From positions 35,154,001-35,218,000 of the forward strand of contig OX597815.1 in the NCBI GenBank assembly GCA_951406725.2: a stretch of 64,000 nucleotides of DNA, given 5' to 3'. The stretch comes from Octopus vulgaris. Its lineage: Eukaryota. The notes under the pieces were generated by a model, which saw nothing but the letters and a program-made list of their open reading frames with translations, did not search any database and was not told the origin of the DNA. Made by a program: the position numbers and the translations under genes. Below, in pieces: positions 1 through 64,000 of the stretch. Within the stretch, counting starts at the first letter, position 1; each line of letters begins with the position of its first letter.

Positions 1-2289
1 CCATCACATTTTTAAGGTGTTGAAAAAATTAAGCAAAATATTCACGGATAAAGCCTACCATCCATGTAGATAGATCACAGCAGGATTTTAAACGCAAAAC
101 GCAAAGAGCCAGAACAAACAACATCCTATCCGACATTCTTATAATCCTGCCAACCCACTGCTTTGGACTGGCAATTTTTATCGGCTCTGAAACGATTGAA
201 AACAAATTTGATCTCGATGAAATTTGAACTCACAGCATAGCGATTCAGAACAAATACAGTGAAGCATTTTGCCCGACGTTCTAACGTCTCTGTTACCAAC
301 AAAGCACCAGAGGAATGATAGTGCTACTCAAGCAACAAAACTCTATCGTACTAAAGTTAATTTGAACAGTTATATTATTCTGATATAAGAACCAAAACTA
401 GACTGAATTACGTTTCTTAATTAACAGAACTACACAACTGTGTTATCACAATAGACGCATTCGAATTTCATCGGCAACAAAATTACAACTGCCTAATGTT
501 AGGATCAGAGTTCTGCTTTTTATTCACTTTTGGAACCAATTTCTATCTAACAAGAGCATTTTTTTTAGTGTGTTTTGTGCGTATGTTGATTTCTTGATAT
601 TTTTTTTTATTTTGTAAAGGAACAAGGGCTATTTTGTTCGGGGAATATAGTTGATTGAATATATCCTAATACCATGCAGGTACTTAATTTATCGATTCGA
701 GAGAAATGAAAGGCAATATCGATCCCGGAAAGATGAAAGCAACGACAGAGCTTTCGATATGAATCAGAAAACTGAGAGCAAAAGGGAAAAAAAATTCTTC
801 AAAGTCGACTACCCAGCTTTGACGCCCATCTCTATTGTAAGTGTTAAAAGTAATTATATGAAAGAGTTCTTACAGGTTGAGTAGTTTGTTTAATGAACGG
901 GTACATTTGATGAATCGAATAGACAAACTTTACTAGGGGAACATGGATGCTTATCTTTCTATCTAATCTAATTGTCACAACTTTTTTTCTCTTTGTGTGT
1001 GTGTGCGTTTTTTTTTTTGTTTATTCTTGTTGTTTTATTGTTTGTATTTTTTTTTTTTTTTTTTTACACAGGACAAAAATGTTTCAGGTATTCTACCAAT
1101 AGATGTTTCTGAAACGGTTTCTCATATAACATCAGATCTAACGCTGCATAAAACAAACTATTCTTAGAAATTAGAAATGAAGTTACCATTAACTGATCTC
1201 GGGATTAAGAAAAATCTTTTACGAAGCAGGAGACCTTTTATATTAAAGAAATATTGCTGATTAAATTTCAGTTTCAGTGTACTACTTGTTCTACTTTTAT
1301 CGACGTCAAGGGAATGAAATGCAATGCCTTTCGTGAATTGAATTCAGAACCGACAAAGGCGAAATGAAGTACTTATAATACATTTTAGATTTCCCTTTTA
1401 CTAAAGATGGCAACTCGCCGCAGGTAGGTAAATATGACAATGTGTCAACAGTAATTCGAAATCCTTTTCTCCCAGCTATTAATACTAAACCAGTGAAAAC
1501 ACGAATCTGAGATTAAATTGCGTCTTAAATTAAGCTGTTATCGACATTATGAAATATTTTCCCGCTCCTAAATACAAATTAAATATTCAAACATATCTTG
1601 AAGCGTTTATTTCTACTTCATAGTAGAAATAAAACGCTATAGTTCAACGATAAATATAAAAAGGATTCAAGGAATTCTAAAAATATTTTATATTAAATAG
1701 AATATAACAACATTAAGACGTCATACTTGCAGATCTTATTTATATATTCCATTATTGTTTTTCTCCGTCATAAATGGCATCATATGATTACACAGATAAG
1801 GATTTCTCTTTTATTATTTAATATATTTCATCGCAAAAATCAGTAATTTGTAAAGTGTTCGTAGAATACTCTGCATCGCTAAAAGATTCCAATGACTCAC
1901 TTTCCCTGTTGACTTAGTTGCTTCGCTCGTCAAGAATCAAAATATTTTACACCAATATGAATTTGACAATCTAATCATTATTTTACGATATTCAAGTGCA
2001 AATGTTATTCGTTTAAAACATAAATAAGCATATCAAATCTCATTTCTCTTAAACAACATCTCCCAAATCAAAGTACTCCGCACTACACATGACAACATGT
2101 ATCATCTATAGTTTCTGTTGGAAACTTCATATTTTCTCCAGAATGAAATGAATCGTATCGAGATGGATTTTGAATTTTTAACACATAGGTCTCATTTAAT
2201 CAATAATATCCCTATTACCTTCTTACATTTTCTGATCATGAACATATTCCATACTTCAGCTAGCAGACAATATATATATATATATATAG

Positions 2290-2495
2290 TTAATCCAAAC
2301 ATGAAAACACAAAGAGAAAACACAACAATGCGAGGACGTGGAACAAATATAGTGTTATTGGACGCTCAGGAAAAGAAAGAAAGAAGGAGGATTTAACGCT
2401 TTGAGCGGAGCTCTTCATCAGAAACATAGGAAAAGGGAAGATCCAAGGAAGGGAAGACGGAGGGAAAAAATCGCCAACGGTACGCACGTGGTCAC
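2290..2495 (-). mobile_element. Penelope-like pLTR fragment with degenerate minimal type I hammerhead (2391-2425)
   Basis: Minus strand reads GTTT-CTGATGA-A-GAGC-TCC-GCTC-AAAGCGTT-AAAT. Core and stem II are intact, and the expected GAAAC has decayed to AAAGC. The layout is typical of Penelope-associated minimal hammerheads. Confidence 0.55.
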
Positions 2496-2514
2496 ATATA
2501 TATACATATATACA

Positions 2515-2563
<49 letters not shown>

Positions 2564-2603
2564 CGTGTATGTATGTATGTATGTATGTATGTATGTATGT
2601 ATG

Positions 2604-2634
<31 letters not shown>

Positions 2635-2789
2635 TTGTGTGTGTGTATCATTGGTTTTACCTCCTATCCGAGAATTTAGTTTCTTCTGTGCTGAACGCTT
2701 CCTTTATGGTGATGGCGTTGATAATGATGTGGACAAATTCTTTCATAGAAAAGTTGATGGCATTATATATATATATTATATATATACAA

Positions 2790-3020
2790 GGCGGCGAGCT
2801 GGCAGAAACGTTAGCACGCCGGGCGAAATGCGTAGCCGTATTTCGTCTGCCGTTACGTTCTGAGTTCAAATTCCGCCGAGGTCGACTTTGCTTGTCATCC
2901 TTTCTGGGTCGATAAATAAAGTACCAGTTTCGCACTGGGGTCTATGTAATCGACTTAATCCCTTTGTCTGTCCTTGTTTGTCCCCTCTATGTTTAGCCTC
3001 TTGTGGGTAGTAAAGAAATA
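2790..3020 (+). mobile_element. tRNA-derived SINE, family 2 (GGCGGCGAGCTGGCAGAA head)
   Basis: A-box-like head, B-box GAGTTCAAATTCC and 3' tail ...GTAGTAAAGAAATA. Homologous copies at 25430, 20935, 49750 and 57460. Confidence 0.85.
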
Positions 3021-3079
3021 TATATATATAAGAGAAAAATGGGATTAAAAATCCTGGCAGATATCAAGTAAGCACTCAG

Positions 3080-3149
<70 letters not shown>

Positions 3150-3632
3150 TATGTATATATAACAACTTTTCATTCAGTTCAGACGATTCTGCCATATTTG
3201 ACTTTTAAAAAGGCCATTTCTGCTGCGGGTTTTCCGAGGACAAACTTAAGACAACAGGTATTAAAATACGGACAGCCATTTCAAAACTCCCCACCCCACC
3301 CCAGTAGACCGATAAACGTCATTCTAGGTACTTGGCTTCTGCTTATAAAGTCATCTCGGTATCGTCTCTCTTATTGTAGCCGGTATTAATGAATAGCAGA
3401 GAGCTAGAAATGCATTTATCGGTCTATTAGAGGACACCCTGAGACGACTAATGATATTTTAACAACTGTTAACTAAACCGAGTATTTTCTCCACCGAAAA
3501 CTGCAGTGAAAATTGTCTTTGTACAGGCTAAAGATGTCACAAACCTATTTGAATTGATTTAAAAGTTTATCTATTCCACAGTATTGCTTCACGTGCATGC
3601 TATAAAATATATTTGTATGTCTGCATATGTAT

Positions 3633-3696
<64 letters not shown>

Positions 3697-3715
3697 GTGT
3701 GTCTGTGTCTGTGTG

Positions 3716-3750
<35 letters not shown>

Positions 3751-4789
3751 GAGGGGAGAGATACGTATGTATACCTCATTTCTTCTAATATAAAATACCT
3801 GTACATCATCTCCAAACCTTCTAATACATATATACATATATACACATACAAATATATGTGTGTGTATATATATATATATATACAGATAAGAAAAGAAATG
3901 GAGCAACAATTATCGTTAGAAGTTGATCATTAGTATTAAAAGGTCATAGGTTAATTGTAGTTCGAGAACATTTATAGCTGTTTCAGTTTGTAATGTCGAA
4001 GTAACTTGCATTTAGCTCGTTCCATTTAACAAACATCGTTAGAATGATTTAGAGTTTCTCGGTGGAATATAGATAGGAGGAAAAGGGAAATGAAAAGAAA
4101 AAGGAAAAAAGGAAAATGTTCGTTAAGTCTTTAGGCTTACATTTTTGTGCCCTTTTTGAATCCCATGCGTGTGTACGTTTCTTCAATTAGATGAAAGGAG
4201 CAATAAGTGGGGAATATGATTAGTTGAACAGCGGTGTTAGTCGAAGGAGTTATACCTGGTGGCAATTTGCGGTGTTGTTAATCGTAATATATAAGGCTGT
4301 TTGTGACCGCTAGATAAGTCCCTATGGTTACAAATAATGCCCTTGTTAAAAACTAAGGATACTTTAAAAAAAATTAGTGCGATATAATGTATAAATTTTG
4401 GTTACGTAAAAAGCATAATAATAAATATATGAAAAAAACATGTTATGTGCGGCGCGGGCTATTTACTCGTTAATATGATTAAAAACCAATACAGTCGGCT
4501 AAGATATGCTAAATCGCTCGTTTAATCATGTTTATATTAATGGCCGCCCTAGCAATTGGTATGTTAGTCAGCGATCTAACTTTAAAGTGAATATATTATA
4601 GAGAATTATATGTCCTGGTGTACATTGCAAATTTAAGATAGATAATTCAGTTAATCGGGGTAATTTAATTTAATTTAATTATGATGTGATGTTAAATTAT
4701 GCTCTGTGGTAAGGGAGTCGGTTAGGAGAGGTAACTAGATGTTATGCAGGTCAGCTAATAACCTGTAATTAGCGGTGTTTAGAGAATAA

Positions 4790-6360
4790 GAATTTATCGT
4801 TATGTAAACATATATTTTTCTTGTCTCGTTTATTAAGAAATTCTGATTTGGCCATTAAAATTAAGGATTTCTCATTTATGTATATATTACAGCGATTATT
4901 TTTAAGGTTATATGAAGATGTTTTGGCTAGGAATCACCATTCTTATCTATAATTAATGTTATTGTCTTTCAGTTCCCAGATGTTACTACTTAATCCGGTA
5001 GAGTTAGCCTTACTTCTATTTCTGAAACTTAAGCGATGGGAATTATATTCAAGTTTCATTTCATTTTTAGTATTTACTATATAAGTTTTCTTGTAATTAT
5101 TTGAGAATACACTACATTGGTAGATTACATTTTTAGCTTTACATTTATTCAAGAATTCACGAGTATTTTTATCTCTGAAGCCACATAGATTAGTAAGATT
5201 ATCTGTGTCTATATGGCGAGGAGTATTATCATTTATGAGGTGGTTGTCCGAATTTTTAGAGGGTGAGTTATTTGGGGGATTACTTATTATATCAATCGAT
5301 TGGTTATTGTGTTTTTTATGGTTATTCTTCCTAGTTTCATAGAAGGCGTCTAGCTTTTTATTGTTGATAGAGGCGATAATAGTAACTAGGTTGCTAGTTA
5401 GGTTATGGCCAACTCTAATTTTATTGCTAAATATTTCTGAGTATTTCGTATTCATATTGAAGTGCTTTTTATAAGTTTCATTATAGATTTAACTATATTG
5501 GTTTTCAGTTTTATCACGAAGGGGATTATTAACCAGATGTTATCTTTATTCCGCTTGTTATTTTTAATATTTTTGTTTTTGGTGTAAAAACTGCCTTCAG
5601 TATTATTGTAGCTCGTAAAGTTATGGTTATTATTATTATAATTCTTTCTATTGTTATTTTTATTACTATTGCTATCAGCTTTGGTAGGGTTGTTCCTATT
5701 TGATTTATTTATTTTATTTACCTTGATATTATAATTACTAACAGGGACTTTATTGGTTCTTTTAGGTGTATTATTTTAATTTTTATTCTTCTTAATATTT
5801 TTCTTGGTATTGTTATCATTCTCATTATTGGTATTTCTACCGTTATCATATCTAATGTTGTTATTAGTATTATTATTAATCTTATTATTCTTCCTACTAT
5901 TATTATTATTACTACTATTATTGTTATTGTTATTGTTATTGTTTTTGTGATTATTATTATAGAAATATTGTCTATTATTCCTATTATTATAATTATGAAT
6001 ATTTATGTTATTCGCGTTATTTTTATAAGGCTCCGAGCAAAAGTACTTAATTTTTTGCATATAACCTGCTTTTCCCAATGCAATGTTGTAGTCTTTCTAA
6101 TACTTATTGAAGATACCTTCGTTGAACGAGAGATACGAAATTCTTTTACTAATGCTCTGTACAAGTCCTCTTTTTATAAAGTTTGGGTGTTTGCTACATG
6201 TATTAATATACTTGAGGTTGACATTCGGTTGATGTACGGTTAATGTAATCCTGTGGTTAAATTACAATAGGCATCAAAATAATTAATAGAATTATGCTCT
6301 TTTTCTATCGTGATGGTTAATCCAAACCGTTTAAAGAACTTATGTAGGGATATACTCAAG
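4790..6360 (-). pseudogene. Penelope-like retroelement remnant: RT C-terminus, Asn-rich linker, GIY-YIG endonuclease
   Basis: ORF 4943-5455 contains CGFRDK..NKCKAKNVIYQCSV..KTYIVNT..YNSHRLSF..TGLSSNIWELK (GIY-YIG-like). Upstream broken frames resemble the Penelope RT thumb (..KAGY..KIKY). Several frameshifts. Confidence 0.8.
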
Positions 6361-7355
6361 AGGTTAAGGTCAATCAACTGACAAGCAAATCTGTGATACT
6401 GAGTAGAATAATTGCTATAACGATATTTCTGCTTCAGCTACTCAGCGCGAAATCTGTCTGAAATGTAATGGAAAATAGGTTATTTTCAAAACATTGATAT
6501 TTACTTCTCAAAAGCAAAGTTTGAAGGGAATAGTAGTCATTTCCTTTGATTTGTTGATAATCAGATAGGAAATAACACTTACAAGAAATTTTTTTTTTAC
6601 ACACTGTGTTATACATCATGAGAGAACTAATTGCAGATTGCATTTGATTATAGGTGAGCACAATCAACGCTGACCAAAGCTCAATTACATCAACAGCAAT
6701 TTTACGCCTAATCTATATATAATTACAAGGATTCTGATCAAAGCCACACTTAATTGGTCAATAATAATTGACAGCTGACCTCGAGTTGTTTATAAATATT
6801 ATATTGGAATGTGTTGAGTTTATTTGTATTCTAGAATTAATAATGTGTAGCGCTAGCTCATGTTTTCGACACGTAATAACAAATATACGATTATCTATGA
6901 CGACACATTAGTTGAATCTTTGATGGTTAATAGACAAATGCAAAAATACGTAAACGATAAATAACAATATGACAAAAAGATTATAAAAATATGTATATAT
7001 ATATATAAAAGATAAAGTTGTTTAGAGAGAAAAGAAAATGACTTATTAAGAATGATGGTGCTGCAAAAACCGATGACGTTGACCACAGTGCTCGACAGGT
7101 ACTCACTTCAGTGATGTTTAAAGGATAAAAAGCAAAGCCGTCCTCGGTGGTATTTGAACTCAGAACATAAAACCAAAAGAAGTGCAAGTCGTACAGCTTG
7201 TTTTACATGGGCGTATTGATACAAAATTTTATAATACAAATCTACCTCAAGAACAATGAAAATACCAGAACCAGAAATCTTTTTCAAAATAACCTGCCAT
7301 ATTTACTTTTATTAGTTCTGGCAGACAATTGAATTAGTCGCCTCGTTGGATGCAT

Positions 7356-7773
7356 TTATCTTTATCTTTTTATCTTTTACTTGTTTCAGTCATTTGACTG
7401 CGGCCATGCTGGAGCACCGCCTTTAGTCGAGCAAATCGACCCCGGGACTTATTCTTTGTAAGCCCAGTACTTATTCTATCGGTCTCTTTTGCCGAACCGC
7501 TAAGTGACGGGGACGTAAACACACCAGCATCGGTTGTCAAGCAATGCTAGGGGGGACAAACACACAAACACACACACATACAAACACACATATATATATA
7601 TACATATATACGACAGGCTTCTTTCAGTTTCCGTCTACCAAATCCACTCACAAGGCATTGGTCGGCCCGGGGCTATAGCAGAAGACACTTGCCCAAGATG
7701 CCACGCAGTGGGACTGAACCCGGAGCCATGTAGTTGGTTAGCAAGCTACTTACCACACAGCCACTCCTGCGCC
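7356..7773 (-). mobile_element. tRNA-derived SINE, family 1 (GGCGCAGGAGTGGCTGTGTGGTAAG head), full length
   Basis: A/B boxes, internal TA/TG microsatellite and TGACTGAAACAAGTAAAAGA tail. Near-identical copies at 24716 and 32381. Confidence 0.9.
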
Positions 7774-9015
7774 TATATTGAAAATAAATTACGAACATGA
7801 TTACGGAAAGCTACTGCATAAATAATATATGGTTGAGATGTATACTGCAATATCAGAAAAGACACAAATTAAGTCCAAATTAGCAAAGCATAATTATGAA
7901 ATTTCGATTAGTAACACAAAATTTTAACCTAAAATCCAGTTAAAATCCACTAAATTCAGATCTTCGTTGCTGGCACAGAAAAAGATCATCGCGTTACATC
8001 TATATCAAATTTTATCTATGTTCCATATGCTGGTATTACTTTTGTATTATTTTCTTGTTCCTTGCCATCTTAGTCATAGGCCTATCTAACTTGGGTCATA
8101 TTCTCGTCTTCAGGAAATCCTTCATCACTTTTTCACCTGGAATATCACTTAATCATTTTTTACGCCCAATATCTCAAGAAACAAGCATAGCTTCTTCAAG
8201 TTTCTACCTTTTGTCAGTTTTTTTGTGCCCGAAGATGTACATGTCATCCACGTCTGACAGCTCTTTCCCTTTAATGATTTCTCGAGCAAATATTCAAGCA
8301 AAAATATTAGGGTTGACTAGTATCATTACTTGTTTCATTTTCACATTTTCTGTCTTGTGTTCCTGGAACTGACTATATTACTAGGATTGATTTCACCTAT
8401 ACAAAGGCCATCTTGACTTAATTACTGCATCATACCATTTACCTCTGTCCACCCTTTGAAATGTAAACTAGCCCTACAGATAGCAATATCTCCACCTTTT
8501 ATAATACGCTCATCTTAAATAACACTGACTTGAAACCTACTTCAACACAAACAAGTATCACATTAAAATGAATTCGTTCATATTCTATGATCCTCACACG
8601 AACTGTTTTCTTTTTATGTCAACCGTACTGTTTCCAAAAAGACCAAAAACAGAGTTTTATCCATATTACCAATTTCAAAATTATGCTGCTTACTTGTCTT
8701 CAAAACAAGAGAGTGAAACGAAATTATCTTCAATTCTAAATCAAGTGTAACTTACTGCCTCGGCACCAGTCTTGAGAAAGAACACGCTCAAACAGGATAT
8801 TACAACTACAAACCATTAATTGCCCTGTAAAAGTATGTAATTCATTGCAGAAGTTCAGCATCTCTACATATATGCAAATACACAAATGTAGATATGCAAA
8901 TATATGTATATGCACACAAACGTAAGTTAAGACATACAGATCCACATGTTCATGGTTACATGCATACATGCATGGACAGATAGATAGACACATGCAAACA
9001 TATACACACACATAC

Positions 9016-9083
<68 letters not shown>

Positions 9084-9339
9084 TGTCAACTCAACTTTTC
9101 CACATTTCTTTCCTTATACAATTTTTTTTAAATTCCTTATACATGGTTTGTGCTTGATGAATATGCTTGAGATATTTCTCAACATATGAAACTATTAGTA
9201 GCACCTAAAGACATGTATTGTGTCCTTTAAGTAAATACTTTTCGCTCTCCAGATGGAGCACGTTTTTGTTGATCTTTCTATCATGCAACAGTGCATTATA
9301 TATATAGGGAGAAAGGGAGACAGACAGACTGATAGTAAA

Positions 9340-9886
9340 CGGTTTCCCTAATCTTTTTCTTTCCTTCCCCGTTTTCTATCTCTCCCTCTCCCTTTCTCTT
9401 TTCCTCTCTCTCTAGTTGCTCATACGTGACCATCGTCCATCTTTCTTTTTCTCATGTGATCATCTTTCTTTTCCTTCAGGACTGGACGTATTCTATCTCT
9501 CACTTCTATCTTTTCTCTTTTTAAAGAAAATATTTCTCCAACATTCGCTATTTTACCCTCGTTCTGGTTTAACGACCTTCCATGTTTGATTGCGTTCGGT
9601 TTCCTTCTATGTCTCCACTGTCATGCTTTTGTTCCCAGCTTTGACCCTCCATAAATCCAAAATTTTATTTTGGTACTTATGAGAGCAGCTGTCTTCAAAG
9701 ACTCATATTGTTGTTCAATGCCCGAAATGTGGAGTAGATCGACAGCCGACAACTGATGAAGGATCTTTCTTTATGTTACTTGTCCTGTTTTCCATTTGTT
9801 TCTCTCGTTATTTGCGTATTGAATTCATTTGTTTTCGTATTTCATATTGTTTACTGTCGGTGACGTCCTATACCCATATATGCATA

Positions 9887-9895
<9 letters not shown>
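9340..9895 (+). mobile_element. Non-autonomous hammerhead-bearing repeat, copy A
   Basis: CT-rich 5' part, CGTGACC motif, hammerhead strands at 9701-9763, then TTCTTTATGTT and a T-rich 3' part. Colinear with copies at 13378, 38571, 51292 and 61775. Confidence 0.7.
9701..9763 (+). ncRNA. Putative non-circularly permuted hammerhead ribozyme (best-preserved copy)
   Basis: CTCAT-A|TTGTTG-ttcaatg-CCC-GAAA-TGTG-gagtagatcgacagc-CGACAA-CTGATGA-A-GG. Stem I is UUGUUG/CGACAA, stem III is CAU/AUG, and both CUGAUGA and GAAA are intact. Confidence 0.65.
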
Positions 9896-9956
<61 letters not shown>

Positions 9957-10923
9957 CATATATACATACACAAATATTAACCTTTGCGATGTTTTTTTAC
10001 TATGTAGCAAATTTACATAGAAACCTGCAAGTATTGGATGGAGTTATTGAGGAAGAACAAAGCAAACTGACCTGCATCCTCTAAATTTAATCAATGACTA
10101 ATACAGTGAATATTTTGCAATATTGCTGAGATTCTCCATTTGAGTTACCTGGTATGAAGATGTGTATACATGATCACACATGTACGTATGGAATTCATCC
10201 GCACACTCATAAATAGTAATCGCAATCGCAATCGCATACAAAATAAACATGTGCGTCAATTGCATACGTTGGTATTCACATTATAGCCTAATAGTTACTC
10301 ACTGTTACTTTTCATTTTTCGATGTGACGTAGTTTTCGTTCAAAGCGTAAAGAACAGAGATATTTGTATTATCAAAAAGTTAATGTAATCCGGTAATCAT
10401 TGCAACAGCTTTTAGCTACGTAAACTGCGTGAGTGACAATAGTCGAAAAAAATCAATAGTTCGAACTCAGGTGATTACTCATACGTTTCTCATGCTTTGG
10501 TAGGAATAAGAAAGAGAAAAAGAAAATATACATTTAAGTATGCAATGCAATATCCTTGGTCTAACGGAACTTAAGTAGCAGTTACTGTGACTGGAGGTTG
10601 TGCACTAAGAAATCGTTAAATTTTAACGAAGCGAATGAAAATTAATTGAAAAAGATGAAAGAATATATTTCAAACAAACATTTTCAAATCTGAAAGAACT
10701 TTATCAGTTTATTTCATAGCTTCACTGGAGAATTCTTATACAAACAATACAAATAAAACTTAAGTGATATGAAAAGGGCAATCCCTTTGTTTACCGTCTA
10801 CGCATTGGTGAGTCCGTGAAATACTCAACATACCAGCATATTCACAATTTTTCTCGTCTTTCTTTCCTCATCTCACTCTATCTCCCCTCCCCTCTCTCAA
10901 TCTGTATATATATATATATATTT

Positions 10924-11004
<81 letters not shown>

Positions 11005-11073
11005 ATATATATATATTTTACTCTTATGTATTGAGTACCTTACTTACTGTGGTTAACCCGTATCAACCGGAAC

Positions 11074-11110
<37 letters not shown>

Positions 11111-11418
11111 ATATATAAAGGGGTTTGTATGATTGTGTGTAGAGGGATATATATTATTCAAAGAAATTCCAACTCTGTTTTTTATGTTTTATTTATATTC
11201 TTTATAATATTAATGTAGACTATAGAATATATAGTATAAAAAGTATATATAATAGTATAATGAAATGAAGTATTGATTGTCTTATTGAATAGATGAAATA
11301 TTAAATATGAAGGGACTAGTATACTTTCTTGCATTTAAGAAGTCTTCAAGGTCCCAGGTCGTGACAGATGTAGTATATATGTATGTATGTATGTATATGT
11401 ATTTATGTTTATGCATGC

Positions 11419-11542
11419 ATAGTAGAAGACACCTGTCTAAGGTGCCATGCAGTGGGACTGAACCCAGAGCCGTGTGGTTGGGAAGCAAGCTTCTTACCAC
11501 ACAGCCCCATGCCTGCCAGGCCACGAGACTTCATACGATTAA

Positions 11543-11634
<92 letters not shown>

Positions 11635-12020
11635 CCTGCCAGGCCACGAGACTTCATACGATTAAAGATATATATATATATACATATCTTTAATCGTATG
11701 AAGTCTCGTGGCCTGGCAGGCATGGGGCTGTGTGGTAAGAAGCTTGCTTCCCAACCACACGGTTCTGGGTTCAGTCCCACTGCATGGCACCTTAGACAAG
11801 TGTCTTCTACTATAGCCCATCATATTTGTGTGTGTGTGTGCGTGCATGTATATGTATATGTTTGTGCGTCTGTGGTGTGTTTACGTCCCCGGCAAAAGAG
11901 ACCGATAGTATAAGTACCAGGCTTACAAAGAATAAGTCCTGAGGTCGATCTATTCGACTAAACGCGTTGTTCCAGCATGGCCCCATTCAAATGACTGAAA
12001 CAAGTAAAAGAATTAAAGAA
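11419..12020. mobile_element. SINE family 1 copy (+, ~11715-12020) with inverted duplicate of its head and flank (11419-11546)
   Basis: 128-bp arms 11419-11546 and 11686-11813 are reverse complements with 2 mismatches, flanking a (TA)n spacer. Confidence 0.85.
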
Positions 12021-12142
12021 TATTAAACACACTGAGTTTGAAGAAAGAGGCAGGGCTCCGAAACAGCAGAGATTGATGCTGTTAACGTTCCATTTAATCG
12101 TTGCTGACTCAATCCTTAAGGGAAAGATAGGAGCGAAGCTTG

Positions 12143-12301
12143 TTTCAGTTACCGTCAACCAAATCTACTCACAAGACTTTGGGTGACCCAGGACTAGCGT
12201 AGAAGACACTCTCCCAGAGTGCCGCGTAGTGGGAATGAATCCGGAACTATGTGGTTGGGAAACAAGCTACTTACCTTACCACAAAACCACACATATATAT
12301 A

Positions 12302-12377
<76 letters not shown>

Positions 12378-12530
12378 AGTGCGCGTGCGTGTGTGTTCCC
12401 CTGCGATAGCTTGACAACTGATGCTGGTGCTTTTGTGTACCGTAAGTACTAGGCTTACAAAAAATAAGTCGATTTCTTCAACTAAAACCCGTTGCATGGT
12501 TGCAGTCAAATGACTGAAACAAATAAAAGA
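12143..12530. mobile_element. Decayed SINE family 1 fragments in opposite orientations around (TG)n
   Basis: TTTCAGTT..CAAATCTACTCACAAG..GCAGTGGG-like head on the minus strand, and a CTTGACAACTGATGCTGG..TGACTGAAACAAAT tail on the plus strand. Confidence 0.7.
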
Positions 12531-12558
12531 AAGGAAGTGAAGTATATATATGTGTATA

Positions 12559-12633
<75 letters not shown>

Positions 12634-13287
12634 AGTGTAGATCGTATACGGGTGGGTATATATTTGTAAAAAAGAAGTTTGAAAATGCCACTATATTAGA
12701 TAAATTTCAATTTTCTTAGAAATTTTACATGTTTCGATTCTTGAAAAAACGAACCTTATCAAAAATATTTTAAAAAGTTAAGTGTAATAGAAAACTTCAT
12801 AATTGTTTCTTACTGGTCTCAACAGAATCCATGTGTGGTGTTTTGTCGGTAGTAGGTATAATAGCTATAAATTTCAAGTTGAGTGTAATAAAAGAGTTCA
12901 TAATTGTTTCTTACTGGTTTCAACAGGATCCACGTGGTTGTTTTTAGCTGTCTTATGTGTTCGAATGACCCGCGGCTGAAATGGCAGTAGCAGCAGTGAC
13001 TGTTGGTCGTAGTAGTAGCAACCGTGGTGGTGGTTTGGGTTGCAGCAGCTCATTGGTTGTAGCAGCTTAGCTGTGGCAGGAGTAACCTTCACTCAACGCC
13101 AAAATAAATAACTTTATTTCATTACAAAATTCGGACCAACTCGAATTTGACCGCAAAATAGCATAATTTTGAAAATACACATAAATCTCGTTTGTTGAAT
13201 TTTGGTTTCACGCCCAACCCAGTGAATAACTATTAGGCCATAAAGTGAATGCCAACGTATGCAATTGACGAACATATTTAGAGCTTT

Positions 13288-13363
13288 AATAGAGAAACGA
13301 GAGAGGCAACATAAAGAACTTTCCCTTCATCAGCTGTCCCCTGGTTTATCTACCTCGCGTTTC
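13288..13363 (-). mobile_element. Inverted truncated fragment of hammerhead-bearing repeat, copy C
   Basis: Minus strand GAAACGCGAG-GTAGATAAACCAG-GGGACAG-CTGATGA-AGGG-AAAGTTCTTTATGTT. The cleavage-site strand is missing, and the fragment abuts copy B in inverted orientation. Confidence 0.75.
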
Positions 13364-13377
13364 ATATATTATTATAA

Positions 13378-14120
13378 GATCGAACGCCACGCATCCATTC
13401 CCAAATAAGTTTTATCTTAATAATTCCTATTCGCACTATACAACCTTTTTCTATTCTATCTCCCTCTCTTGTTCTTCCTTTCTGTTTTTCTCTTCTATCC
13501 TTTCTCTAATTTTTCTCCTCTCCTTTTCACCGTTTCCTCTCTCTCCCTCTCTCTTCTTCCTTGACTCTCTCGTTGCTAACACGTGACCAACGGCTATCTA
13601 TCTTTCTGTCTTCCACTTCCTTCCAAAAGACTAGACGTGCTTTTGCCTGTCCATTCTCAAAGCTCGTTTCTCCGGCGTTCACCACTTCACCTGCTTATGG
13701 CTAAACAGCTCTCACCGTTTTTTCTTTTTTTTTACTGTTTTGTTCTCACTGTCCTGTTTTTATCACCACTTTAACCCACTGCAAATCCCAATTTTTAAAA
13801 AAATTTGCTTTGCAGGAACGGTTTCAACGAAGTCGCGTCTTGTCCCAATGTTCCAAACGCGGAGTAGATAAAACAGGGCTCAACTGATGGAGGGAGTGTT
13901 CTTTATCTTGCCTGTTTCGTTTCTCTATTTGTTTCTTTCGTTGTTCGAAAAAAAGTTCGTTTTCCATGTTTTTGTTTTTTTATGTTCTCTTTTCTGATTC
14001 TGTTCACGTTTTTTGACATATATATATATGTAGGTATGTGATGTATGAATGCAAATATGCATATATATATTATATTATTATGTGATCGAACGCCACGCAT
14101 CCATTTCCAAGTTTTATCTC
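13378..14120 (+). mobile_element. Hammerhead-bearing repeat, copy B, with terminal direct repeat
   Basis: GATCGAACGCCACGCATCCATT(C/T)CCAA occurs at 13378 and again at 14084 (period 706 bp). Degenerate permuted hammerhead at 13833-13894. Confidence 0.75.
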
Positions 14121-14125
14121 ACCCC

Positions 14126-14201
<76 letters not shown>

Positions 14202-14343
14202 TCAGTAGTATAGGCGCCAAGGAGTGTTAAGGCATAAGCAAACTTTAGCTTAGTTAAAACATTTTTGTGACATATTTCGACTTCCAATTGTAAATTCACT
14301 GCAGTTACCGAAAAATATATATATACACCTTAAAAATTCTGCT

Positions 14344-14412
14344 GGCATGAAAGGTTTCGCACCCTTCATCAGGTGGCAAAGTAAATATATTTATATATTT
14401 ACCTGTCATGCC
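14344..14412 (-). ncRNA. Type III-like hammerhead motif with disrupted stem I
   Basis: Minus strand GGCATGA-C-AGGT-A|aatatataaatatatttactttgccac-CTGATGA-AGGGTGC-GAAACCT-T-TCATGCC. It has an 11-bp stem III, a GUA triplet and an intact core. Confidence 0.45.
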
Positions 14413-14543
14413 CTCCTGAAATTTCAACCACATTGAATTTTGCTTTATACTCCTGGTATTAGAGTACTGTGTGGTCTGTTAGCCGAGGTTCGCTAGGAGT
14501 ACTTTCTGAGTTACATGATTCTATGAATCTATACATTACACTT

Positions 14544-14642
<99 letters not shown>

Positions 14643-14887
14643 CTATATTAAAAACGTGTTTGTTGTAATTTAATTACGTTTTGTTCGTTTGTTTTTTCGA
14701 GTTCGCGTTATCAGACCTTTATAGTTCGTTTGGAGTAATAATGTTCACATTGGCTTTCTGTGCTTCCCCTTTTATAGTTGGTATTTTAAAACATAGTCGT
14801 GATCAAGATATGATGTCTAAAAGAAAAGCTATTTCCCTATATATACAAATGCATACATTCATATATGTACACATAAATACATATAGA

Positions 14888-14980
<93 letters not shown>

Positions 14981-17129
14981 AAATATATATTTATATGTAT
15001 ATGTATATATATATATATGTATATGTGTATATATATATGTATATGTGTATGTATATATATATATATGTATATGCACATATATATATATGCATATATATAT
15101 ATATGTATATACATATATGTATATATATATATGTATATATATATGTATGTATAATATATATATATATATATATATGTATATATGTGTGTGTGTATATATG
15201 TATATATATATACATATGTATTTCTGTATAATATATAATATATACATATTTATATATAACATTGTGAATGAGAAAGAGGGGAAGGAAGAGAGGCAGATAA
15301 ACACAGAGGAGCAGATAGATAAACAGATAGATATATATAGAGAGAGGGGGTAAAAATAGACAGACATGTAGTCAGAGAGTGTATATAGAGATGTGTGGAT
15401 GGATGGATGGGATGGATGGATTCATGATTGATAGATAAACCAATATGAGGTTCGATTGATGTCCTCCATATTATATGTTCGTAAGAAAACATCTAAATCT
15501 GTGCCAGGAAATTACGCGCTTAGATCAATAATGATATATGAAGTTATTGCCAAAGTTTATATTAGGAAGTCTACGGTTAAAGTTATGTGTGTGCACTACG
15601 ACAAACTGGCTGTTTTATGGACTGACTTTATCATTTGTAGATCAGAAAACTTTCCGTTTGTCAGTGGTTATAGTGAAGTGTCTTCAATGCTGTCTCATTT
15701 TTAGGAAATGATCGACTTCTCTGTAATGGGTCATATTAATGGAGATCACTTATTACTTGATTTTGAAGCCAGACCAATGCATCTTCTAATTCCAGTAATA
15801 TTCATGATAATTCCTATGAAATCTTAATATTGTGAACATTTATCTGTCTTAAAATTGACCAATTTTTGTAATATTCTGAATAGCTTTTAAGAAGATTACA
15901 ATTGTTTGATATCTGTTTTTCTTTTACATATCTTTCTTTATTTTCTTCTATTATTTCCACAGGTTTCTCTGTTTCTTCGATCCGAGCGTTAAATTCTGTT
16001 ATAATTTCTGATTACTATTCTCAAACAGTCAAAAATAATAGATGACATTTTTCAGAAAAAAAGCGCTGCAGACTTTATCAGAATTGTTCAGTTAGTATTC
16101 GCATGTAAGCGGCATTCTGTACGTGATTCAGCCTGTTGTATTGTTTTATTATGAGTAAAGCCATTAAAACATGGCAGTAATATAAATAACTAGGATTTTA
16201 CTTTCGCAAAACATAATCTAATAATAGCTTCAGAGAAAAGGCTAGAGCAAACTATAATCCTTAATCTTCAAAGAGTCTATATCGAGAAAAATCAGTTATG
16301 TTACTCAGATTAGTGCCAATCGAAGGTGATTATTTTTCTTCTTGTACATGTTAGATCGTTTGGGTATTTTTAATAAGGAATCTGTAGGGCTTCCCTTTCA
16401 CTGACGATCCATATCAGCCTTAAGAACATTTTTAGCATAATCTGAGATTTATACGAGTGGCACAGATCCTACAACATTTTATGATATATTTATCGGCAAC
16501 TGCACACCATATAATAAATAACTGGTAAACAACACGAATTAATACGTAATGACCGTGTCCCTTTAAGCAACTAATTAAATTTTCTATAATTTTTATCTAG
16601 TTTTATAGTCCTCCAAACGTACAGCCAAAATAAATTTTTTAATAGTATTCACTTTTAAAAACATTAAAATATTGTCTGTTTAAAGAAAGCTAAAATACAA
16701 ATCCTTATTGTACAAACAACTTAGATTTTTGAAATCATATTCACTTAAAGATATTTTTAAATGATTAAAATATTGTGTTTAACAAAAGCGAAAATAGAAA
16801 TATTTACTGTAAAAAAAAAAAACAAATGGCATTTTTTTCTTTGTCAAGTCACTGTCTAATCGAAAGGTAAGAGTTACTTCCTTTCAGGATTAAATGAATT
16901 TCGGAGACTTTTCCCATTATGCACCGTTTTGGGTATTTATACCCCGAAAACCCTTAATATCTTCACAACAACTAATCTGATTTACGCAAATTTGTTCGTA
17001 TTTGAATTTCAGGAGAAACATAATTCAAAGTATTTTCCCATTATGCGCCAGTTTGGCTGAGTAACATTCCAAGCAAGCAAGCAAGATTCAATGTGACTTT
17101 TAATGTATTATATATATATATATATATAT

Positions 17130-17280
17130 ACGATGGGCTTCTTTCAGTTTCCATCTACCAAATCCACTCACAAGGCTTTGGTCGGCCCGAGGCTATAGTA
17201 GAGCATACTTGTCCAAGGTGCCGCGCAGTGGGATTGAGCACAAAACCATGTAGTCAGAAGCAACCTTCTTATCACACGGT
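17130..17280 (-). mobile_element. SINE family 1, 5' half
   Basis: GGGCTTCTTTCAGTTTCC..CAAATCCACTCACAAGGCTTTGGTCGG..GCAGTGGGA matches the family. Confidence 0.8.
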
Positions 17281-20245
17281 CTTTTTATACATCCAGCTAT
17301 TTATGGTGATGTACTTAAGGTGGTAGACAGCCGCTGAAATAACAATCATTTGACAGAGATAGCAGAAATTGGTGAACGTTGTCCATTTGTCCTTGTGTAA
17401 AATAAGACCAAAGTCTTTGGATGTTGTAAATAATTTATGTTTAAAACATTATATCATTGGTCCTAGACCATAACTGAAAACTAAGTCCTTACAGCCCTGG
17501 TTGCAATATCTGTTAATTCACCTTTAGGCGTTCTTTTCTCTTTAATAACTCACCATGGAATAAACACTGATGATTTATTATTCTTGAATATTAAATCCAA
17601 AATATGAACAAGAAAACATGACTGAGAGATATCAGCAATCTCAACTGGCCAATTTTTAAAATATTCTGACGCTCATTTAACTTAAACTTAATTGACAATG
17701 TTATAAATTTTACCCTAAAGATTGTATCGGGAGTATTTTTATTAATCAACTGTTAATTTTATGGATAGTAAAATATATCAGAACTATGTTTCTAAGGACA
17801 CCCGTAAATTGGAATATTGCTCCCATTCTGATTTTCAAAAAAAGAACAGTGAAATACTAAAAAGACTACCTAACGAAATACAGAAATAACTGGAAATTGA
17901 TCAATGGTAGCTTTGTGATTTAAAGTGCTGAGATAAAATCTCTCTAGATAAGAACGATTGAGTGAATGAATGAGTTTGATAAATACTCTTGATTTTTAAA
18001 ATTGGATATCTGAATCACTGATAAATTTGTTGAGTATTAATTCATTAGTATTATTCTCACGTTGTTGAAGTATAAAGTAATAATCTCACAGGTTTAAATG
18101 ATCGATTGTTGAGTGGGGTCCGTTTGGAACAAGACCAATTTTGTTTAGAAATTTTATGGAGAAATGTCATAGTCGATTGATTTCACACGCAATTTTACTA
18201 TCATATTTTTTTATGAAACCTGGGTGGGGGTAGATAAATGGTTATTCATCTACACCAACATTTGAACATAACCAGTGAAAAATTCAACAAAATGGCGTGA
18301 CTAATAAAATCGTTTATTGCATTTGGCTGTTGTGGCTATAAAATATATTTAAAGTAGAGACAAGGCATGACTGAAAGTTTTAGTTAATATAATATTGAGT
18401 GATGCGTGGTATAAAGAATAATAGTGTACATAAAACGGAAGTGGTTTAACACAAAAACCATTCTACAGCAGACACTAAATTTATTTTAAATATTTGAACA
18501 TACTTTCATATATTCTAAATATGTGAATCTACTTTTCTATATTCCATTTAATAACTCTACGACACGAAATTATCTTATGGAAACTACGGTGTATATTATG
18601 GAATGCATAGAATTACAAGCAAATAAGTAGAATAGCACAGATTATAAAAAAAACTGAAAAAGTGGATATATGATAAACGATGTCTCCAAGAATTTCCAAT
18701 ATTTAAAGTATTTCTTTTAGTAATAATCTTTTATAGACCCATTTCGTACATTTTCGTTAGCAAAATTGTTAAGCATAAAATTTTGAAACTGGTAAATATC
18801 TGGTATAGACTTTTCTCTTAAAATTTGGTCTTTACAGCATTTGTTAAGGATATATCGATGTTTATGTTTTATTTCTGTATTTTGGATGTTGGTGTGATTA
18901 GCAATCCATACAGACGGTGTGCAACTGATACTATAATACAAGCACAGAAAGAAGAAAGAAAAAAGAAAAGAAAGAATTTCAAGTAGTTTTAATTAATTTT
19001 ACCCAATTAGATATGGGAACGAAACAATTGTGAACACTCAATTTCCCCGGAGAGCATGTGTTTCGAGTGGAGTTAGATAATGTCTGTTGTTCAGACGCCA
19101 GGTGGTTTACAACTTCCACGATGTATCGAACATGTCTTGCTGATTTGAAATTCGATTAACGGTGGTAAAGGAAACAATAACAAGCTATACGCTGTTTTTG
19201 TTTGATAGAAAAGATAGCATATGGTTTGCTTCAGCTCGGTATAAAAATAATAATATATTGTAGCACTGACTTTGGATTGCTATTTTGTTATTGATCGTCG
19301 TTCTTAATGTTGTTGGTTTTTGTTATTTAAAAAAAAGTTCAAGTGTTGTTTTAAATATTGTTTCTAAGTATTTTGCTTATGAGTTGGATTACTTTGCTAT
19401 TTGCGAATGTCTAATTAAAACGTTATTATCAAAAAGTATTCCAAGAATTCTTTCAGCTCCCCGACTCTCCGAGACACTCTCTTCTCGTTCTCAATTCGAT
19501 GTGAGGGGGAAAATATGAAGATATTTATGTATGTAGTTGTCTAAATCGCAAGCTACGACACAAACTTACAATGTTTTCTATATATATATATATATAAAAA
19601 AGACTTACTATGTTATTCATAAAAAAGAGAGTCAAAAACAACTCACCGTCTATACGAAATCAGAACACGAAAGAAAAATAACAACAAATATATTTCATTT
19701 CATTAGATATATATTTCTTTGTTTGCAACTAGAAAACGTAGTTTTATCGAAACAATCACTGTTTCAACTTAATCAGGCTTCTCAGTGAAGCCGTAGAAAA
19801 TTATGAACTTGATTTACCTTTAATCTCTAGAGATTAGATTGGGATAAAAATAAGTAACAATCATATACACAGCTGTCGATTCGATCAACAATAATACTTT
19901 CTTATAAACCTAGGGTTTTGCGAAAATGTGAGAAATGATTATCATATTGTCGTCGTCGTTGTTTTTTTGCTGCTGTTGTGCTTGTTAGTGGTGGTGATGG
20001 TGGTGATGGTGGTGGTGATGGTGGTGGTGGTGGTTGGGGGGGGGCTGTTGTTGAATTAACTCACAAACCTTGTTATTTTTGTTTAGAGTTCCATCCTCAG
20101 CCTGGCATTTAATCTTTAAATAGGTTCCATATGTGAAATTTCTATGTCGCACCGGCTGTAGTACAGTTGAAACTATTTGGAAATGTTCTGGGTCGCAGTG
20201 GCTCAGCAAGTGTTTTAACACCAAATACATCTATAAATAATAATG

Positions 20246-20317
<72 letters not shown>

Positions 20318-20922
20318 GAGACAAGACAATGTGGTCATATATGTCCACTGGCTGTTCGTGAGAGCCGAACAATGGTATGAACACAAGCCAGAGGGAGTAA
20401 TGGAAAATGAACTTATTATGAAAGCCTCTCGGATAATTCTTAATTACTGGTTATTCTTTACTTGAAATAATCTAGGATTTTACAAAATAATCTAGGATTT
20501 TAGTCATAGAGGCGAGACGACCAGATATCGTAATCATCCATAAAGACGAAAAAGAAGTAAAGACAATATATGTTGCGATATCAGGCGATTCAAGGGTGAA
20601 ATATAAGGAAACAGAAAAGATTGAGAAATACCAGCCACTGCGAGACGAGATAGAAAAGTTATGGGGCATGAGGAAATTAATGGTGATACCGGTGGTAACT
20701 GGAGCATTAGGAGCAGTTTCTAAGAGCTTTGAGAAACATATTAAGAATATTGGAGTTGCTGTCAGGCTCGAAATGATCCAGAAGACAGCATTCTAAGGAG
20801 ACTGTTGTCTCTTTGAGTCACAGGAGAAGGCACTACTTGAAACCTTGGGTGATTTGTTATTGTCTGCTTTCAAGTAAAGAATAACCAGTAATTAAGAATT
20901 ATCCGAGAGGCTTTCATAATAA
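20318..20922 (+). pseudogene. Decayed R4/Dong-like LINE 3' end (restriction-like endonuclease) between (AAT)n tracts
   Basis: Fragments WYEHKPEGVMEN, EARRPDIVI and EKIEKYQPLRDEIEKLWGM..VIPVVTGALG parallel ORF 58194-59252. (AAT)n lies on both sides. Confidence 0.8.
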
Positions 20923-20934
20923 TAATAATAATAA

Positions 20935-21135
20935 TCTTTTTTACTATAGGCACAAGGCCGAAAATTTGGCGGGAGAGGATTAGTCGAATTCATCGACCCC
21001 AGTGTTTCAATGGTATTTAATTTATCGACCTCCCCCCACCCCAAAGGATGAAAGACAAAGTCGACCTCGGCGGAATTTCAACCCAGGGCGTAGCGACGGA
21101 CAAAATGACACAGCATTTCGCCAGGCGTGCTAAAG
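20935..21135 (-). mobile_element. SINE family 2-related copy
   Basis: AAAGTCGACCTCGGCGGAATTT and CATTTCGCCAGGCGTGCTAA match the reverse complement of the family 2 head. Confidence 0.75.
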
Positions 21136-21350
21136 ATATTAATTGCAAGAAGTACGGTACTTTAAACTTGTTACACAAAAAGTTCGAAAAGATACACGTG
21201 CAAAAACATTTAACACCAGAAATGAACGGACCGGTATACTACGAAAATGATGACCATCAAAATAAAAGGCCGGACGTTATTCCTCGTGTCCCACAAATAA
21301 AATCAAAAAAGCAAAAATGGACACGTGAGGAATATATTTCAATCCTACAC

Positions 21351-21712
21351 GAAGAAGAAGAAGAAGAAGAAGAAGAAGAAGAAGAAGAAGAAGAAGAAGA
21401 AGAAGAAGAAGAAGAAGAAGAAGAAGAAGAAGAAGAAGAAGAAGAAGAAGAAGAAGAAAGGAGGAGGAGGAGGAGAATACGAAAAGAGATGAATAGGCGG
21501 AGAAAGAGGACAGAATGATGATGATGATGATGATGATGATGATGGTGGTGGTGATGATGAGGATGATGATAATGATGGTGGTGGTGATGGTGATGATGAT
21601 GATGATGACGACGATAGTGGTGGTGGTGGTGATGATGATGAGGAGGAGGAGGAGGAGGATGGTGGAGGAGGAGGAGGTGGACGACGACGACAACGACGAA
21701 GACGACGTCGTA
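21351..21712. repeat. Compound trinucleotide microsatellite (GAA/GAG/GAT/GGT/GAC)
   Basis: Direct inspection. Confidence 0.95.
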
Positions 21713-23333
21713 GAGTTGTAAGTTACATGGAAGTTTATAGTGATATATTGTATTTGTTAAAAGGGTTGTATTATAAAGAATCCAGAGAATAAAATTACTA
21801 TGAATAGATTTATTTCACAGGGTTTATGGCCTGAAATGATTTTGACCTCTACCCGCAAACATAGTTATAGCTAGCTACCGTTGACCCATTCACCTTCCAT
21901 CCGCGAGTTTATGAATTGGTAGAAGTAGGTCACTGTAACAGTTTGAAAGGCAACGTGTTAAGTCAACCTTTTCACTCTTCTCGCGCCGTGCCAGCGAACA
22001 TTCTCGAAAACACACATACACAACGCTTGTACTGACAGACCTTTGAAATTAAGCTGCTATGCTCCGCAGTGTGTGCTTGTGTGTGTACGTGTACGTGTGC
22101 GCGCGCGTACGTATGTGTGTATGTGTGCGTGTATCTGTGTGTTCGTGTGTGTCTTTGTATGGGTGCTTACATGAATCTGTGTCTGTATATCCTGAGGTCA
22201 ATAAATGATATTTGAGAGGTGTGCGCATCTCTCCCTCCTGATACATACATATTTCTATACGTGTGTGTATCTCTGTATGTGTGTTTCTGTGTGTATGTGT
22301 TTGTGTGTATGTATTTGTGTGTATGTGAGTATGTGTGTGTGAGGGGAGCAGCTATTCCTTTAATATATTCCAACCGGAATACAAGAATATAACATTTTTT
22401 AATTCGTTTATTTGTTTCACTCACTGGACTACAACCATACTGGGTACTTCCTTGAAGAGTTGAATAATAATAAAAAAGTAGATTCCATTATCGTATTTGC
22501 CGGACCTGTTCAATTTGGCGCACAGACTTTGTAATTAATTTTTTTTTTTTTAACTAAACAGTTGGTAACTTCGTATACTGATGGAATTTCTCACGCAGAA
22601 CACGGTTTACTTTGAATTTTTTTGACAAAATTTCGCATTTTAGAAGTTATTTGGTCTTAAAGTTGTTGTATTCCGGTAATTTCAACCAATCATCGACGTG
22701 TATTCAGCTGAAGAAAGCTACTGCTGTTTGCGATAATAATCGAAAAGGAACAACATCTCTATTCTGTTCTGTTTGTATAACGAACGAAGACGATGCCACC
22801 TTTATCCTTTCTTCCTTTCAAGTCAGCACTGTGCATTCCTTACTCTTTCCCTCCCTACCGGAAGACAGCCACTATCAACTAGTAACCAGCGAGCGAACTT
22901 ATCACTGCCACTACAATTACTGTATTTTCTGGTGTATAAACCGCTATTTTTTACCTGGAAAATTTAGTGTGCGGCTTATAGAAAGGTGCGCTTAAGAATG
23001 AGGAAAATAATTTGTGCATGGATTCCACTGATTTTTTCAGAGGAAAGGTCGGCTGGTGAACAAGGTGAATGACTACGGGTACAGTACATTGGTGTCTGGA
23101 AGAAAACAAAGCATAGATCTTTTCGGTTTGAACGGTAGTTTTTTCTAGCGGTGTCATATGAAATTGTCACCCATAATTATGACCCTAGTATCGATCTATT
23201 GCATTTCAATCTATTTTAGGGTTAGGGTTAGGGGTGGGGGAAGGGTATATTTTTTTCTTCAGAAATGTAAATAAACTCAATCTGTTTCTTAAACGAGAGA
23301 CACACAAATACACACAAATACGCACGCACACAA

Positions 23334-23385
<52 letters not shown>

Positions 23386-23631
23386 TCACTCACACACACA
23401 TATACTCACACACACCTACGCACTCATATATACACACGTGGGGGAACACACGTGTCTCTGTTCTGAGACGAAATTTCCAGTTTCATCCAATATAGAAATT
23501 TAAGGAAACCTTACGCGTCAGGAAAATGATCGTTGATAACGGATGGTCGAAAACCTTACTAAACCGAGTTAGGGAATGACAGCAGAGCATATATTAGAAG
23601 CAAAAACTGTCCTACTTCTAGAATGTATAAA

Positions 23632-23971
23632 GAGTAAACCCCTTTCGGTCATGAATGAGCATAGGATTGCACCTAGAAAGTTAACCTCCGAGGCACAAGT
23701 CAGGCAAGGTTGTTCATGGAAGGCCAGCAGTTGTCCATGCATACCAGCCTTCCCCCTCCACGCCTCTGACGTTATCCAAGGGAAAGGCAAAGTCCGATAT
23801 AGCTTCGCACCAGTGACTTCGCAAATCATTTCTACATCTGAATGAACTGGGTCAAGGTGAAATAAAGTGTCTTGCTCAAGAACGCAACACGCAGCCTTGT
23901 CCAAGAATCGAACTCATTGCCTCATGATTGCGAGCCCGATTCTCTAACCACTGAGCCATGTGCCTTCACAT
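23632..23971 (-). mobile_element. tRNA-derived SINE, family 4, with 13-bp TSD
   Basis: Minus strand TGGCTCAGTGGTTAG (A box) and GAGTTCGATTC (B box). TAGAATGTATAAA is duplicated at 23619-23631 and 23972-23984. Confidence 0.85.
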
Positions 23972-24559
23972 TAGAATGTATAAAAGCATCATAAAATAAC
24001 TCATCATTAAATAACGTGTGGGTGCGTGTGTGTGCATGTGTGTGTGTGTATGTGTGTGTGTGTGTGTGTGTGTGCGTGTGCGTGTGTGTGTGTGTGCGTG
24101 TGTGTCTGAATGCCTGCGTGTCTATAGATATAGGTTTATACTGCTTACAGGACTCCACCAAAAGCATTTCGTCTCATTCAAATCAATTTATATCAGGAAA
24201 TAACTGGAGCAAGCCTAAGACCCAATTAAGTTCACGCGCTCGAAAGCAACCCTCTTCGAATTTGACTAAATATGCACAACATTCCTGCTACTATGATATT
24301 GAAACACAGAACTACTCCTTAGATTAAAAAGACCAAGAAAACTATGAGCGGCACCTTAGAGATTTAATAGGGAGCAGTGAACCCGTAAGTAAAATCATGC
24401 TTCTAGATTCGCCCGGCGTGCTAACGTTTCTGCCAGCTCGCAGAAAAACTGAAGGACCGCTGCAATAAATGTGTGAATCTGAGAGGGGAATATGCTGAAT
24501 AAAATTGTAATTCACTGAGCCTCTTGTATTTGCTTTTACTCAGTCTTTTCAGCACCCTC

Positions 24560-24618
<59 letters not shown>

Positions 24619-24715
24619 TGTGTGTATGTAGACATACATACATACATACATACGTACATACATACGTACATACATACATGCATACGAATATACATACAGA
24701 ATACATACATACATA

Positions 24716-25143
24716 GGCGCAGGAGTGGCTGTGTGGTAAGTAGCTTGCTTACCAACCACACAGTTCCGGGTTCAGTCCCACTGCGTGGCACCTTGGGCAA
24801 GTGTCTTCTACTATAGCCTCGGGCCGACCAAAGCCTTGTGAGTAGATTTGGTAGACGGAAACTGGAAGAAGCCCGTCGTATATATATATATATATGTATA
24901 TATATGTGTGTGTGTGTTTGTGTGTCTGTGTTTGTGTGTCTGTGTTTGTCTCCCCAACATCGCTTGACAACCGATGCTGGTGTGTTTACGTCCCCGTTAC
25001 TTAGCGGTTCGGCAAAAGAGACCGATAGGATAAGTACTAGGCTTACAAAGAATAAGTCCTGGGGTCGATTTGCTCGACTAAAAAGGCGGTGCCCTAGCAT
25101 GGCCACAGTCAAATGACTGAAACAAGTAAAAGAGTAAAAGAGA
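24716..25143 (+). mobile_element. SINE family 1, full length
   Basis: Intact head, body and tail, inserted in (TACA)n. Confidence 0.9.
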
Positions 25144-25429
25144 ATACATACATACATACATACATACATACATACATACATACATACATACATACATACA
25201 TACATACATGCATACGAATATACATACAGAATACATACATAATACAGGATTCTTTATTTGAGGTTCGTGAATGAATATAGACACACAATCAAATATGTAA
25301 ATTGATTACATATAAACGTGCGCCCATTAGCAGTAATGAAGCATACATCTGTGTTCTATAAACACGTGTGCACCCACAAGTGCAAGCTTACCTTCACGAA
25401 CATCCATACATACACATCAGGCCAATCCA

Positions 25430-26013
25430 GGTGGCGAGCTGGCAGAAACGTTAGCACGCCGGGCGAAATGCTTAGCGGTATTTCGTCTGCGTTACGTTGT
25501 GAGTTCAAATTCCGCCGAGGTCGACTTTGCCTTTCATCCTTTCGGGGTCGATAAATTAAGTACCAGTTACGCACTGAGGTCGATGTAATCGACTTAATAC
25601 CTATGTCTGTCCTTGTTTGTCCTCTCTGTGTTTAGCCCCTTGTGGGTAATAAAGAAATAGGTATTTCGTCTGCGTTACGTTGTGAGTTCAAATTCCGCCG
25701 AGGTCGACTTTGCCTTTCATCCTTTCGGGGTCGATAAATTAAGTACCAGTTACGCACTGAAGTCGATGTAATCGACTTAATACCTATGTCTGTCCTTGTT
25801 TGTCCCCTCTGTGTTTAGCCCCTTGTGGGTAATAAAGAAATAGGTATTTCGTCTGCGTTACGTTGTGAGTTCAAATTCCGCCTTTCATCCTTTCGGGGTC
25901 GATAAATTAAGTACCAGTTACGCATTGGGTCGATGTAATCGACTTAATACCTATGTCTGTCCTTGTTTGTCCTCTCTGTGTTTAGCCCCTTGTGGGTAAT
26001 AAAGAAATAGGTA
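25430..26013 (+). mobile_element. SINE family 2 with triplicated 183-bp body
   Basis: One head, then units starting GGTATTTCGTCTGCG at 25477, 25660 and 25843. Confidence 0.9.
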
Positions 26014-26943
26014 ACTACAAACCCCAAGAGCTCTTTTGACTTAAACAAAAGAACATTGCCGCCATTTTCGTTGTGACCGCTTTAAATTTTGCAGAGGATA
26101 AAACCTGAAATAAATCCCTAAGAAACATAGATAACTACACGCATTTCAGTCTTCACGTTGTTTTATTCATTTGTTGTATTTATTTTATATTTTCTTTTAG
26201 TCTATATTTAGCACAGGGTAAGGAGACGATCATCCTTGATAGCGAGGGATAACGACGATGATGTAGCGCGACAAAAGGCAAGCAGCGAGAAATGTTAACA
26301 AAAAAGTTTTTTGTGAAAAAGAAATGAAAAAAAAAACAAGAAAGCCAATGAAAGACCAAAACAATGATTTTCCAGCGAGGTTAAAAGTTCAGAAGACGCT
26401 CGCTGCTGGCTCTAAGCGGTGGTAGTTATTTCTATTATAAATACCACGTACACAGCTCAACTTCTTGACATCCAACTCAGATATTCAGCCTTTCAACCAT
26501 ACATACGTTATTATCACGTATCCAGCCACACCACACAGAGAGTTGTGTGTGTGTATGTGTGTCTGTGTGCGTGTGCGTAGTGTGTGTGGGAGGTTGATTG
26601 TGTGTGTGTCTGCGTGTTTCTGTATGTGTGTTTGTGTCTTTATTTTTTATGAATATATACGTATATGTGTGAGTATACGCAGGTGTGTATACATACATAT
26701 ATGTATTCTATGTGTATGTATGTATGGACGTTTGTATGCACGGATTTCCTTTTATAATTACCTGACAAAAACCAGTATTTAGAAATCCATGTACATTCTT
26801 ATATATCCCATAAGGAATCTGCGAGAACTTTCCTGCCTGGTATTACTTTTTATCTATGGATGCATGTGTGTATGTATGATGTATGTATATGTGCTTATAT
26901 GTGTACGTAAACAAACACACTTACATATGCATACATATATATA

Positions 26944-27364
26944 GGATCTTTTCGGTTTGAACGACAGTTTTTTCTAGCGGTGTCATATGAAATTGTCACC
27001 CATAATTATGACCCTAGTATCGATCTATTGCATTTCAATCTATTTTAGGGTTAGGTTTAGGGTTAGGGGTGGGGGAAGGGTATATTTTTTCTTCAGAAAT
27101 GTAAATAAACTCAATCTGTTTCTTAAACGAGGAACATTTTCATACGACACAGAATGTTTTCAACTCAATAGACGTCATTGATTGGTTAAAATTGCAGAAA
27201 TTGAAGAAAAACAACAACAAATATCTTACAAACTATAGAATTTTCTCAATAAAGCCAAGAGAAAAAGATGTTTTATAAACACATTCTACCAGTATACGAA
27301 GTTTAAAAGTGTTTAGTTACGTGGAAATTATTTTAAAAAACTGCCGTTCAAACCGAAAAGATCC
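26944..27364. mobile_element. MITE with ~30-bp TIRs (GGATCTTTTCGGTTTGAACG) and internal TTAGGG-like motif
   Basis: Ends GGATCTTTTCGGTTTGAACGACAGTTTTT and AAAAACTGCCGTTCAAACCGAAAAGATCC, set in (TA)n. Partial copy at ~23116-23297. Confidence 0.85.
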
Positions 27365-27367
27365 TAT

Positions 27368-27454
<87 letters not shown>

Positions 27455-27469
27455 TTATAAGACACACAT

Positions 27470-27570
27470 TCGCCATGATTGATCGCTAAATCCACAAGCT
27501 TTTTTTTATTCTCTATCTGTTTATTTCCTCGTGTTCCTTTCTGTTGAAGAGCGTAGGCTCGAAACGTGTC
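27470..27570 (+). mobile_element. Penelope-like pLTR fragment with degenerate minimal hammerhead
   Basis: 27541-27567 reads CTGTTGA-A-GAGC-GTAG-GCTC-GAAAC-GT. There is an A6U change and stem I is truncated. Confidence 0.5.
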
Positions 27571-27891
27571 TGAGTATTGGATCCTTTGGGTGCTTGGATA
27601 AGATGCGGATATCAAGTTGACCCAGGTTGCTTCCATGTTGTTCCTTGGCATATTGGTAGAGTATGAAGGACTGTTTTTTGTTGACATATTGTCTCAAATG
27701 TTCATTTAGTCGTTCTGATAGAATAACCACTACGTTTAAAATTATGAATCCTGGTAGCCATTTATTTCGATTAAAACCCTTCAAGGTTTTAATCGAAGCA
27801 AGTAAATATAGAATGTATATATATATATATATATATATATTTGACGTGCTTTCCAAAAGTTCTGAAACTTTTTCAGGAGAGGCATTTATAA

Positions 27892-28610
27892 CAATAATAA
27901 ATCTCTGAACGAGATGTAAACAGTAACTGCTCGACAACGTAAAGTATATTAGCCATCTCAATATGGCTAACCACAAAGGGTGGCTGTTACTGTAGCTTTT
28001 AGTCCCAGGAGATCATCGTCTCCAGCTGGCTTTAGGCACACCTTCTGTGCCCTTATGGTATTTGCAAAGGGAGGTCATCCCTCTCTCGTAAACCTAAGTG
28101 ATACGCACGGACTGTAGTTTTTAGGTATTTGCCTGTTGGGCACAGAAAGTGTGCCTAAAGCCAGCTGGAGATGATGATCTCCTGGGGCTAAAAGCTGCAG
28201 TAACAACCACCCTTAGTGGTTAGCCATATTGAGATGGCTAGTATACTTTACGTTGTCGAGCGGTTACTGTTAACATCTCGTTCAGAGATTTATTATTGCT
28301 TGCAGACAGTTTTTCGAAATCAGTGACGGAAGTTACTGGGAAAAACAATAAATAAGTATTTGCAAACAGGTCTCCCTTCATCGAAAACCGGTGATTGCCG
28401 TACGTTGACAACAGGCAAATACCTAGAAACTGCAGTCCGTGCGTATCACTTAGGTTTACGAGAGAGGGATGACCTCCCTTTGCAAATACCATAAGGGCAC
28501 AGAAAGTGTGCCTAAAGCCAACTGGAGACGATGATCTCCTGGGGCTAAAAGCTACAGTAACACCCACCCTTAGTGGTTAGCCATATTGAGATGGCTAGTA
28601 TACTTTACAT
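27892..28610. repeat. Inverted plus tandem array of a Helitron-internal segment
   Basis: 27892-28137 is the reverse complement of sequence in 28138-28297 and 28410-28608. The motif GTGGTTAGCCAT(A/C)TTGAGATGGCTA also occurs inside the Helitron at ~45203-45228. Confidence 0.75.
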
Positions 28611-28699
28611 TTATAACAGCCCTAGATTAATGTAATTTCAGTATGTCATTAGTGTACATCTAACAAGCTGATCTGTCGGCTTCTGTTATTCCAGATTGA

Positions 28700-29390
28700 A
28701 GGAGATGACCGTAGTAGCACTTTGAACTCACCCTTCTGAACATGACTGCAGTTGGGACGTTAGGAAAGTTGCTGTGCAATAGTTTTGTGTAAGTCTGGAC
28801 AGAAGCTTATGAAATGCCCCAGGCTGCTTATGGAGTAACTTGTAAGAGCCGAGCATCTGTTTTTCGCAAGCACAAGAGGCCAGGTAAAACAAGACCACCG
28901 GGAATTCCATGATTATCTTTTTACGACAGCAAGGACATCGTCTACATCCACTGAATTCTTTCTCGCCAGACGGTCAAGAAAGAATATTTTGCAGAAGTTT
29001 TGAGGGGTTGAGGAAGAGACTTCGGTACAAAAAGCTAGACCTCTTCCACTCAGGTCAGTGGAACTTGCACCAGGACAATGTACCAGTCCGCAATTCCATT
29101 CTAGTAACCGATTCCTTGACTAAGATGGACATCAAATCTGTCCCTCAGCCTCTCTGCAGTCCAGACCTTGTGCTGTGACTTGATTGTATTCTAAGCTGAA
29201 GAAGAAAATCGGGAACAGCTGTTTGGAAAACATTAAGCAGATGCTGAGGTTGGACACCTTCATTTCGGAGGACGCCCATGAGGCCTTCAAGAAGTGGCTG
29301 GTGCTCTACATCAGATGCATTGAATTCAGAGGATCCTGCTTTGATTAAAGTATTGTACTTCCTTGAAATTTATAAATGTGTCTTCTGAAA
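28700..29390 (+). pseudogene. Mariner (DD34D-type) transposase remnant
   Basis: ORF 28909-29178 contains WNLHQDNVPVRNS (HQDNAPxH-like) and VPQPLCSPDLVL (HPPYSPDLAP-like). Frameshifted. Confidence 0.8.
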
Positions 29391-29414
29391 AAGTGATTGG
29401 TTCGCTGGATATCT

Positions 29415-29683
29415 GCAGCCATGCAGAAGCACCGCCTTTAATCGAGCAACTCGACCCCGGGACTTATTCTTTTGTAAGCTCAGTACTTATTCTATCGGTC
29501 TCTTTTGCCGAACCGCTAAGTAACGGGGACATAAACACACCAGCATCGGTTGTCAAGCGATGTTAGGGGGACAAACACAGACACACAAACACACACACGC
29601 ACACATATACATATATATACATATATACGACGGGCTTCTTTCAGTTTCCATGTGGTTGGTAAACAAGCTACTTACCACACAGC
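29415..29683 (-). mobile_element. SINE family 1 with internal deletion
   Basis: The tail and the head end match the family, and the middle of the head is missing. Confidence 0.8.
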
Positions 29684-30635
29684 CAAAAACATTACTACAC
29701 AAATGATTTTATTCTCTGAAATGAGTTCCCTGTTCCACGTGGCATATGCCGACTAAAAAAATCAACTTACGTAATATAACAACATTGCGCTACAGTTTAT
29801 TTTCCCCGGTCAACAGGTTCTACTTTATTTAATATTATCCCGAAAGAAATCAAAGAAAAAGCTCCTATAACATTCAAAAAGTAACTAATACTGGCCAAAA
29901 TCTAAGTTTGTGTGTGTGTATGTGTGCGTGCGTGTGTGTAAAACACCTAGCAGCTATTTAGTTCTGAGCTAATCCACCCTATCGTGGTTGTAAGTTAAAC
30001 TGAATTCGTGCAGCTACTTTCAGTATTTTATATAAATGTATATTTTCTTTTTACGCAACTTGATTTCGTTAACATGAGTTAACATTTCCATATTTAATTA
30101 TGTTTTTTTTTAAAACTTTTACAATGTGTATGCAGGACATGTAGTGACTATGCCACTGGAGGCCCACCTCGAGAATGAGTTAGCGATAATTTGGTGAGGA
30201 TGATAGCAACTGAAAGGAGTTCTTATGTGGGAAAATTTACAAGGATTTTCTTGCGCTAAATATGGTAAAAAATTGCTCTTGTGCTATCGTTGAAGATCTC
30301 AAGAACGGGAGTGTGTGTGACATATGATAACAGATCTATAGTAGATCTGGGTTTATGGTATACATACTATTCACTAACGGGAGAAAGGGTATCAAAGTGT
30401 TAAAAAATGTATGGCCTTCGACTGTCTTTATCATCTTTGAGATCTCGGCTGGTAGGTCAAAAGGTCAGCAGTTGGTAGTATCATAGAAGCAGAAGGCTTG
30501 TTTACTCGTTGTCTTCACTAGCGTGTGGTTGTTTATGATATTGGACGGTACCCTCCCGTGCATAAACTTTACAAACGGAAGATTTTCAGCTTAAGATTAT
30601 TATTTAGCTTCTGCATATTGACAGTCAATATTTAA

Positions 30636-30856
30636 CCCTTTCGTTACTGTATTTATTTTGAGAAGCCCTGTGTTTCTTTCACTTACTTTAAATATAACAA
30701 AGAATTTAGTAAAATAATTTAGTTATCATTCAGCTAGTGTCAGGAACATAAATTTTAACTAAGATTTGGTGGGAGATTTGAATTCAAAACTTATGAAAAC
30801 AAGACATTTATACTAAAGAGCCAGAACCAGTTTCAGCCGGGTTGGTAACGAAAGGG
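30636..30856. mobile_element. piggyBac-type MITE
   Basis: TTAA|CCCTTTCGTTAC ... GTAACGAAAGGG|TTAA: 12-bp TIRs and a TTAA TSD. Confidence 0.85.
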
Positions 30857-30911
30857 TTAAAGAAGAATCTCCAAGTCATTTCAGTATTTATAGGTTAAAT
30901 TTCAAGTCTTG

Positions 30912-31575
30912 AGATCTAGTTTTTTCCTTCGCAAAATGAGCCTCCTTTAATTTTGCTCAGATTGCTTTCAATTTTGGTGTATCGATGCAACTCTGGCTCT
31001 TGATTACGACCAAACAATTACTTTATCTCGTAAATTAAAGAATCTGAAGCTATTTGGAATTAAAGTTGGAAAATTTGGGTAATTTTAGCCAATCAAAAGA
31101 CAGTGTGGCTTTAGCAGCTTGTTACTATGATAACCGCACGCTGTGTTGTGGTTCACTGTTGTCTGTCTCGCTGTTGTCTATGTTCATTTTTCACACTTGA
31201 TTCTTCATACCACTAGATTCTTTTCATCCGCGTGTTTTGTTTTATTTTTTTCTGTGTGTTAGTATATTACACATTTTTCTGTGCTTCTCTGTGTCAGTAC
31301 TTTTCTGTGCTTTTTTCAGTGTGTTAGTATTTTTGCGTATTTTTCATTTCATATATTTTTGGGACTCATTGACTCAGATAGCTGGATTTATGATTTCACT
31401 AGATTAATTCTATTCATAAAAATTTTAATTAGTATTTCTTAAAGCGTTAGCTTCACATTTCAACAGCTTAACTGAAATTTAGCCCACGTAACAGGAACTG
31501 AGAGGGATATCGTGGAACAGAGAAACTGTGGGTGATACAGGCAGGTAATTTGACATTACTTTTGAATTCCGCATG

Positions 31576-31610
<35 letters not shown>

Positions 31611-32225
31611 CCTTGGGACAAATTCTTTCTTGAGCAGTATTACTCTTATCGTAGTTTACAAATCCAAGCATGAAAAGATTACTCAACCTTGGAGTTTTGG
31701 AGACAGACGCCTCTTTTCACACACACACATACATACGCACACACACACATACACATGCACTTATATATTAGTGATGTACACATATACATGACAGGTATAT
31801 ATAATACTGAAATGCGCATAAAGTAAACATATGCAGACAAATACATTAATATAAAATTGTTTTTTTAATTTTAAAAATACAATCAATGAAGTGACAGCAG
31901 AAACAGTAAGGTGATATATATTGATTTTATTAGGTATTTCTGTTTATTTAGAAACCTACAATGAACAGGTCAGACGCTAAACTATAAATTTCACAGGATA
32001 CAACCTTAACGTTGGCACCATTCTGCTAAATACAGAAAATTTCTGTCTCACTATTGGCTATAAATACACAGATTTTTCGATTTTTAAATCTCTGTAACTT
32101 TTTTCTCCACTTTTTTACTCCACAACATCAATGAGACAGGAAGGCTACGTTATCATAGCCGATTTTCAGATTTTTTACTTCCTTTTAAAAAAGTGCATAT
32201 TTTGCGAATGAAAAAAACTAGATCC
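30912..32225. mobile_element. Non-autonomous TIR DNA transposon with 8-bp TSD (Merlin/MULE-like)
   Basis: TIRs (A/G)GATCTAGTTTTTT..TTCGCAAAAT. AAGTCTTG is duplicated at 30904-30911 and 32226-32233. A related end occurs at ~39907-39970. Confidence 0.75.
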
Positions 32226-32380
32226 AAGTCTTGTTCAAAAATTACGTTGAAGACATTTAACTACTTTCTGTGTGAAGATATCATGTATAATATATAATGT
32301 ATACAGTTACCTTCTTCTATAGCTACTGGCAGGTTGCATTTTTGATACGTTGACTGAAACTTGTGTATAATATATTAATA

Positions 32381-32756
32381 GGCGCAGGAGTGGCTGTGTG
32401 GTAAGTAGCTTGCTTACCAACCACATGGTTCCGGGTTCAGTCCCACTGCGTAGCATCTTGGGCAAGTGTCTTCTACTATAGCCTCGGGCCGACCAAAGCC
32501 TTGTGAGTGGATTTGGTAGACGGAAACTGAAAGCCCGTCGTATGTATGTATATATATATATATATGTGTGTGTGTGTATGTTTGTGTATCTGTGTTTGTC
32601 TCCCTAGCATTGCTTGACAGCGGTTCGGCAAAAGAAACCGATAGAATAAGTACTAGGCTTACAAAGAATAAGTCACGGGGTCGATTTGCTCGACTAAAAG
32701 CGGTGCTCTAGCATGGCCGCAGTCAAATGACTGAAACAAGTAAAAGAGTAAAAGAG
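32381..32756 (+). mobile_element. SINE family 1
   Basis: Intact head and tail, with a short internal deletion. Confidence 0.9.
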
Positions 32757-34299
32757 CGAGGACATTTAGAATAAAAATATGCGCAAATCATCATAGAAAT
32801 ATCAATTGAAATAATCCTGGAAATTAAATAAGTTTCTATATAATAGCGAACATTTATTGGTTAAATGTATTTTAGGTGTTGCACAATTTGTTGTTATCGA
32901 TCGTTGTCTTTGATACATTGCTCTCATTCTTTTTCAGTCACCTTTCTTATGCTAAACTAGTTGTCTTCTTTAATCGATTCTAAACGGCTGTCGTAATTAT
33001 ATAAAAGCAGTATTGAATCTGATCTTTGACAACAATATTTCATTAAGATAACTGTCTTTTTTTAATCTACGGCTGTAATTTTAATTAAAATTACCTGGCC
33101 AACTACATCAATTATAGTAGAGTCCACTCTGCTGTTATTTTTATAAGCAGCATGCGTTGAGGATATTTATCTCGATCATTTCTTTAAGCTATTATATCAT
33201 CCATTACCCATTCACTAAAATCCTATATTTTCTCCAACATTTCAAAAAGTAAAGACTATATTTCGCCAATGATGCCTGGTAAAACCGAAATACGTCGGCA
33301 GTTGTCATCCTCCCGCCAAAAATCAATCCCATTCCATAATGCAGTCTACAAATAATTACTTTCTATTTATTAATATTCTGAGGTTGCCTCCCCTGCGTTT
33401 CTTCTCTAGAATCAGTATCTAAGATAATCCTTCTTTGTAATCACTGTGGAAATAACTTTAGATATATAAAATTTCTTGCCTCATAACATCAAATACGTTA
33501 AGACCTACTTCTAACCTAATTATTAACACAGAAGTATCTTAAAATTGGATGGCCCGTGTATTCTATTATTCCATTTTTTTTTACTTAATCTGATCATAAA
33601 AGAAGCTCCTCTGTCAGTCTTATTTTCGTTTTATCTCATTTTTATTTCACTATACATAAAAGCGCGCGGCTTAGTGATTAGCGTGTTGGATTCACAATCG
33701 TAACGTCATGCGTTCGATTCCTGGACCGATTTTGAACAAAAGCTTCATTTCACGTATAACTCAGCTAAGAAAAAACGGTACCAGCGTATTGCCCATGCAA
33801 CTCCACCTTCCTTCAGATGTCATGTCTTCGATATTTTACTAGGTGAAGATTTCAAAAGTCAGGAGAGTTTTTATACCTGTTCACAAGTATATGGGCTCCT
33901 AAAATAACAAACAGTAGGACTGAATCCGAAATCACTCGGTTGCATAGCTAACTTCTTCACCCAACAGCCATACTTGCGCCTGTAATCAGCTGCTCTAAAA
34001 ATAATTGACACTTGTTAAGTTGTACAAGCTGACAAGTTACAATATTTCATTTTCTTTTAAATTTTCGTACTATGTATGTTATTTTATTTCTCTCCCTCTC
34101 TCCAACCAGCAACATTTTCCCATTCACATCACGTGTGATACTCAAAGGAAGTTTCAATTTAAGAACATTTGCATAACTCTATTCCTACAACATTGACTTA
34201 CATTCACTTTGCATAAACGAACATATGTATCAGCATTTCTACAGCACATTGACGTAAACTTTGCTTTTATTAACGTTGTAAATTGAAATTTATAATATA

Positions 34300-34671
34300 C
34301 TAGCAGTATCGCCCGGCGTTGCTCGGGTTTGTAAGGGAAATAACTATAAAGCATTTTTAGAGAGTTATAGCCAAAAAATAGCAAAAAAATGGGAAAAAAA
34401 TTATGGTAAATTTATTTTTGAGAGTTAAAAAGGTGGAGTTGCGTCCCCTAGACAGTTCTGATTATCGACCCCATGTCGAATTTATCGATTTTTTTTCAGA
34501 ACTGGGGGAATTTTTCAAAATTTTCGCTGCGTTAGTTTTGAATTATGACATTGGGCTATGTGTGTGTCAAGTTTCATCAGAATCGGTTGAAAGCCGTGGT
34601 CAGGGTGAGGGTACAACCTAACAGACACACAGAAACACACACAGACAAACTGCCGTTTATATATAGAGAGA
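34300..34671 (-). mobile_element. Non-autonomous Helitron
   Basis: Minus strand A|TCTCTCTATATATAAA ... CCCGAGCAACGCCGGG hairpin ... CTAG|T, with no TSD. Confidence 0.8.
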
Positions 34672-35334
34672 TTTATGCATGAATTCCTCTCCAGTCCATT
34701 TCAGAACTAGACTTCATAACGTTTGAAAGAAGAGCCCGTGCTTTTTAACTATTTTCGATTATAGTTCTACTAGCACAGAATAGGTTTCCACTGCTAGTGG
34801 TGCGTAGAAAATAAAAAGGAACAATTATAATAAATTTATGGCTGTTATCTTTGGGCCTCCATATTTTCTACTACGTCATTACCGCACATCCCTCCACAGT
34901 GGTTCAAATAAATTTGTGTTTCTGGGCCAATGAAGAAATCAAAATAGTGAAGTAGAATATCCATTATCAGGGCGTCGATGTATGATGAAAAGCATCGATT
35001 AGAATTAACTATTAAAAAGCTATAAATAAGAGAATATTTTAGTGTTTGTGTGTGCATGTGTGTGTGTTCACGCGAATGTGCCCGTACGCACGCGCATGTG
35101 TGTGTTTCAAATAGTCATCATTCTATAAAGATACAGAACAGCGAGGTTACGCCTAAAAACCTCACATGAACTCATTACCATGCGACTCGTTACGCAAATA
35201 TTGTTATAATTAACTGAAGTGTTTACTATTTAATATTGATCACAAAACTAACCCTAACCTTAAGAGTAGCATTACAAACGACGCCATTTAATTATAAATA
35301 TTGGTTCCACCTTTATTCCTTTCCAGTTTATTGA

Positions 35335-35675
35335 TGTTGTTGTTGTTGTAGGTGGTGGTGGTGGTGGTGGTGGTGGTGGAGGTGGTGGAGGTGGTAGTGG
35401 TGGTAGTGGTGGTGGTGGTGGTGGTGGTTGTGGTGGTAGTGGTGGTGATGATGGTGGTGGTGGTGGTGGTGGTGGTGGTGGAGGTGGTGCTGGTGCTGGT
35501 GCTGGTGCTGGTGGTGATGGTGGTGGTGCTGGTAGTGGTGCTGGTAGTGGTGCTGGTAGTGGTGGTGGTGGTCGTGGTGGTGGTCGTAGTGGTAGTGGTG
35601 GTGGAGGTGGTGCTGGTGCTGGTGCTGGTACTGGTACTGGTGGTGGTAGTGGTGCTGGTGGTGGAGGCGTTGCTG
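35335..35675. repeat. Degenerate (GGT)n microsatellite
   Basis: Variants are mostly single-base changes from GGT. Confidence 0.9.
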
Positions 35676-35929
35676 TTGTCGCTACCACACTAACTGCAGG
35701 AATCAATATAATCTAAATATTAGGAGTTGTTATTTTGTTGCTGTATTAGTTTGTATTATTAATTTGATATTCGTTCTACATGTTGTTACTGTTATTTCCA
35801 TGCATTTTGTGAGTTGAGGTCGCTGCTATTATTTAGTTGTTGCTGTTTTCAGGACTTGCAATAAATGAGTTCATATCAAGGGAGCCCATGATTCTCATAT
35901 AATTCCAAATATTTAGCATTAAATTCAAA

Positions 35930-37257
35930 ACATATGTACGTGTGTATGCATGTATGTGTGTGTGTATGTATACATGTATACATACATACATACATTCATG
36001 CATACATACATACATACGTACATACATATTTTAAATTATATGGATAATGCCATACTAAATTCTGGTACCTTCAACTTAAGTACCACATTCATCTGAATCT
36101 AAATTTTACTGAACTTATCTATCATATATATATATATATTATGTATAAATATGCATATATATACATACGCATACACATATACGCACACACACACACATAT
36201 ATAGCTTCTTAAATAAATATATATATGCGGCAATATATCCATGTATGTATATATATATATATATATATATGCACATATATATGTGTGTGTATATATATAG
36301 ATATATATATATATACACACATGCATGTATATATATATTATATATATCTACACACACACTCTCGTATATATATTCATATTTTATATGCATGTATGAATGT
36401 ATATATATCCACATATCTATAACCATATATTTATATGCGCATATACATACACACATACAAATAAGTGTGTGTATGCACACACACACACATATGGAGAAAG
36501 AGACGGATGAGTGGATGGATGGATGGATGGATGGATGGATGGATGGAGAGATATATAGATAGGTACATGCATACATACATATGTAAATAATACATACATA
36601 CAAATATACATTCATGCATACACACGTACATACATAAATACATACATACACACACAGACACACACGCACGCACATACATGCACACGCACACACAAATTCT
36701 GGTTTTCGGGTTTTCAATCTCACTATCAATTGTTAAGGCTGCGATGTTAATGAAACAAATAAAACAGGGCTTTATAAATAAATAAGTATATAAATGGAGA
36801 CGGGTAGTTAGGGATAGATACGCCATATGCAAAGATTAGATATTTCGATACATCTCCATAGATATATAGATGATATTTCCATCCCATTCCCGCCTCATTA
36901 CTGCGCCGCTTTTATATATGTTATATGTGTATTTTGAGTTTGTAAGTGCATGTATGTATGTGTGATACACATGTACATATACACTGGGAAACATGAAAAT
37001 ACTTATATATGCTTTATATAAACATAATATACGTACACACACATGCACGCGCACTACACGTGCGTGTATACGTATTTATTACGTATATATACATATATAT
37101 ATACAAACACATATATATATATATATACACATATATATTTCTTGTACACACACACATATATATACAAATATATATCTATATATACATATATATATGTGTA
37201 CAAATATATATATATATATGTACAAGTATATATGTATATATATATAAATATTTGTAC

Positions 37258-37300
<43 letters not shown>

Positions 37301-37305
37301 AATGT

Positions 37306-37351
<46 letters not shown>

Positions 37352-37358
37352 GCACAAA

Positions 37359-37389
<31 letters not shown>

Positions 37390-37720
37390 GTAGAAATATA
37401 TATATATATATGTACAAGTATATATATATATATGTACAATTATATATATATATATGCATGCGTGTATGTGTGTGCATATACATAAATATGCATATGCACA
37501 TATACAGGCAATCATAGAATCATACACACACACATCTATTTAGCTATCTCTCTAGCTATCTATCTATTTCGCTATCTACCTATCTAGCTACCTATCTCTC
37601 TATCAGTTTGCCTGTCTGCCTGGCTATGTATGCATGCATGCATGTATTTATGTGTGTGTGTATGTATGTATGTATGTATGTATGTATATATGTATGTATG
37701 TATGCATGTATGTATGTATT
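35930..37720. repeat. Large degenerate TA/CA/TATG microsatellite field
   Basis: Direct inspection. Similar fields occur at 14850-15260, 42800-43240 and 52100-53200. Confidence 0.9.
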
Positions 37721-38180
37721 AGAACATGTATATGCAATGCGAATATTATCTTTTAACAGCTTCAGCAATGTTGTTATTGTCGTTAAATGTTTTATAGACT
37801 ATTAATTTAATATTAATAGATAACTTCATTTACCATAAAATGTTTATCCCTAAACAGAATTAAAAACCCAACAGGAAATAACGCAACGAAACGGAAAAGA
37901 AAGCAAATATCATAAACTTCTAACAACAACGAGTTCATTTGGTAAATTTATCATCAGCGCCATTGCTTTTATCTTTGACATCGATATATAATGTCCTCAT
38001 GGTTCTCGTCATTTTAGTTACTTTGTTGTTGTTGTTGTTGTTGTCCTCGTTGCTGCTGCTGTTGTTGTTGTTGTTGCTGTCGTACCCGTTGTAATAGGTG
38101 TATAGACGCATTCATTCACACACACACACACACATGAAACGTATACACACGAGTATGTATATATATACACACACATACAT

Positions 38181-38211
<31 letters not shown>

Positions 38212-38242
38212 CACATACCTACACACACACACATATATATAT

Positions 38243-38527
38243 ATCACGTGACCACGTGACCGACCAGGCTATCAGATGCTGCTACACAGATGTTGCTACA
38301 CATCGCTGGTCACAATGCACTTCGCATTGTTGTAGCCTTCAAGTGACGCCAGCAGGCCAACAGAAGAAGGAGTGAGAAAAAGTTGTGGCGAAAGAGTACA
38401 GCAGGGATCGCCACCCCCGCCTCAGGTGTTTTCGCTCAATAAACACTCACAACGCCCGGTCTGGGAATTGAAACCACGATCCTACGACCGCGACTCTGCT
38501 GCCCTAACCACTGGGACATTGTGCCTC

Positions 38528-38530
<3 letters not shown>
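38243..38530 (-). mobile_element. tRNA-derived SINE, family 3
   Basis: Reverse complement of 51622-51927 (CCCAGTGGTTAGGGCAG..GGTTTC.ATTCCCAGACC) with a CACGTGA tail. Confidence 0.85.
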
Positions 38531-38570
<40 letters not shown>

Positions 38571-38571
<1 letters not shown>

Positions 38572-39480
38572 ATAATATATTAATAAATAAAATAAAACAT
38601 ATGCATATATATAAACATATATGTACGTACCTACCTTTACATGTACATATACACGCATATATGAGTACAGGACACCAAAAGGACGTCGAACACAATGAGA
38701 AACGAAAACATAGACACAAACCAAAGGAACTGGACATTTATTTAAAAGCAGCAAAAAAAAAAAAAATAGAGTACAGGACAATTAACACAATGGAAAAAAC
38801 CCTTCTTCAGTCGCTAAAGGTTTCATCTACTCTACGTTTCGAAGGATAAAAGCGAGCGTATCTTCGACAAGAAAACTTTCCTTCCTGCGAAAAGCAAATC
38901 AATTAAAATTCTGAGATCTTTTCGCAGAGGGGTAAAAAATGGTTACAACAGGACAGTAACGACAGTACAAATTGTAAACAGTAAAAGACAGAACAAGATA
39001 AGAAGGGCTGTTGACGCCGAACGAAAAAAAGTATTGCAAATGCAGAATTTTTCATGGACGACGAGCGGAGCAAAAAGAATGTCGTCCATTACCTTGAGAG
39101 AGCCAGGCGAGAGAGACAGCAGTGGAAGTGACGTCGCAGGTGAACGACGGGAAGGCGGAAGTCACGTCGCGGATGAACGACGGGAAGGGGGGAGGAGGAG
39201 CAAGAGAAAGGGAGAGAAGAAGGGGAATGGCTGCGAGGAAACCATGAAGAATTGAGAGGGGGAGAGAGAGAGAGGAAGAGACAAGTTAAGTAGAGGAAAA
39301 GGAAAACAAAGAATGAAGGCTAAGAAAGGGATGGGACAGAAAGGTTAAGAGTGCCCGTGAGAGTTAATATCAAGAACAAAAACTTGATATAAAGAACAAT
39401 CTTACTTAAGGGGGTGCGTGCGTTTCATCATATAATATATTAATAAATAAAATAAAACATATGCATATATATACACATAT
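38571..39480 (-). mobile_element. Hammerhead-bearing repeat, copy E, with terminal direct repeat
   Basis: TATAATATATTAATAAATAAAATAAAACATATGCATATAT occurs at 38571 and 39431 (period 860 bp). Permuted hammerhead strands at 38800-38860. Confidence 0.75.
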
Positions 39481-39763
39481 CCATATATATATACATATAC
39501 ATATATATACACATATACATATATAGCTATATATATTTATATACATACATATATATATATAAATACATGCATACACACACTCATACACACATACATACAC
39601 ACATAAGTATTGTTGATGCCATAAGAATTTAGAAACTTTGAGAGAACGTGGACTTAGTCATTTTTGGGAACGGTGAAACTCAAAGTAGCCTTCGGCTTTC
39701 TCTATTCTAAATATCTACAACTTATTATTTATAATTTCATCTCCTTCAGTTTCACCGTGCCCA

Positions 39764-39908
<145 letters not shown>

Positions 39909-39973
39909 ATCTAGTCTTTCTCATTCGCAAAATGATCCCCACCCCTTAATTTTGCTCAGATCGCTTATGATTA

Positions 39974-40037
<64 letters not shown>

Positions 40038-40440
40038 GTGTGTGTCTGGTAACGGAGGGAAATCTCGAATAAGAGAATACTACTCCTTTTTTTCCGACGT
40101 GTATTTAATACCTTTTCCCTATTTCTAATTTGTACTTTAACTTTTCTTATTATATGGTAATATAAATCACTGCGGATCTGTGATATTGGTACGGTTAAAA
40201 TTCAGTTTGAATAGCTCTGTTCCCGAAGGAAAAATGAGAATGAAATGAAAATTCCAGAGAGCCCCAGCTCTAGAGAGCAAGGATGGAATAAATTCTGAAG
40301 TAACAGGGTTTGAGAAGTAAAACATAATTTAAGTGTTGAAAGGAGGAGAAATGGTGGACTGATGTGTTTGATGAGGATATATAACGAAACGGAGGACGTT
40401 GTAGCTGTAGTATGACTCAGTATTGCAGACTATTGTTGGC

Positions 40441-40802
40441 CGCCGTTGCATCTGTCCTGCAACGGCGCTTGCGGTGGTTTGGCCATGCATGTAAGGCGTC
40501 CGGTGGGTGAACTGAGCCGTGATGTCCTTCTCCCAACTCCACTTCCCAACTGGCGAAAACGCGCGGGAAGGCAGCTGAAGACCTGAAGGCTTACGACGAT
40601 CAAGGAGGACCTCTCCGTGCTCACGGGACCGCAGGTGGTCGGCCTGCACCGATGGAACCGTGACTGGCTCGCTATCTCCAGTGAACTGGCGCAGGACCGT
40701 CGTGTGTAGGATGCCATGGTTTGAGATACCTCGAGGGTTGTAGAAGAAACCGACTCAACCCGCCCAGGGTGAATGTCGCCATAAGTACAAGTACAAGTAC
40801 AA
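40441..40802 (+). mobile_element. 5'-truncated RTE-clade LINE 3' end with (CAAGTA)n tail and 10-bp TSD
   Basis: Broken frames LQRRLRWFGHA..WRKRAGRQLKT..IKEDL..RWNRDWL..ELAQDRR. TATTGTTGGC occurs at 40431-40440 and 40803-40812. Confidence 0.85.
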
Positions 40803-42074
40803 TATTGTTGGCAGACCTTGAGTAGCGAATCTTGTTCTAGCTTTTCTTTGTATTATCCAGTTTGACTGTGCCACATTTATTTATTTATTTATAGCCCTTC
40901 ACCATTGCTTACAGTTAAGCGTTGTCTTCTTTCATGTAGTCGCCATCAGGTCATTCACTTCATTATATATGGCCAGTCGATGGTATTTTAAGAAGCAGAG
41001 CGAGTGACTAAAACCAGTTGGTGTTCAAATCGTGGCCAATAATTTCGATAAACTTCCTTTCAAAAGAAATCCAATGTGTAAGTTCATGAGTAAGTATTTC
41101 AGTGTAGGTCTTACTTGAGCTCAACTGGGAATCAATAATTGATCAGAAACTGAAGAAATTCCTGGCGCAAAAGAGAAATTCTAGAGTTAGTGATGTAGTT
41201 TTTGGCAGAGTTTAAACGGTTTCGCATTTGTAGCGACAATTTGGGTTACAGCTATATGTTGTTAACAAGTAGAGGCTGTGATCCGAAGCCGAGTAAGTTC
41301 CACAGCTTTTACTTTCACCTCAGCGTCCACTTTCAACAAAACTACCTATCACCTATCTATATGACTACGCATCACGTACACATGTATCATCTATAATATT
41401 TACACCTTACCAATTCTAATTAAAGTATTATGGAATTCCGCCAAAATTTGAGAACTACACTGAATCGGTTTTCGTGTGCATTACAAAATGTAATCTTCTA
41501 TCCGACTGTCCTTTAGAGAATATCTTTTCTATACTTAATATATTTCTGCACAGTCTGTACATTATACATATAATAATACTTTAATTGCGTAACTCTGGCT
41601 TTTCTTTAGTTCAATTTAAATATTTCATTTCACGAATTCTATGCATACATATAACACTTCTGAAATCCGCAATGCAAGCTATGCTATATGTTAAACAGTT
41701 AATCTGTATTTAGAGATAAAAATATATACCTATAAATAAATATATTCTCCAGATAAATTCTCACTTTGTCAACTCATTCATTTATTCATTTATTCATTCA
41801 TTTTATCAATCAGTCAATCTACCAGTCATTCATTCCATTAATTACAAGCGCCCAACATTCTCAAACCTTTTCAAGAAGTAAGGGAATTTCATCACTACAT
41901 TTACATATTGGTGACTTATGCCTTATATATACGCATGCAAAAGTACGCACGCACGTACACGCACGCACACACACACACACACATACACATACACACACAC
42001 ACAAACACACACACACATCTCTCTCTCTCTTTCTCATTCTCTGTTTCTCACTTTCTCTTTCCCACCTTTTCCCT

Positions 42075-42112
<38 letters not shown>

Positions 42113-42263
42113 TCTTTGTTTCCACACTCATACACATACGGACATGAAGAGGCTGGTAGAGATCGATATATATATATAGATACACAGAGGCATGTAAGTG
42201 CGTATCTATATTTCATCCCCTTCTTCCCCCTCTTTCCTTTCTTCTTTACCCTCTCTCATTTTT

Positions 42264-42317
<54 letters not shown>

Positions 42318-43066
42318 CATACATACATACATACATTCATACATATACACTTACGTACATACATGCATAGATACACATTTATGAATTCATGTGTACGCAT
42401 AGATGCCGGCGTGTTTGTGTGTAAGGAGTAACATTACATAGTTAGCTGTACCATTCAAATTCAGATATCTCTTCTGCCTGGCTCCAAACGATAGAATTAG
42501 TTGCAAACCAACCAAGTTCGTATTGCAACACATTATAGAATGATGACTCAGACAATCTTCTTAAAGACTTGATGCAGCAGTCTACGGATGGCTAATTTTT
42601 TGATGTAACTCTGGACAGAGAGAGAGAAAGAGTGAGAGAGAGGAGAGATTAAGAGGGTACAGAGAGAGACAGACAGGCACACACACACACAGAGAGGGGT
42701 AGGAGGGGGAAGGGATCGCGTGCAAAGGAAAACGAAAGTAAAAATGTGGTAATGAAATGTGTATGTATATGCACGAGTAGATGTTTACACACACTGACTG
42801 CATATATATATGTGTGTATATATACATATATTATGTGTGTGTATGTATATATGTATATACATACGTACATACATATATATATATACATATATATATACAT
42901 ATATATATATACATGTATATATACATATATATATATACACATATATATATATATATATACACACATATATATATACATATATATATATACATATATATAT
43001 ACACATATATATACATACATATATATACATATATATATATACATATATATATACACATATATATAT

Positions 43067-43111
<45 letters not shown>

Positions 43112-43147
43112 CACATATATACATACATACACACACATACACATACA

Positions 43148-43244
<97 letters not shown>

Positions 43245-43412
43245 CTTATGCACACAAAGCATTTCTTTCATACGTATTTGGTTAAATACACGATTTTGCT
43301 TTCTGCTTTCTCTTTCTTCCCTGTTTTGTTAAGCACATTTATTGTTCCTTAGTTGTTTTTCTTTTAGTTTTAAATTATGTATTGATATTTTCTGCTTGTA
43401 TGGAAGTTTTCT

Positions 43413-43466
43413 CTGGTCCACATGATCTGTTTCAAGGTTTCATGACCCTATCATCAGTTTGTCCAG
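43413..43466 (-). ncRNA. Degenerate type I hammerhead-like motif
   Basis: Minus strand CTGGACAAA-CTGATGA-T-AGGGT-CATGAA-ACCTT-GAAACA-GATCA-TGT-G-GACCAG. The triplet GUG is non-canonical. Confidence 0.4.
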
Positions 43467-43969
43467 CCATATAATGATATATGTTCTGTATGTTATTTAA
43501 ATTCTCGAATCTGAGCCTGGTTTGTAGCTTCTATGTACACGATTCTCTCTCTCTCAAACGATAGAAAACAAAAAAAAAAAAGAGAAAAAAAATAATAGTA
43601 TAGGAAATTAGGCAAAATTCAAACATTGAAAATTTTTAAATACATAATAAATAGAAATAAATATAAAATGCATGATTTTTGCTGTTTTCATTTTTGTGCT
43701 TTTATTTTTGTGTTTTGTTTTATTGGGAAACTTTTATCATAAAATGATCTAATGACAAAATATCTTATTTCCTATCTAGAATTCCATATATTTTTAGATA
43801 TGAAATTAAGACACCAACAAATGATAAATTGCTGGTGTGTTAACAGTGTTTTGTTTCAATGTTTTATTGTACAGCGGAATATTTCTATAGATTTTTATTC
43901 GATATTGTATGAATAGACGCATGTAAATACTTTATACGGAATGACGCCTTCCTAGTAAGAAATAACGTC

Positions 43970-44500
43970 AAATAAACTTGTGTTCTAACTCCTCACACAC
44001 TTCAGTATCGTGTTTTCGGCAATACTAACTGATGTTTTCGACAACAGCACAGAGGACATCGGTGTCAAGTTCTGTATTGATGTCATGTTGAACAACGCCT
44101 GCCGTCTTCAAATTCTCATTAAAGGAAAAGAAGTTGTTCTCAGGAACTTCCTAACAACAACTGACCTCTCAACTTTCTTGCGAGCAGGAGGTGTAGTGAG
44201 AGTAGGGTCAGTTCACAACGGCCTGAGCCAACTTTAGCCTCACAATAAACAATGAAGGCTGAGGTTGTGTAGCATACTTGGAAATTTGTAACGAGAATGG
44301 ACAATACCTTGGGGAAAACTGACAGGTTCTCCTACCTCAGTAGGTAACTCTCAAAAACACAGATGAAAAAGTCAACAGTAGGATCTTCACTTTCATCACT
44401 GTCTTCGGAAGACAACAGGTGAATGTATAGAAGTGTGCAAGAAAAACTACTTCACCACTTAACTGAAGATCTACCACGTAATTCTACTCACAAACTCCTG

Positions 44501-44505
<5 letters not shown>
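43970..44505 (+). pseudogene. RTE-clade reverse transcriptase fragment
   Basis: FSIVFSAILTDVF..IGVKFCID..RLQILIKGKEVVLRNFL resembles the RTE/BovB RT segment before FADD. Decayed. Confidence 0.7.
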
Positions 44506-44576
<71 letters not shown>

Positions 44577-44909
44577 TTAATATTGTTATTATTATCGAAG
44601 GCAATAAAAATAGTTGATAATGACAACAATTTTAATATAGGTGGTTGCAGGCCTAAATCAGCATTATATAGCTATAAAATTAAAATTAATCATAAGGAAA
44701 CATTAAAGTGTATACATGCTAGAAATGAGAGTTAAAATCCTTATATAGACCACCCAAAAATTTCTATAGATTTTTAGACGATATTGTATGAATAGACACA
44801 TGTAAATATTTTATACGGAATGACGCCTCCCTAGTAAGAAATAACAGATTCAATAGTATACGTGCATGTGGATCGAAAGAATAGCTGTACCATTAAATAC
44901 GTAGCTTTA

Positions 44910-45303
44910 TCTTTATATATAAAAGTCAAGTTGTGTGTCTGTCTCCTACGATTTAGATTCCTAACTACTCCCACATTTTGCGGTGCAGTGTAACCAAAAG
45001 CGGGTATCTTATAGTCGTGATTCATATCGAGCCCTTCTGGGTATTAGCGCGCGTCTACGATGAGTCTACGATTTTAAAAACATTTATCATCATTTTTTCC
45101 CATTTTTAATGCATTTTTTTGCTATTATATAAGGGAAGTAACTCTCTAAACATGTATTATTAAATCTCAGAACGTAAAAAGCTACGGTAACACTCCCCTT
45201 TGTGGTTAGCCATCTTGAGATGGCTATTATACTTTACATCTCTAAAAATGCTTATATAGTTATTTCCCTTACAAACCCGAGCAACGCCGGGCGATACTGC
45301 AAG
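44910..45303 (+). mobile_element. Non-autonomous Helitron (same 3' end as 34300-34671)
   Basis: A|TCTTTATATATAAAA ... CCCGAGCAACGCCGGGCGATACTG-CAAG|T (a CTAG variant). Confidence 0.8.
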
Positions 45304-45452
45304 TACTATATAGATATGTGAGAGATGTTTTCGATCCACTTGCTCGTATACTGTTGAATCTGTTATTTTCAGTGTTAATTTTTTTGTGGTCCAAATGAGG
45401 ATTTTAACTCTCATTTCTAGCGGGTAGACACTTTAATGTGTTCTGATGATTG

Positions 45453-45495
<43 letters not shown>

Positions 45496-45634
45496 TGTAA
45501 GTATACTGGCGTACATATATGGAGACATGAAAAACCACGACTAGTTTTCTTTTGTATAACATCATTTTCATTAAGTCAATCAGATTGTTCTTTCAAATAT
45601 GTCATATCACAATTCTAATTCACAATTCTTGAGA

Positions 45635-45705
<71 letters not shown>

Positions 45706-45835
45706 TGTATGTATGTATGTACGTATGTATGTATGTATGTATGTATACGACACCAATTCAGCAAAGCAATCAAACTATCGGTAGCAACAAAATGCTAATA
45801 CAACAAAGCTTAAACTTTGTAAAGACATACACTCG

Positions 45836-45883
<48 letters not shown>

Positions 45884-46336
45884 AATATGCCCGGCAGACA
45901 ATTGCAGACGTCATGAGGTATAGAATATTCATGAAACTAGCACGAATTTAAAGAGAATAATAATGTATCTCAGAAGTATATACATTCCATCAATAGCTAC
46001 AATTAAAACTAAAACAGAATTTAACTAGCGAACAATAGTAACTATCATAGTCAATGAGATCAAAATGAAGAACCATATGAAAATAAGGAAAATTATGTAT
46101 TATGATAACACACAAAGAATATCCGTTGTTTATCAAACATACGATCGGAAGCGACTATCAACAACGTCTATATAAAACAACGAAATATAGAAGACTACTT
46201 ACATTGAGAATACAGAGATAAAAATATATTCATACATACAACACTGACGATTCCATTATTTAGCGCTCACACATCCATTCAGTAACTCATTTTATATGAG
46301 CACAATAAATTATTATTATTATTATTATTATTATTA

Positions 46337-46890
46337 TGAGAAGAAGAAGAAGAAGAAGAAGAAGAAGAAGAAGGAGGAGGAGGAGGAGGAGGAGGAGGAG
46401 GAGGAGGAGGAAGAGGGAGAAGAAGGAGGGGGGAGAAGAAAAAGAAAGAAGAAGGAGGAGGAGGAGGAGGAGGAGGGAGAAGAAGAAGGAGGAGGAGGAG
46501 GGAAGAAGAAGAAAAAGAAAGAAGGAGGAGGAGGAGGAGGAAGAGGGAGAAGAAGGAGGGGGGGAGAAGAAAAAGAAAGAAGAAGAAGGAGGAGAAGGAG
46601 GAGGAGGAAGAGCGAGAAGAAGAAGAAGGAGGAGGAGGAAGAGGGAGAAGAAGAAGGAGGAGGAGGAGGGAAGAAGAAGAAAAAGAAAGAAGAAGAAGGA
46701 GGAGAAGGAGGAGGAGGAAGAGGGAGAAGAAGAAGAAGAAGAAGAAGAAGAAGAAGAAGAAGGAAGAAGGAAGAAGAAGAAGAAAGAAGAAGAAGGAGAA
46801 GAAGAAGAAGAAGAAGAAGAAGAAGAAGAAGAAGAAGAAGAAGAAGAAGAAGAAGAAGAAGAAGAAGAAGAAGAAGAAAAAAGAAGAAGC
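46337..46890. repeat. ~550-bp homopurine GAA/GAG tract with higher-order duplications
   Basis: Essentially pure A/G on the + strand, with recurring GAGGGAGAAGAA and GAAAAAGAAAGAAG blocks. Confidence 0.95.
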
Positions 46891-46967
46891 AAAAAAGTAA
46901 CACTGAAGATGCTGCAAAATATGTACGTTTCTATATTTACACACACATATGTACGTTTCTATATTTA

Positions 46968-47013
<46 letters not shown>

Positions 47014-47349
47014 GATATGCATCTGTATGCTTACACTTGCGTCGTACGTATATAAGTGCAAATGTACGTGTGTAGTGTAAACACACATATACACATTCAC
47101 ACATACGACGCACACAAACACACACACAACCGCACACACACATACACGCACCACATACACACGACGCACACAAACACACACACACAACCACACACACACA
47201 TACACACATACACACGACGCACACAAACGCACACACAACCACACACACACATACACGCACCACATACACACGCACACCACGCACATACACACACACACGC
47301 AACACTTATACACTCATGTATATATGAGAAAGAGAGAGAGAGAAAGAGG

Positions 47350-47830
47350 GAAGTAGCGAAGAGAGTAATGAAACTGGTCGACCAAACAGTTCCTCATGAA
47401 GATAAAAATGGACGCCATTCGGCCTCGAAAGGATCGACCGTTATGGACATCTTGATGAATGCGAAAACGCTGATTGAAAAGCAGAACATTATCCAATCGA
47501 AGTTGGATGTAGAGGATTTATTGGAAACAGTATGAGGCGATGGTTGTGGTTGCTAAACCTAACTCAAAGTAAAGCAAATACCATCATGAGCAATATCCAG
47601 GCTACAGTGGAAAGAGTAAGTCACTGGATTTGATTAAAAAAAAGCCGATGAGTGAAGTCCAGTAAGCAGTTGATCTAGTAAGTGGGGTCACGTCTCAGTG
47701 AGAGGTTAAGGCGATGCGCAATAATGCCGTTGAGAGAAAAGCCCTGAAACGTGGCGCATTCCCTCCTAAGGACCCTCTAAGTCTGCTAGTGTCCGGTACG
47801 CGGAGCTTTCAACTGGTAACACTTGTATCT
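47350..47830 (+). pseudogene. Possible highly decayed non-LTR RT fragment
   Basis: KLVDQTV..GSTVMDIL..KTLIEK and RGAFPPKDPLSLLV loosely resemble RT motifs GRST.D.I..LIEK and QGDPLSPLL. Confidence 0.3.
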
Positions 47831-48671
47831 GCAAAATGCTTGCAAATAATATTAAAAAAAGAGCAATATAAAATATGGTTTCAGAGAATCGTGTGGCTAT
47901 CACAGTAAGCTCCTCCTTCGGAATCGGCTATCAGTCACTTAGTAATCAAATATAATGTCATGCAATTTGATATGTCCGCGTAATTAAAAATCCAGAAAAT
48001 CGGAGCGATAAATTATAGCTGAACGGTAGATGTAACCACGATGTTTCAGTGATCTCATGAGTTAGCTTTCTTTATTTGCAATAGACAATTGGATTGTATT
48101 ACGCTAACCATACCTATCAACGTGTAATTTAAACATGTAAACGTATAATTTTTCTGCATTCTAAAATTAATGCTGCATGAAGAAGATTAACTATCATAAT
48201 AATATAGAAGTCATGTGGTTAGATAAATCTAGCCTCATCGCTCATACCTATCGGACTCTGTACTCCATATGAGCGCGCGCACATATGTTTGTGTCTGCGT
48301 GTATGTGTGTGTGTGAGTGAGTATGTATGTGTGTGTGTGTGCGTTTAAAACATGGTGGTTAATTTTATATTAATTTTGTATTCAATCGAAATAGTACACA
48401 ATGTTGCATATAATGTGGAACAATGTGCTTCGTGTGTTTTATCATAACAGATAGTTACTCCGACTTCGCGTCGGCGCTTTCGTTAACCGATGATGGCGGA
48501 CGAAAGAGCATCACGCTCATTAGAAAGGGTTTTAATCAAATTTTAATTATATTATTCTGTAAAATAATATTTAATTAGTTTAAATGTACACAAATGCATA
48601 AAAATAATTTTTGATTCCATTAGACATTCTAAAATACTATTAAATTTCATTAAATTTTAAAAAAGGTAAAA

Positions 48672-48700
48672 TCGGACAGAACTTATGGGATGACCTAATA
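48672..48700 (-). mobile_element. Mariner-type TIR end
   Basis: Reverse complement TA-TTAGGTCATCCCATAAGTTCTGTCCGA, next to (TA)n. Confidence 0.5.
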
Positions 48701-49644
48701 TATATATATATATATATATATATCTTTTTCTTCTTACAGTCATTAGGTTGCAGCCATGCTGGGGCTCCACCTTAAGGAATTTTAGTCAAACGAACCGACC
48801 CCAGCACTTGTTCTTTTTTTTAAAACCTGATAGTTCTTCTATGGGTCTCTTTGCCGAACCGCTAAATGATTGCGACGTAAAGATACCAACAGTTTCTAAT
48901 GGTAAAAAATACGAGCTCACTGAATTAACTCAAACTACTTAAACGTTGCTTACCAGCAAAAAATATAAACATTCCCTTTCCTAGAAAATTACTATTTGTA
49001 AATCTCGCAACGAGAGATATTCAGCAACAGTACTTTGGAGTAAAGATTATTTGCCAACATAGCATGGCAGTCCTGGGGCTAGAATACAGCAACATTCGTC
49101 CTAAACTGGGACTGCCATGTTATGTCGGCAAATAATCTTTCCTACATTCCCTTTCCTAGTTTAGACATTTCTTTTAACCGTTAAAACTGAGTGAGAAGAC
49201 TACGCTTCACTGATGAGGACTAACAATGCTAAATACTGTCCTTTACTGTCCCCTTGCTAGCTAACAGAAACTAAATGTTCTCCTTAAGCATGAAATTCAA
49301 TTTTCTGCTCCTCTTGTTACCAACCAAGGCTTTGTTTTTTCTTTCCAACTAAAAGGTAAATCTCAATCCCTTATGATTTTTTATGTTGCTTTTGCGTACG
49401 GTATTCAGTACTTCATCAACTTTTCGAATTGACTCACTCGAGTTCTTTCCCTTAGCTCCTAGTTTGCAATTGCGCTGCAATTTCTGTATGTTGAATTCAC
49501 AGCGTACTTTTGCGTGCATGGTTGATAAAAATGTTGCCTTGTATCACTGTTATTGAATTTATTGTTCCTTATCGTCTCAAAGTCTTAATAATACTGTTTA
49601 ACTCCAGGTCACCCAGATTGAACAGAATAATGACCAGAGGTGTC

Positions 49645-49701
<57 letters not shown>

Positions 49702-50902
49702 GCACGCATGCACACGCACACACACAGACACATGCACACACACACACGTTTCAAATTTCAGTACAAGGCCAGCAATTTTAAAGGCGTGAGTAAGTCGATT
49801 ACATCAACCCCAGTATTTCACAGGTACTTATTTTATCGACTTCAAAAGGACGAAAGGCAAAGTCAAACTCGGCGGAATTTGAACCCTAAATGTAAAGAGT
49901 CGGACGAAATGCCGCTAAGCATTCTATATGCCTACCTAAAGATTCTCCCAGCTCACAGCCTCTCTCTCTTACACACACACATATATGTCGATGTATGTAT
50001 GCATGGTGTATGTATGCGCATGGGTGTGTATGCGTATGAGTTTGCATGTGTATATGTATAAGCACATATTTCTATTGTAGGATTGGGTTTTTCGTTTTTT
50101 TCTTATGTGTGTGCCTCTATACTTGGCTCGGCTACCAAAACCTCTGGCGTATAAGTAACAAGCACAACAACTAAAGCGTATTTGCAAAAGACAAGCTTTC
50201 TATTTAACGAAAGAAATACTTCCATTCACTACAATCTGCAGAAACCTAAGTCAGATGTCGAAATGACTGAAAGCAATAAAATATCGATTTCACGTTACCA
50301 GGCTCATAGACCACATTTTGCACGAACAGTAATACCATATACCTGTTTTTATTTCACCATCTTTTATTCATTGCTCTCAAGTCAATCATTTATAGATTTC
50401 TGATACTGAGACAATGCTACGAATTACTTCAAATGTTAAACGAAAGTTATAAAGATATTAGCGGCATGAGTAACATAAAATATATTTAACTAAAAATCAA
50501 AATCGAAAATAAGCCTTAAGTTATCCTCCACGCCAAATTTAAAATACATTTTCAATACAGATACACAAGGCTTAAGATGTATTAAGACAAAACAGGATTT
50601 AAGAGCGTTATTCCTTCCCCGAAAACGTAGCGAATTGTTGTGTAGCGATCGAGTGAAAACGGTAAGGTATGTTGGTTGCAGTAACAGTAGAGCATAGGAC
50701 TGAATTCTTTTTAGGATTTTATTGTCCCTCTACGTTCTATGTTCGGAATTATCGTGGACTAACTTACGAAAATTGTCCAAAAGTAATGAAATAGGTAGCG
50801 CCAATGATTAGATTCGATTTAATCGGTTATCTACTCATTCGTGGAGTTCGGCCGAAGTGAAATACCATATAATTCTTCACTATACACAGCCACTAAAATT
50901 CT

Positions 50903-50942
<40 letters not shown>

Positions 50943-51258
50943 CTCACACACATGCACATTGTGTGTGTGTGTATATATATATATATATGTGTGAGTTCAT
51001 TTTCATGCTAAATTTTCTTGTTTTATTTTTAGGGTTTCAGCATTTAAGTGTGGGTTGGCTAGTTCTGTAAATTCAGTCTGTTGTATAAACTTTCAGAGCA
51101 GTTTATTGTTGTTAGTTGTATGTCTTTCTCTGTAACTATGGTAGCTTCTCTTTGAAATCATTAGATCAGAGTAGAAGAGAAGATAATTCTATATATGGCG
51201 GTGCCCCAGCATAGCCACAGCTCGTGAGCTGAAACTAGATAAAGATAAAGAAAGATAA

Positions 51259-51291
<33 letters not shown>

Positions 51292-51294
<3 letters not shown>

Positions 51295-51620
51295 TCTGTT
51301 TTTACTGTTTTGTTCTCACTGTCCTGTTCTTATTACCACTTTCACTCTCCGCAAAAAATCCCTAATTTTACTTAATTTGCTTTGCGGGAAGGAATGTTTC
51401 AAAGAAGTCGCGTATTGTCCTTGCCTTCGAAAAAACGCGGAGTAGATGAAACAGGGACAACTGAAGAAGTGGAATATTCTTTATGTTGTATGTCTCGTTT
51501 CTCTGTTTGTTTGGTTATTTTTTTACGTTGTCCGGAAAAATAGTTCGTTTCTATGTTTTTTTATGTCCTGTACCCATATATGCATGTATATATACATAAA
51601 TATATAGGTATTTACATATA
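51292..51620 (+). mobile_element. Hammerhead-bearing repeat, copy D (5'-truncated)
   Basis: Aligns to 13730-14050. Permuted hammerhead strands at 51408-51470. Confidence 0.75.
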
Positions 51621-51621
51621 T

Positions 51622-51924
51622 GCAATGGCCCAGTGGTTAGGGCAGCGGACTCGCGGTCGTAGGATCGCGGTTTCCATTCCCAGACCAAGCGTTGTGAGTG
51701 TTTATTGAGCGAAAACACCTAAAAGCTCCACGAGGCTCCGGCAGGGGATGGTGGCGATCCCTGCTGTACTCTTTCGCTACAACTTTCTCTCACTCTTTCT
51801 TCTGTTGGCCTGCTCGCTTAGCCAACGGGATGGCGTCCTTTGAAGGCTAAAACAATGCGAAGCGCATTGTGACCAGCGATGTGTAGCTACATCTGATAGC
51901 CTGGTCGATCACGGTGACCACGGT

Positions 51925-51927
<3 letters not shown>
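51622..51927 (+). mobile_element. tRNA-derived SINE, family 3
   Basis: TGGCCCAGTGGTTAGGGCAGCGGACTCGCGGTC..GGTTTCCATTCCC tRNA-like head. Confidence 0.85.
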
Positions 51928-51959
<32 letters not shown>

Positions 51960-52181
51960 CCAATGAGGCACGTAGCATGTAATAATTACGCTATAATAAA
52001 ACAAACCCGTTTCATAATCGGAGTGTAATGGTATATATGTAGTTATAACACAATAGTTATATGTCATGCACTTTAATTGGCACTTTATAAAGATTACCTG
52101 TGTGTATGTGTATGTGTGTGTGTGTGTGTGTGTATGTATATTATATATATATGTGTGCGTATATATATATACATCGTACAC

Positions 52182-52241
<60 letters not shown>

Positions 52242-52248
52242 ATGTATG

Positions 52249-52302
<54 letters not shown>

Positions 52303-52804
52303 GAGGGAGAGTGAGAGGAGTAGAGAAAGTCTGAGGGCTCTTACTGAGAAGCTGTGTTGTTTTTGCCATATTTAAGTGAAGTGAAATCACATCAACCGGA
52401 AATCGAAATCAGGTCGTGAATTCTACTCACCGGAAACTCACCTGTTGTTGTGCAGCACACGACATTACTAATTTAACAATATAGGTCTATTGGCGCTTAA
52501 ACAATTTCACATTATCTACACCATAGTTTATTGCTTAACACGATGCATTTTCACGCATATATACGTTTGTATATGCAATAAATAATATATATACCGACAA
52601 TAATTGGGTAGCGTATATACATTTAAATGCACTACACCCAGATACATATGCATAGATAAACACGCACTCATCCAATATCCCATCCATTTATCTATATACG
52701 TATATATATGTATGCATGTATATGCACATATATATATACATACACACATATGCATGTATGTATATCCAACTTCCACTTATATACACATATATCCTACATC
52801 CACT

Positions 52805-52932
<128 letters not shown>

Positions 52933-54000
52933 TTATATATATATATATATATATATACATACATACATATATACATGCATACATATGTATGTATGTATGT
53001 TTATATGTAAATGCACTCATGTTTGTATGTAGATAACTATCAGCATAACATGTAGCTTCATCTACATATGTTAATATGTATGTACATCTACACATTCGTG
53101 TGTGTGTGTACATGCAGCTCTATCTCAGCGTATGGGTATCTGCGTGTATCTGTACATATATATGTGCGTATGTGTACGTGTGTCTGCGTGTGTATGTGTA
53201 TGTGTGTGTCTGTGAAAAAGAGAGAAAGAAAGAGAAAGAGAAAAGAGAGAGAGAGAGAGCGTTTGAGCTTCTGTATGTGTACTGCCATTTATGGGTAAGT
53301 ATGGAATCCAGGCAAACTTAAAAGCAGTGTTACTGAATTTTTAACCATCCAATAAGCAAGGCTGGCAGTAATAAATGCATAAAAAGTAGATAAATCGATA
53401 TGTATATATAAATATATAAGTATATACATATACATACATGTGTGTGTGCTTGTGCGTGTGAGTGAAGCAAAGGAGAAAAATGAAAACTAGATAAATAAAA
53501 ATAATAACAAAGCAGCCAAATTCAGTAAGAGTGCATGCATTTGTGCATTTGCTGTTAACATATATAATTGTACGCGTGTGCATGAGAGGAAACGAAGAAA
53601 AAGGGAGACAGGCAAAGTGAGAGAGAGAGAGAAAGAGAGAGAGTGGAAGGGCGAGTGAGGGACAGAATGAAATGCATTCGGTTTACAATAACATAAACAC
53701 TGTGTAAAGTGCAGGTTACTATGCCCTATGCAGATTGGAGCAAAGTATGGCATAGGGCAGCGAAACGACTCCCAACAGAGTCTGCATCTAATAGCTGCTA
53801 TTCAACTTACCAGCTCTGTCATACTTGGAAATGGTCGGAGCTAGAATGCTTGAAGTTTTATCATAAATGCACGTCGTATAAACGTGGCTGTGGCTATAGT
53901 CGATCGACGCCATTGAACAAGAGGACGACTTAGACAGACACAAATGGGAAAAGCAGACACCCACGTTTGCACGCGCGCACACCCGTATTCATAAATGTAT

Positions 54001-54039
<39 letters not shown>

Positions 54040-54141
54040 TGTATAAAAAATATATATAAAAATACAAAATGGGAGAAGAACGCAAAACATTCAATTAGAC
54101 GACACAAAAAAAAATGGACGGGTCATTCGAAGCCTCTAATC

Positions 54142-54246
<105 letters not shown>

Positions 54247-54270
54247 ATATATATATATATGACTATATAC

Positions 54271-54493
54271 TCGTTTACTCGTTTAATTGTTTCAGTCATT
54301 TGACTGTGGCCATGCTTGAGCACCGCCTTTAGTCGAGCAAATCGACCCCAGGACTTATTCTTTGTAACCCTAGTACTTATTCTATCGATCTCTTTTGCCG
54401 AAGTGCTAAGTGACGGGGACGTAAACACACTAACTTCGGTTGTCAAGCGATGTTGGGGGGACAAACACAAACTCAAAAACTTATACACACACA

Positions 54494-54527
<34 letters not shown>

Positions 54528-54558
54528 CATATATATACATATATATGCATACACACAC

Positions 54559-54622
<64 letters not shown>

Positions 54623-54862
54623 CACATATATATAGATTCAGTTTCCGTCTACCAAATCCACTCACAAGGTTTTGGTTGGTCCGAGGCTATAGTAGAAGAC
54701 ACTTGTCCAAGGTGCCACGCAGTGGGACTGAACCCGCAACCATGTGGTTCGTCAGCAAGCTACTTCATTTCATCGAATTGACCATGAGGGTTGTACACAG
54801 ATAAGGGTAGCTGCGGACTGGACAGAGACATTAATGCTACTTACCACACACCCACTCCTACG

Positions 54863-54864
<2 letters not shown>
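54271..54864 (-). mobile_element. SINE family 1 interrupted by a 70-bp insertion
   Basis: Family match. Insert 54766-54835 is flanked by duplicated GCTACTT. Confidence 0.85.
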
Positions 54865-54908
<44 letters not shown>

Positions 54909-54986
54909 TATATACATATATATATACATATATACATATATATATACATATATACATATATATATACACATATATATATACACACT

Positions 54987-55059
<73 letters not shown>

Positions 55060-55634
55060 ATTTATATACACACACACACATATATATATATTTATATGAA
55101 TATTCTGTTGTCTGGGGGGAGTCATTTTCTTTTTGTGCCTTATAATGTAACACTTATTGCCACTTATTTCTTATTTTTGTTTTTCTAAAACTTATTTCTT
55201 ATTTATATTTTCCTAAAATTTTCGTTGCGTCTTGCAACCTTTTCTATCCGTTATTTACACTGTGTTCCTTTTTGTTTGTTTGTGCGCATGTGTCTGGGTC
55301 AGTGTGTGTGTGTGTGCCTATGCATACATGCATGTACGTATATATATGTGTGTATGTATGTATGCATGTGTATGTATATATGCGTGTGTGTGCATATGTA
55401 TGTATCCTGTATATTCATGTGCTTGCATGTCTGTGTTTGTGTATTTTCTATGTATGTGTGTGTGTGAGTTTGTGTTGGTATATGTATGCACCTCTGTCTC
55501 CTTGTGTGTGCATATCTGTGTGTGTGTGTGTTATGCAACTATGTACCATGTTTGTATGTGTTTTTATACTTATGTGCTATCTTCATGTTATATACCACCT
55601 CTTCTAAAACTACAAACCCCACCTTTTTTTATAT

Positions 55635-55900
55635 ATCTATTATAAAATCCGTTTTGTCTGTCTGTGTGTGTCTTCTAGGATCTCGGGCATCCTCCATCCG
55701 ATTGCACTCAAATTTGATATGTAGATACCGACGGTATCAGGGCGTGTATAAGTCTTGAAAAAAATTACAAAAATCGATTCCAGGAGAGAATGCGATCGAT
55801 AAAGCCGTGGGATCGTGCACTTGTACGCGCAAGTACATTAGCTGTTGCGATCGATACTACGCGTACGCAAGAAAAATGCACGTACAGTTTGCGCAAAAAT
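55635..55900 (+). mobile_element. Probable Helitron-like 5' end
   Basis: A|TCTATTATAAAA..TTTGTCTGTCTGTGTGTGTC start, like the other two Helitrons. The 3' end was not identified. Confidence 0.5.
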
Positions 55901-56183
55901 AGTTGGCTGGCTTGAAATAATGCCACAAAATGCAGTATATTTAAGAGACCAATAAAGTAAGATGCAAAAGAGATATTTTCTTCAAACTTGGCATGAAGGA
56001 AGGGAAGACTATTTGATTTCTCAAGAAGTTTTTTTTTTTGCCTGAACTTCGTTTACCAAAACGCAAAATTTTATTGAAATAAAGGCATGCTTAACTATTT
56101 TTTAATGAAAAGAAAACACTGATTGCTTTTTATTCAGCAGATATGATTGAGCACCGTCCATTGGATGGGGGGTGATTTGCTCG

Positions 56184-56280
<97 letters not shown>

Positions 56281-56281
<1 letters not shown>

Positions 56282-56696
56282 GGATGACACGTATGAATGA
56301 CGAAGCCACCTTGACTATGATCCCATGAACCGTAAAAATTAATACAGAGAGTTGCTTATTTGTAAAAAAATATAACGTGACTTCATTGACCGAGGTTACC
56401 GTGGTCTTTTCCGTAGGCTCTTGTTTCCACGGGTAAACCTCACCTGTCCTCCCCTTTACACTTTATATTGACATTTCTGTGATAACGATCCCTATTGATC
56501 GATTTTTTCTTTTTCCTTTTATTTTTATCCCCCCCCCCCAATTTTTCTCCTTTTTTTTTTTGCTTTCCTCTTTCTTTCCTTTTACGATCCCTTTTGATCG
56601 AAAACCAAAACCCCCTTTTTTTATCCCCAAAAAGAAAAGCTCTACCTTGTAATTTGTCCCGTCTGTGTGCAACCCTGTGTGGCTAATAAAGAAACA
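56281..56696 (+). mobile_element. Probable LINE 3' end and UTR inserted in (TATC)n
   Basis: Flanked by (TATC)n (56185-56280) and ATATCTATCTAT. It ends TTGTCCCGTCTGTGTGCAACCCTGTGTGGCTAATAAAGAAA, which resembles the SINE family 2 tail. Confidence 0.55.
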
Positions 56697-57379
56697 TATC
56701 TATCTATATATATATACACATAACCCCACCTCTCCTTAAATAATCTCTACTGTCCATGTCACACTGTATCCTAGCCTCTTAAAGGCATGGTATCTGCGCT
56801 TACGTTGTATTTATTCATGCTCTTATTCATTTCCTTAACCTTGACATCACCAGCACCTCATCAGCAACTCTGTCTCAATGTCTTACTCTAAGCAACATGT
56901 CATGATTTATCTACTGTTATACAACGCTGTGAACATCTTTTACCAACAGCAATGCTTTAGTTATTCTTTGTTCAGCATCTTATAACATTTCTCTTCATTC
57001 TGTTCCTTGAACCCTCTGGTAGTTGAACATAGCTAAATAATTATTTCTCCACTCGTCTTATTCTGACTATCCTCGATTTCTTATGTTTCTTTTAACCCTA
57101 ACAAGGCGAGTGATATTATCCTTCTAAGAATCTCACCTCATCCTCACCTCAAAGCTCTTAGCCTTCAAATCCCTTTAGTAGTTTACTCGATCTGTATTGC
57201 AGCTGTACAGACCGAAGAATACTGCTTAAAACACCCGCAGAAGTCTCCCACCATATCAACGGAAAGGCATTTATCCTCTACTGCAACGCATGCAAAACAG
57301 GCCAACGAGACTACCAGTACGTGACGATGGATCTGATGTAAATTTTAACCAAATCTGCTTCAATTTACGTTCTATTATC

Positions 57380-57456
<77 letters not shown>

Positions 57457-57457
57457 T

Positions 57458-57625
57458 TCTTTTCTACTTTAGGCACAAGGCCCGAAATTTTGGGGGAGGG
57501 GCCAGTCGATTAGATCAACCCCAGTACGCAACTGGTACTTAATTTATCGATCTCAAAAGAATGAAAGGCAAAGTCGACCTCGGCGGAATTTGAGCTCAGA
57601 CCATAAAGACAGACTAAATACTGCT
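57458..57625 (-). mobile_element. SINE family 2-related copy with (AAT/ATT)n tail
   Basis: GAAAGGCAAAGTCGACCTCGGCGGAATTTGA motif. Confidence 0.8.
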
Positions 57626-57664
57626 GATTTATAACAATAATAATAATAATGATGTTATCATATA

Positions 57665-58140
57665 CATTGTTTTGTCGTTGTATAAAAGATGGGCCCCAGC
57701 AAATATTCTGCTCAATACCATAAATTTGCTTGTCAGTTGTTTGACCTTAACCAGTTAAGTATGTCTGTTAGTGGCTGACGATATTTGCATCTCTGATCAC
57801 AAGCAGAAGTAGTGGGAGAGCATCATGGCCATGTCTTGAGAGAAATTCTTTGGGGTTTGAATAATTCACCTCTAGAAACATGGGTGTTTCGTTCAACATC
57901 CTTAAACAACCCTTATTCAGGGACCTTTTGAGCGGGATGGTCTACTCGACCAGAAGAAAATTTTAACTGGGCCCCAACCTGCAAGGTCATGCGCTGTAAA
58001 TCTTGATGTGAGATCACCATGTCACACACATATGGTTGTGATGCATGTACCTGGTGTACCCTTATCAGACGGGTAGTCATGATGGATATACTGGGCTTCA
58101 TATATTTTACCCTAGTGTCACTTTGATGGCATGCACACTC
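57665..58140 (+). mobile_element. Probable interspersed repeat ending in (AAT)n (retroposon 3' part, family not assigned)
   Basis: GC-richer non-coding block bounded by AAT tracts. There is no second copy in the window. Confidence 0.4.
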
Positions 58141-58185
<45 letters not shown>

Positions 58186-58188
<3 letters not shown>

Positions 58189-59429
58189 CACAATTGGACT
58201 GGCCAAAACAACCACAATTGGACTGGCCAAATATCTCGAAATATAAAACAACCACAATTGGACTGGCCAAATATCTCGAAATATCGAATGACTGGATGCT
58301 AAAGCTCGTGGAAAATCACGAGAGACGAAAGAAGCTTCATTCTATCATCAAGGAAAGCAAAAAATTTGCTATTGATCTCGTGCAGGATACCCAAACTGAA
58401 CAACCCGAGGGAAGTACGGCAACTATTGTTGCAAAGAAGGTGAAAATGATGGCAATGAAAAAAGCGCACGAGCAATTGGCTGATAGGTGGGAGGAGAAAC
58501 CTCTGCACGGCAAATATGTGACCCGCAGCAAACAAGCTGATGTTGACCAGAAGCAAACCCATCAGTGGCTGCGGAGCTCAGGGCTAAAAGCAGAGAGCGA
58601 AGGTTTCATCCTGGCTGCTCAAGACCAAAGCCTATTAACCCGGAACTACCAGGCCAATGTGATGAAAAATGGAGCAGACCCAAAATGCCGATTCTGCAAC
58701 GACATGATTGAAACAGTGGACCACCTAATCTCTGGATGTAAAGTTTTAGCACCAGTGGAGTATAAATTAAGACATGACAGAGTTGGCCAATATCTCCACT
58801 GGCTAATAAGTCGGCATTACAATATCAAAACTGCCGACAAGTGGTATAATCACCACCCTGAGGCTGTAACTGAAGGAGAAAATGTAACCATTCTGTGGGA
58901 CTTTCCAGTACATACAGACCGAACCCTCAAGGCCAATAAACCAGATATTGTTGTGAAAGACCAAAACAATAAAGTTTGCTTATTGATCGACATGAGCATC
59001 CCCTGTGATCATAATATCTCAGCGAAAGAGTTTGACCAGCTCAGAAAATATAAAGACCTACTCATTGAAATTGAGAAAATGTGGCATCTCAAGGCGGTTA
59101 CAATACCAGTGATCGTAGGAGCACTAGGAATGATCAAGAAGGGAACCGAAAATTATATGAGAATGATCCCTGGCTTACCATCCCTGCAAGAAGTGCAAAA
59201 GATTGTCTTAACTGGTACATCACACGTATTGAGAAGAGCATTGTCGATGTGAGAACTGTTGCTGCTCATGTATTTTAATTTAACTTTAAAAAAAAAAAAA
59301 AAAAAAAATGAACGAACTACTGAGTTTGGTTTAATGGCCTACCAATATACACTATGAGTTTCTTTGCCCTAGGAGTCGGGAAGACACTCGGCAAGAAATG
59401 GAAGAAAATTTGAAAGAAGAAAAAAAAAA

Positions 59430-59430
<1 letters not shown>
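58186..59430 (+). mobile_element. 5'-truncated R4/Dong-like LINE inserted in (AAT)n
   Basis: Open C-terminal ORF plus ~180-bp 3' UTR. (AAT)n lies at 58141-58185 and from ~59430. Confidence 0.85.
58194..59252 (+). CDS. LINE ORF C-terminus: CCHC zinc knuckle and restriction-like (PD-D/ExK) endonuclease; 5'-truncated
   Basis: CRFCNDMIETVDHLISGC, RHDRVG..LHW, LWDF, KPDIVV, LIDMSIP, KYKDL and IPVIVGALG. Uninterrupted for more than 330 codons, suggesting a young insertion. Confidence 0.85.
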   Translation: MDWPKQPQLDWPNISKYKTTTIGLAKYLEISNDWMLKLVENHERRKKLHSIIKESKKFAIDLVQDTQTEQPEGSTATIVAKKVKMMAMKKAHEQLADRWEEKPLHGKYVTRSKQADVDQKQTHQWLRSSGLKAESEGFILAAQDQSLLTRNYQANVMKNGADPKCRFCNDMIETVDHLISGCKVLAPVEYKLRHDRVGQYLHWLISRHYNIKTADKWYNHHPEAVTEGENVTILWDFPVHTDRTLKANKPDIVVKDQNNKVCLLIDMSIPCDHNISAKEFDQLRKYKDLLIEIEKMWHLKAVTIPVIVGALGMIKKGTENYMRMIPGLPSLQEVQKIVLTGTSHVLRRALSM

Positions 59431-59516
<86 letters not shown>

Positions 59517-59558
59517 AAGAAGAAGAAGAATTGTACAGACATAAAGCAAAAGTCAAAC

Positions 59559-59658
<100 letters not shown>

Positions 59659-60627
59659 AAGAAGAAAAATGCACTCCTCTATTCACTACACCACGAAGAA
59701 AAAATTACATAGATCGCGGTCTGGCTTGCCCGGTGCTGAAAAGCAACAATACCTGTCAGCTGGTCACAAAAGCAAAGAATGCTCTCCCAAATTGCAATCA
59801 CATCTATTTTGCTTCAGGATTACCTATCAAATAGCACGATTGCAACGTGCACTGACGGCCTCTCCTTCCCATTTACATTACATCATCTCTGAGGTATCAC
59901 AAAATTTCTGCTATCTATATTAACTTTTACTATATTAGCTGGTATTTAAAATACATGAATGAAATGACTTTTCACTCCTCACTAACTTTGTACACATAAT
60001 TTTAAATACACACCTCTTCAGTCGCATGATATCAGTCATAGCCTGCACTTTTTTCAAATATAACATTCCATAATGGTTTCCGATTTAGACGCAAGACAAT
60101 TAATTTTCAAGGAAAGATTTAATTGATACCAACGATCCCATTATTTTATTGATACTTTATTCTATCGACTTCGAAAGAATGAAAGGCAATTAGAATGTAA
60201 AGAGACTGAACAAATATAAGGCATTCTGCCAGATCACCACCTTGCGAACTTGTCAGTCTAGATTCCTTCAACAGCAGAAAGGTACAGCTGGAAGAATCTT
60301 GCACTCAATACATCCACACTTCTTGTGAGCAAACAAACTAAACTTCATAATCCATCATGAATTTATTTGGCTACCTCATAACATTCCCAAAATAGTATCT
60401 TTGAATTTCTTTTTCAGAGTAATTAAAGGCCTAATTCCCAACCAATTTGTGGCCCTCCAAAGAACTTAAGAGCGGCTTGTATCTGAAGGGTGCTAAATAT
60501 CTAAGACGTTGCTCCAGTCACACGGAAATGCATCCAAAAGAAGGCCATTCACATAACTGGTGAATATTCACTCTGACACACGCTACAAGTAGTGGTTCAT
60601 TCACACGCCATTTTTATGACCCCATCT

Positions 60628-60669
<42 letters not shown>

Positions 60670-61221
60670 ACCGTGACCATACCATCCAGTCTTTATTTCA
60701 TTTGCGAGGTATCTCAGATTACGTCATTCAATGTATTATTCCCTTTTTAAAGAAGGGAGAAAGATTTGGCTACTATTTTTTGCAAGCTGGTGGAGAATGT
60801 AGAAGCTTGTCCTTGTCTATGTAGTAGGCAACGCCTGTTGGTGGTTTGTCAATCGGCCAAAATGGCTTTCTTTTGGCGAGAATGCCTAGCACTATTCCAT
60901 ATACATGAGCATTTCTCTACTTATACTAGTAGATTGTAAAGGTCTTTGTAGGCTGTAAACAACGGATCATTGATGTAGCATATATAGGCTCTAAATAGTA
61001 ATTTTAGCCATCATGATGGAGTTTTAGCAATGTTATGTATATGGTGTCGCTTAGCTTAGAGTTGAATTACGTCTGAGCTGGGTATCTAACATATAGGCTT
61101 ATATCGCGGACGAATCTAGATTCATCATACATATGTCTGATAAAGACGACTTCATTCATCAACATTAAATAAACACAATTGTAATAATCGAATGTGTTCT
61201 ATTTATATTACTTCCATGACT

Positions 61222-61322
<101 letters not shown>

Positions 61323-61683
61323 AGGGCATCTGATAGTTAATTGAATTTATTGTGTCTCACCTTTCAGATTCCTCTTCCATTACTTACACTTCCCAGAAGC
61401 CAACCTTTTATTATTTCTCCCTCCCCAACAACGTTGTATTTTTCTCAGTGTTACTCACTTTACATAAAGCAGGGAATAACATCTGGACAGATACTCAAAC
61501 TGATCCCTCAATCTCACCAGGTTTGAACTGTTGATGGGCACTGCCCTTTTTAGTCTAACGGCATTGCCAAATCAACTGTATGTATGTATGTATGTATGTA
61601 TGTATGTATGTATGTATGTATGTATGTATGTATGTATGTATGTATGTATGTATGCATGTATGTATGTATGTACGTACGTACGG

Positions 61684-61772
<89 letters not shown>

Positions 61773-61774
61773 TA

Positions 61775-62335
61775 TGTGGGTACAGGACGTCAAGTAACGT
61801 GTACAACAAGAAATACGAAGCACAAGTACATGAACTATTCTTTCGAACAACAAAAGACACAAATGGAAAACAAAACAAACAACATAAAGAACGACCCTCC
61901 ATCAGTTGTTGACTGTTTTTTCCAGTCTCGTATTTCGAGCATTTAACAACAATATACGCTTTCGTTAAAACCGTTGCTCCCGCAAAGCAAATTAAATAAA
62001 ACTTGGGATTTTGCATGCGGAGAGTCAAAATTGGTAACACAAACAAAACAGTGAAAACAAACAGGGAGGGCTGCTAAGCCTAAACGAGGTTATAGTGGCG
62101 AACGCGTAAATCAAGCTGGACAGGAAACAAACAATAACACGTCTTCCTTGTTCTAGCTAGAACGGAGAGAAAGAAAGAAAGATGGCCGATGGTCACGTCC
62201 GAGCCACCTGAGCAAGGAAGGAGGAGTGAGAAAGAGAGAGTTACAGAGTAATAGAATAGAATAGTGGGAGAAGAGGAGGTAAAAGAATAAGAGAGAAAAA
62301 GAGAGAAAGCCGAAAAAGTAAAAGGATCATATAGA
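61775..62335 (-). mobile_element. Hammerhead-bearing repeat, copy F
   Basis: Colinear with copies A and B on the minus strand. Permuted hammerhead strands at 61895-61958. Confidence 0.75.
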
Positions 62336-62514
62336 GTGCCCATCAGATGTACACACATACATACACACATACATACATACATACGTACATACATACATAC
62401 ATACATACATACATTCATACATACATAGAGACAGATAAATATATTTGTTTATTGATATAGAGCTAAAACATGATATGCACACACGTATGTTGTACAAGAT
62501 AAAATATAAATACA

Positions 62515-62815
<301 letters not shown>

Positions 62816-63801
62816 GAAGGTAGGTAGGGAAATAGACAGACAGATTTGTACTTCAGAATTAAAAGAGGAGTGCTAAATATTCTCATGGTGATGATAATAG
62901 CTGCAGTTATGGTGTAGGTGGCAGTGTTGTCGGTGATGATAAGGACGGTTGTTGGGGTTGTGCTGTGGGGAATGATAGATGATGTCAGAAACAGTTACTG
63001 AGCCTGAATCATACAAATTACCATAGTTACACAATTTTTATAAACTCCTCCTCCTCTTCCTCCTTTTCCTCTCTCATTACCACCTCCACCACCACCACCT
63101 CTTCCTTCATCTCTATTTTTTCTACCTTCTTATTTTCACTCTGCCTAACTGTCCCCTAAAAATATTTATTATTACTCTCATACCCAGTTTTTCCTCTTAC
63201 ACTTTTCTCCCCCCCTCTCTCTCTCCCTCTGATTATTTCTTTATTCTTTTCTTTTTTCCCCTCTCCATTCTCCCTCATTCTCTTTCACCTTTCCCTTCCT
63301 CTAGTTTTCTTCAGCCTCTCCCTTACAACTCCAATTTCTATTCCATTCTATTTATTATTCCATGAACCCTACTGCATCTTCAGCTTTTACTCCTTTCCTT
63401 ACTGATATACCTTCTCTTCCACTCTCCTCCTTTTCTCTTTCTCTTTCCTTTGTCTCCCTTTTTCTTTTCCTCTCTCCCCTTTTCTTTATCTTTCTCTTCT
63501 CCTCTTTCTATTCCTCTCTTCTTTCTCCCTTATCTCACACATCTGTCTTTTCCTGTTAGTTTTCACTTCTTAATTCTATAGCTAAACACTACAGAGGCAC
63601 AGAATTTCCCATTACTCAACTGTTTCCCCAGCTTCGCGTCTGGTAAGATTCAAATCAAGGAAACCATCATGGTGGCAGTTTTAACTCCGGGGCGGTAGGT
63701 CTATATCACTGCCCACTTTAGCACAGTAGCCTAACTCCTGGGTGCCATCAGCGAAGTATATTCAGTTGCAGTTATTTGTTATAGACATTGTTCCCTTCCA
63801 G

Positions 63802-63908
63802 AATTTCCTGCATACGCTGACATGAAGATGCTCTCGCTGGACACCAGCCAGATCGATCTTCCCAAAGTGGGAGGGCCTGCCAAGGTCTTGAAAACTGCCC
63901 CACCTCCT
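63802..63908 (+). CDS. Candidate internal exon of an unidentified host gene (107 nt)
   Basis: TTGTTCCCTTCCAG acceptor, open frame xFPAYADMKMLSLDTSQIDLPKVGGPAKVLKTAPPP, GTGAGG donor, and GC content well above the flanks. Confidence 0.45.
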
Positions 63909-64000
63909 GTGAGGCATGCAAATACACATACGCACAACCACACACACGCACGCAACCACACACTCACACACATACACTCATGCACGAAGCACGCATATTA

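Follow-up and report, generated by a model that had tools for sequence, protein, structure and literature searches.

The window, meaning the whole 64,000-nt stretch of AT- and microsatellite-rich animal DNA analyzed here, comes from a 2.8-Gb genome (G000) and carries, at 9.7 kb, a 5′-truncated copy of a non-coding repeat that bears a putative hammerhead ribozyme (Table 1). This copy is ~90% identical to its best genomic relatives and is followed by a (TA)n tract that runs up to about position 9955. The short inverted piece at its 5′ end matches the 5′ region of the copies in loci L002, L006, L011, L018, and L019; inverted 5′ pieces are seen likewise in Penelope-like insertions.

Hammerhead types I, II, and III represent the circular orders CGS, GSC, and SCG of three strand blocks. 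At 9.7 kb, the blocks were found in the order S-G-C, which is not circular, as the first-pass annotation had proposed for positions 9701-9763: CUGAUGA, GAAA, the AUA triplet, and stem I are all in place, the first two intact, and H17 falls at the position after which cleavage had been predicted. That interval holds the core, but the RNA reaches ~60 nt further 5′, so that with the leader the ribozyme parts span 9643-9765. Stems II and III, P6, and P7 each contain one mismatch in this copy, a decayed ribozyme that is probably weak or dead.

Table 1. Positions of the repeat copies and of the predicted ribozyme parts in the window.
Feature	Position	Strand	Remarks
Short inverted piece of the ~0.9-kb repeat	9306..9342	-	At the 5′ end of the 9343..9885 copy; from reverse-strand matches
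5′-truncated copy of the non-coding ~0.9-kb repeat, subfamily A	9343..9885	+	BLAST extent versus 29 other copies
P7 5′ strand	9643..9648	+	Partner is the tail, 9760-9765, right after A9; 5/6 pairs in this copy
P6 hairpin	9649..9682	+	9649-9654 with 9677-9682; adjoins P7 and stem II with 0 linker; 1 mismatch in this copy
Stem II 5′ strand (G10.1 strand), from the leader	9683..9687	+	Partner 9719-9723; 4/5 pairs in this copy
P4 5′ strand	9688..9693	+	Partner 9741-9746; equals the stem I-II 'interaction' helix of type SGC (PMC10085705)
GAA side of the predicted AGUA/GAA bulged-G internal loop	9696..9700	+	Faces 9732-9737; decayed to AAA in this copy
Block S	9702..9713	+	Stem III 5′ strand 9702-9706; H17 = A9707, followed by the predicted cut; stem I 5′ strand 9708-9713
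Block G	9719..9731	+	Stem II 3′ strand 9719-9723; GAAA 9724-9727; stem III 3′ strand to 9731
Half of block C	9747..9765	+	Stem I 3′ strand 9747-9752; CUGAUGA 9753-9759; P7 3′ strand 9760-9765
3′ fragment of a copy, starting at GAAA	13290..13363	-	Inverted relative to the copy at 13.5-14.0 kb
Decayed ribozyme copy (13.9 kb)	13774..13896	+	GAAA and A9 lost (A9 to G)
Copy of subfamily C (youngest)	38798..38933	-	U16.1 deleted
Copy of subfamily B	51343..51472	+	GAAA followed by 3 extra A; cut predicted to follow 51414
Copy of subfamily D	61893..62026	-	A9 to G

The repeat family and other elements in the window

Six copies of the ribozyme repeat were found in the window instead of the four originally counted, the additions lying at 13.9 kb (+) and 13.3 kb (-, a 3′ fragment). 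The 9.7-kb copy alone has a complete catalytic core. The GUC triplet ascribed to the 38.8-kb copy is not present there, owing to the deletion of U16.1; GUC is the majority state of subfamily C, to which that copy belongs. At 51.4 kb, the 9-bp helix read as stem I overlaps a separate covarying helix, P4, although the covariation of stem I holds family-wide.

Exact matches to a GAAA-to-CUGANGA pattern describing the window's lineage numbered 1,916 + 1,914 = 3,830 in G000, compared with 0 in the reversed control, in line with the dispersed family that had been suggested. Since only two of the six window copies fit this pattern, the true copy number should be higher. A descriptor covering all six block orders, run on 644 kb of loci, exposed a second lineage and gave 79 SGC matches versus 0 in reversed sequence, figures that do not amount to an enrichment test given that the loci had been chosen for the motif. 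The second-lineage motif has 3,602 + 3,737 = 7,339 exact matches in G000 (control 0), and the two lineages together exceed 11,000 copies in the genome. In Rfam, positions 9620-9800 did not match any hammerhead model up to E = 10, nor did eight loci at the gathering score, and on the whole window only simple-repeat look-alikes were present among the 150 of 354 matches listed; models of types I to III miss the motif, as had been anticipated.

Subfamilies A to D were defined from four DNA searches with window copies, 40 matches being scored among 2,256-3,868 candidates per search, and those of the second lineage were named Q1, R, S, and T. The core was kept in 28 of the best 30 matches of subfamily C, with stems I to III fully paired in 23, and in 20 of the best 30 of subfamily A, with full pairing in 4, both sets being biased to close relatives. 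By these sequences, subfamily C is young. Sequencing runs X15-X20, labelled with several organisms, contain subfamily C words, and four of them cover the ribozyme at ≥90% identity, which suggests that the family is common to related species. Contigs of four possible RNA runs and of four further runs span the motif and display neither ends nor strand nor joints, so they speak neither for nor against cleavage.

Several other elements were observed in the window. A different repeat at 2380-2425 (-) has a type I minimal-hammerhead-like core (CUGAUGA, extra A, and a GAGC/GCUC stem II); L167 has an intact version of its GAAA and the window copy a mutated one. The flanks of L035, L064, L065, and L129 also carry type I (CGS) hammerhead-like motifs, which belong to unrelated repeats. 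A broken Penelope-like remnant at 4802-6231 (-) yielded RT-thumb-like and GIY-YIG-like pieces by tblastn and no Pfam match. At 58188-59252 (+), a weak zf-RVT match was obtained for the 354-aa C-terminal part of a non-LTR retrotransposon, which likely belongs to the restriction-enzyme-like type. Inverted repeat copies build large near-palindromic stretches at 11419-11813 and 27892-28611.

Catalytic core, stem II, and predicted fold

The CUGANGA, GAAA, and NUH core was found in 12/12 subfamily majorities, with N7 varying and the rest of the core fixed. Compensatory changes occur in stems I, II (with the leader), and III and in P4, P6, and P7. Stems I and III, for which covariation had been claimed, paired in 95.3% of cells over 22 copies, compared with 83.3% after shuffling (0/500) and 40-50% when slid, and two-sided changes affected 4/5 pairs in each stem. 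In 22 copies, P6 was 95.5% paired, with two-sided changes at three of the four counted pairs, and P4, 4-9 bp long in the 12 majorities, was 87% paired in 18 copies with one two-sided pair; P4 was not counted on alignment A2, nor P6 and P7 on A1, their columns having been misplaced by MAFFT. A type I dimer reading was tried and rejected, no stem-forming GAAA being found after CUGANGA in family copies.

Stem II had been drawn from the tail, that is, the bases after CUGANGA (YYC/A-GGG). In subfamily Q1, the bases following CUGAGGA cannot pair with the strand before GAAA, and a leader located upstream of block S pairs with it fully. When the leader strand was chosen as the best match within a 35-nt stretch, it formed 5/5 Watson-Crick pairs with the strand before GAAA in 12/12 subfamily majorities (clusters of 3-34 copies), as against 1.96 pairs when partners were swapped between subfamilies and 1-2 for the tail. 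The pairing sequences are GAGCA/UGCUC in A and D, GAAGG/CCUUC in B, C, and three more subfamilies, and, within the second lineage, GGCUGG/CCAGCC (Q1), GGCCGG/CCGGCC (S), and GCCCA/UGGGC (T). The leader strand is upstream of H17 by 21 nt in 5/5 second-lineage groups and by 24-29 nt in the remaining seven. Among alignment copies chosen near their subfamily majorities, the leader stem II was 97.3% paired in 22 copies of the window's lineage and 94.4% paired in 18 of the second, with three two-sided pairs each, and G10.1-C11.1 was G-C in 22/22 and 14/18 copies, respectively. Its energy ranged from -4.6 to -11.6 kcal/mol across majorities (-4.6 to -6.5 in the window's lineage). As the subfamilies are related, the two-sided changes at stem II represent perhaps five to eight events rather than independent samples. 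Covariation, energies, and the second lineage together indicate that the 5′ strand of stem II is probably the upstream leader and that the tail-based stem II is probably wrong.

The competing wiring is an ordinary type-SGC hammerhead, with stem II formed by the tail (extra A, then GGG) and the leader acting as an off state or switch. In its favor, the tail is 95.5% paired with the 3′ strand of stem II (IIb) in the 22 copies of the window's lineage when G-U is counted, one pair being two-sided; a G-rich match to IIb is present in both the leader and the tail of A-H and R; and Penelope minimal hammerheads typically leave one base unpaired between A9 and G10.1 (PMC4209133). However, half of these pairs are G-U, the helix is worth only -1.5 to +1.8 kcal/mol, and the tail already has a 4-7-bp partner abutting P6. 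At 9.7 kb it offers just two Watson-Crick pairs, and over 18 second-lineage copies its pairing drops to 27.8%. Joining A9 to G10.1 through at most one or two inserted bases calls for G-U pairs in the window's lineage and fails in the second; in Q1, R, S, and T and in two octopus Naiad elements, the tail is unable to form stem II with 0-2 inserted bases. We therefore consider a tail-derived stem II unlikely, surviving in the window's lineage only as a weak alternative. The extra A likened to that of Penelope minimal hammerheads is, by the same token, probably a misreading, since the tail pairs elsewhere. With a leader that supplies stem II and a tail that pairs elsewhere, the wiring would be more unusual than the one first proposed.

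With stem II completed by the leader, the partner of the tail is the strand directly 5′ of P6, and the 3′ strand of P6 runs into G10.1. Both joints lack a linker in subfamilies A, B, C, D, Q1, and T, so A9, P7, P6, and stem II are predicted to meet in a four-way junction between A9 and G10.1; in R and S, a 2×2 mismatch at the junction makes the abutment imperfect. The automatic choice of P6/P7 failed in 3/12 majorities, which were read by eye and by duplex folding, and unconstrained folds recovered P7, P6, P4, and stem III all together in 4/12 majorities and parts of the scaffold in the others. In the L220 group of the second lineage, P7 reaches ~14 bp with a conserved CAUUCG/CGAAUG, suggesting a longer rod that closes the ribozyme.

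The joint between P4 and stem III differs between lineages. In the second lineage, three variable bases (eight triplets) are followed by GAU in 66/70 copies, with GGA on the opposite strand in 38/39 scored copies, an arrangement that by sequence fits the kink-turn consensus (3-nt bulge, tandem G-A/A-G pairs). In the window's lineage, the kink-turn pattern is absent and AGUA faces GAA between stem III and P4, presumably forming a bulged-G motif; subfamily D departs from this. The segment GAGUAGAU, initially described as a plain linker between the GAAA and CUGANGA strands, is better read as one side of this predicted AGUA/GAA internal loop. Pairing of GAGUAGAU with the P6 loop was also considered and discarded.

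The predicted fold would thus run P7a-P6-IIa-P4a-IIIa-NUH-Ia-IIb-GAAA-IIIb-P4b-Ib-CUGANGA-P7b. The three core stems cross one another in a knotted form, and the fold may be viewed as a type-SGC hammerhead whose two ends have been connected into a circle, with a new opening placed at A9/G10.1. Through the putative kink-turn (second lineage and octopus Naiad) or bulged-G loop (window's lineage), P4 would be turned back to lie alongside stems III and II.

Truncation at the predicted cut and the host element

If the RNA were cut, reverse transcription would end at the cut, and copies would be expected to start there. Copies were selected solely on the part of the motif that begins at GAAA and were set against leader-intact references. 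For the window's lineage, 19/69 have their 5′ end within ~15 nt past the predicted bond, compared with 2/50 within the 16 nt preceding it (Fisher p = 5e-4). For the second lineage, 23/70 start just after the bond, three of them exactly at it, compared with 5/47 before (p = 0.004). A control set of 90 second-lineage copies was chosen by the far 3′ end, with one duplicate and three unalignable copies dropped; there, 14/61 at-risk copies end 0-15 nt after the bond, compared with 39/855 over 15 other 16-nt windows lying on both sides of it (p = 5e-7), ~7 control copies being shared with the first second-lineage sample. All of these samples are the first listed places on contig C1. Most 5′ ends fall 3-13 nt after the predicted cut and not exactly there, which is compatible with trimming at integration and leaves some room for a stall at stem II. 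The majority of copies extend across the site, so their templates would often be uncut or re-joined. The pile-up is an indirect sign of cleavage, and intact copies likely cut themselves after the NUH triplet.

These ends also bear on a reading in which the motif is a non-catalytic relic or protein-binding element, such as a kink-turn protein site or an RT signal, and the pile-up reflects polymerase stalling. The displacement of most ends by several nucleotides and the frequent read-through would suit it. Yet the P6, P4, and P7 helices, although stronger, show no excess of truncation, whose frequency declines just 5′ of the predicted bond, and in two lineages and four Naiads all catalytic bases are invariant, in contrast to N7 and the helices; we regard this as the least probable of the explanations weighed. 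Only slightly better placed, and still very improbable, is a domain-swapped dimer in which the same helices form between two RNAs or tandem units, the P4-III rod stays straight, and the monomer is inactive. Tandem copies do exist, the P4-stem III links are short for a monomer fold, and animal type I hammerheads are described as often dimeric (PMC4209133, PMC7229834). Against this, genomic copies are mostly single, a conserved putative kink-turn suits a bent monomer, and type-SGC monomers that pose the same geometric puzzle cleave in cis (PMC10085705). Taken together, we find it quite probable that the 9.7-kb locus is a decayed copy of an S-G-C hammerhead in which the leader completes stem II and a four-helix junction interrupts the catalytic strand between A9 and G10.1, and that intact copies likely cut after the NUH triplet.

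The repeat unit itself is non-coding, ~830-960 bp long, with a pyrimidine-rich 5′ part and a fixed 3′ end at (TA)n, 150-260 nt from the ribozyme. 5′ truncation, partial tandems, inverted 5′ pieces, and (TA)n targets give it, as judged from its copies, a Penelope-like anatomy. Two tandem units in L236 are 98.2% alike, and insertions of more than one unit were seen, compatible with a circular RNA intermediate. A CACGTGACC-like box ~250-350 nt upstream of the ribozyme (window 9425-9440) is common to both lineages and is a candidate internal promoter.

An ORF with an N-terminal GIY-YIG and a C-terminal RT was absent from the repeat unit, and the neighboring Penelope-like ORFs are nested insertions of other families. 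The full Neptune-type ORF (RVT_1 + GIY-YIG) beside the copy in L151 was rejected as a parent, 19 other copies of this ORF being without a repeat so arranged, as were the ORFs near L062 and L089, which are old nested insertions at TA tracts; L118 has just a GIY-YIG-like remnant ~1.3 kb upstream. L172, L173, and L174 (contigs C23, C1, and C2 of G000) are young Neptune-type elements with ORFs of ~1,170 aa (RT and C-terminal GIY-YIG), one of these families having a period of ~4.27 kb. They have no sense-strand CUGANGA, so any ribozyme that they use would be a different one. Neptune could be the source of the enzyme that mobilized the young subfamilies.

In the mechanism that we propose, the ribozyme could fold only once its last strand is transcribed and would cut tandem or read-through transcripts into unit RNAs. 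P7, stem II, P4, and stem III all span the cut, so both ends would stay clamped for ligation, and a host ligase would probably re-join them, in parallel with other animal retrozymes. A Penelope-like reverse transcriptase would then prime at (TA)n, copy the linear or circular RNA, and either stop at the cut end or run past the joined end.

Relation to Naiads and to known hammerheads

Naiads, Penelope-like elements that target (TA)n, are reported to be without canonical hammerheads, although Craig et al. (2021) flag an 'HHR_half_core' in them, with GAAA 35-50 nt away (PMC8557442). We parsed by eye 13 published consensus 3′ ends, with names assigned from file order, and found the same split wiring in four: Naiad_Obim, Ovul, Amil, and Bfor. 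The stem II sequences differ among the four, and the leader completes each: GACACC/GGUGUC with a putative kink-turn in the octopus Naiads Obim and Ovul, GGCUCC/GGAGCC with an 8-bp P7 and a perfect junction in the coral Naiad Amil, and GGCCCA/UGGGCC with a short stem I in the ctenophore Naiad Bfor. The other nine of these 3′ ends, three of them marked incomplete, did not parse by eye. As a separate observation, the 3′ ends of Naiad_CGi and Naiad-1_Chem are G+C-rich and apparently structured, do not fit the split hammerhead, and possibly contain other ribozymes.

In G000, 132 + 154 = 286 places match the octopus Naiad motif exactly (control 0), a further hint that the genome is that of an octopus. 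Within 1.5 kb of the 12 Naiad-motif loci, the sequence contained no Naiad ORF, and blastn of three Naiad loci against 13 repeat loci gave no similarity outside simple repeats and the ribozyme plan. The repeat and the Naiads share (TA)n targets, 5′ truncation, partial tandems, inverted 5′ pieces, and, in the four 3′ ends above, the ribozyme wiring, whereas the window's element has no ORF. A Naiad origin of the ribozyme is most likely, even though cephalopod Naiads are described as long inactive (PMC8557442), which stands against it given the youth of subfamily C.

The S-G-C order has been published as type SGC, which cleaves in vitro (Eckert et al. 2023, PMC10085705). Natural non-circular hammerheads had indeed been reported, as the first-pass annotation noted, though Eckert et al. 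place them only in metatranscriptomes, with none from the genome of a known organism save one weak GCS candidate. HRIMA-1 and its variants share with the octopus repeat the S-G-C order, a 3-5-nt link between stems I and II, the full core, and an extra helix joining the other sides of these stems; P4, which comes after the leader strand and pairs beside stem I, occupies that site. Eckert et al. assume that block C (CUGANGA and its flanking strands) is uninterruptible. It is continuous from the stem I strand to the stem II strand in type SGC and broken here, the stem II strand and its P4 strand lying 5′ of block S and P6 and P7 filling the A9/G10.1 step. The 5′ products of SGC-1 to SGC-3 measure 15-18 nt only, whereas the octopus repeat has four helices across the predicted cut.

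Penelope minimal hammerheads (PMC4209133) also conserve G10.1-C11.1 and sit in terminal repeats of Penelope-like elements. They follow the type I order, carry one additional base behind A9, have a stem III that is minimal or absent, and depend on dimers, unlike the octopus form, with its 5-bp stem III and an A9 that leads into a separate helix. Animal non-LTR retrozymes are non-coding, hammerhead-bearing tandem units thought to be moved by Penelope-like elements via circular RNA (PMC7229834; 10.64898/2026.07.22.740005). Theirs are type I hammerheads in ~300-bp units; the octopus repeat instead carries the knotted, non-circular S-G-C form in units of ~830-960 bp that are mostly dispersed and truncated. 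In the passages on the PMC3088659 core variants and on the PMC11300833 pseudoknot hammerhead, no break between A9 and G10.1 was seen, and the open-access article texts searched contained no split-core or animal non-circular hammerhead.

On balance, we lean toward a natural hammerhead wiring beyond the six-permutation scheme, in which a four-way junction opens the catalytic strand at A9/G10.1 and a kink-turn or bulged-G loop closes the fold. Such a wiring would be conserved from ctenophore and coral Naiads to the octopus, would be the missing ribozyme of Naiads, and would clamp the RNA for re-joining into a circle. If this is true, the stated rule that CUGANGA leads straight into stem II would be broken, and the helix slot at A9/G10.1 would offer ribozyme engineering a natural new place to attach sensors. 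Non-circular hammerheads would move from anonymous metatranscriptomes into animal genomes, where they would occupy tens of thousands of sites, and the question of why Naiads seem to be without hammerheads would become directly testable. Since standard descriptors and Rfam miss this form, more examples are probably hidden in other animal genomes.
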